DNA from: Escherichia coli | Lineage (GTDB): Bacteria; Pseudomonadota; Gammaproteobacteria; Enterobacterales; Enterobacteriaceae | Length of the DNA: 64,000 nucleotides | Assembly (NCBI RefSeq): GCF_003334305.1 | Contig: NZ_QOWS01000016.1 | Strand: one strand, 5' to 3' | Shown here: positions 1 to 64,000 of the stretch, piece by piece | Numbering within the stretch: the first letter of the stretch is position 1 | Layout of the letters: each line of letters starts with the position of its first letter | Position numbers and translations under genes: made by a program | The notes under the pieces: model-generated | Told to the model about the DNA's origin: nothing | The model's database searches: none | The model's input: the letters and a program-made list of their open reading frames with translations, nothing else

Positions 1-1712
1 CGCTGGCGCAACTGCGCCGCGAGCATTTCGGCTTTATTTTCCAGCGTTACCATTTACTTTCGCATTTAACCGCCGAGCAGAACGTTGAAGTACCCGCCGT
101 CTATGCCGGTCTTGAGCGGAAACAGCGGCTGCTTCGCGCCCAGGGGTTACTGCAACGACTGGGGCTGGAAGACCGTACAGAGTATTATCCGGCACAGCTT
201 TCGGGTGGTCAGCAACAGCGCGTCAGCATCGCGCGGGCATTGATGAACGGCGGTCAGGTAATTCTTGCCGATGAACCAACCGGCGCACTGGACAGCCATT
301 CTGGCGAAGAGGTGATGGCGATCCTGCATCAGCTGCGCGATCGCGGGCATACGGTGATTATCGTCACCCACGATCCGCAGGTCGCTGCTCAGGCCGAGCG
401 GGTGATCGAAATTCGCGACGGCGAAATTGTGCGCAATCCTCCCGCCATTGAAAAAGTGAATGTTGCTGGCGGGACGGAGCCTGTTGTCAACACGGTGTCT
501 GGCTGGCGGCAGTTTGTCAGCGGTTTTAACGAGGCGCTGACGATGGCATGGCGGGCGCTGGCAGCGAATAAAATGCGTACTTTACTGACCATGCTGGGGA
601 TTATTATCGGTATTGCGTCGGTGGTTTCCATTGTCGTGGTGGGTGACGCCGCCAAACAAATGGTGCTGGCGGATATTCGTTCTATTGGTACGAATACTAT
701 TGATGTCTATCCCGGGAAAGATTTTGGCGATGACGATCCGCAATATCAGCAGGCGCTGAAGTACGACGACTTAATCGCCATCCAAAAACAACCGTGGGTC
801 GCCTCAGCCACACCTGCCGTCTCGCAAAACCTGCGCCTGCGTTATAACAATGTTGATGTTGCTGCCAGTGCCAATGGCGTGAGCGGCGATTATTTTAATG
901 TCTATGGCATGACCTTCAGTGAAGGAAACACCTTTAATCAGGAGCAGCTGAACGGTCGTGCGCAGGTCGTGGTTCTCGACAGTAATACTCGCCGCCAGCT
1001 TTTCCCCCATAAAGCAGATGTGGTTGGCGAGGTGATTCTGGTCGGCAATATGCCCGCCAGAGTCATTGGTGTGGCGGAAGAAAAACAGTCGATGTTTGGT
1101 AGCAGTAAAGTGCTGCGTGTCTGGCTACCTTACAGCACGATGTCCGGGCGAGTTATGGGCCAGTCGTGGCTGAACTCCATTACTGTCAGGGTAAAAGAAG
1201 GATTTGACAGCGCCGAGGCGGAACAGCAACTCACGCGTTTACTTTCACTGCGCCACGGAAAGAAGGATTTCTTTACCTGGAACATGGACGGCGTCTTGAA
1301 AACTGTTGAAAAGACCACACGTACTTTACAACTGTTTCTGACGCTGGTGGCGGTGATTTCGCTGGTGGTGGGCGGTATTGGTGTAATGAATATTATGCTG
1401 GTGTCAGTGACCGAGCGGACGCGGGAAATTGGCATTCGCATGGCTGTAGGTGCGCGAGCAAGCGATGTTTTGCAACAGTTCCTGATCGAAGCCGTACTGG
1501 TTTGCCTGGTGGGTGGCGCGTTGGGAATAACTCTGTCACTGTTAATTGCTTTCACCTTGCAGCTTTTCTTACCCGGCTGGGAGATTGGTTTTTCACCGTT
1601 GGCACTGCTGCTGGCGTTTCTCTGCTCGACGGCCACCGGGATTTTATTTGGATGGTTACCCGCACGAAATGCGGCACGACTGGATCCAGTAGATGCTCTG
1701 GCACGAGAGTAA
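1..1712 (+). CDS. macB: macB, macrolide export ABC transporter ATPase/permease; 5' end truncated by window edge (codon phase starts at nt 3)
   Basis: Open frame runs from window start to stop at 1710-1712; translation shows ABC signature LSGGQQQR, Walker B ILADEPT and C-terminal FtsX-type TM segments. Confidence 0.93.
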   Translation, partial: LAQLRREHFGFIFQRYHLLSHLTAEQNVEVPAVYAGLERKQRLLRAQGLLQRLGLEDRTEYYPAQLSGGQQQRVSIARALMNGGQVILADEPTGALDSHSGEEVMAILHQLRDRGHTVIIVTHDPQVAAQAERVIEIRDGEIVRNPPAIEKVNVAGGTEPVVNTVSGWRQFVSGFNEALTMAWRALAANKMRTLLTMLGIIIGIASVVSIVVVGDAAKQMVLADIRSIGTNTIDVYPGKDFGDDDPQYQQALKYDDLIAIQKQPWVASATPAVSQNLRLRYNNVDVAASANGVSGDYFNVYGMTFSEGNTFNQEQLNGRAQVVVLDSNTRRQLFPHKADVVGEVILVGNMPARVIGVAEEKQSMFGSSKVLRVWLPYSTMSGRVMGQSWLNSITVRVKEGFDSAEAEQQLTRLLSLRHGKKDFFTWNMDGVLKTVEKTTRTLQLFLTLVAVISLVVGGIGVMNIMLVSVTERTREIGIRMAVGARASDVLQQFLIEAVLVCLVGGALGITLSLLIAFTLQLFLPGWEIGFSPLALLLAFLCSTATGILFGWLPARNAARLDPVDALARE

Positions 1713-1721
1713 TTTTTGAGA

Positions 1722-1753
1722 TAAAAATGCCAGCCGATCGGGCTGGCATTTTG
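1722..1753. terminator. Bidirectional terminator between convergent macB and cspD
   Basis: TGCCAGCC-GATCG-GGCTGGCA hairpin flanked by AAAAA (5') and TTTT (3'). Confidence 0.75.
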
Positions 1754-1784
1754 CCTTTAGGATGTACACAATGAGACAGAAGAG

Positions 1785-2009
1785 CTATGCGACTGCCGCT
1801 TCTACTTCGACGGGCACAATAACACTGGCGTGATTGCCTTTTGGCCCCTGGTGGACATCAAACTGAACGGATTGTCCAGCTTTTAGCGTTCTGTAACCAT
1901 CCATCTGAATGGTGGAATAATGAGCGAAAATATCTTCGCCGCCGCCTTCAGGGCAGATGAAACCAAACCCTTTGGCATTGTTGAACCACTTAACAGTACC
2001 CTTTTCCAT
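1785..2009 (-). CDS. cspD: cspD, cold-shock-domain stationary-phase protein (74 aa)
   Basis: ORF track 1785..2039; start trimmed to MEKGTVKWFNNAKGFGFI (RNP1 motif); ATG at 2007-2009 on minus strand. Confidence 0.93.
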   Translation of the reverse strand: MEKGTVKWFNNAKGFGFICPEGGGEDIFAHYSTIQMDGYRTLKAGQSVQFDVHQGPKGNHASVIVPVEVEAAVA

Positions 2010-2229
2010 GCTTCGACATCCTTCGCAAATCTTATACAAGTAAGATGGAATAAACCGGGGTCAGAGAGGGGGCTGTTCAAAACCTCGCCAACTCTAGAAA
2101 TACAATTTAGAGAATTAGGGCGAGCCGTCAAGCGTTTGACAGGGGCCAGGGGGCAGGTATGAATCAAAAATTTGAAGCAGTTAACGCTATTGACAGGAAT
2201 GTGACAGATGTCGCTGATGCCAACGATAG

Positions 2230-2247
2230 ATGATAGTTATCTATCAT
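2230..2247. promoter_or_regulatory. Inverted repeat in the cspD/clpS divergent region (possible operator)
   Basis: ATGATAG-ttat-CTATCAT, 7-bp perfect arms, about 85 bp upstream of the clpS ATG. Confidence 0.3.
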
Positions 2248-2331
2248 GTGGAGTAGATTGGTCAGGCAAATAAGCTCTTGTCAGCGGCAGGGCGTTCTGC
2301 CGATAACCGTAATCGAAGATGATAACTGACA

Positions 2332-2652
2332 ATGGGTAAAACGAACGACTGGCTGGACTTTGATCAACTGGCGGAAGAAAAAGTTCGCGACGCGCTAAAA
2401 CCGCCATCTATGTATAAAGTGATATTAGTCAATGATGATTACACTCCGATGGAGTTTGTTATTGACGTGTTACAAAAATTCTTTTCTTATGATGTAGAAC
2501 GTGCAACGCAATTGATGCTCGCTGTTCACTACCAGGGGAAGGCCATTTGCGGAGTCTTTACCGCCGAGGTTGCAGAAACCAAAGTGGCGATGGTGAACAA
2601 GTACGCGAGGGAGAATGAGCATCCATTGCTGTGTACGCTAGAAAAAGCCTGA
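2332..2652 (+). CDS. clpS: clpS, ClpA adaptor for N-degron substrates (106 aa)
   Basis: ORF 2332..2652; protein [43 protein letters not shown] is recognisable as ClpS. Confidence 0.95.
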
Positions 2653-2682
2653 ATGCAGGCATAAAAATTGGGGGAGGTGCCT

Positions 2683-4959
2683 ATGCTCAATCAAGAACTG
2701 GAACTCAGTTTAAATATGGCTTTCGCCAGAGCGCGCGAGCACCGTCATGAGTTTATGACCGTCGAGCACTTGTTACTGGCGCTGCTCAGTAACCCATCTG
2801 CCCGGGAGGCGCTGGAAGCGTGTTCTGTGGATTTGGTTGCGCTCCGTCAGGAACTGGAAGCCTTTATTGAACAAACCACACCCGTTCTGCCTGCCAGTGA
2901 AGAGGAGCGCGACACACAGCCGACGCTGAGTTTTCAGCGTGTACTGCAACGTGCGGTCTTCCATGTCCAATCCTCCGGTCGCAATGAGGTAACCGGTGCA
3001 AACGTTCTGGTCGCTATCTTTAGCGAACAGGAGTCGCAGGCGGCATATCTGTTGCGTAAACATGAAGTCAGCCGTCTCGATGTGGTGAACTTTATCTCTC
3101 ATGGCACGCGTAAAGACGAGCCGACACAGTCTTCTGATCCTGGCAGCCAGCCAAACAGCGAAGAACTAGCTGGTGGGGAGGAACGTATGGAGAATTTCAC
3201 GACGAACCTGAATCAGCTTGCGCGCGTGGGCGGAATCGACCCACTGATTGGTCGTGAGAAGGAGCTGGAGCGTGCTATTCAGGTTCTCTGCCGTCGCCGT
3301 AAAAACAACCCGCTGCTGGTGGGGGAATCTGGTGTCGGTAAAACCGCGATTGCGGAAGGTCTTGCCTGGCGAATTGTTCAGGGCGATGTGCCGGAAGTGA
3401 TGGCTGACTGTACGATTTACTCTCTCGATATCGGTTCTCTGTTAGCGGGCACTAAATATCGCGGCGACTTTGAAAAACGTTTTAAAGCGTTGCTCAAGCA
3501 ACTGGAGCAGGACACTAACAGCATCCTGTTTATTGATGAGATCCACACCATTATCGGTGCGGGGGCAGCGTCTGGTGGCCAGGTCGATGCGGCTAACCTG
3601 ATCAAACCGTTGCTCTCCAGCGGTAAAATTCGCGTAATTGGTTCGACAACCTATCAGGAGTTCAGCAACATTTTCGAGAAAGACCGTGCTCTGGCGCGTC
3701 GCTTCCAGAAAATTGATATTACTGAACCGTCGATCGAAGAAACTGTTCAAATCATCAATGGCCTGAAACCGAAGTATGAAGCGCACCACGACGTGCGTTA
3801 TACCGCAAAAGCGGTGCGTGCAGCGGTAGAGCTGGCGGTGAAATACATTAACGATCGTCATCTGCCGGATAAAGCCATTGACGTTATCGACGAAGCGGGC
3901 GCTCGCGCACGCCTGATGCCGGTAAGCAAACGCAAGAAAACCGTTAATGTGGCGGATATTGAGTCCGTGGTGGCCCGTATTGCGCGCATTCCAGAGAAGA
4001 GTGTTTCTCAGAGTGACCGCGATACCCTGAAAAACCTCGGCGATCGCCTGAAAATGCTGGTCTTCGGTCAGGATAAAGCCATTGAGGCGCTGACTGAAGC
4101 CATTAAGATGGCGCGTGCAGGTTTAGGTCACGAACATAAACCGGTTGGTTCGTTCCTGTTTGCCGGCCCTACCGGGGTCGGGAAAACAGAGGTGACGGTA
4201 CAGCTTTCGAAAGCGTTGGGCATTGAGCTGCTGCGCTTTGATATGTCCGAGTATATGGAACGCCATACCGTCAGCCGTCTGATTGGTGCGCCTCCGGGAT
4301 ACGTTGGTTTTGATCAGGGAGGTTTGCTGACTGATGCGGTCATCAAGCATCCACATGCGGTGCTGTTGCTGGACGAAATCGAGAAAGCGCATCCGGACGT
4401 GTTCAATATTCTGTTGCAGGTGATGGACAACGGTACGCTGACCGATAACAACGGACGCAAAGCGGACTTCCGTAACGTGGTGCTGGTGATGACCACCAAC
4501 GCCGGGGTACGTGAAACTGAGCGTAAATCCATTGGTCTTATCCACCAGGATAACAGCACCGATGCGATGGAGGAGATCAAGAAGATCTTTACACCGGAAT
4601 TCCGTAACCGTCTCGACAACATTATCTGGTTTGATCATCTGTCAACCGACGTGATCCATCAGGTGGTGGATAAATTCATCGTCGAGTTGCAGGTTCAGCT
4701 GGATCAGAAAGGTGTTTCTCTGGAAGTGAGCCAGGAAGCGCGTAACTGGCTGGCCGAGAAAGGTTACGACCGGGCAATGGGCGCACGTCCGATGGCGCGT
4801 GTCATCCAGGACAACCTGAAAAAACCGCTCGCCAACGAACTGCTGTTTGGTTCGCTGGTGGACGGCGGTCAGGTCACCGTCGCGCTGGATAAAGAGAAAA
4901 ATGAGCTGACTTACGGATTCCAGAGTGCACAAAAGCACAAGGCGGAAGCAGCGCATTAA
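2683..4959 (+). CDS. clpA: clpA, ATP-dependent Clp protease ATP-binding subunit (758 aa)
   Basis: ORF track 2668..4959; start trimmed to ATG 2683 ([10 protein letters not shown]) preceded by GGGGAGG SD; two AAA+ modules with Walker A GESGVGKT and GPTGVGKT. Confidence 0.96.
3176..3189 (+). promoter_or_regulatory. Internal ribosome-binding site plus in-frame ATG (Met169) inside clpA, consistent with internal initiation giving the shorter ClpA form
   Basis: GGAGG at 3176-3180 followed 6 nt later by in-frame ATG at 3187-3189 (…[11 protein letters not shown]…). Confidence 0.5.
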
Positions 4960-4984
4960 TCTGATTGTTAGGTAGGTTGGTCAA

Positions 4985-5020
4985 GTCCGTAATCTCGAAA
5001 GAGGTTACGGACTTTTTGTT
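4985..5020 (+). terminator. Rho-independent terminator downstream of clpA
   Basis: GTCCGTAATCTC-GAAA-GAGGTTACGGAC hairpin followed by TTTTTGTT. Confidence 0.75.
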
Positions 5021-5171
5021 TATGGGGTGGAGGAGGTTCAGACCCTTTTTTTAATGATGATGGTAAGTTGTTGATAATTAGTGCTGCGGGAAGGTAAGGA
5101 TAAAAAAGGGTGCTGCAGGAGAATGGGATGGTTTTGCTTTATTAACAACGGGCTAAACGTGTAGTATTTGA

Positions 5172-5259
5172 GTTCACTGCCGTACAGGCAGCTTAGAAAT
5201 CGACGGGGTGCGGTAAAACCTTTGCGAACGCGTTCACTGCCGTACAGACAGATAAAATG
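5172..5259 (+). CRISPR. Orphan type I-F CRISPR remnant: 2 repeats flanking one 32-nt spacer, no cas genes in window
   Basis: Repeat 1 5172-5199 GTTCACTGCCGTACAGGCAGCTTAGAAA (canonical I-F repeat); spacer 5200-5231; repeat 2 5232-5259 GTTCACTGCCGTACAGACAGATAAAATG (22/28 identical, degenerate terminal repeat). Confidence 0.85.
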
Positions 5260-5291
5260 CGAAAAAAAAGCTCGCACTTTCGTACGAGCTC
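5260..5291 (-). terminator. Terminator of serW tRNA gene
   Basis: Hairpin AGCTCGCAC-TTTC-GTACGAGCT at 5268-5291 with the A8 run 5260-5267 (U-tract on minus strand), immediately 3' of the tRNA. Confidence 0.6.
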
Positions 5292-5302
5292 TTCTTTAAA
5301 TA

Positions 5303-5390
5303 TGGCGGTGAGGGGGGGATTCGAACCCCCGATACGTTGCCGTATACACACTTTCCAGGCGTGCTCCTTCAGCCACTCGGACACCTCACC
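5303..5390 (-). tRNA. serW: tRNA-Ser (anticodon GGA), CCA encoded
   Basis: Minus-strand read GGTGAGGTGTCCGAGTGGCTGAAGGAGCACGCCTGGAAAGTG…GGTTCGAATCCCCCCCTCACCGCCA; long variable arm typical of tRNA-Ser. Confidence 0.95.
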
Positions 5391-5574
5391 AAATTGTTTT
5401 GCTACCAAACCTCATGGGTGGCAACGGGGCGCTACTATAGGGAGTTGGAGTAAAACGGTCAAGAAGAATTTTAATGATAATTATTGTTTGCTCATACTGT
5501 AAACAAGTTGTGCAGTATATCTACATCGAGACAAGTTACGGACTTATACTTCCAAAGTACTTCATACATATCAC

Positions 5575-5604
5575 AAAATAAAAAGGCCGGTTAAACCGAC
5601 CTTT
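5575..5604 (-). terminator. Terminator downstream of infA
   Basis: Hairpin GGCCGGTT-TAAA-CCGACC (with G-U pairs at RNA level) followed on minus strand by a U-tract (plus-strand AAAATAAAAA). Confidence 0.55.
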
Positions 5605-5643
5605 TACTCGTTCTTTCTCTTCGCCCATCAGGCGGTAAAACAA

Positions 5644-5865
<222 letters not shown>

Positions 5866-6146
5866 ATCCTCTGGGGTATCACTACCGTAATTTGAACCGG
5901 CAAGATAATGCCGAAGTTCTGTAAATAAGTAAAGATTTGCGCGCTAAATCGCAACAAACAGGTTCGGCACATTACTCCGAAAACACACGGCTAAGCCGCA
6001 CCAAAAGCGCAACGTATAAGGGAGCGGTGAGATAAACGATGGGCGTTACCTGACGCGAAAAATTCCTTATCGGCAGCGGGGTAATGAGCGTAACCAACTC
6101 TGCGACCGCAATTATAACACTCTGGGGAGAAATGTGCCGAAAACAT

Positions 6147-6851
6147 TCATTCTTGTGGTGAAAACAAGCATCGTGGTACCCAGAAATTATTCGGCAATCG
6201 TCCGAGGCGCATTTGATTGAGATAATTAAGGTAATCCCGGCGGGGAATTTCGCAGGCACCAAGCGATGCTGTGTGATCGTTAAGGACCTGGCAGTCGATA
6301 AGCTTACCGCCATGACCGATAAATTCCTCACAGAATACCAGAAGCGCCGTTTTAGACGCATTTTCCATCCGGCTGAACATGGACTCGCCACAAAATAGCG
6401 TTCCCTGGGCCACGCCGTACATACCGCCGACAAGCTCATCTTCACGCCAGACTTCAATGGAGTGGGCATGGCCGAGTTCGTGAAGGCGATGGTAGGCTTC
6501 GACCACGCCACGCGTGATCCAGGTTCCTTCTTCGCGATCGCTGGCACAGCCTTCAATGACCTGACCAAAAGCGTAATTCATCGTGACACGATAGGGCGAG
6601 CGTTTATGAAATCGCTTCATACTACGGCTGATATGCAGTGATTCTGGCCATAGCACCGCGCGGGGATCGGGCGACCACCAGAGGATGGGGTCGCCTGGAG
6701 AAAACCACGGAAAAATACCACGCTGGTAAGCCATTAACAGGCGCGCAGGGCTAAGATCGCCCCCAAGTGCCAGCAGGCCGTTAGGCTCACGTAATGCGCC
6801 TTCCGGGGAAGGGAAGGCTATTGAATGGCGAGAAAGCTGAACCAGGCGCAT
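6147..6851 (-). CDS. aat: aat, leucyl/phenylalanyl-tRNA--protein transferase (234 aa)
   Basis: ORF 6147..6851; protein [50 protein letters not shown]; synteny infA-aat-cydC. Confidence 0.93.
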
Positions 6852-6892
6852 GACCGCAAAACTCCACGCAAGTCGGATCGTTCAATAATAGC

Positions 6893-8614
6893 TTACAAAC
6901 CCTGCTTGAACTGGTAATAACGCCCCTGTCTGGCAAGCAGCTCTGCGTGAGTACCTTGCTCAATAATTTGCCCGTTGTCCATCACTATTATTTGTTGGAA
7001 ACGAGAGAGTCCGCGAAGTCGATGGGTGACCATTAACACCGTTTTCTCACGCATCATTTCTGCAAGCAATTCAAGGATCTGGCTTTCGGTTGTGGCATCT
7101 AAGCCTTCGGTAGGTTCATCCAGCAACACCAGTGGCGCATCATGTAACAGCGCACGGGCGATAGCCAGACGGCGCAGTTCACCACCGGAGAGCTGGCGTC
7201 CGCCTTCACCTAACCAACTGTTGAGACCTGCATCCTCGAGCAGCTTCTCCAGGCCAACGCGACGCAAGCTCTCCGCCAGAGCCTCATCACTACTGCCAGG
7301 CGAGGCGAGTAACAGATTATCACGCAGCGTGGCGCTAAACAGATGCACTCGCTGAGGAACAACGCTGATGGTCTGTCGTAGAGCCGCTTCATTCAGGCTG
7401 GCTATGGGGCTATCGTTAAGCAAAATCTCGCCCTGTTGCGGGTCCCAAGCGCGGGTCAGCAGTTGTAACAGTGTTGATTTGCCGCATCCGGTTCGCCCGA
7501 GAATCGCAATATGTTCCCCGGCGTTTACCTGAAGAGAAATCCCTTTAAGTGCCTGTTGGGATTGCTCCGGATAAGTGAACTGAACATCCCGTAATGTCAG
7601 CGAAACGCGATCGGCAACACGAGTTTGGGTATCAGGGAAGGTGACTTCCGGTTTTTGATCCGTTAAATCAGTGATCCGAACGGCAGAGGCAATGACTTGC
7701 CCCAGATGCTGAAATGCACCCGTTACTGGTGCCAGTGCTTCAAACGCGGCTAACGCGCAGAAGACAAACAGGGCAATTAACGCGCCGGGTTGAGCATTGC
7801 CGCCAACGCCGCCAGACGCCATCCACAGCATCAGGATCACCGCTAACGCGCCAATGAGTAGCATTATCGCTTGCGACAATGCGGTCAGTTCAGATTGACG
7901 GCGTTGCGCTTCCAGCCATTGAATTTCTGTATTCTCTAGTTGCGTGCGATAACGATCGCTGGCACCAAAAATGGTCAGCTCAGCTTGCCCTTGCAGCCAG
8001 GCCGTCAGTTGTTGGCGATACTGTCCGCGAAGATGAGTCAGATTTTGCCCGGTGCTTTTTCCCGCACGATAAAACAGCGGTGGCATCAGGAAAAGCGTCA
8101 GTAACATAATGCCGCCCAGCGTAAAGGCGAGGGTGAAATCAAGGAAACTTAACCCGATTGTCACCACCATAATCACCACAAAAGCGCCCACCAGCGGCGA
8201 GATAACGCGCAGATAAAGATGATCGAGCGTATCAACATCCGCCACCACGCGATTGAGCAATTCGCCCTGACGATAGCGCGCCAGTCCGGCAGGGGAGAGG
8301 GGCAGCAATTTGCTGAAGGTGTAAATGCGCAGATGCTGCAACACGCGGAAAGTCGCGTCGTGACTTACCAGACGTTCAAAATAACGCCCGGCAGTACGGG
8401 TGATTGCTGCGCCACGCACGCCCGCAGCGGGTAGCATATAGTTGAAGCTGTACAGTCCGGCAACCCCCGCAACCGCTGAGGCCGAGAGGAACCAGCCGGA
8501 AAGTGTCAACAGACCGATACTGGCGAGCAGCGTGACAATTGCCAGCACGATACCAAGACTTAACATCCATTTATGACGTTTATACAGTGCCAGATAGGGT
8601 AGCAAAGCGCGCAT
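6893..8614 (-). CDS. cydC: cydC, glutathione/cysteine ABC exporter subunit (573 aa)
   Basis: N-terminal 6-TM domain plus ABC ATPase (GRTGCGKST Walker A, LSGGE signature); stop of cydD abuts start. Confidence 0.95.
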   Translation of the reverse strand: MRALLPYLALYKRHKWMLSLGIVLAIVTLLASIGLLTLSGWFLSASAVAGVAGLYSFNYMLPAAGVRGAAITRTAGRYFERLVSHDATFRVLQHLRIYTFSKLLPLSPAGLARYRQGELLNRVVADVDTLDHLYLRVISPLVGAFVVIMVVTIGLSFLDFTLAFTLGGIMLLTLFLMPPLFYRAGKSTGQNLTHLRGQYRQQLTAWLQGQAELTIFGASDRYRTQLENTEIQWLEAQRRQSELTALSQAIMLLIGALAVILMLWMASGGVGGNAQPGALIALFVFCALAAFEALAPVTGAFQHLGQVIASAVRITDLTDQKPEVTFPDTQTRVADRVSLTLRDVQFTYPEQSQQALKGISLQVNAGEHIAILGRTGCGKSTLLQLLTRAWDPQQGEILLNDSPIASLNEAALRQTISVVPQRVHLFSATLRDNLLLASPGSSDEALAESLRRVGLEKLLEDAGLNSWLGEGGRQLSGGELRRLAIARALLHDAPLVLLDEPTEGLDATTESQILELLAEMMREKTVLMVTHRLRGLSRFQQIIVMDNGQIIEQGTHAELLARQGRYYQFKQGL

Positions 8615-10381
8615 TTAAATCTCCTCCTGACGATGGGCCAGTAATGTGGCGAATGGGCCACCAGCCACACTTAATTCCGCGTAACGTCCTTGCTCAATAA
8701 TCCGGCCATCCTGCATAACCCAAATGACATCCCAGTCAGCAAGATCTTCTAACTGGTGGGTGACCATTAACGTTGTCTGGCGCAGAGAGGCGGCATTCAG
8801 CGCCTCCATTACGCGCTGTTCACTGTGAGCATCAAGGCTGGCAGCGGGTTCATCCAACAGTAATAGCGAACAGGGATTTAGTAACGCACGGGCCACCGCC
8901 ACGCGCTGCGCCTGCCCCACGGAAAGGCGGGCAGCCTGGTCGCCAACAGGCGTATCAACGCCTTGTGGCAGGAGCGGTAGAAACTCGCTGACCCAGGCGT
9001 TATCCAGCGCTGCTTGTAATTCTTGTTCGCTGGCATCAGGTCGCGCCAGTAGTACGTTATCCCGCAATGTTGCTGCCGGTAATTGTGGGTTTTGCCCAAC
9101 CCAGGAGAGATGTTTACGCCATGATTCTGGTGATAAATCGCGTAATTCTATCCCGTTGATTCGTAATGATCCCTGATATGAAAGAAAACCAGAAAGCGCG
9201 TTCAGCAGTGAGCTTTTACCTGAACCGCTGCGACCAACCAACACTGCACGTTGGCCTGCTGGCAAAGTAAAGTTCAGCGGTCCGGCCAGCGTTTTACCTT
9301 CCGGCGACGTGATAAACAGATCCTCGGCCTCAATGGTCACCGGATCGGTCGATGCTAATTCCGCCTCACCGCGCTGCGGATGGGCGAGCGGGGTTTCCAT
9401 AAACGTTTTCAGACTGTCAGCTGCACCAACAGCCTGGGCTTTAGCATGATAAAACGTACCGAGATCGCGCAATGGCTGGAAAAACTCTGGCGCAAGGATC
9501 AGGGCCAGAAAACCCGCAGCCAGCGTCACACCGGTATCGTAGTGACCAAAATCCAGCTCGCCGAGATAGGAAAAACCAAAGTAGACCGCCACCAGAGCAA
9601 TTGACAGCGAGGTAAAAAATTCGAGAATGCCGGAGGATAAAAACGCCAGCCGTAGCACTTCCATTGTCCGTTGGCGGAAATCTTCCGAAGCAGAACGAAT
9701 ACTTTCAATTTCAGCTTCACCACGACCAAAAATACGCAATGTTTCCATGCCGCGCAGGCGATCGAGGAAATGCCCACTTAAGCGAGCAAGAGCGAGAAAG
9801 TTACGCCGGTTAGCATCGGCAGCCCCCATCCCAACCAGCGCCATAAACAACGGAATTAACGGTGCTGTGCCCAGCAGAATGAGCGCCGCAGCCCAGTTAG
9901 AGGGGAAGATCGCCACCACAATCAGCAACGGCACCGACACTGCCAGCGCCATTTGCGGCAGGTAGCGTGCATAGTAATCATGCATATCGTCAATTTGCTC
10001 GAGTACCAACGTCGCCCAGCTCCCCGCAGGTTTACCCTGAATCCACGCTGGCCCTGCTTGTTGCAGACGGTCGAGAACCTGACGGCGGATGGCAAAGCGG
10101 ATATGCTGCCCGGCGTGATAACCCACCCGTTCGCGTAACCAGACCACCCATGCGCGCAGTACAAAGGTCAGAACCAGTAACGTAAAGGGAAGCAGCAGGG
10201 CTTCACGGGGAATATTCTCCATAATCATATGTTGCAGAATTCGCGCCATGAACCAGGCCTGGGCAATGATCAATATGCCGCTTACAAAGCCCAGCAGACG
10301 AGAAATATTCAGCCAACGTTGGGAGATGACGCTTTGCTGTTTTAACCAGCGGGTTAACTCTTTTTGACGGGATTTATTCAT
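8615..10381 (-). CDS. cydD: cydD, glutathione/cysteine ABC exporter subunit (588 aa)
   Basis: TM domain plus ABC ATPase ([14 protein letters not shown]); directly upstream of cydC on same strand. Confidence 0.95.
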   Translation of the reverse strand: MNKSRQKELTRWLKQQSVISQRWLNISRLLGFVSGILIIAQAWFMARILQHMIMENIPREALLLPFTLLVLTFVLRAWVVWLRERVGYHAGQHIRFAIRRQVLDRLQQAGPAWIQGKPAGSWATLVLEQIDDMHDYYARYLPQMALAVSVPLLIVVAIFPSNWAAALILLGTAPLIPLFMALVGMGAADANRRNFLALARLSGHFLDRLRGMETLRIFGRGEAEIESIRSASEDFRQRTMEVLRLAFLSSGILEFFTSLSIALVAVYFGFSYLGELDFGHYDTGVTLAAGFLALILAPEFFQPLRDLGTFYHAKAQAVGAADSLKTFMETPLAHPQRGEAELASTDPVTIEAEDLFITSPEGKTLAGPLNFTLPAGQRAVLVGRSGSGKSSLLNALSGFLSYQGSLRINGIELRDLSPESWRKHLSWVGQNPQLPAATLRDNVLLARPDASEQELQAALDNAWVSEFLPLLPQGVDTPVGDQAARLSVGQAQRVAVARALLNPCSLLLLDEPAASLDAHSEQRVMEALNAASLRQTTLMVTHQLEDLADWDVIWVMQDGRIIEQGRYAELSVAGGPFATLLAHRQEEI

Positions 10382-10433
10382 TGCACGCTTAGCAGGTGAG
10401 TTATCAGAATTATTTGCAGAGCAATGTTACAAC

Positions 10434-10476
10434 GGGGAAAAAATAAAGGCGACCCATAGTCGCATGGTGTCGCCTT
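10434..10476 (-). terminator. Terminator downstream of trxB
   Basis: Perfect 8-bp stem AAGGCGAC…GTCGCCTT (10446-10476) with plus-strand AAAAAAATAA immediately 5' (U-tract on minus strand). Confidence 0.65.
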
Positions 10477-10503
10477 CTTTACTTTTGTTACTGATTTGTA
10501 AAA

Positions 10504-11586
<1,083 letters not shown>

Positions 11587-12013
11587 TCAAATTCTCCCGT
11601 CATTATCACCTCTGCTACTTAAATTTCCCGCTTTATAAGCCGATTAAATGATGAATAAACGCCCCTGTTAATGAATATCTGGCATGTTGTACTAAAAATC
11701 GATGTTTTGCTTTGACAATCCCCTGGTGTTTTGCGAAAACATTCGAGGAAGAAAAAAAACAGTATTCTTATATGCGCATAACCATGCATGTAAATACCAT
11801 GTTTACCGTGCTAGTGAAATCTACGTATGGCGTGGACAGACGCCATTCGTGATGTCGATAGCTGCCACAAGGCAACGGTCTTCTCACCGTAGACCCAGGC
11901 ATTGCGCGCCGTGAATCTTCATGATTTCGGTCTATCGTGACGGGTAGCGACTCTGAACAGTGATGTTTCAGGGTCAGACAGGAGTAGGGAAGGAATACAG
12001 AGAGACAATAATA

Positions 12014-12508
12014 ATGGTAGATAGCAAGAAGCGCCCTGGCAAAGATCTCGACCGTATCGATCGTAACATTCTTAATGAGTTGCAAAAGGATGGGCGTATT
12101 TCTAACGTCGAGCTTTCTAAACGTGTGGGACTTTCCCCAACGCCGTGCCTTGAGCGTGTGCGTCGGCTGGAAAGACAAGGGTTTATTCAGGGCTATACGG
12201 CGCTGCTTAACCCCCATTATCTGGATGCATCACTTCTGGTATTCGTTGAGATTACTCTGAATCGTGGCGCACCGGATGTGTTTGAACAATTCAATACCGC
12301 TGTACAAAAACTTGAAGAAATTCAGGAGTGTCATTTAGTATCTGGTGATTTCGACTACCTGTTGAAAACACGCGTGCCGGATATGTCAGCTTACCGTAAG
12401 TTGCTGGGGGAAACCCTGCTGCGTCTGCCTGGCGTCAATGACACACGGACATACGTTGTTATGGAAGAAGTCAAGCAGAGTAATCGTCTGGTTATTAAGA
12501 CGCGCTAA
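12014..12508 (+). CDS. lrp: lrp, leucine-responsive regulatory protein (164 aa)
   Basis: ORF track 11960..12508 trimmed to MVDSKKRPGKDLDRIDRNILNELQKDGRISNVELSKRVGLSPTPCLERVRRLE (AsnC/Lrp HTH). Confidence 0.95.
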   Translation: MVDSKKRPGKDLDRIDRNILNELQKDGRISNVELSKRVGLSPTPCLERVRRLERQGFIQGYTALLNPHYLDASLLVFVEITLNRGAPDVFEQFNTAVQKLEEIQECHLVSGDFDYLLKTRVPDMSAYRKLLGETLLRLPGVNDTRTYVVMEEVKQSNRLVIKTR

Positions 12509-12546
12509 CACGGAACAGGTGCAAAATCGGCGTATTTTGATTACAC

Positions 12547-12566
12547 TCCTGTTAATCCATACAGCA
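12547..12566. promoter_or_regulatory. Candidate LexA (SOS) box upstream of ftsK
   Basis: tcCTGttaatccataCAGca fits CTG-N10-CAG; about 80 bp upstream of the ftsK TTG start. Confidence 0.45.
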
Positions 12567-12642
12567 ACAGTACTGGGGTAACCTGGTACTGTTGTCCGTT
12601 TTAGCATCGGGCAGGAAAAGCCTGTAACCTGGAGAGCCTTTC

Positions 12643-15600
12643 TTGAGCCAGGAATACACTGAAGACAAAGAAGTCACATTGACAAAGTTAAGTAGCGGCC
12701 GTCGCCTTCTGGAAGCGTTGCTGATCCTTATTGTCCTGTTTGCCGTCTGGTTGATGGCTGCCTTACTAAGCTTTAACCCTTCGGACCCCAGCTGGTCGCA
12801 AACGGCCTGGCATGAACCTATCCATAATTTAGGTGGGATGCCCGGTGCGTGGCTGGCAGATACGCTGTTCTTTATTTTTGGCGTGATGGCTTACACCATT
12901 CCCGTCATTATTGTCGGCGGTTGTTGGTTTGCCTGGCGTCATCAGTCCAGTGACGAATACATTGATTATTTTGCCGTTTCGCTACGCATCATTGGCGTTT
13001 TGGCGCTCATCCTTACCTCCTGTGGTCTGGCGGCAATCAACGCTGACGATATCTGGTATTTTGCCTCCGGTGGCGTCATTGGCAGCTTACTAAGCACTAC
13101 GCTACAACCACTGCTACACAGTAGCGGGGGAACTATTGCGCTGCTCTGCGTTTGGGCTGCGGGCCTGACGCTGTTCACCGGTTGGTCATGGGTGACCATT
13201 GCTGAAAAACTCGGCGGCTGGATTTTAAACATTCTCACCTTCGCCAGTAATCGTACCCGTCGCGATGATACCTGGGTCGATGAAGATGAATATGAAGATG
13301 ACGAAGAGTATGAAGATGAAAACCACGGCAAACAGCATGAATCACGCCGTGCCCGTATTCTTCGCGGCGCGCTAGCGCGTCGTAAACGGTTGGCGGAAAA
13401 ATTCATTAATCCGATGGGGCGGCAAACAGACGCTGCGTTGTTCTCCGGTAAGCGGATGGATGATGACGAAGAGATTATCTACACTGCACGCGGTGTGGCT
13501 GCCGACCCGGACGACGTCCTATTTTCGGGCAATCGTGCAACGCAGCCAGAATATGACGAATACGATCCATTATTAAACGGTGCGCCAATTACCGAACCTG
13601 TCGCTGTAGCAGCTGCTGCTACCACGGCGACACAAAGCTGGGCTGCGCCGGTTGAACCTGTGACTCAGACGCCGCCTGTTGCCTCTGTTGATGTTCCACC
13701 TTCGCAACCTACAGTAGCCTGGCAGCCTGTACCGGGTCCACAAACGGGAGAGCCGGTTATTGCTCCTGCACCGGAAGGTTACCCACAGCAGTCACAATAT
13801 GCGCAGCCTGCAGTGCAATATAATGAGCCGCTGCAACAACCAGTACAGCCGCAGCAGCCGTATTATGCACCTGCAGCTGAACAACCTGCGCAACAACCTT
13901 ACTACGCTCCTGCGGCGGAACAACCTGTTCAGCAACCGTATTACGCCCCTGCGCCAGAACAACCGGTGGCAGGTAACGCCTGGCAAGCCGAAGAGCAGCA
14001 ATCCACTTTTGCTCCACAGTCTACATACCAGACTGAGCAAACTTATCAGCAACCAGCCGCTCAGGAGCCGTTGTACCAACAGCCGCAATCCGTTGAACAG
14101 CAGCCTGTTGTGGAGCCTGAACCCGTTGTAGAAGAGACAAAACCCGCGCGTCCGCCGCTTTACTATTTTGAAGAAGTGGAAGAGAAGCGAGCCCGTGAAC
14201 GTGAACAACTTGCGGCCTGGTATCAACCGATTCCAGAACCGGTTAAAGAACCAGAACCGATCAAATCTTCGTTGAAAGCGCCTTCTGTTGCAGCAGTACC
14301 TCCAGTAGAAGCCGCTGCCGCTGTTTCTCCGCTGGCATCTGGCGTGAAAAAAGCGACACTGGCGACGGGGGCTGCCGCAACCGTTGCCGCGCCAGTCTTC
14401 AGTCTGGCAAATAGCGGTGGACCGCGTCCGCAAGTCAAAGAGGGGATTGGCCCGCAGTTGCCACGACCGAAACGTATCCGCGTGCCAACTCGTCGTGAAC
14501 TGGCGTCTTACGGTATTAAGCTGCCCTCACAGCGTGCGGCGGAAGAGAAAGCCCGTGAAGCCCAGCGCAATCAGTATGATTCTGGCGATCAGTATAACGA
14601 TGATGAAATCGATGCGATGCAGCAGGATGAACTGGCACGTCAGTTCGCCCAGACACAGCAGCAACGCTATGGCGAACAGTATCAACATGATGTGCCCGTA
14701 AACGCAGAAGATGCAGATGCTGCGGCAGAGGCTGAACTGGCTCGTCAGTTTGCGCAAACTCAACAACAACGTTATTCCGGCGAACAACCGGCTGGGGCGA
14801 ATCCGTTCTCGCTGGATGATTTTGAATTTTCGCCAATGAAAGCGTTGCTGGATGATGGTCCACACGAACCGTTGTTTACGCCAATTGTTGAACCTGTACA
14901 GCAGCCGCAACAACCGGTTGCACCGCAGCAGCAGTATCAGCAGCCGCAACAACCAGTTCCGCCACAGCAGCAATATCAGCAGCCGCAACAGCCGGTTGCG
15001 CCGCAGCCGCAGTATCAGCAGCCACAACAGCAGGTTGCGCCGCAGCCACAATATCAGCAGCCGCAACAACCGGTTGCGCCACAGCCGCAATATCAGCAGC
15101 CGCAACAACCAGTTGCGCCGCAGCCGCAGTATCAACAGCCGCAACAACCGGTTGCACCGCAGCAGCAGGATACCCTGCTTCATCCGCTGTTGATGCGTAA
15201 TGGCGACAGCCGTCCGTTGCATAAACCGACGACGCCGCTGCCTTCTCTGGATTTGCTGACACCGCCGCCGAGCGAAGTGGAGCCGGTAGATACCTTTGCG
15301 CTTGAACAAATGGCTCGCCTGGTGGAAGCGCGTCTGGCTGATTTCCGTATTAAAGCCGATGTCGTCAATTACTCTCCGGGGCCGGTTATCACTCGCTTTG
15401 AACTTAACCTGGCTCCTGGCGTAAAAGCGGCGCGCATTTCTAACTTGTCACGGGACCTTGCCCGTTCACTTTCGACGGTGGCGGTGCGTGTCGTTGAAGT
15501 TATTCCTGGCAAACCCTATGTAGGTCTGGAGTTACCAAATAAAAAACGACAAACCGTTTATCTGCGCGAAGTTTTGGATAACGCCAAATTCCGCGATAAT

Positions 15601-16710
15601 CCGTCGCCATTAACCGTGGTGCTGGGTAAAGATATCGCCGGTGAGCCGGTGGTTGCCGATCTGGCGAAAATGCCGCACTTGTTGGTTGCGGGGACTACCG
15701 GTTCCGGTAAATCTGTCGGTGTGAACGCGATGATCCTGAGCATGCTTTATAAAGCACAGCCAGAAGATGTGCGTTTCATCATGATCGACCCGAAAATGCT
15801 GGAGCTTTCGGTTTATGAAGGCATTCCGCATCTGTTAACGGAAGTCGTTACTGATATGAAAGATGCCGCCAACGCGCTGCGCTGGTGTGTTAACGAGATG
15901 GAGCGTCGGTATAAACTGATGTCTGCGCTGGGTGTGCGTAATCTGGCGGGTTATAACGAAAAAATTGCTGAAGCCGATCGCATGATGCGTCCGATTCCAG
16001 ACCCGTACTGGAAGCCGGGTGACAGTATGGATGCCCAGCATCCGGTGCTGAAAAAAGAACCATACATTGTGGTGTTGGTTGACGAATTTGCCGACCTGAT
16101 GATGACGGTAGGTAAAAAAGTGGAAGAGCTGATAGCACGTCTGGCGCAAAAAGCCCGTGCCGCGGGTATCCACCTCGTACTGGCAACTCAGCGTCCATCG
16201 GTTGATGTTATTACTGGTCTGATTAAAGCGAATATTCCGACCCGTATCGCCTTTACCGTATCCAGTAAGATTGACTCACGTACCATTCTTGATCAGGCTG
16301 GCGCGGAATCACTGCTGGGGATGGGGGATATGCTCTACTCTGGGCCGAACTCCACGTTGCCGGTACGTGTCCATGGTGCTTTTGTTCGCGATCAGGAAGT
16401 TCATGCCGTGGTGCAGGACTGGAAAGCGCGTGGTCGCCCACAGTATGTTGATGGCATCACTTCCGACAGTGAAAGCGAAGGTGGCGCGGGCGGTTTCGAT
16501 GGCGCTGAAGAACTGGATCCGTTGTTCGATCAGGCGGTGCAGTTTGTCACTGAAAAACGCAAAGCGTCAATTTCTGGCGTACAGCGTCAGTTCCGCATTG
16601 GTTATAACCGTGCAGCGCGTATTATCGAACAGATGGAAGCGCAGGGGATTGTCAGCGAACAGGGGCACAACGGTAATCGTGAAGTGCTGGCCCCACCGCC
16701 GTTTGACTAA
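12643..16710 (+). CDS. ftsK: ftsK, DNA translocase (1355 aa as encoded here; TTG start)
   Basis: ORF 12643..16710 starts at TTG with protein [27 protein letters not shown]; N-terminal TM domain, Pro/Gln-rich repetitive linker, C-terminal motor with Walker A GTTGSGKS. Confidence 0.95.
14899..15171 (+). repeat. In-frame 39-bp tandem repeat (7 copies, last one degenerate) encoding [13 protein letters not shown] units in the FtsK linker
   Basis: Copies at 14899, 14938, 14977, 15016, 15055, 15094, 15133; unit cagcagccgcaacaaccggttgcgccgcagccgcagtat with point variation. Confidence 0.9.
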
Positions 16711-16718
16711 TTAATGCA

Positions 16719-16753
16719 TTGCCGGATAAGGCGCGGTAGCGTCGCATCCGGCA
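16719..16753. repeat. REP (repetitive extragenic palindromic) element between ftsK and lolA
   Basis: TGCCGGATAAGGCGCGGTAGCGTCGCATCCGGCA, imperfect palindrome of the GCCGGATG / CATCCGGC type. Confidence 0.75.
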
Positions 16754-16864
16754 CTCTATCAACTGAAAATTCAGTATTTTCTTCTTTCCTCAAGCTGATT
16801 ATTAGCCTGGAATAGAGAGTAGAGGGAACTCCCGATCGGGAGTGACGTAATTTGAGGAATAATG

Positions 16865-17476
16865 ATGAAAAAAATTGCCATCACCTGTGCATTACTCTCA
16901 AGCTTAGTAGCAAGCAGCGTTTGGGCTGATGCCGCAAGCGATCTGAAAAGCCGCCTGGATAAAGTCAGCAGCTTCCACGCCAGCTTCACACAAAAAGTGA
17001 CTGACGGTAGCGGCGCGGCGGTGCAGGAAGGTCAGGGCGATCTGTGGGTGAAACGTCCAAACTTATTCAACTGGCATATGACACAACCTGATGAAAGCAT
17101 TCTGGTTTCTGACGGTAAAACACTGTGGTTCTATAACCCGTTCGTTGAGCAAGCTACGGCAACCTGGCTGAAAGATGCCACCGGTAATACGCCGTTTATG
17201 CTGATTGCCCGCAACCAGTCCAGCGACTGGCAGCAGTACAATATCAAACAGAATGGCGATGACTTTGTCCTGACGCCGAAAGCCAGCAATGGCAATCTGA
17301 AGCAGTTCACCATTAACGTGGGACGTGATGGCACAATCCATCAGTTTAGCGCGGTGGAGCAGGACGATCAGCGCAGCAGTTATCAACTGAAATCCCAGCA
17401 AAATGGGGCTGTGGATGCAGCGAAATTTACCTTCACCCCGCCGCAAGGCGTCACGGTAGATGATCAACGTAAGTAG
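16865..17476 (+). CDS. lolA: lolA, periplasmic lipoprotein carrier (203 aa)
   Basis: ORF 16862..17476 has tandem ATG ATG; protein [34 protein letters not shown] with signal peptide. Confidence 0.93.
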
Positions 17477-17486
17477 AGGCACCTGA

Positions 17487-18830
17487 GTGAGCAATCTGTC
17501 GCTCGATTTTTCGGATAATACTTTTCAACCTCTGGCCGCGCGTATGCGGCCAGAAAATTTAGCACAGTATATCGGCCAGCAACATTTGCTGGCTGCGGGG
17601 AAGCCGTTGCCGCGCGCTATCGAAGCCGGGCATTTACATTCTATGATCCTCTGGGGGCCACCGGGTACCGGCAAAACAACCCTCGCTGAAGTGATTGCCC
17701 GCTATGCGAACGCTGATGTGGAACGTATTTCTGCCGTCACCTCTGGCGTGAAAGAAATTCGCGAGGCGATCGAGCGCGCCCGGCAAAATCGCAATGCAGG
17801 TCGCCGCACTATTCTTTTTGTTGATGAAGTTCACCGTTTCAACAAAAGCCAGCAGGATGCATTTCTGCCACATATTGAAGACGGCACCATCACTTTTATT
17901 GGCGCAACCACTGAAAACCCGTCGTTTGAGCTTAATTCGGCACTGCTTTCCCGTGCCCGTGTCTATCTATTGAAATCCCTGAGTACAGAGGATATTGAGC
18001 AAGTACTAACTCAGGCGATGGAAGACAAAACCCGTGGCTATGGTGGTCAGGATATTGTTCTGCCAGATGAAACACGACGCGCCATTGCTGAACTGGTGAA
18101 TGGCGACGCGCGCCGGGCGTTAAATACGCTGGAAATGATGGCGGATATGGCCGAAGTCGATGATAGCGGTAAGCGGGTCCTGAAGCCTGAATTACTGACC
18201 GAAATCGCAGGTGAACGTAGCGCCCGCTTTGATAACAAAGGCGATCGCTTTTACGATCTGATTTCCGCACTGCATAAGTCGGTACGTGGTAGCGCACCCG
18301 ATGCGGCGCTCTACTGGTATGCGCGAATTATTACCGCCGGTGGCGATCCGTTATATGTCGCGCGTCGTTGCCTGGCAATTGCTTCCGAAGATGTCGGCAA
18401 TGCCGACCCACGGGCGATGCAGGTGGCAATTGCGGCCTGGGATTGCTTTACTCGCGTTGGCCCGGCGGAAGGTGAACGCGCCATTGCTCAGGCGATTGTT
18501 TACCTGGCCTGCGCGCCAAAAAGCAACGCTGTCTACACTGCGTTTAAAGCCGCGCTGGCGGATGCTCGCGAACGTCCGGATTATGACGTGCCGGTTCATT
18601 TGCGTAATGCGCCGACGAAATTAATGAAGGAAATGGGCTACGGGCAGGAATATCGTTACGCTCATGATGAAGCAAACGCTTATGCTGCCGGTGAGGTTTA
18701 CTTCCCGCCGGAAATAGCACAAACACGCTATTATTTCCCGACAAACAGGGGCCTTGAAGGCAAGATTGGCGAAAAGCTCGCCTGGCTGGCTGAACAGGAT
18801 CAAAATAGCCCCATAAAACGCTACCGTTAA
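17487..18830 (+). CDS. rarA: rarA (ycaJ), replication-associated recombination AAA+ ATPase (447 aa; GTG start)
   Basis: GTG at 17487; Walker [10 protein letters not shown], Walker [11 protein letters not shown]. Confidence 0.93.
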
Positions 18831-18899
18831 TGTTATCGTTGCGGTAATGTTGTTACTGTATCCCTGTGGTCGCAGGCTGTGGCCACATCTCCCATTTAA

Positions 18900-20213
<1,314 letters not shown>

Positions 20214-20237
20214 TACCCAATTTTTCTGAATCTAAAA

Positions 20238-20260
20238 AGCGCCTGCGGGCGCTTTTTTTG
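20238..20260 (+). terminator. Rho-independent terminator of serS
   Basis: AGCGCC-TGCG-GGCGCT hairpin followed by TTTTTTTG. Confidence 0.8.
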
Positions 20261-20267
20261 TCTCCCT

Positions 20268-20281
20268 TTGATACCGAACAA
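20268..20281. promoter_or_regulatory. Candidate FNR site in dmsA promoter
   Basis: TTGATaccgAACAA matches TTGAT-N4-ATCAA at 9/10 positions, about 170 bp upstream of the dmsA ATG. Confidence 0.5.
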
Positions 20282-20451
20282 TAATTACTCCTCACTTACA
20301 CGTAATACTACTTTCGAGTGAAAATCTACCTATCTCTTTGATTTTCAAATTATTCGATGTATACAAGCCTATATAGCGAACTGCTATAGAAATAATTACA
20401 CAATACGGTTTGTTACTGGAATCAATCGTGAGCAAGCTTGAGTGAGCCATT

Positions 20452-22896
20452 ATGAAAACGAAAATCCCTGATGCGGTATTGGCTGCTGAGGTGAGTCGCC
20501 GTGGTTTGGTAAAAACGACAGCGATCGGCGGCCTGGCAATGGCCAGCAGCGCATTAACATTACCTTTTAGTCGGATTGCGCACGCTGTCGATAGCGCCAT
20601 TCCAACAAAATCAGACGAAAAGGTTATCTGGAGCGCCTGTACAGTTAACTGTGGTAGTCGCTGCCCGCTACGTATGCACGTCGTGGACGGTGAAATCAAA
20701 TATGTCGAAACGGACAATACCGGCGATGACAATTACGACGGCCTGCACCAGGTTCGCGCCTGTCTGCGTGGGCGTTCCATGCGTCGCCGTGTCTACAATC
20801 CGGACCGCCTGAAATATCCGATGAAACGAGTCGGGGCGCGCGGTGAAGGCAAATTCGAGCGCATTAGCTGGGAAGAAGCCTACGACATCATCGCGACCAA
20901 TATGCAGCGCCTGATCAAAGAGTACGGCAACGAGTCTATCTATCTGAACTATGGCACCGGTACGCTGGGCGGCACCATGACCCGCTCCTGGCCGCCGGGA
21001 AATACCCTGGTCGCGCGCCTGATGAACTGCTGCGGCGGTTATCTTAACCATTACGGTGACTACTCTTCTGCGCAAATTGCGGAAGGTTTGAACTATACCT
21101 ACGGCGGCTGGGCAGATGGTAACAGCCCGTCGGATATCGAAAACAGTAAATTGGTAGTGCTGTTTGGTAATAACCCAGGCGAAACGCGAATGAGTGGCGG
21201 TGGGGTGACTTACTATCTTGAACAGGCACGCCAGAAATCTAATGCCCGCATGATCATCATCGATCCGCGCTATACCGACACCGGTGCCGGGCGCGAAGAT
21301 GAGTGGATCCCTATTCGTCCAGGAACAGATGCCGCACTGGTTAACGGTCTGGCGTATGTCATGATCACCGAAAACCTGGTGGATCAGGCATTCCTTGATA
21401 AATATTGCGTTGGCTACGATGAGAAAACCCTGCCCGCTAGCGCGCCGAAAAATGGCCACTATAAAGCTTATATTCTGGGTGAAGGGCCAGATGGCGTGGC
21501 TAAAACACCGCAATGGGCCTCGCAAATCACCGGTATCCCGGCAGAGAAAATCATTCAACTGGCACGGGAAATCGGCAGTACCAAACCGGCGTTTATCAGC
21601 CAGGGATGGGGGCCACAGCGCCACGCCAACGGCGAAATCGCGACTCGCGCTATCTCGATGCTGGCGATTCTGACCGGTAACGTCGGTATTAACGGAGGCA
21701 ACAGCGGCGCGCGTGAAGGTTCATACAGCTTACCGTTTGTCCGTATGCCGACCTTGGAAAACCCGATCCAGACCAGCATTTCGATGTTTATGTGGACCGA
21801 TGCCATTGAACGTGGCCCGGAAATGACAGCGCTGCGTGATGGTGTACGCGGGAAAGATAAGCTGGATGTGCCGATCAAAATGATCTGGAACTATGCCGGT
21901 AACTGCCTGATTAACCAGCATTCTGAAATCAACCGTACCCATGAAATCCTTCAGGATGATAAGAAGTGCGAGCTGATTGTGGTTATCGACTGCCACATGA
22001 CCTCATCGGCGAAATATGCTGACATCCTGCTGCCTGACTGCACCGCTTCCGAACAGATGGACTTTGCACTGGATGCATCCTGCGGGAATATGTCTTACGT
22101 GATTTTCAACGATCAGGTGATTAAACCGCGCTTTGAATGTAAGACCATCTATGAAATGACCAGCGAACTGGCAAAACGTCTTGGCGTTGAGCAACAGTTT
22201 ACTGAAGGCCGTACACAGGAAGAGTGGATGCGGCATCTGTATGCCCAGTCGCGGGAAGCGATTCCTGAACTGCCAACGTTTGAAGAGTTCCGCAAGCAGG
22301 GGATCTTTAAAAAGCGCGACCCACAAGGGCATCACGTTGCTTATAAAGCCTTCCGTGAAGATCCGCAGGCAAACCCACTGACTACGCCATCGGGCAAAAT
22401 TGAGATTTATTCGCAGGCGCTGGCTGACATTGCCGCTACCTGGGAATTGCCAGAAGGCGATGTGATCGATCCACTGCCGATCTACACGCCGGGCTTTGAA
22501 AGTTATCAGGATCCGCTGAACAAACAGTATCCGCTGCAGCTTACGGGTTTCCACTATAAATCTCGCGTTCACTCAACTTACGGCAACGTTGATGTGCTGA
22601 AAGCGGCTTGCCGTCAGGAAATGTGGATCAACCCGCTTGATGCGCAAAAACGCGGTATCAACAACGGCGATAAAGTCAGGATCTTTAACGATCGTGGTGA
22701 AGTTCATATTGAGGCGAAAGTGACGCCACGAATGATGCCGGGTGTGGTCGCACTGGGTGAAGGTGCCTGGTATGACCCGGATGCAAAACGTGTCGATAAG
22801 GGCGGTTGTATTAACGTACTGACCACTCAACGTCCGTCTCCTCTCGCTAAGGGGAATCCGTCACATACAAACCTTGTTCAGGTTGAAAAGGTGTAA
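20452..22896 (+). CDS. dmsA: dmsA, anaerobic DMSO reductase molybdopterin catalytic subunit (814 aa) with Tat signal
   Basis: Twin-arginine motif SRRGLVK in N-terminus; Cys cluster CTVNCGSRC; recognisable molybdopterin oxidoreductase. Confidence 0.96.
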   Translation: MKTKIPDAVLAAEVSRRGLVKTTAIGGLAMASSALTLPFSRIAHAVDSAIPTKSDEKVIWSACTVNCGSRCPLRMHVVDGEIKYVETDNTGDDNYDGLHQVRACLRGRSMRRRVYNPDRLKYPMKRVGARGEGKFERISWEEAYDIIATNMQRLIKEYGNESIYLNYGTGTLGGTMTRSWPPGNTLVARLMNCCGGYLNHYGDYSSAQIAEGLNYTYGGWADGNSPSDIENSKLVVLFGNNPGETRMSGGGVTYYLEQARQKSNARMIIIDPRYTDTGAGREDEWIPIRPGTDAALVNGLAYVMITENLVDQAFLDKYCVGYDEKTLPASAPKNGHYKAYILGEGPDGVAKTPQWASQITGIPAEKIIQLAREIGSTKPAFISQGWGPQRHANGEIATRAISMLAILTGNVGINGGNSGAREGSYSLPFVRMPTLENPIQTSISMFMWTDAIERGPEMTALRDGVRGKDKLDVPIKMIWNYAGNCLINQHSEINRTHEILQDDKKCELIVVIDCHMTSSAKYADILLPDCTASEQMDFALDASCGNMSYVIFNDQVIKPRFECKTIYEMTSELAKRLGVEQQFTEGRTQEEWMRHLYAQSREAIPELPTFEEFRKQGIFKKRDPQGHHVAYKAFREDPQANPLTTPSGKIEIYSQALADIAATWELPEGDVIDPLPIYTPGFESYQDPLNKQYPLQLTGFHYKSRVHSTYGNVDVLKAACRQEMWINPLDAQKRGINNGDKVRIFNDRGEVHIEAKVTPRMMPGVVALGEGAWYDPDAKRVDKGGCINVLTTQRPSPLAKGNPSHTNLVQVEKV

Positions 22897-22906
22897 GGAG
22901 TAACCG

Positions 22907-23524
22907 ATGACAACCCAGTATGGATTTTTTATTGATTCCAGCCGTTGCACCGGTTGCAAAACCTGCGAGCTGGCCTGTAAAGACTACAAAGATTTGACGC
23001 CAGAAGTCAGCTTCCGCCGCATTTATGAATATGCTGGCGGCGACTGGCAGGAAGATAACGGTGTCTGGCACCAGAACGTGTTTGCCTACTATCTGTCGAT
23101 TTCATGTAACCACTGCGAAGATCCGGCTTGTACTAAAGTCTGCCCGAGCGGTGCGATGCATAAACGCGAAGATGGTTTTGTTGTGGTCGATGAAGATGTA
23201 TGCATTGGCTGCCGCTACTGTCATATGGCTTGCCCGTATGGCGCACCGCAATATAACGAAACGAAAGGCCATATGACCAAATGCGATGGTTGTTATGACC
23301 GTGTTGCGGAGGGTAAAAAGCCGATCTGTGTTGAATCTTGCCCGCTGCGGGCGCTGGATTTCGGTCCTATCGACGAGCTGCGTAAAAAACATGGCGATCT
23401 GGCGGCCGTTGCGCCGTTGCCGCGAGCTCACTTTACCAAACCGAATATTGTGATCAAACCCAATGCCAACAGCCGCCCGACCGGGGATACCACTGGCTAC
23501 CTGGCAAACCCGAAGGAGGTGTGA
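22907..23524 (+). CDS. dmsB: dmsB, DMSO reductase iron-sulfur subunit (205 aa)
   Basis: Four ferredoxin-type Cys clusters (CTGCKTCELAC, CNHCEDPACTKVCP, CIGCRYCHMACP, CDGC…CVESCP). Confidence 0.96.
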   Translation: MTTQYGFFIDSSRCTGCKTCELACKDYKDLTPEVSFRRIYEYAGGDWQEDNGVWHQNVFAYYLSISCNHCEDPACTKVCPSGAMHKREDGFVVVDEDVCIGCRYCHMACPYGAPQYNETKGHMTKCDGCYDRVAEGKKPICVESCPLRALDFGPIDELRKKHGDLAAVAPLPRAHFTKPNIVIKPNANSRPTGDTTGYLANPKEV

Positions 23525-23525
23525 G

Positions 23526-24389
23526 ATGGGAAGTGGATGGCATGAATGGCCGCTGATGATCTTCACGGTCTTCGGGCAATGTGTAGCGGGTGGTTTTATC
23601 GTTCTGGCTTTGGCGCTGCTCAAAGGCGACCTGCGAGCAGAAGCCCAGCAGCGTGTTATCGCCTGCATGTTTGGCTTATGGGTGCTGATGGGCATTGGCT
23701 TTATCGCCTCTATGCTCCATCTTGGTTCACCGATGCGCGCCTTTAACTCGCTCAACCGGGTAGGGGCTTCAGCACTCAGTAACGAAATCGCCAGCGGTTC
23801 GATCTTTTTTGCTGTAGGCGGCATCGGCTGGTTGCTGGCAATGCTGAAAAAGCTGTCACCGGCATTGCGTACGCTATGGCTGGTGGTGACGATGGTTCTT
23901 GGCGTCGTCTTTGTCTGGATGATGGTGCGTGTGTATAACAGCATTGATACCGTTCCGACCTGGTACAGCATCTGGACGCCGATGGGCTTCTTCCTGACGA
24001 TGTTCATGGGCGGCCCGTTACTGGGTTACCTGTTGCTGAGTCTGGCTGGCGTCGATGGCTGGGCGATGCGTCTGCTGCCAGCCATTTCTGTACTGGCACT
24101 GGTGGTGAGTGGTGTGATGTCAGTGATGCAGGGCACAGAGCTGGCAACTATTCATAGTTCTGTGCAGCAGGCCGCAGCGCTGGTGCCGGACTATGGTGCG
24201 CTGATGTCCTGGCGGATCGTGCTTTTGGCCGTTGCCCTGTGCTTGTGGATTGCACCACAGCTAAAAGGTTATCAGCCTGCGGTTCCGCTACTATCCGTCT
24301 CATTCATTCTGCTTCTGGCAGGGGAATTAATCGGTCGCGGCGTATTCTATGGTTTGCATATGACCGTGGGGATGGCCGTCGCAAGCTAA
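23526..24389 (+). CDS. dmsC: dmsC, DMSO reductase membrane anchor subunit (287 aa)
   Basis: ORF track 23463..24389 trimmed to ATG 23526 (MGSGWHEWPLMIFTVFGQ), 2 nt after dmsB stop; polytopic hydrophobic protein. Confidence 0.93.
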   Translation: MGSGWHEWPLMIFTVFGQCVAGGFIVLALALLKGDLRAEAQQRVIACMFGLWVLMGIGFIASMLHLGSPMRAFNSLNRVGASALSNEIASGSIFFAVGGIGWLLAMLKKLSPALRTLWLVVTMVLGVVFVWMMVRVYNSIDTVPTWYSIWTPMGFFLTMFMGGPLLGYLLLSLAGVDGWAMRLLPAISVLALVVSGVMSVMQGTELATIHSSVQQAAALVPDYGALMSWRIVLLAVALCLWIAPQLKGYQPAVPLLSVSFILLLAGELIGRGVFYGLHMTVGMAVAS

Positions 24390-24397
24390 TCAGTAAC

Positions 24398-24431
24398 AAC
24401 CGGGGTTTCGGCCCCGGTTCTCTTTTATTTC
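24398..24431. terminator. Terminator hairpin between convergent dmsC and ycaC (likely bidirectional)
   Basis: AACCGGGG…CCCCGGTT stem followed by CTCTTTTATTTC on the plus strand. Confidence 0.65.
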
Positions 24432-25051
24432 TGCTTCGTTAACGTGTCATAACTGGTCATCAAATTACGATAATCAGGAATATGGTTAGAGAACAACGTC
24501 GCCAGTCCTTCAATATCATTACGCCAGTCACGGTGCAGCTCGCACGCCACGCCGAACCATGTCATCAATTGCGCACCTGCTTGCGACATGCGATCCCATG
24601 CCGAATGCCGGGTAATTTCATTAAAGGTCCCTGACGCGTCAGTCACAACAAAGACATCAAACCCTTCTTCAATGGCTGAAAGCGCCGGGAATGCCACGCA
24701 AACTTCGGTTACCACACCGGCAATAATTAACTGTTTTTTACCTGTCGCTTTGACTGCTTTTACAAAATCTTCGTTATCCCAGGCGTTAATATTTCCCGGG
24801 CGAGCAATGTAAGGTGCATCGGGGAATTGTGCTTTCAGTTCTGGAACTAATGGACCGTTAGGACCGGTTTCAAAACTGGTGGTAAGAATAGTAGGTAAGT
24901 TGAAATACTTAGCCAGGTCACCCAGCGCCAGCACGTTATTTTTAAACTTATCGGGTTCGATATCCCGTACAAGGGAAAGTAAACCAGCCTGATGATCAAC
25001 AAGCAAAACGGCAGCATCATTTTTATCAAGACGAACATACGGTTTGGTCAT
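24425..25051 (-). CDS. ycaC: ycaC, isochorismatase-family hydrolase (208 aa)
   Basis: Protein MTKPYVRLDKNDAAVLLVDHQAGLLSLVRD… with a conserved Cys in the VTEVCVAFPA context. Confidence 0.9.
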   Translation of the reverse strand: MTKPYVRLDKNDAAVLLVDHQAGLLSLVRDIEPDKFKNNVLALGDLAKYFNLPTILTTSFETGPNGPLVPELKAQFPDAPYIARPGNINAWDNEDFVKAVKATGKKQLIIAGVVTEVCVAFPALSAIEEGFDVFVVTDASGTFNEITRHSAWDRMSQAGAQLMTWFGVACELHRDWRNDIEGLATLFSNHIPDYRNLMTSYDTLTKQK

Positions 25052-25365
25052 CCTCTTCTCCTTTCGAGAGTCAGTGGTACGTCTGAAATCGGTCAGACGT
25101 GATGCATTGCTCTGAAAGCATAGACGGGAAATATGAGTTTGCTGTGACCATGAAATTTTTCGACTGAACGAAGCGTATGAAATTTGTGTTAGATCAATAA
25201 AAACAATCAGATGAGATTAATCATCTCTTCAGCATTAGCGTTATGAATGAGTAATATAAATCGATAATACCGCCGCTGCGATATGCGCGTATTTTCACCC
25301 ATTGACAATGTTTTTGGCGGTGGCATGATGCGCATGAAATTTGAACTTCCTCACGGTTTTAATTC

Positions 25366-26514
25366 ATGTCCACGTATACCCGGCCTGTCATGCTTTTGCT
25401 GTCTGGCCTGCTTTTGTTGACTCTGGCGATCGCGGTGTTAAATACACTCGTGCCGCTTTGGCTCGCCCAGGAACACATGTCCACATGGCAGGTAGGCGTT
25501 GTCAGCTCATCCTATTTTACCGGCAACCTTGTCGGTACATTGCTGACAGGGTATGTCATTAAGCGCATTGGCTTTAACCGCAGCTATTATCTGGCCTCCT
25601 TCATTTTTGCCGCTGGCTGTGCCGGCCTTGGCCTGATGATTGGATTCTGGAGCTGGTTGGCTTGGCGTTTTGTCGCGGGCGTCGGCTGTGCCATGATTTG
25701 GGTGGTTGTTGAGAGCGCGCTGATGTGCAGTGGGACGTCACGTAACCGTGGGCGTTTGCTTGCTGCGTATATGATGGTTTATTACGTGGGAACGTTTTTA
25801 GGCCAGTTACTGGTCAGCAAAGTTTCAACCGAGCTGATGTCCGTATTGCCGTGGGTTACAGGTTTGACGTTGGCAGGGATCTTACCGCTGTTGTTTACGC
25901 GTGTGCTGAATCAGCAGGCTGAAAACCATGATTCGACGTCAATTACGTCAATGCTAAAACTCCGTCAGGCGCGGCTTGGCGTGAATGGCTGCATTATCTC
26001 AGGAATCGTTCTGGGATCTCTATATGGCCTGATGCCGCTGTACCTCAATCACAAAGGGGTGAGCAATGCCAGCATTGGTTTCTGGATGGCGGTACTGGTC
26101 AGTGCGGGTATCCTTGGACAATGGCCGATTGGACGTCTGGCGGATAAGTTTGGTCGACTGCTGGTGTTGCGTGTTCAGGTCTTTGTCGTCATTCTCGGCA
26201 GTATCGCGATGCTTAGCCAGGCGGCGATGGCCCCAGCGTTATTCATCCTCGGTGCCGCTGGCTTTACGCTATATCCGGTGGCGATGGCATGGGCTTGCGA
26301 GAAAGTTGAACATCATCAACTGGTGGCGATGAACCAGGCCTTACTGTTGAGCTATACTGTGGGAAGTCTGCTTGGCCCGTCATTTACCGCTATGCTAATG
26401 CAGAATTTCTCCGATAATTTATTGTTTATCATGATCGCCAGCGTATCGTTTATCTATTTGCTGATGCTGCTGCGCAACGCCGGTCATACGCCGAAACCCG
26501 TTGCTCACGTGTAA
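25366..26514 (+). CDS. ycaD: ycaD, MFS-type transporter (382 aa)
   Basis: 12-TM-like hydrophobic profile; protein [37 protein letters not shown]. Confidence 0.9.
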
Positions 26515-26524
26515 ATGAATTCAA

Positions 26525-26562
26525 GCAGAGTGTGAACTTACTGTTTCACACTCTGCTTTTTT
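26525..26562 (+). terminator. Rho-independent terminator of ycaD
   Basis: Perfect 12-bp inverted repeat GCAGAGTGTGAA…TTCACACTCTGC followed by TTTTTTGTTT. Confidence 0.8.
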
Positions 26563-26723
26563 GTTTCTTCTATCTGACTTGCTTTATTCCAAATTTTATT
26601 CGTTTAAAAATAAAATGTGCAGCAGGTTATAATTTTGCATTTCGCTATTTCCGCACTTCTTATTTGCCGCGCATAATCCCTCGTTTTACAGATGCCCCTT
26701 TAATTTTGGCGAAGGATTTGTCT

Positions 26724-28154
26724 ATGGCTGGGAATGTTCAGGAAAAACAGTTGCGATGGTACAACATTGCGCTGATGTCTTTTATCACTGTCTGGGGTTT
26801 TGGCAACGTTGTTAATAACTATGCCAACCAGGGGCTGGTGGTTGTTTTTTCATGGGTGTTTATCTTTGCACTCTATTTCACACCTTATGCGCTAATTGTT
26901 GGTCAGTTAGGCTCGACCTTCAAAGATGGGAAGGGCGGGGTCAGTACCTGGATTAAACACACGATGGGACCCGGACTGGCTTATCTCGCCGCGTGGACCT
27001 ACTGGGTGGTGCATATTCCCTATCTGGCACAAAAACCCCAGGCAATTCTGATTGCGCTCGGTTGGGCGATGAAAGGCGACGGTTCGCTAATCAAAGAATA
27101 TTCAGTCGTAGCGTTACAGGGGTTAACGCTGGTGCTGTTTATCTTCTTTATGTGGGTTGCTTCACGCGGTATGAAATCGCTGAAAATCGTCGGTTCTGTG
27201 GCAGGGATTGCGATGTTTGTTATGTCGCTCCTGTATGTGGCGATGGCGGTAACCGCGCCTGCGATTACTGAAGTGCATATTGCGACCACAAACATTACCT
27301 GGGAAACGTTCATTCCTCATATCGACTTTACCTACATTACCACTATTTCAATGCTGGTTTTCGCGGTTGGCGGAGCAGAGAAGATTTCTCCTTACGTTAA
27401 TCAAACGCGCAACCCAGGAAAAGAATTTCCAAAAGGGATGCTATGCCTGGCGGTGATGGTTGCGGTTTGTGCCATTCTGGGCTCACTGGCGATGGGGATG
27501 ATGTTTGACTCGCGTAATATCCCGGATGACTTAATGACTAACGGTCAATATTACGCCTTTCAGAAGCTGGGCGAGTATTACAACATGGGTAATACTTTAA
27601 TGGTGATTTACGCCATTGCGAATACCCTGGGACAAGTAGCTGCGCTGGTATTCTCGATTGATGCCCCGCTTAAAGTGCTATTAGGTGATGCTGACAGCAA
27701 ATATATTCCAGCCAGTTTATGTCGTACCAACGCTTCTGGTACGCCCGTTAATGGCTATTTTCTGACCCTGGTGCTGGTGGCAATTCTGATTATGCTGCCG
27801 ACTCTCGGCATCGGTGATATGAACAATCTCTATAAATGGCTGTTGAATCTTAACTCGGTAGTGATGCCGCTGCGTTATTTATGGGTATTTGTTGCATTTA
27901 TTGCAGTCGTTCGCCTGGCGCAGAAATATAAACCAGAATATGTCTTTATTCGTAATAAGCCTCTGGCAATGACCGTCGGGATTTGGTGTTTTGCCTTTAC
28001 CGCCTTTGCCTGCTTGACGGGGATCTTCCCGAAAATGGAAGCCTTCACTGCAGAGTGGACCTTCCAGTTGGCGCTGAATGTTGCAACGCCGTTTGTGCTG
28101 GTAGGATTAGGACTGATTTTCCCGCTGCTGGCGCGTAAAGCGAATAGTAAATAA
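26724..28154 (+). CDS. ycaM: ycaM, APC-family amino acid/polyamine-type transporter (476 aa)
   Basis: ORF track 26532..28154 trimmed to ATG 26724 (MAGNVQEKQLRWYNIALMSFITVWGFGNV); polytopic membrane protein. Confidence 0.9.
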   Translation: MAGNVQEKQLRWYNIALMSFITVWGFGNVVNNYANQGLVVVFSWVFIFALYFTPYALIVGQLGSTFKDGKGGVSTWIKHTMGPGLAYLAAWTYWVVHIPYLAQKPQAILIALGWAMKGDGSLIKEYSVVALQGLTLVLFIFFMWVASRGMKSLKIVGSVAGIAMFVMSLLYVAMAVTAPAITEVHIATTNITWETFIPHIDFTYITTISMLVFAVGGAEKISPYVNQTRNPGKEFPKGMLCLAVMVAVCAILGSLAMGMMFDSRNIPDDLMTNGQYYAFQKLGEYYNMGNTLMVIYAIANTLGQVAALVFSIDAPLKVLLGDADSKYIPASLCRTNASGTPVNGYFLTLVLVAILIMLPTLGIGDMNNLYKWLLNLNSVVMPLRYLWVFVAFIAVVRLAQKYKPEYVFIRNKPLAMTVGIWCFAFTAFACLTGIFPKMEAFTAEWTFQLALNVATPFVLVGLGLIFPLLARKANSK

Positions 28155-29063
28155 TTATTGTGGTCGGTGACGCTGACTCTGGCAGATCTGACCCGTTTTT
28201 ACATAATCGAGAAATGCGCGCAAGCCGCAGGACATATACTGGCGGTTTGGATAATAGATCTGGAAGCCTGGACGCTCTGTGCTCCAGTCTTCCAGTACAC
28301 ATTCTAAACGACCAGTATCAAGGTACTCCTTGATCTGTTCATAGAGCAGATACCCGATACCAGCACCCATCAAAACGGCCTCCAGTTCAGCATCAACATC
28401 ATCCAGAATGATATTTCCTGCGACAGCAATTTCCAGCTCCTTTGCAAATTGCCAGTGGAAAGGTTTGCCGCTGGGATAACGAAAAACAACACATTGATGA
28501 TTAAGCAGATCATGAGGATGGCGGGGTTTGCCATATCTTGCAAAGTACTCTGGCGTTGCTGCTACACATAATTTCACTGGCGGGCCGATCGCCACGCTGA
28601 TCATATCTTTTTCGACGATGCCACTAAGTCGAACGCCAGCGTCAAAGCCCTGTTGGACGATATCGACAAGAGAATCGTCAGTTGTGAGCTCGACTTTAAT
28701 ATCAGGATATTCACGTGTGAAACCAACCAGTAAAGGCATTAAAAATATACGTGCAGCTACCCGGGCGGCATTGATTTTGAGCGTTCCTGTCGGTGTCAGA
28801 CGAAAATCATTCATCTCATCTAACATGATCTGAATTTCGTCGAAAGCTGGGCGCAATCGTTCATAGAGATTAGAACCCGCTTCCGTTAACGATACGCTTC
28901 GGGTTGTCCGATTGAATAAGCGAATTTTAAGACGTTGTTCCAGTGTTTTAATACTATGGCTAATGGCGGACGAGGATAAGCCTAATTCATCGCCCGCTGC
29001 ACGAAAGCTTTGATTACGGGCCACGGCAAAGAAAGTGGCAAAGTCAGACATATTCATCCGCAT
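28155..29063 (-). CDS. ycaN: ycaN, LysR-family transcriptional regulator (302 aa)
   Basis: N-terminal HTH (FRAAGDELGLSSSAISHSIKTLEQRL) plus LysR substrate-binding domain. Confidence 0.9.
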   Translation of the reverse strand: MRMNMSDFATFFAVARNQSFRAAGDELGLSSSAISHSIKTLEQRLKIRLFNRTTRSVSLTEAGSNLYERLRPAFDEIQIMLDEMNDFRLTPTGTLKINAARVAARIFLMPLLVGFTREYPDIKVELTTDDSLVDIVQQGFDAGVRLSGIVEKDMISVAIGPPVKLCVAATPEYFARYGKPRHPHDLLNHQCVVFRYPSGKPFHWQFAKELEIAVAGNIILDDVDAELEAVLMGAGIGYLLYEQIKEYLDTGRLECVLEDWSTERPGFQIYYPNRQYMSCGLRAFLDYVKTGQICQSQRHRPQ

Positions 29064-29066
29064 TAG

Positions 29067-29079
29067 TGAAAATCCTTCA
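29067..29079. promoter_or_regulatory. Candidate LysR-type T-N11-A operator in the ycaN/ycaK divergent region
   Basis: TGAA-aatcc-TTCA dyad (T-N11-A) just upstream of the ycaN start and about 85 bp upstream of the ycaK ATG. Confidence 0.3.
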
Positions 29080-29162
29080 TTAACTCATCCTGAATCATCA
29101 CGTTTACAGGATTATGCCGCCTGCGTAAAGTGCGCTCCAGAACTTAACGTGGAGGTAAAATT

Positions 29163-29753
29163 ATGCAGTCTGAACGTATTTATTTGGTATGGGCCCATCC
29201 TCGTCATGATTCATTGACCGCACATATTGCTGATGCGATCCATCAGCGGGCAATGGAGCGGAAAATACAGGTGACGGAACTCGATTTATATCGGCGTAAT
29301 TTCAACCCGGTGATGACGTCGGAAGATGAACCAGACTGGAAGAATATGGATAAACGTTATTCTCCAGAGGTTCATCAGCTTTATTCAGAGCTGCTTGAGC
29401 ATGACACGTTAGTGGTGGTTTTTCCTCTCTGGTGGTACAGCTTCCCGGCAATGCTAAAAGGATATATTGACAGAGTATGGAATAATGGGCTGGCTTATGG
29501 AGATGGGCACAAATTACCATTCAATAAAGTTCGTTGGGTGGCGCTGGTTGGAGGAGACAAAGAATCATTTGTCCAGATGGGCTGGGAAAAAAATATAAGC
29601 GATTATTTAAAAAATATGTGCAGTTATCTTGGTATTGAAGATGCCGATGTCACTTTCTTGTGTAATACAGTGGTATTCGATGGGGAAGAACTTCACGCGA
29701 GCTATTATCAGTCGTTATTATCTCAGGTACGGGATATGGTAGATGCACTATAA
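29163..29753 (+). CDS. ycaK: ycaK, flavodoxin-like NAD(P)H:quinone oxidoreductase family protein (196 aa)
   Basis: Protein MQSERIYLVWAHPRHDSLTAHIADAIHQ…; divergent from the LysR gene ycaN. Confidence 0.88.
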   Translation: MQSERIYLVWAHPRHDSLTAHIADAIHQRAMERKIQVTELDLYRRNFNPVMTSEDEPDWKNMDKRYSPEVHQLYSELLEHDTLVVVFPLWWYSFPAMLKGYIDRVWNNGLAYGDGHKLPFNKVRWVALVGGDKESFVQMGWEKNISDYLKNMCSYLGIEDADVTFLCNTVVFDGEELHASYYQSLLSQVRDMVDAL

Positions 29754-29792
29754 GATGTGTTAAAAACGCTGTAGCAGAATGAAGCGCGGAAT

Positions 29793-29822
29793 AAAAAAGC
29801 GGCAACTCAATAAAGTTGCCGC
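29793..29822 (-). terminator. Terminator downstream of pflA
   Basis: GCGGCAACT-CAATAA-AGTTGCCGC hairpin with plus-strand AAAAAA immediately 5' (U-tract on minus strand). Confidence 0.7.
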
Positions 29823-29834
29823 TTTACGGGGAAA

Positions 29835-30575
29835 TTAGAACATTACCTTATGACCGTACTGCTCAAGAATGCCTTTCACGCGTTCCATGGTCTCTTTCTT
29901 CGGTGGTTTAACACCGTCGAGTTTGTACTCTTCACCCATTGCCACCCATTTGTGTTTGCCCAGCTCGTGGTAGGGGAGAAGCTCGATTTTCTCAACGTTG
30001 CCCATATCACGGGTAAATTCACCGAGGCGATGCGCTGAATCGTCATCGTCAGACCAGCCTGGGACAACAACGTAGCGGATCCACACCTTCACATTTTTGT
30101 TCGCCAGATATTTGGCGAACTCCAGCGTGCGGTGATTGGAAACTCCAACCAGATTTTGGTGGATCTCGTCGTTCATCTGTTTGAGATCGAGCATTACCAG
30201 GTCGGTTACTTCCAGCAGTTCATCAATCACCGGATCGTAACGACGAACAAAACCGTTGGTGTCCAGACAGGTATGAATGCCTTCTTTTTTGCAGGCGCGG
30301 AACCAGTCACGAACAAACTCAGCTTGTAGGATTGCCTCACCGCCGGATGCGGTAACGCCGCCGCCGGAAGCGTTCATAAAGTGGCGATAGGTCACCACCT
30401 CTTTCATTAAATCTTCAACGGTAACTTCTTTACCGCCATGCGTATCCCAGGTGTCGCGGTTATGACAATACAGGCAGCGCATCAGGCAGCCCTGGAAAAA
30501 GGTGATAAAGCGAATACCTGGGCCGTCTACGGTTCCACAGGATTCAAAGGAGTGAATGCGACCAATAACTGACAT
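29835..30575 (-). CDS. pflA: pflA, pyruvate formate-lyase activating enzyme, radical SAM (246 aa)
   Basis: ORF track 29835..30602 trimmed to [20 protein letters not shown]; radical-SAM CxxxCxxC in [11 protein letters not shown]. Confidence 0.95.
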
Positions 30576-30766
30576 TGCGGTGTTTCTCCAGATGTGGCCC
30601 ATCTGAGGCCGTGTTGGTGCGCAGCTCGAAGGCTACGTCGAGTCTGTTTTGGCAGTCACCTTAAAGTATAGATAGCTGACAAAAAAGGCTCTCGTGCTAA
30701 AAAAGGCCCCACTTTCGTGGAGCCTTTATTGTACGCTTTTTACTGTACGATTTCAGTCAAATCTAA

Positions 30767-33049
<2,283 letters not shown>

Positions 33050-33103
33050 GTAACACCTACCTTCTTAAGTGGATTTTTTATTTACTGCGTACTTCGACAA
33101 CCA

Positions 33104-33961
33104 TTAATGGTGATCGTTTTCACGCAGGTAAATGACCCAGTATGTCAACCCAACCAACAAACCACCGCCGATAATATTACCGATCGTAACCGGAATCAGG
33201 TTATCAGTGATGAAGTTCATCACGGTCAGGTGAGAAAAATTTTCCGGTGCAGAACCGACAGCGGTCCAGAATTCCGGAGATGCGAAGTCGCGGATTACAA
33301 TACCCATCGGGATCATAAACATGTTTGCGATACTGTGCTCAAAACCGCTGGCAACAAACATCGCGACCGGCAGCACCATAATGAACGCTTTGTCCATCAG
33401 GCTACGGCCAGAATAACTCATCCATACTGCCAGACATACCATCAGGTTTGCCAGGATACCAAGGCAGACGGCCTCAATAAAAGTATGGTGCACTTTGTGG
33501 TCGGCGGTTTGTAGGACGTTTAGTCCCCATTGACCATTTGCGGTCATATACTCGCCGGAAAGCCACATTAAAAGTACAAACAGCAGTGCGCCGACCAGGT
33601 TGCCAAAATAGACATTTAGCCAGTTTTTCGCCAACTGACCCCAGGTGATGCGCCCACTCGCCTTAGCAACAACAATCAACACTGTGGAAGTAAAGAGATC
33701 GGCTCCGCAGACAACACAAAGAATCAGCCCCAGAGAGAAGCAAATGCCGCCAACCAGTTTTGCCATGCCGAAGGGCATTGTGCCTGTGCCAGTGGTTGCT
33801 GTGATATAGAAGACGAATGCGATTGAGATGAAAACACCGGCGGTAATCGCCAGATAGAAAGTCTTAAGCGGATGTTTCGTTGCTTTATAGACACCCGCCT
33901 CTTCGGCCACTTTGGCCATTGCAGCAGGAAGTAAAAGATCAAAAGGGTTGTCAGCTTTCAC
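33104..33961 (-). CDS. focA: focA, formate channel (285 aa; GTG start)
   Basis: ORF track 33104..34135 trimmed to GTG at 33959-33961 (MKADNPFDLLLPAAMAKVAEEAG); FNT-family membrane protein. Confidence 0.9.
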   Translation of the reverse strand: MKADNPFDLLLPAAMAKVAEEAGVYKATKHPLKTFYLAITAGVFISIAFVFYITATTGTGTMPFGMAKLVGGICFSLGLILCVVCGADLFTSTVLIVVAKASGRITWGQLAKNWLNVYFGNLVGALLFVLLMWLSGEYMTANGQWGLNVLQTADHKVHHTFIEAVCLGILANLMVCLAVWMSYSGRSLMDKAFIMVLPVAMFVASGFEHSIANMFMIPMGIVIRDFASPEFWTAVGSAPENFSHLTVMNFITDNLIPVTIGNIIGGGLLVGLTYWVIYLRENDHH

Positions 33962-34021
33962 ACTAACTCTCTCTTTATTAAGTCGGCGACGAGATACTAA
34001 CAAAGCATTATAGATGAGAAA

Positions 34022-34035
34022 TTGATATAGATCAT
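34022..34035. promoter_or_regulatory. Candidate FNR site in the focA-pflB upstream regulatory region
   Basis: TTGATatagATCAT, 9/10 match to TTGAT-N4-ATCAA, about 60 bp upstream of the focA start. Confidence 0.45.
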
Positions 34036-34366
34036 ATCTCGCCTGGCTTATAGGCCCGTAACTCGCATGGTTTTTATGCAAATACGGAGTAAATATTTGA
34101 TTATCCAAATAAAAATAAATTTTAAAAATTAACAAATGAGTTGAATTTTTTCCGCATCCTCCGCTAAAACAGTTAATTAAAAGGGAGCATCAGGCGAATA
34201 AAGTAACAATATCGATCGTATTTATTAAATACAAATTACCGATATTTAACCTTATAATTACAATTATTTTATTAATGCAAATATATGTAAAGCGGGGCAT
34301 TAAAAAAACGCCCCGTAATATAACTCAGACTAATCATTAAGCCTACATTGCGTAGGCTATTTGATT

Positions 34367-43813: not shown

Positions 43814-46078
43814 ATGAAAATAACGACAGTCGGCGTATGCATAATTTGCGGAATTTTTCCGTTGCTGATTTTGCCCCAATTGCCTGGGACATTAACCCTT
43901 GCGTTTCTGACTCTCTTCGCCTGCGTACTGGCATTTATCCCTGTTAAAACCGTCCGTTATATCGCGCTGACGTTGCTGTTTTTCGTTTGGGGCATATTAT
44001 CAGCAAAGCAAATTTTGTGGGCAGGAGAAACCTTAACTGGCGCGACGCAGGATGCAATTGTTGAGATCACTGCAACTGACGGCATGACCACTCATTACGG
44101 TCAAATTACTCATCTACAAGGTCGACGTATATTCCCTGCGCCAGGCCTTGTGCTGTATGGCGAATATCTTCCGCAAGCGGTTTGTGCTGGACAACAATGG
44201 TCAATGAAACTCAAAGTTCGTGCGGTTCATGGCCAACTTAATGATGGCGGCTTTGATAGCCAGCGTTATGCCATTGCCCAGCATCAACCGCTCACCGGCC
44301 GCTTTCTGCAGGCAAGTGTTATTGAACCGAATTGTAGCCTGCGTGCACAGTATCTGGCGTCACTACAAACAACGCTGCAACCCTATCCGTGGAATGCGGT
44401 TATTCTTGGTTTAGGTATGGGGGAACGGTTATCCGTCCCCAAAGAAATCAAAAATATCATGCGCGATACTGGAACGGCGCATTTAATGGCGATATCGGGA
44501 TTGCACATCGCTTTTGCGGCGTTGCTGGCTGCCGGACTCATTCGCAGTGGACAAATTTTTCTGCCTGGGCGCTGGATCCACTGGCAAATACCATTAATTG
44601 GTGGGATCTGCTGTGCTGCTTTTTATGCCTGGTTGACGGGAATGCAACCTCCTGCATTGCGTACCGTGGTGGCGCTTGCTACGTGGGGAATGCTTAAGTT
44701 AAGTGGGCGACAGTGGAGTGGCTGGGATGTATGGATATGTTGTCTGGCGGCAATTTTGCTGATGGATCCTGTTGCCATTCTCTCGCAAAGTTTATGGCTC
44801 TCTGCCGCTGCGGTCGCGGCACTGATTTTTTGGTACCAGTGGTTTCCCTGTCCTGAGTGGCAACTGCCGCCGGTATTGCGTGCAGTTGTTTCCCTCATTC
44901 ATTTGCAACTGGGAATCACACTCCTGCTTATGCCTGTGCAAATCGTCATATTTCATGGCATTAGTCTGACCTCGTTTATTGCAAATCTATTAGCAATTCC
45001 CTTGGTGACATTTATCACGGTTCCGTTGATCCTCGCCGCGATGGTTGTGCATTTAAGCGGGCCGTTAATCCTGGAGCAAGGGTTATGGTTTCTTGCCGAC
45101 CGGTCTTTGGCTTTACTTTTCTGGGGGTTAAAGAGTTTGCCAGAAGGGTGGATCAACATTGCTGAACGTTGGCAATGGCTATCATTTTCCCCATGGTTCT
45201 TACTGGTGGTATGGCGATTAAACGCCTGGCGAACGTTGCCAGCAATGTGTGTGGCTGTAGGCTTGCTGATGTGCTGGCCGCTGTGGCAAAAACCTCGACC
45301 TGACGAGTGGCAGGTGTACATGCTTGATGTCGGGCAAGGGCTGGCAATGGTGATAGCCAGAAACGGCAAAGCGATTCTCTATGACACAGGACTGGCCTGG
45401 CCCGAAGGGGATAGTGGGCAACAACTGATTATCCCCTGGCTCCACTGGCATAATCTTGAACCGGAAGGCGTTATTCTGAGTCATGAACATCTGGATCACC
45501 GGGGAGGGCTGGACTCAATATTGCACACATGGCCGATGTTATGGATCAGAAGTCCGTTAAACTGGGAACATCATCAGCCCTGTGTGCGTGGCGAAGCGTG
45601 GCAATGGCAAGGATTGCGTTTCAGCGTGCACTGGCCTTTACAAGCTAGCAACGATAAAGGAAATAACCATTCCTGTGTGGTTAAGGTTGATGACGGGACG
45701 AATAGCATTCTTCTAACCGGTGATATTGAAGTCCCCGCTGAACAAAAGATGCTAAGCCGTTACTGGCAGCAAGTGCAGACAACATTGCTTCAGGTACCTC
45801 ACCATGGCAGTAATACCTCATCATCGTTGCCATTAATTCAGCGAGTGAATGGAAAAGTGGCACTCGCATCGGCATCGCGCTATAACGCATGGCGATTGCC
45901 CTCTAATAAAGTTAAGCATCGCTATCAACAGCAAGGATATCAATGGCTTGATACTCCACATCAGGGTCAAGTGACGGTCAATTTTTCAGCGCAAGGCTGG
46001 CGGATTAGCAGCCTCAGAGAGCAAATTTTACCTCGTTGGTATCATCAGTGGTTTGGCGTGCCAGTGGATAACGGGTAG
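43814..46078 (+). CDS. ycaI: ycaI, ComEC/Rec2-family inner membrane protein with C-terminal metallo-beta-lactamase domain (754 aa)
   Basis: ORF track 43736..46078 trimmed to ATG 43814 (MKITTVGVCIICGIF); polytopic N-terminal region; HxHxDH motif in VILSHEHLDHRGG. Confidence 0.9.
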   Translation: MKITTVGVCIICGIFPLLILPQLPGTLTLAFLTLFACVLAFIPVKTVRYIALTLLFFVWGILSAKQILWAGETLTGATQDAIVEITATDGMTTHYGQITHLQGRRIFPAPGLVLYGEYLPQAVCAGQQWSMKLKVRAVHGQLNDGGFDSQRYAIAQHQPLTGRFLQASVIEPNCSLRAQYLASLQTTLQPYPWNAVILGLGMGERLSVPKEIKNIMRDTGTAHLMAISGLHIAFAALLAAGLIRSGQIFLPGRWIHWQIPLIGGICCAAFYAWLTGMQPPALRTVVALATWGMLKLSGRQWSGWDVWICCLAAILLMDPVAILSQSLWLSAAAVAALIFWYQWFPCPEWQLPPVLRAVVSLIHLQLGITLLLMPVQIVIFHGISLTSFIANLLAIPLVTFITVPLILAAMVVHLSGPLILEQGLWFLADRSLALLFWGLKSLPEGWINIAERWQWLSFSPWFLLVVWRLNAWRTLPAMCVAVGLLMCWPLWQKPRPDEWQVYMLDVGQGLAMVIARNGKAILYDTGLAWPEGDSGQQLIIPWLHWHNLEPEGVILSHEHLDHRGGLDSILHTWPMLWIRSPLNWEHHQPCVRGEAWQWQGLRFSVHWPLQASNDKGNNHSCVVKVDDGTNSILLTGDIEVPAEQKMLSRYWQQVQTTLLQVPHHGSNTSSSLPLIQRVNGKVALASASRYNAWRLPSNKVKHRYQQQGYQWLDTPHQGQVTVNFSAQGWRISSLREQILPRWYHQWFGVPVDNG

Positions 46079-46114
46079 AATATGCGGCTATTTCAACAAA
46101 TGCTGGTTTTTTGA

Positions 46115-47863
46115 ATGCATAACGACAAAGATCTCTCTACGTGGCAGACGTTCCGCCGACTGTGGCCAACCATTGCGCCTTTTAAAGCGGGTCTGATCGT
46201 GGCGGGCGTAGCGTTAATCCTCAACGCAGCCAGCGATACCTTCATGTTATCGCTCCTTAAGCCACTTCTTGATGATGGCTTTGGTAAAACAGATCGCTCC
46301 GTGCTGGTGTGGATGCCGCTGGTGGTGATCGGGCTGATGATTTTACGTGGTATCACCAGCTATGTCTCCAGCTACTGTATCTCCTGGGTATCAGGAAAGG
46401 TGGTAATGACCATGCGTCGCCGCCTGTTTGGTCACATGATGGGAATGCCGGTTTCATTTTTTGACAAACAGTCAACGGGGACGCTGTTGTCACGTATCAC
46501 CTACGATTCCGAACAGGTTGCTTCTTCTTCTTCCGGCGCACTGATAACGGTTGTGCGTGAAGGTGCGTCAATCATCGGCCTGTTCATCATGATGTTCTAT
46601 TACAGTTGGCAACTGTCGATCATTTTGATTGTGCTGGCACCGATTGTTTCGATTGCGATTCGCGTAGTATCGAAGCGTTTTCGCAACATCAGTAAAAACA
46701 TGCAGAACACCATGGGGCAGGTGACCACCAGCGCCGAACAAATGCTGAAGGGCCACAAAGAAGTATTGATTTTCGGTGGTCAGGAAGTGGAAACGAAACG
46801 CTTTGATAAAGTCAGCAACCGAATGCGTCTTCAGGGGATGAAAATGGTTTCAGCCTCTTCCATCTCTGATCCGATCATTCAGCTGATCGCCTCTTTGGCG
46901 CTGGCGTTTGTTCTGTATGCGGCGAGCTTCCCAAGTGTCATGGATAGCCTGACTGCCGGTACGATTACCGTTGTTTTCTCTTCAATGATTGCACTGATGC
47001 GTCCGCTGAAATCACTGACCAACGTTAACGCCCAGTTCCAGCGCGGTATGGCGGCTTGTCAGACGCTGTTTACCATTCTGGACAGTGAGCAGGAGAAAGA
47101 CGAAGGTAAGCGCGTGATCGAGCGTGCGACTGGCGACGTGGAATTCCGCAATGTCACCTTTACTTATCCGGGACGTGACGTACCTGCATTGCGTAACATC
47201 AACCTGAAAATTCCGGCAGGGAAGACGGTTGCTCTGGTTGGACGCTCTGGTTCAGGTAAATCAACCATCGCCAGCCTGATCACGCGTTTTTACGATATTG
47301 ATGAAGGCGAAATCCTGATGGATGGTCACGATCTGCGCGAGTATACCCTGGCGTCGTTACGTAACCAGGTTGCTCTGGTGTCGCAGAATGTCCATCTGTT
47401 TAACGATACGGTTGCTAACAACATTGCTTACGCACGGACTGAACAGTACAGCCGTGAGCAAATTGAAGAAGCGGCGCGTATGGCCTACGCCATGGACTTC
47501 ATCAATAAGATGGATAACGGTCTCGATACAGTGATTGGTGAAAACGGCGTGCTGCTCTCTGGCGGTCAGCGTCAGCGTATTGCTATCGCTCGAGCCTTGT
47601 TGCGTGATAGCCCGATTCTGATTCTGGACGAAGCTACCTCGGCTCTGGATACCGAATCCGAACGTGCGATTCAGGCGGCACTGGATGAGTTGCAGAAAAA
47701 CCGTACCTCTCTGGTGATTGCCCACCGCTTGTCTACCATTGAAAAGGCAGACGAAATCGTGGTCGTCGAGGATGGTGTCATTGTGGAACGCGGTACGCAT
47801 AACGATTTGCTTGAGCACCGCGGCGTTTACGCGCAACTTCACAAAATGCAGTTTGGCCAATGA
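46115..47863 (+). CDS. msbA: msbA, lipid A/LPS flippase ABC transporter (582 aa)
   Basis: 6-TM domain plus ABC ATPase ([17 protein letters not shown]). Confidence 0.96.
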
Positions 47864-48846
47864 TCGAAAAAATCTGGTCTGGTGAATCCCCTTTGTGGCG
47901 GCTATTGCTGCCACTCTCCTGGTTGTATGGCCTGGTGAGTGGCGCGATCCGTCTTTGCTATAAACTAAAACTGAAGCGCGCCTGGCGTGCCCCCGTACCG
48001 GTTGTCGTGGTTGGTAATCTCACCGCAGGCGGCAACGGAAAAACCCCGGTCGTTGTCTGGCTGGTGGAACAGTTGCAACAGCGCGGTATTCGCGTGGGGG
48101 TCGTATCGCGGGGATATGGTGGTAAGGCTGAATCTTATCCGCTGTTATTGTCGGCAGATACCACAACAGCACAGGCGGGTGATGAACCTGTGTTGATTTA
48201 TCAACGCACTGATGCGCCTGTTGCGGTTTCTCCCGTTCGTTCTGATGCGGTAAAAGCCATTCTGGCGCAACACCCTGATGTGCAGATCATCGTAACCGAC
48301 GACGGTTTACAGCATTACCGTCTGGCGCGTGATGTGGAAATTGTCGTTATTGATGGTGTGCGTCGCTTTGGCAATGGCTGGTGGTTGCCGGCGGGGCCAA
48401 TGCGTGAGCGAGCGGGGCGCTTAAAGTCGGTTGATGCGGTAATCGTCAACGGTGGTGTCCCTCGCAGCGGTGAAATCCCCATGCATCTGCTGCCGGGTCA
48501 GGCGGTGAATTTACGTACCGGTACGCGTTGTGACGTTGCTCAGCTTGAACATGTAGTGGCGATGGCGGGGATTGGGCATCCGCCGCGCTTTTTTGCCACG
48601 CTGAAGATGTGTGGCGTACAACCGGAAAAATGTGTACCGCTGGCCGATCATCAGTCTTTGAACCATGCGGATGTCAGTGCGTTGGTAAGCGCCGGGCAAA
48701 CGCTGGTAATGACTGAAAAAGATGCGGTGAAATGCCGGGCCTTTGCAGAAGAAAATTGGTGGTATTTGCCTGTAGACGCACAGCTTTCAGGTGATGAACC
48801 AGCGAAACTGCTTACGCAACTAACCTCGCTGGCTTCTGGCAACTAG
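47860..48846 (+). CDS. lpxK: lpxK, tetraacyldisaccharide 4'-kinase (328 aa)
   Basis: ATGA overlap with msbA stop; P-loop [12 protein letters not shown]. Confidence 0.95.
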
Positions 48847-48882
48847 TTACGCCGCGGCAGCGTTCGATTGATGGAGTCATGA

Positions 48883-50115
48883 ATGTCGCTGCCGCACCTC
48901 TCCCTTGCTGATGCGCGTAATCTTCACCTTGCCGCACAAGGCCTGTTAAACAAACCCCGCCGTCAAGCGTCGTTGGAGGATATTCCGGCAACGATCTCCC
49001 GCATGTCCTTGCTGCAAATCGATACCATCAATATTGTTGCCCGTAGTCCATATCTGGTGCTTTTCAGTCGTCTGGGAAATTATCCTGCCCAGTGGCTGGA
49101 TGAGTCTCTGGCGCGTGGCGAATTAATGGAATACTGGGCGCATGAAGCCTGCTTTATGCCGCGTAGCGACTTTCGTCTTATTCGCCACCGCATGCTGGCA
49201 CCTGAAAAAATGGGCTGGAAATACAAAGACGCCTGGATGCAGGAACATGAGGCGGAAATTGCACAGTTAATTCAGCATATTCATGATAAGGGGCCGGTAC
49301 GTTCAGCCGATTTTGAGCATCCTCGTAAAGGTGCAAGCGGCTGGTGGGAATGGAAGCCGCATAAACGGCATCTGGAAGGTTTATTTACTGCCGGAAAGGT
49401 GATGGTGATTGAACGGCGCAACTTCCAGCGCGTTTATGATTTAACCCACCGTGTCATGCCTGACTGGGATGATGAGCGCGATCTCGTTTCGCAAACAGAA
49501 GCAGAAATCATCATGCTGGATAACAGTGCGCGTAGCCTGGGAATATTCCGCGAACAGTGGCTGGCAGATTACTATCGGCTGAAACGTCCGGCACTGGCGG
49601 CGTGGCGCGAAGCGAGGGCTGAACAGCAGCAAATCATTGCTGTGCATGTTGAAAAATTGGGCAATCTTTGGCTGCATGCTGATTTGCTGCCGCTACTCGA
49701 GCGTGCGCTGGCCGGAAAGCTCACTGCAACGCACAGCGCGGTACTTTCGCCTTTTGATCCTGTTGTCTGGGATCGCAAACGCGCAGAGCAGCTTTTTGAT
49801 TTTAGCTACCGGCTGGAGTGCTATACCCCAGCGCCGAAACGCCAGTATGGCTATTTTGTTCTGCCATTATTACATCGTGGGCAATTAGTTGGGCGAATGG
49901 ATGCCAAAATGCATCGCCAGACAGGCATCCTTGAAGTTATCTCTCTGTGGTTACAGGAAGGCATTAAACCAACGACAATGCTGCAAAAAGGGTTACGTCA
50001 GGCGATTACTGATTTCGCGAGCTGGCAGCAGGCAACGCGGGTGACATTAGGACGCTGCCCGCAAGGTCTCTTTACTGATTGCCGCACTGGCTGGGAAATA
50101 GACCCCGTCGCATAA
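48883..50115 (+). CDS. ycaQ: ycaQ, winged-helix (HTH_42 / AlkZ-like) DNA glycosylase family protein (410 aa)
   Basis: Protein MSLPHLSLADARNLHLAAQGLLNKPRRQASLEDIPATISRMSLLQIDTINIVARSPYLVLFSRLG recognisable as E. coli YcaQ. Confidence 0.9.
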   Translation: MSLPHLSLADARNLHLAAQGLLNKPRRQASLEDIPATISRMSLLQIDTINIVARSPYLVLFSRLGNYPAQWLDESLARGELMEYWAHEACFMPRSDFRLIRHRMLAPEKMGWKYKDAWMQEHEAEIAQLIQHIHDKGPVRSADFEHPRKGASGWWEWKPHKRHLEGLFTAGKVMVIERRNFQRVYDLTHRVMPDWDDERDLVSQTEAEIIMLDNSARSLGIFREQWLADYYRLKRPALAAWREARAEQQQIIAVHVEKLGNLWLHADLLPLLERALAGKLTATHSAVLSPFDPVVWDRKRAEQLFDFSYRLECYTPAPKRQYGYFVLPLLHRGQLVGRMDAKMHRQTGILEVISLWLQEGIKPTTMLQKGLRQAITDFASWQQATRVTLGRCPQGLFTDCRTGWEIDPVA

Positions 50116-50166
50116 ATGATTATGATAAGATTTATGCATTCATAACCCGATCCATCTGGAGGAACT

Positions 50167-51092
<926 letters not shown>

Positions 51093-51245
51093 TTTCACTT
51101 CACGACACTTCAGCCAATTTTGGGAGGAGTGTCGTACCGTTACGATTTTCCTCAATTTTTCTTTTCAACAATTGATCTCATTCAGGTGACATCTTTTATA
51201 TTGGCGCTCATTATGAAAGCAGTAGCTTTTATGAGGGTAATCTGA

Positions 51246-52139
51246 ATGGAACAGCTGCGTGCCGAATTAAGCCATTTACTGGGCGAAAAACTCAGTCGTA
51301 TTGAGTGCGTCAATGAAAAAGCGGATACGGCGTTGTGGGCTTTGTATGACAGCCAGGGAAACCCAATGCCGTTAATGGCAAGAAGCTTTAGTACGCCCGG
51401 AAAAGCCCGACAACTGGCATGGAAAACCACCATGCTGGCAAGAAGTGGGACTGTCCGTATGCCGACTATTTATGGTGTGATGACGCATGAAGAACACCCC
51501 GGCCCCGATGTCCTGCTACTGGAGCGGATGCGTGGTGTTTCGGTGGAGGCACCAGCCCGAACACCAGAACGCTGGGAACAACTCAAAGACCAAATCGTTG
51601 AAGCCTTACTGGCCTGGCACCGTCAGGACAGTCGCGGTTGCGTCGGCGCGGTCGACAATACTCAGGAAAATTTCTGGCCCTCATGGTACCGGCAACATGT
51701 TGAAGTGCTATGGACCACGCTCAATCAGTTCAATAACACCGGTCTGACGATGCAGGATAAGCGGATCCTGTTTCGCACTCGCGAATGTCTCCCGGCATTA
51801 TTTGAAGGCTTTAACGACAATTGTGTGCTGATTCACGGTAACTTCTGTTTACGCAGCATGTTGAAAGATTCGCGCAGCGATCAGTTACTGGCGATGGTCG
51901 GGCCGGGACTAATGCTTTGGGCACCGCGAGAATACGAACTGTTCCGACTAATGGATAATTCTCTGGCGGAAGATTTGCTCTGGAGTTACCTGCAACGCGC
52001 GCCAGTGGCGGAGTCGTTCATCTGGCGGCGTTGGTTGTATGTGTTATGGGATGAAGTTGCGCAACTGGTTAATACCGGACGATTTAGTCGGCGCAACTTC
52101 GATCTGGCATCAAAATCACTCTTGCCGTGGCTCGCCTGA
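51246..52139 (+). CDS. ycbJ: ycbJ, kinase-like (phosphotransferase-fold) protein of unknown function (297 aa)
   Basis: ORF 51246..52139; protein MEQLRAELSHLLGEKLSRIECVNEKADTALWALYD; synteny kdsB-ycbJ. Confidence 0.88.
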   Translation: MEQLRAELSHLLGEKLSRIECVNEKADTALWALYDSQGNPMPLMARSFSTPGKARQLAWKTTMLARSGTVRMPTIYGVMTHEEHPGPDVLLLERMRGVSVEAPARTPERWEQLKDQIVEALLAWHRQDSRGCVGAVDNTQENFWPSWYRQHVEVLWTTLNQFNNTGLTMQDKRILFRTRECLPALFEGFNDNCVLIHGNFCLRSMLKDSRSDQLLAMVGPGLMLWAPREYELFRLMDNSLAEDLLWSYLQRAPVAESFIWRRWLYVLWDEVAQLVNTGRFSRRNFDLASKSLLPWLA

Positions 52140-52895
52140 CGAACCTTTTAGCCACTGCCAGATACGGCCAAGCGTTTCATAGCCAACACGATCGCTATGC
52201 ATCAACCAGACCGGAGAAGGGATTGCCCGTTCCCACGGGTTAAGCGGCGAGTCGATGGCCAACTGATTCGCCGGGGCTGGTAGCGGATTTAACCCTTCCT
52301 GCTGAAAAAAGATCATCGCCCGCGGCAGATGTGATGCGGAGGTCACCAGCAGGAAAGGGGCGTCACCAATCGCCTGTTTCACTGCCGCAGCTTCTTCTTC
52401 GGTATCTTTTGGCAAATCCAGGGTGATAATTTGCTCGTGCGGCACGCCCAGCGATTGCGCAACTCTGGCACCTACTTCCGCTGTACTCACCGTATTGGTT
52501 TTTGCTACGCCTCCCGTGAAGATCAGTTTTGATCCCGGATTTTCGCGCCATAAGCGAATACCTTCATTCAGGCGTGGCAGACTGTTATTGATTAAATTAG
52601 AGCTCGGTGCCCACTGTGGGTTCCAGGTATAACCACCTCCGAGCACCACGATATAGTCCACTTTTTGCGAATTATTCCATGTCGGATAGGTGCTTTCGAT
52701 GGGACGCAGCAGGCGGTCGGCTACCGGTTGCAAACTCAATAACAAGAGTGCCAGCCACCCAATGCTAATAAAAATCTTCCCGGTTTTTTGAAAACGGCTA
52801 AACCACAGCAGCGCCAGGCCAGCGCCAATAATTAACAACATCAGCGGAAGTGGCAGCAACATATTGCCAATCACTTTTTTCAGTGTAAAAAGCAT
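52116..52895 (-). CDS. elyC: elyC (ycbC), DUF218-family envelope biogenesis protein (259 aa)
   Basis: N-terminal TM segment then DUF218-like domain; 3' end overlaps the ycbJ 3' end by 24 bp. Confidence 0.9.
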   Translation of the reverse strand: MLFTLKKVIGNMLLPLPLMLLIIGAGLALLWFSRFQKTGKIFISIGWLALLLLSLQPVADRLLRPIESTYPTWNNSQKVDYIVVLGGGYTWNPQWAPSSNLINNSLPRLNEGIRLWRENPGSKLIFTGGVAKTNTVSTAEVGARVAQSLGVPHEQIITLDLPKDTEEEAAAVKQAIGDAPFLLVTSASHLPRAMIFFQQEGLNPLPAPANQLAIDSPLNPWERAIPSPVWLMHSDRVGYETLGRIWQWLKGSSGEPRQE

Positions 52896-53030
52896 CCTTT
52901 CTGGTTCCTTTTTTAACCATATAGCAAGGGATCGCCAGCGATATTACACCAGACGGGTTCATTCTCGCCGTGGCTGTGACAAAATAGCGTCTTTATCAGA
53001 AAACGTCTTAGCCAACCGGTGGAGAAAGCA

Positions 53031-53816
53031 ATGCAGGATCGCAATTTTGATGATATTGCGGAAAAGTTTTCCCGTAACATTTACGGCACCACCAAAGGGC
53101 AGCTTCGACAGGCTATTCTGTGGCAGGATCTCGATCACGTGCTGGCGGAAATGGGCCCGCAAAAACTGCGTGTGCTGGATGCTGGCGGTGGTGAAGGGCA
53201 GACCGCAATCAAAATGGCCGAGCGTGGGCATCAGGTCATTTTATGCGATCTTTCTGCGCAGATGATCGACCGCGCAAAACAGGCGGCAGAAGCAAAAGGT
53301 GTGAGCGACAACATGCAATTTATACATTGCGCCGCTCAGGATGTTGCTTCGCATTTGGAAACGCCCGTTGATCTGATATTGTTCCATGCGGTGCTCGAGT
53401 GGGTGGCCGATCCCCGCAGTGTATTGCAGACCCTGTGGTCAGTGTTGCGTCCAGGCGGCGTGTTGTCGTTAATGTTCTACAATGCGCATGGTTTGTTGAT
53501 GCATAACATGGTCGCCGGGAATTTTGATTACGTGCAGGCGGGAATGCCGAAAAAGAAAAAACGGACGCTTTCGCCAGATTATCCACGCGACCCGGCGCAG
53601 GTTTATCTGTGGCTGGAAGAAGCTGGTTGGCAAATTATGGGTAAGACAGGCGTTCGCGTGTTTCATGATTATCTGCGCGAGAAGCACCAGCAGCGCGACT
53701 GCTATGAAGCATTACTTGAATTAGAAACGCGTTATTGCCGTCAGGAACCGTATATTACCCTGGGGCGTTATATTCATGTCACCGCGCGCAAACCGCAGAG
53801 CAAGGATAAAGTATGA
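53031..53816 (+). CDS. cmoM: cmoM (smtA), SAM-dependent methyltransferase (261 aa)
   Basis: ORF track 53019..53816 trimmed to [23 protein letters not shown]; SAM motif VLDAGGGEG. Confidence 0.9.
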
Positions 53817-55135
53817 GTGAATTTTCCCAGACAGTCCCCGAACTGGTTGCCTGGGCCAGAAAAAATGACTTCTCCATCTCGCTGCCGGTAGACCGACTCT
53901 CTTTTCTGCTGGCGGTTGCCACGCTGAACGGCGAGCGTCTGGATGGTGAGATGAGTGAAGGCGAGCTGGTGGATGCATTCCGCCATGTGAGTGATGCGTT
54001 TGAGCAAACCAGCGAAACCATCGGCGTGCGCGCCAATAACGCGATCAACGACATGGTGCGTCAACGTCTGCTGAACCGCTTTACCAGCGAGCAGGCGGAA
54101 GGGAACGCAATTTACCGTCTGACGCCGCTCGGCATCGGCATTACTGACTACTACATCCGTCAGCGCGAGTTTTCTACGCTGCGTCTTTCTATGCAGTTGT
54201 CGATTGTGGCGGGTGAGCTCAAACGCGCAGCAGATGCCGCCGAAGAGGGCGGTGATGAATTTCACTGGCACCGTAATGTCTATGCGCCACTGAAATATTC
54301 GGTAGCAGAAATTTTCGACAGTATCGACCTGACGCAACGTCTGATGGACGAACAGCAGCAGCAGGTGAAGGACGATATCGCCCAGTTGCTGAACAAAGAC
54401 TGGCGGGCGGCGATTTCCAGCTGTGAATTGTTGCTTTCGGAAACTTCCGGGACGCTGCGTGAATTGCAGGATACGCTGGAAGCGGCAGGCGACAAATTGC
54501 AGGCTAATCTGTTGCGCATTCAGGATGCGACGATGACCCATGACGATCTGCATTTCGTCGATCGTCTGGTGTTCGATCTGCAGAGCAAACTCGATCGTAT
54601 TATCAGTTGGGGCCAGCAATCCATCGACTTGTGGATTGGCTACGACCGCCACGTACACAAATTTATTCGTACCGCGATCGATATGGATAAAAACCGCGTC
54701 TTTGCTCAGCGGTTACGTCAGTCGGTACAAACCTATTTTGATGAGCCGTGGGCGCTAACTTATGCCAATGCCGATCGTCTGCTGGATATGCGTGACGAAG
54801 AGATGGCACTGCGCGATGAAGAAGTGACTGGGGAACTTCCTGAGGATCTGGAATACGAAGAGTTTAACGAGATCCGCGAACAGCTGGCGGCGATCATCGA
54901 AGAACAACTTGCCGTGTACAAAACCAGACAAGTGCCGCTGGATCTTGGTCTGGTGGTACGCGAATATCTGTCACAGTATCCGCGTGCACGTCACTTTGAC
55001 GTTGCGCGTATTGTTATTGATCAGGCGGTACGTCTTGGCGTAGCGCAAGCAGATTTCACCGGACTGCCAGCGAAATGGCAGCCGATTAATGATTACGGAG
55101 CCAAGGTACAGGCGCATGTCATCGACAAATATTGA
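53813..55135 (+). CDS. mukF: mukF, condensin kleisin subunit (440 aa)
   Basis: ATGA overlap with cmoM stop; protein [44 protein letters not shown]. Confidence 0.96.
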
Positions 55136-55820
55136 ACAAGTGATGCCGGTTAAGCTGGCGCAGGCGCTGGCGAATCCGTTATTTCCGGCGCTGGACAGCG
55201 CCTTACGTTCAGGCCGCCATATTGGCCTCGACGAACTGGATAATCATGCATTCCTGATGGATTTTCAGGAATATCTGGAAGAGTTTTACGCGCGTTATAA
55301 CGTTGAGCTTATTCGCGCACCAGAAGGGTTCTTCTATTTACGCCCACGTTCCACCACGCTGATCCCTCGTTCCGTCTTGTCGGAACTGGATATGATGGTC
55401 GGGAAAATCCTCTGTTATCTCTATCTCAGCCCGGAACGGCTGGCGAATGAGGGGATTTTCACCCAGCAGGAACTGTACGACGAACTGCTCACCCTGGCCG
55501 ATGAAGCAAAACTGCTGAAACTGGTGAACAACCGTTCAACCGGTTCAGACGTTGACCGTCAGAAGTTGCAGGAGAAAGTACGTTCTTCGCTCAACCGTCT
55601 GCGTCGTTTAGGCATGGTGTGGTTTATGGGCCACGACAGCAGCAAGTTTCGCATTACCGAATCGGTGTTCCGCTTCGGAGCCGATGTGCGTGCTGGCGAC
55701 GATCCCCGTGAAGCACAGCGTCGCCTGATTCGTGATGGCGAAGCAATGCCGATTGAAAATCATCTGCAACTCAACGATGAAACCGAAGAAAATCAGCCAG
55801 ATAGCGGAGAGGAAGAATAA
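55116..55820 (+). CDS. mukE: mukE, condensin subunit (234 aa)
   Basis: ORF track 55089..55820 trimmed to ATG 55116 ([27 protein letters not shown]); start overlaps mukF 3' end by 20 nt. Confidence 0.9.

Positions 55821-64000: not shown

Follow-up and report, generated by a model that had tools for sequence, protein, structure and literature searches.

A conserved dyad over the ycaN start codon as the probable operator of the LysR-type regulator YcaN in the divergent ycaN–ycaK region of Escherichia coli

The divergent Escherichia coli genes ycaN, encoding a LysR-type regulator, and ycaK, encoding an NAD(P)H oxidoreductase, share a spacer of 99 bp (29064-29162), and a 21-bp dyad at the ycaN edge of this spacer (29063-29083, core TGA-N7-TCA) is probably the cognate high-affinity operator of YcaN. 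Comparisons across species showed that the dyad site is under strong constraint and that, across Proteobacteria, the presence of its core goes along with a recognition helix of the His36 type in the neighbouring LysR regulator. An earlier note on the same DNA had proposed a LysR regulator–target layout with autoregulation and activation of the divergent gene; synteny, the conserved footprint, the spacing and the association between helix and dyad all speak for that proposal. The arrangement is an ordinary regulator–target one and belongs to a known kind of system, with no new mechanism. Roughly 19 LysR regulators of E. coli, YcaN included, are still without a function, and a published systems study left the direct targets and the motif of YcaN open. 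The note had also considered the inducer and role of the pair as not established, and function and ligand are indeed unknown for YcaN according to both a 2022 study and a 2024 review.

The analysed window, that is, the whole stretch of 64,000 nt, contains the gene order ycaD–ycaM–ycaN–ycaK–pflA–pflB. The features of the ycaN–ycaK region that are used throughout this work are the following:

28155-29063, minus strand: ycaN, LysR-type regulator of 302 aa (ORF list, RefSeq annotation, NCBIfam LysR models).
29063-29083, no strand: extended dyad TTAGTGAA-AATCC-TTCATTAA, centre 29073, proposed high-affinity YcaN recognition site (RBS / IR1).
29067-29079, no strand: core T-N11-A box TGAAAATCCTTCA, the dyad of the earlier note, with invariant TGA, central T and TCA.
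29073-29077, minus strand: ycaN Shine-Dalgarno AAGGA, inside the dyad centre and right arm, read from the sequence.
29084-29102, no strand: candidate low-symmetry activation site (ABS / IR2), for example TGAATCATCACGT at 29091-29103.
29103-29108, plus strand: ycaK -35 TTTACA, from the promoter scan.
29126-29131, plus strand: ycaK -10 TAAAGT, from the promoter scan, with a 17-bp spacer from the -35.
29151-29155, plus strand: ycaK Shine-Dalgarno GGAGG, read from the sequence.
29163-29753, plus strand: ycaK, NQO1/MdaB-like flavodoxin-fold NAD(P)H oxidoreductase of 196 aa, the proposed target gene.

The start codon of ycaN (CAT on the plus strand) lies at 29061-29063 and the ATG of ycaK at 29163. 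Many E. coli chromosomes match the region at 100% identity, the two genes being annotated there as ycaN (LysR family) and ycaK (NAD(P)H oxidoreductase). YcaK scored 353.5 bits against NCBIfam NF007280, whose equivalog cut-off is 162, and its structural relatives in the PDB are NQO1/NQO2-type enzymes and bacterial quinone reductases. Thus, coordinates, RefSeq, NCBIfam and PDB agree with the 99-bp divergent spacer between a LysR-family ycaN and a quinone-reductase-like ycaK that had been described before. LysR regulators are proteins of about 300 aa with an N-terminal winged helix-turn-helix and a C-terminal periplasmic-binding-protein-like effector domain. YcaN is a member of this family, with full-length matches both to many NCBIfam LysR models and to LysR structures in the PDB, the latter being 3mz1 and, as second-best, CrgA 3hhg (E=1e-30). 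The top NCBIfam model, YafC, reached 160 bits, which is under its equivalog cut-off, and therefore YcaN gets no named ortholog; GcvA and AaeR were other top models and MetR was not among the best. Translation of ycaN starts at M1, which is kept in the orthologs while M3 and M5 are not, and the recognition helix of the protein, SSSAISHSIK, carries Ser35 and His36.

At the other end of ycaN, the stop codons of the convergent genes ycaM and ycaN abut at 28154/28155 with zero gap, and the pair appears as a convergent excludon in the ExcludonFinder list. The ycaM ORF (26532-28154, 540 aa, GTG start) exceeds the annotated YcaM of 476 aa (1,431 nt in locus L081) by ∼64 codons, and this upstream extension is probably not translated.

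The earlier note had pointed to a TGAA-N5-TTCA dyad at 29067-29079 that fits the T-N11-A pattern and lies at the ycaN start, and the sequence reads as described, with TGAA at 29067-29070, AATCC in the middle and TTCA at 29076-29079. The exact pattern TGAA-N5-TTCA occurs 4 times in the 64-kb window, where 1.5 occurrences are expected, and among random 105-nt sequences of equal composition 34% contained a perfect 4+4 dyad whose arms are 5 nt apart (P≈0.34), so that by itself such a dyad is not above chance. The dyad can be extended to 21 bp, with arms that are complementary at 7/8 positions (P=0.04 at a 5-nt spacer, 0.26 across spacers of 1-11). Allowing up to 2 mismatches, no other copy of this 21-mer occurs in the window. 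Read on the ycaN strand it is TTAATGAAGGATTTTCACTAATG, and its first base on the plus strand, 29063, is the A of the ycaN ATG, that is, the last base of the dyad on the ycaN strand. Chance was rejected because the dyad is conserved across species and paralogs, not on the basis of symmetry alone.

To evaluate this conservation we used a scan of one genome per species, which yielded 11 YcaN orthologs at 60-75% identity and 69 paralogs at 37-45%. The orthologs include Limnobaculum, Rahnella, Cedecea, Serratia proteamaculans, two ‘Enterobacter’ isolates, Symbiopectobacterium and a record labelled Caballeronia. The divergent layout of classical LysR operators was found throughout: a ycaK homolog (50-57% identity) lies divergently beside ycaN in 11/11 orthologous loci, and the spacers measure 99-102 bp, with the exception of 116 bp in Symbiopectobacterium (locus L011), where the ycaK ORF is truncated. 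The 12 spacers could be aligned gap-free from the ycaN start codon past the -10, and the TGA, the central T and the TCA of the core were invariant in all 12 sequences. The T-N11-A dyad of classical operators is thus present with 7/8 complementary extended arms and an invariant core. Position by position, 14 of the 21 nucleotides of the extended dyad (29063-29083) were invariant in 11 sequences, as were all six of TTTACA (29103-29108, plus strand) and all six of TAAAGT (29126-29131, plus strand). The stretch between the dyad and the -35 (29084-29102) had 4/19 invariant positions and a strictly fixed length, the ycaK 5′ UTR 1/34, and the third-codon positions of the first 90 ycaN codons 3/90 (3%), in each case among 11 sequences. 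When 700 bp were divided into 35 bins of 20 bp, coding DNA included, the bin holding the dyad was the most conserved of all. Both orthologs and paralogs retain a purine-rich dyad centre (GAGA, GAGGG, GGGA) at the position of the ycaN Shine-Dalgarno.

Two of the orthologous loci are unusual in other respects. The L011 locus belongs to Candidatus Symbiopectobacterium ‘North America’, in which ycaN is interrupted by an in-frame stop near codon 65 and ycaK is cut down to an ORF of 132 aa; both genes look like recent pseudogenes, and their spacer is nonetheless intact. In the record labelled Caballeronia sp. dw_276 (L002), YcaN is 73% identical to that of E. coli and the spacer is of the enterobacterial type, which suggests a mislabelled genome or horizontal transfer.

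The predicted position of the dyad relative to ycaK is that expected of a LysR recognition site. The promoter scan found TTTACA-17-TAAAGT as the sole plus-strand sigma-70-like site, from which we infer that ycaK transcription starts at about 29138, ∼7 nt past the -10. The dyad lies at a fixed distance of 19 bp from the -35, and its centre, 29073, falls at about -65 relative to the start predicted from the -10. A location of about -65 is the textbook position of LysR recognition sites. In comparable systems, IR1 has been placed at -63 for MetR and at -65 for GcvA (Oliver et al. 2016, PMC5002191), and IR2 at -41 and -43, respectively (PMC5002191); it is by analogy with the latter that the candidate activation site of YcaN was placed at 29084-29102. 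Inspection of 29084-29110 gave no clear T-N11-A box common to all orthologs, since a compensated 1-nt shift makes the several candidates of E. coli differ from those of the orthologs. E. coli has a second dyad in this stretch, ATCCTGAA-N10-TACAGGAT (7/8) at 29087-29112, which overlaps the ycaK -35; it is not conserved among the orthologs, in which the stretch is changed by the same shift. On the opposite strand, the candidate ycaN promoter consists of a weak -10, CATAAT (29116 to 29111, minus strand), without a conserved -35. Our promoter scan of the region called no ycaN promoter, and a published promoter scan likewise found none.

Whose site is the dyad? We searched for the core TGA-N7-TCA within 150 nt upstream of the regulator gene in orthologs and paralogs, with the following results:

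Orthologs: core in 11/11 loci.
Paralogs with His at YcaN position 36 (helix SA[IL]SH): core in 17/26.
Paralogs with Gln, Tyr or Leu at position 36: core in 0/43.
Coding-region control stretches: core in 0.

The association between His36 and the core among paralogs was strong (Fisher p=5e-10, a statistic that ignores shared ancestry). In nearly all the positive paralogs the dyad adjoins the start codon of the regulator and has a purine-rich centre, and the TGA and TCA arms were invariant in base identity over 29 sequences, down to about 40% protein identity. The paralogs bearing the dyad come from Rhodospirillales, Sphingomonadales, Rhizobiales, Burkholderiales, Pseudomonas and a deltaproteobacterial MAG. 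The genes that face them are diverse and include, for the 13 paralogs checked, 5 aldo-keto reductases, 3 cupins, 2 Zn-ADHs and 2 CMD/AhpD-like proteins. The dyad therefore belongs to the regulator and not to ycaK. When the paralog loci (L012-L052) were aligned on the dyad, a second conserved block, TGCCGATT.TACC.TCTAATC, became apparent. The paralogs have in common a second dyad, GATT-N9-AATC, about 20-36 nt beyond the first and centred 27 bp from it, which is a candidate for the activation site of the clade. A -10-like TAAATT also occurs in the paralogs at the same dyad offset as the TAAAGT of ycaK. Among the loci compared, the operator–promoter layout as a whole is a property of the regulator clade. 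Ser35, which is adjacent to His36 in the YcaN helix, corresponds to a base-contacting residue discussed for CrgA (PMC2724274).

A precedent for a His-type helix reading this box is provided by MetR. The ycaN box at 29067-29079 matches exactly, central T included, the MetR consensus TGAAnnTnnTTCA, which has been defined experimentally (PMC5002191, PMC4239095). In K-12, the MetR box that lies over the start codon of metR itself (locus L082, 2317-2329) is TGAAAGTCCTTCA, identical at 12/13 positions to TGAAAATCCTTCA, and an AAGGA ribosome-binding site occupies the same place inside both the metR and the ycaN boxes. The two helices, SALSHQ in MetR and SAISHS in YcaN, have the same His. YcaN is not a MetR ortholog, because the two proteins share just 26% identity over the N-terminal 126 residues only (E=4e-10). 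MetR is thus an independent, experimentally anchored case that supports the reading of this box by a His-type LysR helix.

The same resemblance raises the possibility that the box is a MetR site, or a site shared with MetR or with another LysR paralog such as QseA or AaeR, and that YcaN is not its main binder. Homocysteine-loaded MetR would then control ycaK and/or ycaN. Besides the exact fit to the MetR consensus and the near identity to the box at the metR start, this explanation can draw on gSELEX, in which effector-free QseA was reported to bind near ycaN. Against it, the dyad occurs beside YcaN-type genes in Rhodospirillales, Sphingomonadales, Rhizobiales and a deltaproteobacterial MAG, and MetR orthologs have been reported to be absent from those alphaproteobacterial orders (PMC4239095); the dyad also follows the kind of helix that its neighbouring regulator possesses, and neither ycaK nor ycaN appears in the comparative MetR regulon tables. 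In the accessible part of the PPTP-seq data, moreover, the ycaK reporter, like that of ycaN, was nearly flat over the transcription factor knock-downs, ycaN not being among the targets; knock-down of hns raised ycaK about 1.9-fold in the same part of the data. We consequently regard MetR or another paralog as an unlikely main binder, and take the match to the MetR consensus to show a specificity that the two regulators would share, not membership in the MetR regulon. MetR may bind the E. coli box in addition to YcaN, and, the match to its consensus being perfect, it could link ycaK to homocysteine or nitrosative stress as well.

A second alternative accepts YcaN as the protein at the dyad and holds that there it only autoregulates ycaN or represses ycaK, its activated targets lying elsewhere (ycaC, ycaD, focA). 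This would agree with the available part of the ycaN-deletion RNA-seq of Rodionova et al., in which ycaC went down and ycaD and focA went up, the text available from that study not naming ycaK, and in which PycaC and PycaD are given as predicted YcaN targets. The ycaK promoter, furthermore, has a good -35 (5/6) and might need no activator. The same part of that report gives 702 differentially expressed genes in late-exponential cultures, a number that suggests indirect effects and so tells against this alternative. No dyad-like box was present in the ycaC–ycaD spacer or in noncoding DNA elsewhere in the 64-kb window, and a YcaN-type box at ycaC–ycaD was accordingly rejected as an explanation of the RNA-seq changes. 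The spacing between the dyad and the -35 and -10 is free of indels in 12 species and recurs at the same offset in paralogs, and this exactness indicates that the site takes its position from the divergent promoter. Targets confined to other loci therefore seem to us as improbable as a MetR site, and we assume, by analogy, that YcaN activates ycaK rather than purely repressing it.

Other published data on the two genes were also considered. In glucose M9, ChIP-exo with myc-tagged YcaN detected 6 sites, each of them weak (signal/noise 1.06-4.45), and no peak at the ycaN/ycaK spacer. Three of these sites (yfiD/ung, yihP/yihQ and yobF) recur in the lists of other factors. As the sites are few, weak and in three cases recurrent, the experiment looks uninformative rather than negative. 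Row 12 of the YfeD list (PMC8464067, Dataset S4) assigns the site 939919-939929 to ‘b0900 ycaN’, although these coordinates are next to dmsA (b0894), so the label looks like an annotation slip. Under bactericidal stress ycaK expression increased 2.4- to 8.9-fold and that of many flavoprotein genes rose with it, a non-specific response. According to EcoCyc-type predictions cited in PMC9068703, ycaK would be controlled by Nac; a Nac site in the spacer was rejected, as the ycaN–ycaK spacer contains zero ATA-N9-TAT.

It is very improbable that the conservation stems instead from translation of ycaN, with the arms flanking the Shine-Dalgarno and forming a small mRNA hairpin that tunes ribosome access. 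In favour of this reading, AAGGA is part of the dyad, the two arms might pair with each other in the transcript, and the sole arm change, T to C at 29076, is one that an RNA helix would accommodate as a G-U pair. Against it, shuffled sequences fold just as well as the 71-nt leader (z=-0.26), whose best fold is not the dyad hairpin, and an Rfam search gave zero matches; on these two grounds an RNA element was rejected. The arms are also fixed without compensatory changes and the centre bearing the Shine-Dalgarno varies, contrary to what would be expected if the Shine-Dalgarno or pairing were the constraint, and the presence of the dyad depends on a DNA-reading residue of the protein.

Within E. 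coli, ycaN–ycaK is an accessory module, for among 5,426 complete genomes no more than about 3,320 contain it in full. About 1,000 genomes (O157:H7, O55:H7 and others) show a clean joint loss of both genes that leaves a 111-nt remnant of the 3′ end of ycaN between ycaM and pflA (L081, 3556-3666). The disappearance of the two genes together in O157:H7-type E. coli supports a regulator–target pair. A further ∼1,060 E. coli genomes gave zero match to the 1,701-bp query. The spacer was ≥99% identical in 3327/3328 of the E. coli genomes having it, and variation within the species is therefore too shallow to inform about constraint on the dyad. Among the complete genomes there are also five or six plasmid-borne copies of the spacer or the pair, and a few strains carry two copies.

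The closest analogues of the system are MetR–metE for the motif and the layout, and CrgA–mdaB for the gene pair. Like the proposed YcaN operator, the high-affinity MetR dyad of metR–metE lies over the Shine-Dalgarno and start codon of the regulator, at -63 to -65 of the divergent target. As in other ‘group one’ LysR systems (Oliver et al. 2016), one spacer serves there for activation of the target and repression of the regulator, as is predicted for YcaN, and a weaker site near -41 to -43, such as would be expected for YcaN, completes the arrangement. The two systems differ in the target (methionine synthase versus the flavin oxidoreductase YcaK) and in the length of the spacer (236 bp versus 99 bp). 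The ligand of MetR is homocysteine, and binding of MetR to its box is known from experiments, that of YcaN to the dyad being predicted from sequence comparison.

CrgA of N. meningitidis represses its own gene and, via T-N11-A sites, activates mdaB, a divergent gene for a quinone oxidoreductase; it responds to alpha-methylene-gamma-butyrolactone (PMC2724274). CrgA (PDB 3HHG) belongs to the same broad LysR subfamily as YcaN and its gene likewise diverges from one for an NAD(P)H quinone oxidoreductase of the flavodoxin fold, although MdaB and YcaK are different members of the shared fold. At the position of YcaN His36, however, CrgA has an Arg (SAVSRIVK), and its 63-bp footprint is of a different sequence. 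CrgA forms an octamer on two adjacent 30-bp sites. CrgA is thus a functional analogue of YcaN, not a motif analogue. The ‘sliding dimer’ operators of BenM, CbnR, OccR and DntR (PMC11495319) resemble the ycaN–ycaK region in having a symmetric T-N11-A site far from the promoter and a divergent regulator, and BenM differs in its arms, ATAC-N7-GTAT. Classical operators of this kind combine the recognition site with a low-symmetry activation site at the -35 (PMC11495319), and they display DNA bending and a ligand response; for YcaN we infer these properties from the likeness.

These data allow a mechanism to be proposed. A YcaN dimer would occupy the dyad at about -65 of ycaK, and a second dimer of the same oligomer would touch weakly symmetric DNA by or over the -35 (about 29084-29110). 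A small-molecule signal, most likely of the quinone or electrophile type given the target genes of the clade and the CrgA precedent, would shift this second contact, upon which RNA polymerase would fire ycaK. The YcaN complex would also overlie the ycaN leader and start and hold ycaN transcription down. Such negative autoregulation is to be expected because the putative operator covers the ribosome-binding site and start codon and because its downstream contacts would overlap the weak ycaN promoter; MetR at metR–metE and CrgA at crgA–mdaB are precedents for it.

Taken together, these comparisons provide a defined putative YcaN operator (29063-29083), a predicted ycaK promoter and a single primary candidate target. 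They also offer a residue-to-motif rule, His36 with TGA-N7-TCA, which is common to MetR, and they flag possible MetR cross-talk at ycaN–ycaK. The search for the inducer is narrowed, as the evidence suggests, to quinones, Michael acceptors and reactive carbonyls. We can also conceive, with considerable doubt, that a widespread His36-type LysR clade of alpha-, beta-, gamma- and deltaproteobacteria, YcaN included, shares the MetR DNA code TGA-N7-TCA, with the operator always over the ribosome-binding site of the regulator itself and each member activating one small enzyme that detoxifies carbonyls, quinones or peroxides. NQO1, a relative of YcaK, is a hallmark ‘phase II’ enzyme in animals. If this broader view were true, the His36-type clade would be a bacterial counterpart of the electrophile-induced ‘phase II’ response.

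Follow-up and report, generated by a model that had tools for sequence, protein, structure and literature searches.

The 405-bp gap between ycaO and focA-pflB of Escherichia coli consists, with a probability that we put at about 0.88, of two ordinary elements of the minus strand lying end to end, namely the 3′ UTR and terminator of ycaO and the promoter-regulatory region of focA-pflB. Together these are the long-studied oxygen-responsive control region of focA-pflB and the ycaO terminator, which are real, ordinary and already known. The first element would reach from 34366 to about 34279 and the second from about 34322 to 33962. All positions refer to the window, by which we mean the whole stretch of E. 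coli DNA analysed (64 kb, 64,000 nucleotides).

The gap and its counterparts in related bacteria

The gene order on the minus strand is ycaO (36127-34367), the gap, focA, pflB, and pflA; the gap itself comprises positions 33962-34366 and is bounded by the focA GTG at 33961 and the ycaO stop codon at 34367-34369. The source DNA is ∼99% identical to and collinear with MG1655 and is in register with it around the gap. Published positions were converted to window coordinates by subtracting 919,728 from the U00096.2 coordinate. Small insertions or deletions distinguish the window from MG1655, and in ftsK (about 13900-15100) the identity is lower, at 96%; before this place the offset of the window from MG1655 is 76 bp.

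For comparison we used 75 orthologous gaps of other Enterobacteriaceae (76 sequences including E. coli) and in addition five orthologous gaps from other families (Hafnia, Edwardsiella, Serratia, Yersinia ruckeri, and an Erwiniaceae genome). In all 75 relatives the gap is 382-407 bp long and focA starts with GTG, and in the Enterobacteriaceae alignment the stretch from 34036 to the focA start is nearly invariant. Within the species the gap sequence was found in 5424 of 5426 complete E. coli genomes, many of them with 100% identity. Of 5425 E. coli records, all but one have a single match that spans 80% or more of the gap. In one E. coli genome part of the gap is matched 20 separate times, and five matches are on plasmids, which suggests that copying or mobilisation of a fragment has taken place in a few strains.

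An earlier note, made from the letters of the window, had described the gap as an AT-rich 405-bp region between ycaO and focA-pflB. Its length and its composition (30.9% G+C compared to 51.1% in the window) are borne out, and so are the positions of two FNR-like boxes and the presence of two hairpins. On the other hand, it is not the largest non-coding gap in the window, as the trxB-lrp gap with ∼544 bp exceeds it, and both the coordinates of the hairpins and the assignment of an A7 run as a hairpin flank had to be corrected (see below). That the region controls focA-pflB agrees with the literature, since the published FNR site, ArcA peak and start site all fall into the gap.

The gap also appears in other published data. 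It has been published as a ‘promoter island’, and anaerobic H-NS ChIP-chip regions (33443-34125 and 34247-34929) flank and overlap it. Insertions of IS elements into the focA/ycaO gap recur as adaptive mutations of E. coli in the gut of mice, with anaerobic focA expression going up (PMC5094792, PMC4674774). In the expression table of Myers 2013 ycaO and focA change in opposite directions (ratios 3.8 and 0.15; PMC3688515), which we read as higher ycaO expression with oxygen and higher focA expression without oxygen.

Concerning coding capacity, none of the small reading frames in the gap is conserved, and we do not regard them as genes. The focA frame stays open upstream of the GTG and thereby gives a 343-codon TTG frame on the minus strand (33104-34135), which was rejected as a gene of its own because it is an in-frame upstream extension of focA. 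Database entries for FocA are often over-extended (325-398 residues, one such cluster with 4963 members), and these over-long entries look like a gene-calling artefact to which the GTG start gives rise. The features discussed in the following are collected in Table 1.

Table 1. Features of the region between ycaO and focA, listed along the minus strand (window coordinates)
Feature	Position	Strand	Remark
ycaO stop codon (TAA)	34367..34369	-	MG1655 annotation, in register here
Hairpin 1, AGCCUAC-GCAAU-GUAGGCU	34340..34358	-	outer 5-bp helix extends to 34332-34366
Hexamer TAGGCT, -35-like position	34340..34345	-	semi-conserved; exactly 17 nt upstream of TATATT
Invariant TATATTACGGGGC, -10-like TATATT and terminator 5′ arm	34310..34322	-	exact 13-mer in 60 related loci
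Hairpin 2, predicted terminator stem-loop CGGGGCGUU-UUUUU-AAUGCCCCG	34293..34315	-	39 distinct stems, compensatory changes
Degenerate terminator U-tract CUUUACAUAUAUUU	34279..34292	-	4 T in first 8, 6-8 in most relatives
Promoter-like site TTTACA-17-AATAAT	34263..34291	-	E. coli-specific; 2/76 sequences
ArcA site, four direct repeats including TTGTAATTATAAGGTTAA	34221..34274	-	ChIP-seq peak and predicted site of Park 2013
Conserved AGTTAATTAA (TTAATTAACT on the minus strand)	34171..34180	+	held 145-146 bp from box 1
Putative IHF core AATCAAATATTTA	34090..34102	-	perfect match to WATCAANNNNTTR; 5′ A/T tract 34105-34150; overlaps box 2
FNR site 1 (box 1), TTGATATAGATCAT	34022..34035	+	centre ∼40.5-41.5 bp upstream of promoter P6
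TATAAT, -10 of FNR-independent promoter	34007..34012	-	mapped start A at 33998; 75/76 sequences
TAGTAT, -10 of FNR-dependent P6	33994..33999	-	hexamer in 76/76 sequences
Shine-Dalgarno GAGAGAG (33973-33967) and focA GTG start (33961-33959)	33959..33973	-	

FNR site and proximal focA promoters

The first of the two FNR-like boxes had been placed in the earlier note at exactly the position given in Table 1, with nine of ten positions agreeing with the FNR consensus TTGAT-N4-ATCAA, and both statements hold. The window contains four sequences with 9/10 matches whereas 2.5 are expected, so that the count alone is not significant. The conservation is more informative: among the 76 Enterobacteriaceae sequences the half-site positions of box 1 are at least 97% conserved and two spacer positions only ∼70%. 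Judged from the alignment, fixed half-sites with a variable spacer are the pattern expected of a dimer site. Outside the family box 1 is kept as ATGAT-N4-(A/G)TCAA in all five of the gaps compared.

The table of predicted sites of Myers 2013 lists this very sequence at U00096.2 position 953,750, which corresponds to 34022 in the window, and the FNR ChIP-seq peak of the same study at 953,741-746 (window 34013-34018) is only 4-9 bp away from box 1 (PMC3688515). Furthermore, focA-pflB is classed there as directly activated by FNR with a site at -40.5 (Myers 2013 Table 1, PMC3688515). Given the published coordinate and the ChIP-seq peak, box 1 is the site at the focA promoter P6 for which FNR binding in vivo has been published.

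Two promoters are found close to this site. A focA start was mapped at 953,726, that is 33998 in the window, giving a 37-nt leader, and it is the sole focA start in this aerobic data set (Kim 2012, PMC3415461). For P6 we infer a start at about 33987-33988, and the hexamer TAGTAT is correctly spaced for such a start. FNR bound to box 1 activates P6 from about -41. This arrangement is shared with the class II FNR promoters of dmsA, narG and yfiD, which likewise have a TTGAT-N4-ATCAA site ∼40.5-41.5 bp before the start that is bound in vivo. In contrast to these promoters, there is a second promoter only ∼10 bp upstream which does not depend on FNR (TATAAT, start 33998), and box 1 overlaps its -35 position. 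Kaiser and Sawers are said to have reported in 1997 that FNR binding also selects between the two overlapping focA promoters. The dmsA site is present in the same window as TTGATACCGAACAA (20268-20281, plus strand, one mismatch) and coincides with the published dmsA FNR ChIP peak at 939,992 in U00096.2 (window 20264).

Hairpin 2 as the predicted terminator of ycaO

At the other end of the gap two hairpins follow the ycaO stop codon. Two G+C-rich perfect stems are found in the gap in only ∼0.5% of 2000 mononucleotide shuffles, and the 106-nt stretch with both hairpins gives folding z values of -5.1 (ycaO sense) and -4.0 (antisense). The earlier note had reported a GC-rich hairpin at about 34290-34320 flanked by A7. 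This hairpin, here hairpin 2, exists and folds, but the coordinates were a few bases off and the A7 run (34302-34308, plus strand) is its loop and not a flank. The arms are formed by 34293-34298 and 34310-34315 and are extended by wobble and A-U pairs to 34293-34301 and 34307-34315, so that a stem of 9 bp encloses a loop of 5 nt; the hairpin follows the stop codon at a distance of 51 nt.

In the relatives the same place is occupied by a canonical stem of the form GGGGC-variable-GCCCC followed by 6-8 T. There are 39 distinct stems and all of them are paired. Positions 6-8 of the stem occur with 4-5 pair types and include double changes, and at position 3 a G-C pair is replaced by A-U through a double change. 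The G·U pairs present in relatives are compatible only with RNA of the ycaO sense. Of 68 sequences, 63 carry six or more T among 8 nucleotides of the tail. The U-tract is weakest in E. coli and Salmonella, where 4 in 8 are T (E. coli tail CUUUACAU). The more distant families each have their own unrelated terminator in the same place. [quoted passage not shown] Entries for ycaO or focA were not found in the supplements of eLife 62438, mBio e01442-14, NAR gkac295 and the Nat Commun SMRT-Cappable-seq study.

The earlier note had left open whether the hairpins serve as terminator, insulator or RNA element. For the GC-rich hairpin the covariation and the T-run in relatives answer this question, and on these comparative grounds hairpin 2 is very probably the Rho-independent terminator of ycaO. 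As in other intrinsic terminators there is a G+C-rich stem-loop 3′ of the stop codon with covariation and, in relatives, a T-run. It differs from typical intrinsic terminators in the degenerate U-tract of E. coli and Salmonella and in the fact that its 5′ flank and its 5′ arm, GGGGC, are invariant in sequence and the arm is more constrained than the 3′ arm, which termination does not need. Hairpin 2 together with the weak U-tract would end the monocistronic ycaO unit and would stop ycaO transcription from running into the anaerobically induced focA-pflB.

Invariant block and candidate distal promoter

The invariant 5′ side of the terminator belongs to a conserved block that contains the hexamer TATATT. 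Nearly all genera that possess the block keep it unchanged. The hexamer is present in 67 of the 75 relatives (68 of 76 sequences). It matches the -10 consensus at 5/6 positions, whereas the -35-like hexamer TAGGCT, replaced in relatives by TAGGCG, TAGGTT, ATGGCG or TATGCG, matches at only 3/6. The spacing between the two is exactly 17 bp in the 67 relatives, with a spacer of fixed length and variable sequence. The distance from the block to box 1 is held at 283-288 bp across genera, while the distance to the ycaO stop codon varies (35-45 nt). Klebsiella and Raoultella lack the block and nevertheless keep the terminator, so that TATATTAC 5′ of the terminator is dispensable for termination. Since every position is invariant, the block is also unlikely to be coding. 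A comparison by eye with consensus sequences gave no fit to a ModE, NarL or sigmaE site.

A strong anaerobic sigma70 ChIP-seq peak is located at 954,040, that is at ∼34312 in the window; with a height of 3801 it is above the peak close to P6, and in the absence of oxygen it increases about 6-fold (Myers 2013, PMC3688515). The peak lies on the terminator and is not accounted for by P6 and the promoter starting at 33998. It is possible, though we hold this only tentatively, that TATATT (34322-34317) and TAGGCT form a distal sigma70 promoter directed toward focA with a start at ∼34309-34311 in the 5′ arm of the terminator. Such a promoter would add to the main explanation. RNA polymerase coming from ycaO would terminate, whereas an RNA started at ∼34309-34311 would lack the 5′ arm and would read through. 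The conservation of TATATT with its spacer of fixed length, the stronger constraint on the 5′ arm, the position of the block fixed relative to box 1 and not to the ycaO stop codon, and the anaerobic sigma70 peak all speak for this possibility.

The pfl promoters have been reported to span 1.2 kb. With this span the historical P7 would sit in the area of the block, with 1261 nt from position 34310 down to the pflB ATG, and the distal promoter may thus be the P7 of the older literature.

Against a distal promoter stand the poor -35 hexamer and the missing TG extension, and the module is absent from Klebsiella, Raoultella and the other families. The aerobic data of Kim 2012 report no start at this place but only the one at 33998 (PMC3415461). 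Furthermore, the sigma70 peak could have other sources. It could stem from the TTTACA-17-AATAAT site, which has been named as RpoD holoenzyme SELEX site for focA-pflB (Shimada 2014) and would start at about 34256, from a TATAAT on the plus strand at 34253-34258, or from cross-linking through a DNA loop. A more specific proposal, which we regard as doubtful, gives TATATTACGGGGC two uses: its 13 bases would supply the ycaO terminator with 5′ flank and 5′ arm, and would also provide the -10 and the discriminator for a distal promoter of focA-pflB that is occupied under anaerobic conditions and whose transcripts start in the stem and so escape termination.

Putative IHF core

The second box, TTGATTATCCAAAT, lies at exactly 34097-34110 as described in the earlier note, which had taken it for a weaker FNR box. 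The coordinates are exact but the assignment does not hold up well. Only 6/10 positions match the FNR consensus. One half is a perfect TTGAT/ATCAA and is conserved, whereas the second half is non-consensus and only 30-80% conserved in the 76 sequences. The conserved ATCAA half and a conserved TTR four bases further on make up a perfect IHF core, and in the alignment of this core WATCAA and TTR are kept but N4 is variable. The window contains eight perfect IHF cores compared to 2.6 expected. At exactly 67 bp upstream of box 1, a perfect core is present in 53 of the 76 Enterobacteriaceae and in Serratia as well.

That box 2 is a second, weaker FNR site serving an upstream promoter is unlikely in our view. 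The perfect TTGAT half would fit, and two predicted FNR sites are given for focA-pflB in Table 1 of Myers 2013 (PMC3688515). However, the table of high-quality predicted sites of that study has box 1 only, there is a single FNR ChIP peak, and what is conserved is instead the IHF pattern WATCAA-N4-TTR. Thus, in its conservation pattern box 2 fits an IHF core better than an FNR site. A perfect palindrome, TATTTG-N6-CAAATA (34094-34111), surrounds box 2; it is 1 bp off the FNR register and poorly conserved.

A requirement of IHF for pfl expression is attributed to Sirko 1993 where that study is cited in reference lists. In the tables of Myers 2013 examined as text, an IHF ChIP-chip entry with coordinates in the gap was not found. 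IHF bound to the core at 34102-34090 would bend the DNA.

ArcA repeats and spacing of the elements

The earlier note had proposed to check the region for ArcA occupancy. A published ArcA ChIP-seq peak indeed lies in the gap, at 34237 in the window, and belongs to a site of four repeats at 34221-34274 (Park 2013, PMC3798270). The direct repeats are ∼11 bp apart, and their cores TGTAAT, GGTTAA and GGTAAT are conserved in the Enterobacteriaceae alignment. A further conserved element at 34171-34180 reads AGTTAATTAA or, on the other strand, TTAATTAACT, which we take to resemble the classical ArcA box. ArcA binds to the direct repeats and probably also to this GTTAATTAA element.

The distances between the elements are kept across genera. 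From box 1 to the focA start there are 74-76 bp, from TTAATTAAC to box 1 145-146 bp, and the TATATT motif is held at its distance from box 1 as given above. A spacing fixed within 1-3 bp across genera fits a phased, looped complex of ArcA, IHF, FNR and RNA polymerase, and from this spacing we infer that the DNA may be looped.

Hairpin 1 and candidate RNA elements

The AGCCTAC hairpin of the earlier note, here hairpin 1, exists and folds as well, but it is located at 34340-34358, ∼7 bases off the 34333-34351 given there. It is a lineage-specific stem-loop of the 3′-UTR in E. coli and Citrobacter. The segment between the stop codon and the motif folds with z = -4.6 in E. coli as compared to a mean z of -1.1 over 65 distinct relatives, and in these relatives sense and antisense do not differ (Wilcoxon p = 0.12). 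Based on the low mean z and the lack of strand asymmetry, a universally conserved RNA structure was rejected. As a terminator in the ycaO sense hairpin 1 was rejected because its tail UAAUGAUUAG has no U-tract. On the plus strand it is followed by a T-tail, which is specific for E. coli and derives from the end of ycaO, and we judge this terminator-like arrangement to be incidental. Within the main explanation hairpin 1 (34358-34340) would be an extra stem-loop of the ycaO 3′ UTR in the E. coli lineage.

It has to be considered whether hairpin 1 and the terminator hairpin, together with the single-stranded UAUAUUAC, constitute a small RNA derived from the ycaO 3′ UTR, with an Hfq module and the invariant stretch as seed. 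We consider this very unlikely. The layout of a hairpin, an AU-rich single strand and a terminator is indeed that of the Hfq-dependent 3′-UTR small RNAs of the DapZ type (two hairpins, AU-rich linker and terminator), the 8-9 nt directly 5′ of the terminator are invariant, and the Rfam model of DapZ gives a weak match that spans the whole model (25.3 bits). However, this score is far under the gathering threshold of 56, and the opposite strand yields an equally weak match to PrrF (30.4 bits, threshold 90), which makes the resemblance a generic one. In fact, searching Rfam on both strands with permissive thresholds gave only these sub-threshold generic matches, DapZ on the minus and PrrF on the plus strand. 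Unlike in the case of DapZ, evidence for Hfq is not found, ycaO being absent from the Hfq CLASH supplementary tables examined, and the structure of the first hairpin is not conserved. Moreover, the motif keeps its distance to the focA elements and not to the ycaO stop codon, the literature search turned up no paper linking ycaO to a small RNA, and ycaO was picked as a ‘simple’ transcription unit (Herzel 2022, PMC9122600).

A small-RNA-like layout of the plus strand at 34253-34373 is seen in E. coli only, and the sub-threshold PrrF match is located there. A short E. coli transcript of the plus strand, with the perfect -10 hexamer TATAAT at 34253-34258, a start at ∼34265, a 21-codon frame from 34275 to 34340 that is among the listed open reading frames, and an end at hairpin 1 and the T-rich tail that follows it (34340-34373), is scarcely credible: a terminator-like structure is predicted on this strand and the sigma70 peak is ∼47 bp away, but the T-tail consists of the last ycaO codons and is E. 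coli-specific, the TATAAT is the complement of an ArcA repeat with one position poorly conserved, the -35 hexamer matches at only 3/6 positions, the frame lacks both a Shine-Dalgarno sequence and conservation, and nothing is annotated there in MG1655.

Biological meaning

Reading the gap as ycaO 3′ UTR and terminator followed by the focA-pflB promoter-regulatory region places it at the locus of the known pfl region of E. coli, which is activated by FNR and ArcA, depends on IHF and has multiple promoters. The published coordinates agree with those of FNR site 1, of the ArcA repeats and of the start at 33998, and nothing essential differs from the known system; what we add is comparative only, namely box 2 as a putative IHF core and the fixed spacing.

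If the dual use of the invariant block is true and it is not the historical P7, it would represent an undescribed promoter, or an undescribed recognition site for a protein or RNA, that is conserved in most genera of the Enterobacteriaceae. The region sets the amounts of pyruvate formate-lyase and of the formate channel when oxygen runs out, which is already known. The additions are modest: box 2 as a likely IHF core, a spacing of ArcA, IHF, FNR and promoter elements fixed within 1-3 bp, and the coincidence of an invariant block with an anaerobic sigma70 peak. They sharpen the annotation of the region and leave the overall picture of its function unchanged.

Follow-up and report, generated by a model that had tools for sequence, protein, structure and literature searches.

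A full-length ComEC/Rec2 orthologue, ycaI, and its conserved flanking DNA elements between ihfB and msbA of Escherichia coli

The window analysed here, i.e., a stretch of 64,000 nucleotides of E. coli DNA, holds the gene ycaI within the following arrangement:

43323..43607, + strand: ihfB coding sequence, the upstream neighbour (open reading frame; RefSeq annotation of identical or orthologous loci)
43630..43658, + strand: intrinsic terminator of ihfB, with a stem of 13 pairs and a T run behind it (terminator scan)
43814..46078, + strand: ycaI coding sequence, ComEC/Rec2 family protein, 754 aa (open reading frame, family models, RefSeq)
46115..47863, + strand: msbA coding sequence, lipid A flippase, the downstream neighbour (open reading frame; RefSeq)
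47860..48846, + strand: lpxK coding sequence, with a 4-bp overlap with msbA (open reading frame; RefSeq)
48883..50115, + strand: ycaQ coding sequence (open reading frame; RefSeq)

The ycaI reading frame runs from the ATG at 43814 to the TAG at 46076-46078 and comprises 2265 nt. The ATG is preceded by a strong ribosome-binding site with the Shine-Dalgarno (SD) sequence GGGAGGGG at 43803-43810, and the length of 754 aa is common to the RefSeq annotation and to orthologues across the Enterobacteriaceae; on these two grounds the GTG at 43736, listed as an upstream start by the reading frame program, was ruled out. Next to the ycaI stop, a gap of exactly 36 bp (46079-46114) leads to the msbA ATG at 46115, and hence both the position of ycaI between ihfB and the lipid A genes and its distance to msbA, as given in an earlier note on this DNA, are exact. 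The stem and T run of the ihfB terminator are kept in 7 genera, and the terminator isolates ycaI from ihfB transcription.

The gene was identified as the full-length, intact ComEC/Rec2 orthologue of E. coli, whereby NCBIfam, Pfam, solved structures and the AlphaFold model agree. The NCBIfam equivalog NF008580 matches residues 1-754 with 1319.5 bits as compared to a cut-off of 969, a score which, for the sequence as given, is not that of a chance match to the family, and TIGR00361 (ComEC_Rec2) aligns from end to end, its positions 1-663 of 663 falling on residues 65-718, with 1111.5 bits against a cut-off of 190. This identification is correct but ordinary, as it was already known: complete E. 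coli genomes carry the RefSeq name "ycaI: ComEC family protein", and the early competence-gene surveys of Claverys and Martin (2003) and of Cameron and Redfield (2006) reportedly listed ycaI as the E. coli ComEC/Rec2 homologue.

Along the protein, four regions were assigned:

43820..44032, + strand: three N-terminal transmembrane helices, approximately residues 3-73 (hydropathy, AlphaFold)
44045..44326, + strand: OB-fold domain, approximately residues 78-171, with the conserved loop and helix LNDGGFDSQRY (142-152) (Pfam, 9vc9, model)
44414..45214, + strand: channel domain, Competence (PF03772), residues 201-467; contains the invariant stretch GTAHLMAISGLH (220-231) (Pfam, conservation)
45326..45871, + strand: metallo-beta-lactamase (MBL) nuclease domain, residues 505-686, with five metal-ligand motifs (Pfam, conservation, fold match)

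The N-terminal hydropathy peaks (residues 3-21, 26-44 and 50-68) coincide largely with the helices of the AlphaFold model (3-18, 26-40 and 45-73) and are followed by at least seven further hydrophobic segments. Three membrane helices ahead of the OB fold were likewise reported for full-length ComEC, in work describing its architecture and nuclease activity (bioRxiv 10.64898/2026.04.23.720307). The OB fold is matched weakly by Pfam DUF4131 (residues 27-157, E 1.3e-4) and more clearly by the Rec2 structure 9vc9 (E 3.7e-9 for this part); the model forms a five-strand barrel at 78-171 plus a helix at 149-155, and N143 is invariant across 55 diverse relatives. For the channel domain the Competence match is strong (E 4e-53), the model possesses a helical bundle at residues 176-491, and the 55 relatives all share H223, I227, S228, G229 and H231. 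With Lactamase_B (E 9e-23) covering the C-terminal domain, all three Pfam domains named in the earlier note as a check on ComEC homology were found, and its description of a 754-aa protein with a polytopic N-terminal part and a C-terminal MBL domain is borne out by Pfam, hydropathy and AlphaFold. The solved Rec2/ComEC chains 9vc9, 9vcb and 9vcf match YcaI residues 106-747 with E 1e-75 to 1e-78, and the AlphaFold model (mean pLDDT 91.8, pTM 0.88) places a beta-barrel and a helical bundle between the three N-terminal helices and the MBL domain. Its best PDB fold match (Foldseek) is the ComEC beta-lactamase-like domain 9ic4, with a target-normalised TM-score of 0.81 and an rmsd of 2.7 A, a match covering the nuclease domain alone. 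ComEC/Rec2 homology is thereby supported by family models, solved structures, predicted fold and residue conservation alike.

The stretch SHEHLDHRGG, reported earlier as an intact HxHxDH motif, indeed locates to residues 556-565 (HEHLDH: 557-562, nt 45482-45499), and it is accompanied by the complete set of metal-ligand motifs: I with D505 (DVGQG), II with H557, H559, D561 and H562, III with N617 (NNHS), IV with D637 (TGD) and V with H663/H664 (PHHGS). All five motifs are invariant in 14 Enterobacteriaceae, and D505, H557, D561, H562, N617, D637, H663 and H664 are so among the 55 diverse relatives; a loss of catalytic residues, which had been named as evidence against homology, was thus not seen on alignment. 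The typical ComEC motif II is HxDxDH (PMC8579336), and among the 149 closest cluster representatives this form was found in 107/149 and HxHxDH in 27/149. HxHxDH is the canonical MBL motif, untypical of ComEC, and constitutes a lineage variant of the Enterobacterales which keeps a metal-ligating residue at this position. In characterised ComEC proteins, mutation of the motif II aspartates was reported to abolish nuclease activity and to impair transformation (PMC8579336). As YcaI possesses histidine instead of aspartate at the third position of motif II when compared to the assayed ComEC proteins, its metal preference and activity could differ, and the Enterobacterales HxHxDH next to HxDxDH offers a natural variant for probing what sets the metal preference of the ComEC nuclease.

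All complete E. coli genomes (5426/5426) carry the gene, 5424 of them with a coverage of 80% or more. Its dN/dS amounts to 0.13-0.25 and that of msbA to 0-0.02; judged by these rates, ycaI is under purifying selection which is relaxed compared with msbA. YcaI identity between E. coli and Klebsiella is only about 62%; orthologues of 754 aa were found throughout the Enterobacteriaceae, almost all of 105 species loci hold an intact copy, and the gene order cmk-rpsA-ihfB-comEC-msbA-lpxK together with the exact 36-bp junction is kept across the Enterobacterales. Occasional natural disruptions were observed, i.e., a frameshift (locus L005) and a prophage-like insertion (locus L006). Three species loci (L048, L065, L073) gave multi-frame tblastn matches, which may be pseudogenes or long-read assembly errors.

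Upstream of ycaI, three elements came to attention:

43676..43692, + strand: conserved upstream motif CTGGAAGCTGCCTCGCA (CTGGAA-N6-TCGCA) (pattern search, positional conservation)
43763..43791, + strand: candidate ycaI core promoter, CAGACA at 43763-43768, 17-bp spacer, CACACT at 43786-43791 (conservation)
43784..43814, + strand: predicted stem-loop, its 3' arm holding the SD sequence and the first start-codon base (folding, conservation)

Within the first element, TGGAAGCTGCCTCGCA at 43677-43692 resembles CRP-S, the Sxy-dependent type of CRP site (TGCGA-N6-TCGCA), whereby the right half is perfect, the left half imperfect and the mismatches are two in all. CTGGAA-N6-TCGCA occurs in 22/55 distinct Enterobacteriaceae upstream regions, and in 7 genera its TCGCA keeps a fixed place, 124-126 nt upstream of the ATG. 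A CRP-S pattern search over the window gave 40 matches with 44.5 expected, i.e., no excess above chance, and what speaks for the upstream site is therefore solely its positional conservation. Its centre lies about 113 nt from the predicted ycaI start, a non-standard position for CRP activation, and in the literature searched, to which the key Sxy-regulon study did not belong, no statement on Sxy induction of ycaI was found. A sigma-54 reading of the same motif, for which the GG-N10-GC spacing fits, was dropped, as A consistently stands in place of the conserved C of TGGCA; furthermore, the -12 element reads TCGCA and a known activator link is lacking.

The candidate ycaI promoter, from which transcription is predicted to begin near 43798, surfaced from conservation alone, since a generic sigma-70 scan from ihfB to ycaI returned no 9-of-12 promoter. 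All of the 56 sequences compared carry the A, A, C and T of the second hexamer, 44-49 of them have the G, A and C of the first, and the spacer is constant in length with an unconserved sequence. The stem-loop was predicted at -14.4 kcal/mol (z = -3.8), and the mean MFE among 51 sequences is -13.3 kcal/mol versus -7.1 for shuffled ones. Its consensus structure is valid in 7 genera with one compensatory pair; one pair reads C-G in 29, U-A in 9 and U.G in 7 of these 51 sequences, the other 6 being non-pairs. Because the -10-like hexamer falls on the 5' arm, the promoter and hairpin readings compete. Taken together, the conserved elements 5' of ycaI point to a weak promoter and to a hairpin masking the ribosome-binding site, and as such they provide a concrete candidate reason for the laboratory silence of the E. 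coli DNA-uptake channel. An Rfam scan of 43550-46250 at a permissive E-value returned nothing relevant, and thus neither this conserved block nor the one at the 3' end of the gene is explained by a known RNA family.

At the ycaI-msbA junction, conservation takes a different form:

46034..46114, + strand: nucleotide-invariant block comprising the last approximately 15 ycaI codons, the stop and the 36-bp gap; candidate msbA promoter and leader (scan, conservation)
46082..46114, + strand: upstream reading frame of 10 codons, MRLFQQMLVF, its TGA stop directly abutting the msbA ATG (sequence reading)

The block shows 90% mean identity across 7 genera, whereby third-codon-position identity rises from about 0.40 elsewhere in ycaI to 0.76-0.94, and identity within the gap reaches 0.96. 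It contains a sigma-70-like match, with the -35 hexamer TTGGCG at 46053-46058, a 17-bp spacer and the -10 hexamer TAGAAT at 46076-46081, of which TAG is the ycaI stop. Among 101 distinct sequences of the block, variation is confined to 8 nt of the spacer, and the match recurs in other families of the Enterobacterales, where Providencia and Rouxiella-like loci keep both hexamers and the 36-bp gap, including cases in which a TAA stop yields TAAAAT. Both predicted promoters, i.e., that of ycaI and that of msbA, are to be read as consensus matches backed by conservation alone and not as mapped starts. The short upstream reading frame is open in 7 genera; it was rejected as a conserved leader peptide, because every substitution in it is non-synonymous and because the msbA transcript is predicted to start, near 46088, only downstream of its ATG. 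Since it is situated mostly upstream of this start, it probably encodes no conserved peptide.

From the 36-bp gap, the earlier note had suggested co-transcription of ycaI with the essential lipid A genes. The genes ycaI, msbA, lpxK and ycaQ follow each other on the same strand with gaps of 36, -4 and 36 bp and are listed as one operon (PMC10328246), and between 46000 and 46115 no terminator-like site was found, so that read-through from ycaI into msbA is possible. An operon whose downstream genes are devoid of a promoter of their own is, in contrast, not what was found, as the predicted TTGGCG-17-TAGAAT at 46053-46081 is conserved. This embedded, invariant promoter match renders the 36-bp gap poor evidence of obligate co-transcription. 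Hence, the suggestion stands as far as read-through is concerned and is weakened as regards obligate linkage: co-transcription of msbA with ycaI is, judging from the sequence, possible and probably not required. [quoted passage not shown] Besides strand, gap and the missing terminator, the operon entry of the four genes in literature and databases and polar effects of CRISPRi within the operon (PMC10328246, PMC3001078) would agree with this, and, as msbA is without an obvious SD sequence, a short reading frame ending at its ATG would suit translational coupling. However, the non-synonymous nature of all substitutions in that frame speaks against this alternative, and the block has the anatomy of a promoter, i.e., an invariant TTGGCG, a 17-bp spacer with only its first 8 nt free to vary, and an invariant TA(G/A)AAT. 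Moreover, the cell requires the essential msbA at all times, whereas expression of ComEC genes is as a rule confined to competence (bioRxiv 10.64898/2026.04.23.720307), and a kanamycin cassette within ycaI is tolerated (PMC8151780). Exclusive transcription from the ycaI promoter is thus regarded as unlikely, albeit as the strongest of the alternatives.

The account considered likely describes YcaI as a ComEC/Rec2 DNA channel-nuclease of low, conditional expression, with msbA-lpxK served by an embedded promoter. It starts from what was observed, namely gene identity, protein architecture, residue conservation, selection, synteny and the conservation of the DNA elements. By analogy with the solved and assayed ComEC proteins, we infer for YcaI nuclease and channel activity; the regulation and the transcription start sites are predictions as well. 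YcaI would accordingly reside in the inner membrane, with a periplasmic OB fold and MBL domain over a helical channel. The nuclease domain would degrade one strand of the incoming duplex DNA, a type of function demonstrated with ComEC of Moorella and B. subtilis (PMC8579336), while the other strand would pass through the Competence-domain channel to the cytoplasm. As the protein is intact and under selection, it is most likely still functional, and its job would be retained and exercised when the Sxy/CRP competence regulon is on. In this context, sxy expression was reported to result in natural DNA uptake by E. coli (PMC3330819, in the text of which ycaI is absent), and a passage of PMC1635313 describes gamma-proteobacteria as conserving competence homologues including rec2. 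Ordinary growth and plasmid transformation on agar plates would proceed without ycaI, in line, for the latter, with 2009 work as relayed in passages of PMC6135910 and PMC3306417. Expression of ycaI is probably low and conditional, given the weak conserved promoter and a ribosome-binding site that can be buried in the conserved hairpin. In turn, msbA and lpxK are most likely independent of ycaI transcription owing to the promoter in its last approximately 45 nt, overlapping the stop, to whose output ycaI read-through may add. A ycaI deletion which takes these last nucleotides would likely harm the expression of the essential msbA-lpxK pair, and published ycaI mutant phenotypes therefore deserve scrutiny for polar effects.

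A different idea is that YcaI was repurposed and acts mainly as a phosphodiesterase or nuclease of the periplasm, serving nutrient scavenging or envelope-related chemistry instead of transformation, its linkage to msbA-lpxK reflecting a shared envelope role. The gene order and junction conserved across the Enterobacterales would fit this idea, as would a motif II reverted to the canonical Zn-type HxHxDH of Pce/CbpE, the nearest non-ComEC structural relative. The Competence domain and OB fold are, however, conserved as strongly as the nuclease domain, which a soluble enzyme would not explain, and the embedded msbA promoter accounts for the linkage more simply; to our knowledge, no biochemical link of YcaI to lipid A exists, which counts against the idea as well. 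For a ycaI nonsense mutant, a 2026 study reported that chemical and ultrasound transformation was less efficient and that permeability read-outs were altered (PMC12844161), which would also fit, but the effects are small and may include polar ones on msbA. Repurposing is accordingly held to be improbable. Less probable still is that ycaI is a decaying relic without DNA import, surviving by slow neutral loss and its 3' msbA-lpxK promoter: natural transformability of E. coli without engineering was never shown (PMC3330819), growth and plasmid transformation do without the gene, its selection is relaxed relative to its neighbours and the promoter constrains its final approximately 45 nt, but this constraint spans only about 15 codons, while 5424/5426 E. 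coli genomes and almost every one of the 105 Enterobacteriaceae species keep the other approximately 740 open, dN/dS is far below neutrality, and metal ligands and channel signature residues are invariant across genera with saturated synonymous sites.

Returning to the channel-nuclease account, a more specific joint reading is put forward tentatively and with rather more doubt than confidence: the msbA-lpxK promoter would lie inside the ycaI end, ycaI would be kept near-silent by its weak conserved promoter, with the -10-like hexamer doubling as the anti-SD arm of the hairpin, and the Asp-to-His switch may alter metal use. None of these three elements, i.e., the embedded msbA promoter, the -10/anti-SD hairpin and the Asp-to-His switch of the Enterobacterales, was found described in the literature searched.

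Compared with known systems, the assayed and solved ComEC proteins of Bacillus subtilis and Moorella/Neomoorella (PDB 9ic4, 30bt/30bu) possess OB fold, Competence channel and MBL domain as well as all five metal-ligand motifs, as does YcaI. The nuclease domains share about 26% identity and differ in motif II, being HEHLDH in YcaI and H-x-D-x-D-H (THPDADH, HADQDH-type) in the former. MBL fold and HxHxDH are in turn shared with Pce/CbpE, the pneumococcal phosphorylcholine esterase, and with the MBL-fold phosphodiesterases and nucleases RNase J and CPSF73; these are, however, soluble, without the OB fold and membrane channel of YcaI, at an identity of 12-16%. The closest solved relatives are the gamma-proteobacterial Rec2/ComEC proteins, i.e., Haemophilus influenzae Rec2 and Vibrio cholerae ComEC (9vc9, 9vcb, 9vcf), with which YcaI has the family model TIGR00361 in common and aligns up to and including the C-terminal WY motif. 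Motif II of the deposited structures reads HxAxAH, presumably owing to engineered Asp-to-Ala variants of HxDxDH. In both species, rec2/comEC presumably also adjoins msbA-lpxK. These species are naturally transformable with rec2 under a defined CRP-S/Sxy promoter, whereas E. coli ycaI has only the imperfect CRP-S-like site. The annotated K-12 ycaI (b0913, WP_000705764.1; NF008580, PRK11539) is the same gene with the same length and the same neighbours; the sequence in the window, 100% identical to that of several sequenced strains, shares 98.1% DNA identity with the K-12 allele (dN about 0.009), the differences being allelic only.

The finding at ycaI, which the earlier note had described as a ComEC/Rec2-like DNA-uptake channel homolog between ihfB and msbA, is real and was rightly read, whereby ycaI as a ComEC family gene already has its annotation and has been treated in published work. 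What is added here is modest, namely a predicted msbA promoter embedded in ycaI, a possible hairpin sequestering the ycaI Shine-Dalgarno (SD) sequence and an order-wide variant of motif II, the second of five metal-ligand motifs of the metallo-beta-lactamase (MBL) domain. The place and length of the reading frame and the 36-bp gap to msbA were found as claimed:

43323-43607, plus strand: ihfB, upstream neighbour of ycaI, preceded by rpsA
43803-43810, plus strand: ycaI SD sequence GGGAGGGG, preceding ATG 43814
43814-46078, plus strand: ycaI coding sequence, ATG 43814, TAG 46076-46078, 754 aa
46115-47863, plus strand: msbA, downstream neighbour of ycaI, ATG 46115
47860-48846, plus strand: lpxK, after msbA
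48883-50115, plus strand: ycaQ, after lpxK

An extension to GTG 43736, given by the ORF lister, was rejected as ycaI start, the 754-aa form being common to the RefSeq annotation and to orthologues from many genera. Several sequenced E. coli strains match the ycaI stretch with 100% identity, and all of the 5426 complete E. coli genomes carry the gene, for which the annotation reads "ycaI: ComEC family protein". Further downstream, lpxK begins within the last 4 bp of msbA (47860-47863, ATGA-type junction). An identical overlap occurs in loci of Klebsiella and Providencia and in Rouxiella-like ones, and it fits with a translational coupling of these two essential genes.

ComEC homology was upheld at the levels of family, domain and fold. 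The NCBIfam equivalog NF008580 matches YcaI end to end (1319 bits, cut-off 969), TIGR00361 ComEC_Rec2 scores 1111 bits (cut-off 190), and all three domains that the earlier note had proposed to search for were matched by Pfam:

Residues 27-157: DUF4131, weak match
Residues 201-467: Competence, E 4e-53
Residues 505-686: Lactamase_B, E 9e-23

Solved Rec2/ComEC chains (9vc9, 9vcb, 9vcf) align with residues 106-747 at E 1e-75 to 1e-78, the OB-fold part by itself matching 9vc9 at E 3.7e-9. An AlphaFold model, calculated with an alignment of 55 diverse relatives as input, is confident (pLDDT 91.8, pTM 0.88) and comprises, in this order, three helices at the N-terminus, a barrel of five strands (78-171), a bundle of helices (176-491) and the MBL domain (499-733). 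When this model was used for a fold search, the ComEC beta-lactamase-like domain 9ic4 was the top match, followed by the pneumococcal esterase Pce/CbpE, which is given as a structural neighbour in the literature (PMC8579336).

Within E. coli, dN/dS amounts to 0.13-0.25 for ycaI and to 0-0.02 for msbA, hence ycaI is under clear, though relaxed, purifying selection. The protein evolves fast (~62% identity to Klebsiella) yet its length is kept, and the frame is open in nearly all whole-gene loci among 105 Enterobacteriaceae species loci. Disruptions are rare in the sampled E. coli, with one gene frameshifted and one split by prophage-like DNA; together these properties make ycaI unlike a relic. 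In the frameshifted copy (locus L005, 2301-4560, NZ_OY754357.1), 5 bp are deleted and the annotation records the frameshift; the split copy (locus L006, 4001-9185, E. coli 90-3040, NZ_CP027459.1) is interrupted after about nt 1185-1224 by an insert with Com-family regulator and cytosine methyltransferase genes.

Between ihfB and ycaI the following elements were identified:

43630-43658, plus strand: ihfB terminator, strong and conserved
43676-43692, plus strand: CTGGAA-N6-TCGCA, its right half a perfect half-site of CRP-S, the Sxy-dependent type of CRP site
43763-43768 and 43786-43791, plus strand: candidate weak ycaI promoter, CAGACA, 17 bp, CACACT
43784-43814, plus strand: predicted hairpin pairing with the ycaI SD sequence, -14.4 kcal/mol, z -3.8

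The element nnGACA-17 bp-(C/G)A(C/T)ACT is positionally conserved in otherwise diverged DNA, four positions of its second hexamer being invariant in 56 sequences and its spacer unconserved; it resembles a weak promoter, transcription from which would start near 43798. Its second hexamer also forms the 5' arm (anti-SD) of the hairpin, for which one covarying pair was observed in 51 sequences (C-G 29, U-A 9, U.G 7, non-pairs 6) and a mean minimum free energy of -13.3 kcal/mol was obtained as compared to -7.1 for shuffles. An SD-sequestering hairpin over the ycaI ribosome-binding site is predicted as a possibility, and the promoter and hairpin readings would compete unless an additional upstream start exists. 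CTGGAA-N6-TCGCA resembles a CRP-S site that is perfect in one half and is located ~113 nt from the predicted ycaI start. Its spacing to the ATG of ycaI is constant across seven genera, and 22 out of 55 distinct upstream regions contain it; its single-site match is statistically non-significant. A weaker copy, CTGAATGTGCCTCGGG (43730-43745), lies 53 bp downstream, its centre ~61 nt before the predicted start.

Concerning the junction with msbA, the earlier note had suggested co-transcription with the lipid A genes. This stands insofar as no terminator-like site was found between ycaI and msbA, read-through from ycaI being possible, and a four-gene operon ycaI-msbA-lpxK-ycaQ is given in the literature (PMC10328246; PMC3001078); it is qualified by two further features:

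46034-46114, plus strand: near-invariant nucleotide block (last ~15 ycaI codons, stop, whole 36-bp gap) in Enterobacteriaceae, Providencia and Rouxiella-like genomes
46053-46058 and 46076-46081, plus strand: candidate msbA-lpxK promoter matching the consensus, -35 TTGGCG, 17-bp spacer, -10 TAGAAT

Across seven genera, identity at third codon positions is ~0.40 along ycaI, as against 0.76-0.94 for its last 15 codons; the 36-bp gap itself is 0.96 identical. An exact 22-mer from the junction retrieved 105 loci, all of Enterobacteriaceae, and in 101 distinct junction sequences an invariant CGnTGGTATCATCAGTGGTTTGGCG is followed by 8 free nucleotides and then by GATAACGGGTAGAAT and the leader. Invariant flanks, the free 8 nt and TTGGCG-17-TAGAAT together display promoter anatomy. 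The TAG of the -10 element is the ycaI stop codon, and hexamers and gap are kept in Providencia, a Rouxiella-like genome and one further relative, among which a TAA stop occurs, the -10 then still reading TAAAAT. Judged by this conservation, msbA-lpxK most likely possess their own promoter embedded in ycaI, which would render co-transcription with ycaI optional. Within the gap, msbA shows no obvious SD sequence, and a 10-codon upstream ORF (MRLFQQMLVF*, 46082-46114) abuts the msbA ATG with its TGA (TGAATG). This ORF is open in 7 genera; since every substitution is non-synonymous, conservation of an encoded peptide is improbable.

Elsewhere in the window, a CRISPR repeat of 28 nt (GTTCACTGCCGTACAGGCAG..., Rfam CRISPR-DR4; 5172-5259) occurs twice, 60 bp apart and hence with one spacer, next to tRNA-Ser(GGA) (5303-5390, minus strand). 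The pair looks like a vestigial CRISPR array and resembles the known E. coli remnant type I-F array between clpA and infA. Further Rfam matches are the enterobacterial sRNA STnc130 (20227-20361, minus strand; gathering-score match, 140 bits) and ES036/CssrF (63889-63932, plus strand; 38.5 bits, barely over threshold).

By homology, YcaI may act as a periplasmic nuclease and ssDNA channel; a literature search for YcaI biochemistry found no study. E. coli holds a full set of competence-gene homologues, CRP-S/Sxy control having been shown for some (PMC1635313), and plasmid-borne sxy with lambda Red recombination gave detectable natural DNA uptake in a report that does not mention ycaI (PMC3330819). 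Plasmid transformation on plates does not need ycaI, as cited in passages of PMC6135910 and PMC3306417, and in a 2026 study a ycaI nonsense mutant showed modestly reduced artificial transformation, polar msbA effects not being ruled out there (PMC12844161).

The intact HxHxDH motif claimed for YcaI (SHEHLDHRGG, residues 556-565) was confirmed, all five MBL motifs being present:

Motif I: D505 (DVGQG)
Motif II: H557, H559, D561, H562 (residues 557-562, window 45482-45499)
Motif III: N617 (NNHS)
Motif IV: D637 (TGD)
Motif V: H663/H664 (PHHGS)

They are invariant among 14 Enterobacteriaceae, and on alignment with 55 relatives, at identities down to 27%, all of them but position 559 are invariant as well. 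In characterised ComECs, this third motif II position is Asp (HxDxDH) and motif III likewise has Asn (PMC8579336). Of the 149 cluster representatives (at 50% identity) nearest to YcaI, 107 carry HxDxDH and 27 HxHxDH, a broken motif II occurring in none of the full-length members; carriers of HxHxDH include Cedecea, Mangrovibacter, Rouxiella, Tatumella, Budvicia and Providencia and are hence spread across Enterobacterales. The modelled layout of YcaI corresponds to that described for full-length ComEC (bioRxiv 10.64898/2026.04.23.720307). In motif II, YcaI and other Enterobacterales proteins, with HxHxDH, differ from most other ComEC proteins, which possess HxDxDH.

Follow-up and report, generated by a model that had tools for sequence, protein, structure and literature searches.

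The genes ycbJ and elyC of Escherichia coli run towards each other and share their last 24 bp, and the best explanation as a whole is probably that two real genes overlap tail to tail in an ordinary arrangement that has been stable in evolution. The window we analysed is a stretch of 64,000 nucleotides from E. coli (contig NZ_QOWS01000016.1), in which the overlap occupies positions 52116..52139 on both strands. An earlier note made from these letters had described the overlap, and the open reading frames, the stop positions and the RefSeq/PGAP gene ends all confirm it. The window has the gene order of the E. coli chromosome: kdsB (50346-51092, + strand) is followed by ycbJ, which encodes a YcbJ family phosphotransferase of 297 aa (51246..52139, + strand; ORF and RefSeq annotation), by elyC (also ycbC), which encodes the envelope biogenesis factor ElyC of 259 aa (52116..52895, - strand; ORF and RefSeq annotation), by cmoM (annotated start near 53031, end 53816, + strand) and then by mukF. 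Both overlapping genes are genuine protein-coding genes. YcbJ matches the Pfam APH family (APH-type kinase domain) over residues 64-249 and ElyC matches DUF218 over residues 80-231; variation in ycbJ across 73 species is of the coding type, low at codon positions 1 and 2 and high at position 3; ElyC is 259 aa long in most Enterobacteriaceae; same-length homologues of both proteins occur across genera, and ElyC has already been the subject of experimental papers.

On the + strand the shared 24 bp encode YcbJ residues 291-297 (SLLPWLA) plus the stop, and on the - strand ElyC residues 253-259 (SGEPRQE) plus the stop. The description of the shared stretch as the last eight codons of each gene thus holds for its 24 bp, but each gene contributes seven sense codons and a stop rather than eight amino-acid codons. 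The codon boundaries of the two genes coincide across the strands: the ycbJ stop TGA (52137..52139, + strand) is the TCA codon of ElyC Ser253 on the opposite strand, and the elyC stop TGA (52116..52118, - strand) is the TCA codon of YcbJ Ser291. A second in-frame elyC stop, formed by the TCA of YcbJ Ser289 (52110..52112, - strand) and not conserved in other genera, completes a tandem TGA TTT TGA (52110-52118, - strand) opposite YcbJ codons Ser289-Lys290-Ser291. Since Lys290 is AAA in 70 of 73 loci, the elyC stop is nearly always followed by T.

The length of this overlap does not go beyond chance; the stability of the arrangement across the Enterobacteriaceae does. In the shared register an antisense stop can arise only opposite TTA, CTA or TCA codons, and these make up 15 of the 298 ycbJ codons (5%) and 10 of the 260 elyC codons. 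Given this scarcity, a mean run-in of about 20-26 codons is expected, so an overlap of seven codons is unremarkable; 75 convergent overlapping pairs have been counted in E. coli K-12 (Huvet & Stumpf 2014, PMC4161906). We surveyed 5426 complete E. coli genomes with a 1650-bp query covering ycbJ and elyC at 95% identity or above. The locus is present in all 5426, and in 5425 of them a single match covers at least 80% of the query. Our comparison across species used the closest 80 loci among the matches listed, all from Enterobacteriaceae, 79 of which are species-level loci that hold both genes. Among these listed matches the genes overlap in 75 of 79 loci, by 24 bp in 68, by 21 bp in five and by 36 bp in two. 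In 70 of 73 overlapping loci ycbJ ends with TGA; Ser291 is likewise TCA in 70 of 73, the other three having a compensating antisense stop next to it. An orthologous locus with 73% identity has an overlap of 21 bp.

Two records from these searches deserve separate mention. The sole E. coli genome without a full-length match is that of strain R9 (NZ_CP107164.1), where from about position 3863-3876 of the extracted locus (L089) onward a Mu-like prophage (Mor activator, gp16 family) is found about 8 nt upstream of the overlap; the prophage truncates ycbJ and parts it from elyC. The other is a record labelled Chryseobacterium sp. 18061 (CACSKA010000002.1; L057), which carries an Enterobacteriaceae-type ycbJ-elyC locus whose YcbJ has 85% amino-acid identity to that of E. 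coli, though the label is that of a Bacteroidota species. This record is probably contaminated or mislabelled.

The genes lie apart in four loci of the Citrobacter freundii complex, where 35-117 bp separate ycbJ from elyC. According to the locus sequences, the spacers (L006 1364-1480, L013 3895-3929, L018 3895-3987 and L028 3895-3952) consist of REP-like palindromes, e.g., GCCGGATGGCGGCGTGAGCGTCTTATCCGGCCTAC, and ElyC in all four ends in ...WQWLKGSEH. In two of these four loci Ser291 is encoded by TCT or TCG, and in one the Ala297 codon has changed from GCC to GCA. The drift at Ser291 differs between separated and overlapping loci (Fisher p=0.019, a value that is indicative only, because the separated Citrobacter lineages are related), and the codon changes are consistent with a relaxed dual-coding constraint. 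More distant contexts were represented by four single orthologous loci. In one with 42% identity (L086), a gap of 30 bp lies between the genes and the ElyC tail ends in KH; its spacer holds an 11-bp perfect hairpin (2030-2060; GGAATAACCGC...GCGGTTATTCC) that includes the ycbJ stop codon and may be a bidirectional terminator of the non-overlapping state. Another (L087) has a gap of 107 bp and an ElyC tail of unrelated sequence, and in a third (L084) elyC is absent from the locus. These arrangements indicate that the convergent adjacency is old and that the overlap was derived in the Enterobacteriaceae and is reversible without obvious harm. The persistence of the adjacency at 33-42% identity may hint at a functional or regulatory link.

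The earlier note had also held that the overlap leaves no room for a terminator, and there is indeed no intergenic space and no canonical intrinsic terminator in or beside it. Our terminator scan detected no terminator-like hairpin within the overlap or immediately past it on either strand, and no GC-rich stem-loop with flanking A and U tracts, the hallmark of a bidirectional intrinsic terminator, occurs near 52116-52139. A combined promoter and terminator scan of the region returned no more sites than did shuffled sequences, an Rfam search of 50000-54500 at a permissive E-value gave no match, and the + strand RNA beyond the ycbJ stop has no stronger fold than shuffled sequences have (z=0.18). 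With no terminator between the genes, each transcript must run into the partner gene. On the - strand a strong fold follows the elyC stop (z=-3.4), owing to a 10-bp perfect inverted repeat in the 3' end of ycbJ (GAAGTTGCGC at 52053-52062 and GCGCAACTTC at 52091-52100), which lies downstream of the elyC stop; within this repeat GTTGCGCAAC is itself palindromic, and no U tract accompanies it. Across 77 loci the pairing of the repeat decays to 5-8 of the 10 positions with no compensatory changes, and only E. coli and its nearest relatives retain it. We considered the repeat as a conserved 3'-end stabiliser of the elyC mRNA and rejected this role because the pairing decays without compensatory changes; the repeat is probably a lineage-specific feature that would at most stabilise the 3' end locally.

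Most likely Rho ends the ycbJ transcript and, as we infer, the elyC mRNA too. A published Rho termination region on the + strand, at MG1655 v3 coordinate 972120 and classed as 'internal ycbJ', has a Rho score of 5.47 (p=5e-12), with 135 reads upstream and 18 downstream in untreated cells and 192 and 140 with bicyclomycin (Adams et al. 2021, PMC7815308, supplementary file 2). Placed in our window via v2 gene coordinates, plus 778, it spans approximately 51213..52413 and is centred near 51613, at a resolution limited by the 800-nt windows of that study. Because the Rho-dependent drop is centred inside ycbJ, much of the + strand transcription may end ahead of the overlap or close to it; this position suggests that ycbJ is poorly translated, or that read-through from kdsB is cut off there. 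The untranslated RNA that follows the elyC stop (51836..52115, - strand), antisense to the 3' part of ycbJ, is C-rich and G-poor: its C/G ratio in 80-nt windows is 1.2-1.9 throughout the first 280 nt after the stop, whereas on the + strand the ratio reaches 1.47 in only the first 80 nt after the ycbJ stop and is about 0.8-1.0 thereafter. To judge from this composition, the - strand stretch is a plausible candidate for a Rho loading region. Adams et al. report no - strand Rho region at elyC, and their curated Term-seq tables contain no 3' end of ycbJ or elyC (PMC7815308); the SMRT-Cappable-seq data hold no entry for either gene.

Upstream of ycbJ, a consensus scan picked out a promoter-like site on the + strand (GTGACA-17-CATTAT, 51186..51214) that agrees with the consensus at 9 of 12 positions, and a terminator-like hairpin on the same strand covers the last kdsB codons (51067-51090; AGCGCGTTCGCGCTGAAATGCGCT then AATTTCACTT). 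This hairpin might limit read-through from kdsB into ycbJ. A table published in Commun Biol in 2023 places a half-life event of the type 'iTSS_II' at v2 coordinate 971175, about 200 nt into ycbJ.

The proposal that convergent transcription makes complementary 3' ends holds up: such ends are necessary when both genes are fully transcribed, and they agree with a published excludon listing and with raised antisense reads. The pair ycbJ-elyC is on a list of 165 convergent excludons, seen in 50% or more of the 58 RNA-seq samples of MG1655 (ExcludonFinder, NAR 2025, PMC12288877). In the total RNA-seq of Huang et al. (2020, PMC7373196, Table S1c) the sense/antisense values in RPM are 36.4/5.4 for ycbJ in wild type, 32.7/2.0 in rnc-14 and 15.9/4.3 in rnc-38; for elyC they are 20.5/7.1, 11.0/5.9 and 16.7/6.7, and for kdsB 106/1.7, 63/1.1 and 38/1.2. 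From the same source, antisense reads amount to 13% of all reads (sense plus antisense) over ycbJ and 26% over elyC, with about 2% over neighbouring genes, and this abundance over both genes is what convergent read-through predicts. The earlier note had gone on to suggest that the complementary ends could link the expression of ycbJ to that of elyC, by transcriptional interference or RNase III-sensitive duplexes. The limited published data do not support such coupling. Sense RNA of ycbJ and elyC is no higher in rnc-14 or rnc-38 than in wild type, and dsRNA captured with p19 is 8-19 RPM for the two genes (PMC7373196); these are gene-level figures from one study, and a local or condition-specific effect could escape them. 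On these published gene-level values the locus is not a dsRNA hot spot.

The alternative that survives best, although we consider it unlikely, is that the pair works as a functional convergent excludon: transcription of ycbJ, or read-through from kdsB, would repress elyC, and vice versa, by polymerase collision and by RNase III cutting the 3' duplex, which would make expression of a putative kinase and of an envelope factor mutually exclusive. Membership in the published E. coli excludome speaks for this, but a pair whose coding sequences themselves overlap will be scored almost by default when both genes are expressed, and the authors of ExcludonFinder were unable to validate convergent excludons with p19 dsRNA data (PMC12288877). 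The excess of antisense reads over both genes, relative to their neighbours, also fits; however, the absence of a rise in sense RNA in the two rnc mutants and the mere 8-19 RPM of captured dsRNA do not, and collisions would be rare given the weak expression of ycbJ and elyC. The conservation of the arrangement in the Enterobacteriaceae, the convergent adjacency retained in distant orthologues and the generally higher synteny of excludon pairs could be read as signs of function, yet the C. freundii complex tolerates separation of the genes by REP elements. Moreover, 276 of 370 convergent operons in E. coli (about 75%) overlap at the RNA level (Conway et al. 2014), without known function.

As to which protein bears the cost of the shared sequence, YcbJ is the constrained partner. 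Its C-terminal KSLLPWLA is almost invariant in the species alignment, and the PWL motif is retained in orthologues with as little as 33% identity. In the AlphaFold2 model, YcbJ residues 282-296 are helical and the mean pLDDT of the final two 10-residue blocks is 93 and 88. ElyC is conserved through W246, L249, K250 and G251 (WQWLKG) and variable beyond; the substitutions in its tail (R/G, Q/E/K, E/Q/K/D) fall on synonymous third positions of ycbJ. In the AlphaFold2 model residues 252-259 of ElyC have a pLDDT below 50 and no secondary structure, and the tail lies outside the DUF218 match. The ElyC tail thus appears to behave as a passenger and is predicted to be disordered. The constraint is not wholly one-sided, in that the elyC stop, and possibly one or two tail residues, put a small limit on the synonymous sites of ycbJ: the entropy of the third position in ycbJ is 0.29 for codon 291, 0.46 for codon 294 and 0.10 for codon 297, whereas comparable four-fold and six-fold degenerate codons upstream have values of about 1.0-1.9. 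That codons 294 and 297 vary so little at their synonymous sites could be a sign that the ElyC tail is not entirely neutral; alternatively, selection may act on the sequence around the ycbJ stop. One YcbJ homologue of 295 aa (P0123) is similar only up to residue 221, its C-terminal part being unrelated; in some lineage the copy seems to have been frameshifted or pseudogenised.

These data bear on a second alternative, true dual coding, in which the ElyC tail is functional and selection on both proteins keeps the overlap. We give this somewhat less credence than a functional excludon. The unusually invariant third positions at ycbJ codons 294 and 297 would be expected under it, as would an elyC stop that stays within one codon across all 75 overlapping loci. 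There is also a fairly constant tail pattern, S-G-[EKQD]-P-G/R, but most of it is forced by the Ala, Leu, Trp and Pro residues of YcbJ. Against dual coding also stand the loci in which the tail has been replaced, with SEH in the four Citrobacter loci, KH in L086 and unrelated residues in L087, together with the predicted disorder of the tail (pLDDT <50) and its position outside DUF218. A further idea, that the overlap acts as an antisense switch tying the kinase-like protein YcbJ inversely to ElyC, for instance at low temperature or under envelope stress, is a long shot; if it were true, read-through from the kdsB/LPS operon would set ElyC levels. Finally, an annotation artefact with one stop codon or ORF wrong can be dismissed for practical purposes: we found no point in its favour, the reading frames fix the stop positions, and the earlier stop that could have undone the overlap does not exist, as the PGAP ends are identical and both frames have same-length homologues with conserved C-termini that end alike across genera.

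We therefore return to an ordinary tail-to-tail overlap, which probably came about as follows. The spacer that parted the convergent ycbJ and elyC would have disappeared in an ancestor of the Enterobacteriaceae, whereupon the elyC frame would have run antisense into the 3' end of ycbJ up to the first in-register stop, at the TCA of Ser291. YcbJ would dictate the shared sequence because a conserved helix at its C-terminus is completed by the last residues, and the last seven or eight residues of ElyC would be a disordered, dispensable passenger tail. Each transcript must continue into the partner gene, where it is untranslated antisense RNA and is most likely ended by Rho, with head-on polymerase collisions possibly contributing to the ending. 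The outcome would be low-level complementary 3' ends, i.e., a 'convergent excludon' by the RNA-seq definition, and the overlap would have little or no regulatory effect.

The overlap itself is already known: it is annotated in every RefSeq record, and the pair is on the published excludon list, so that the regulatory proposal amounts to the standard excludon hypothesis, already in print for ycbJ-elyC. A 2025 preprint notes the overlap and attributes the phenotype of the Keio ycbJ deletion to inactivation of elyC. What we add, from sequence comparison and structure prediction, is the apparent asymmetry of constraint, the predicted disorder of the ElyC tail and the control offered by the REP insertions, none of which is unexpected. 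The locus can serve as a textbook case of asymmetric constraint in a dual-coding stretch, and the REP insertion in the C. freundii complex as a natural control in which the dual-coding constraint is relaxed. Since their 3' ends are shared, neither gene can be cleanly deleted without damage to the other, and the phenotypes of ycbJ or elyC knock-outs consequently need complementation. Under the Keio design, in which the last six codons and the stop of the deleted gene are retained, each deletion would remove the stop codon of the partner. The practical upshot is caution with single-gene knock-outs at ycbJ-elyC; no new question is opened.

Among known systems, the closest match is the class of convergent overlapping pairs (Huvet & Stumpf 2014, PMC4161906), in which two protein-coding genes of opposite strands have a short piece of their 3' ends in common, with the overlap conserved among relatives. 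Such pairs arise when a stop codon or spacer is shifted or lost, and ycbJ-elyC is alike in this respect. Compared with very short overlaps at the stop codons, that of ycbJ-elyC is longer (24 bp), though within the expectation for antisense stops, and nothing essential differs. As in the convergent excludons (PMC12288877), the transcripts of ycbJ and elyC overlap and the pair is on the published list; however, mutually exclusive expression and RNase III processing define that class, and the limited published numbers for ycbJ-elyC indicate neither. The pairs with overlapping bidirectional intrinsic terminators, described from SEnd-seq, are likewise convergent, with transcripts that end in each other's territory, and a model of RNA polymerase collision has been put forward (bioRxiv 10.1101/2022.10.23.513370). 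Unlike these pairs, ycbJ-elyC lacks, at or near its overlap, a GC-rich hairpin with A and U tracts on its flanks. The suppression of antisense and read-through transcription by Rho (PMC7815308) finds a parallel in the bicyclomycin-sensitive drop on the + strand in ycbJ and in the C-rich, G-poor RNA after the elyC stop, whereas the reported position, at a resolution of about 800 nt, lies inside ycbJ and not past its stop.
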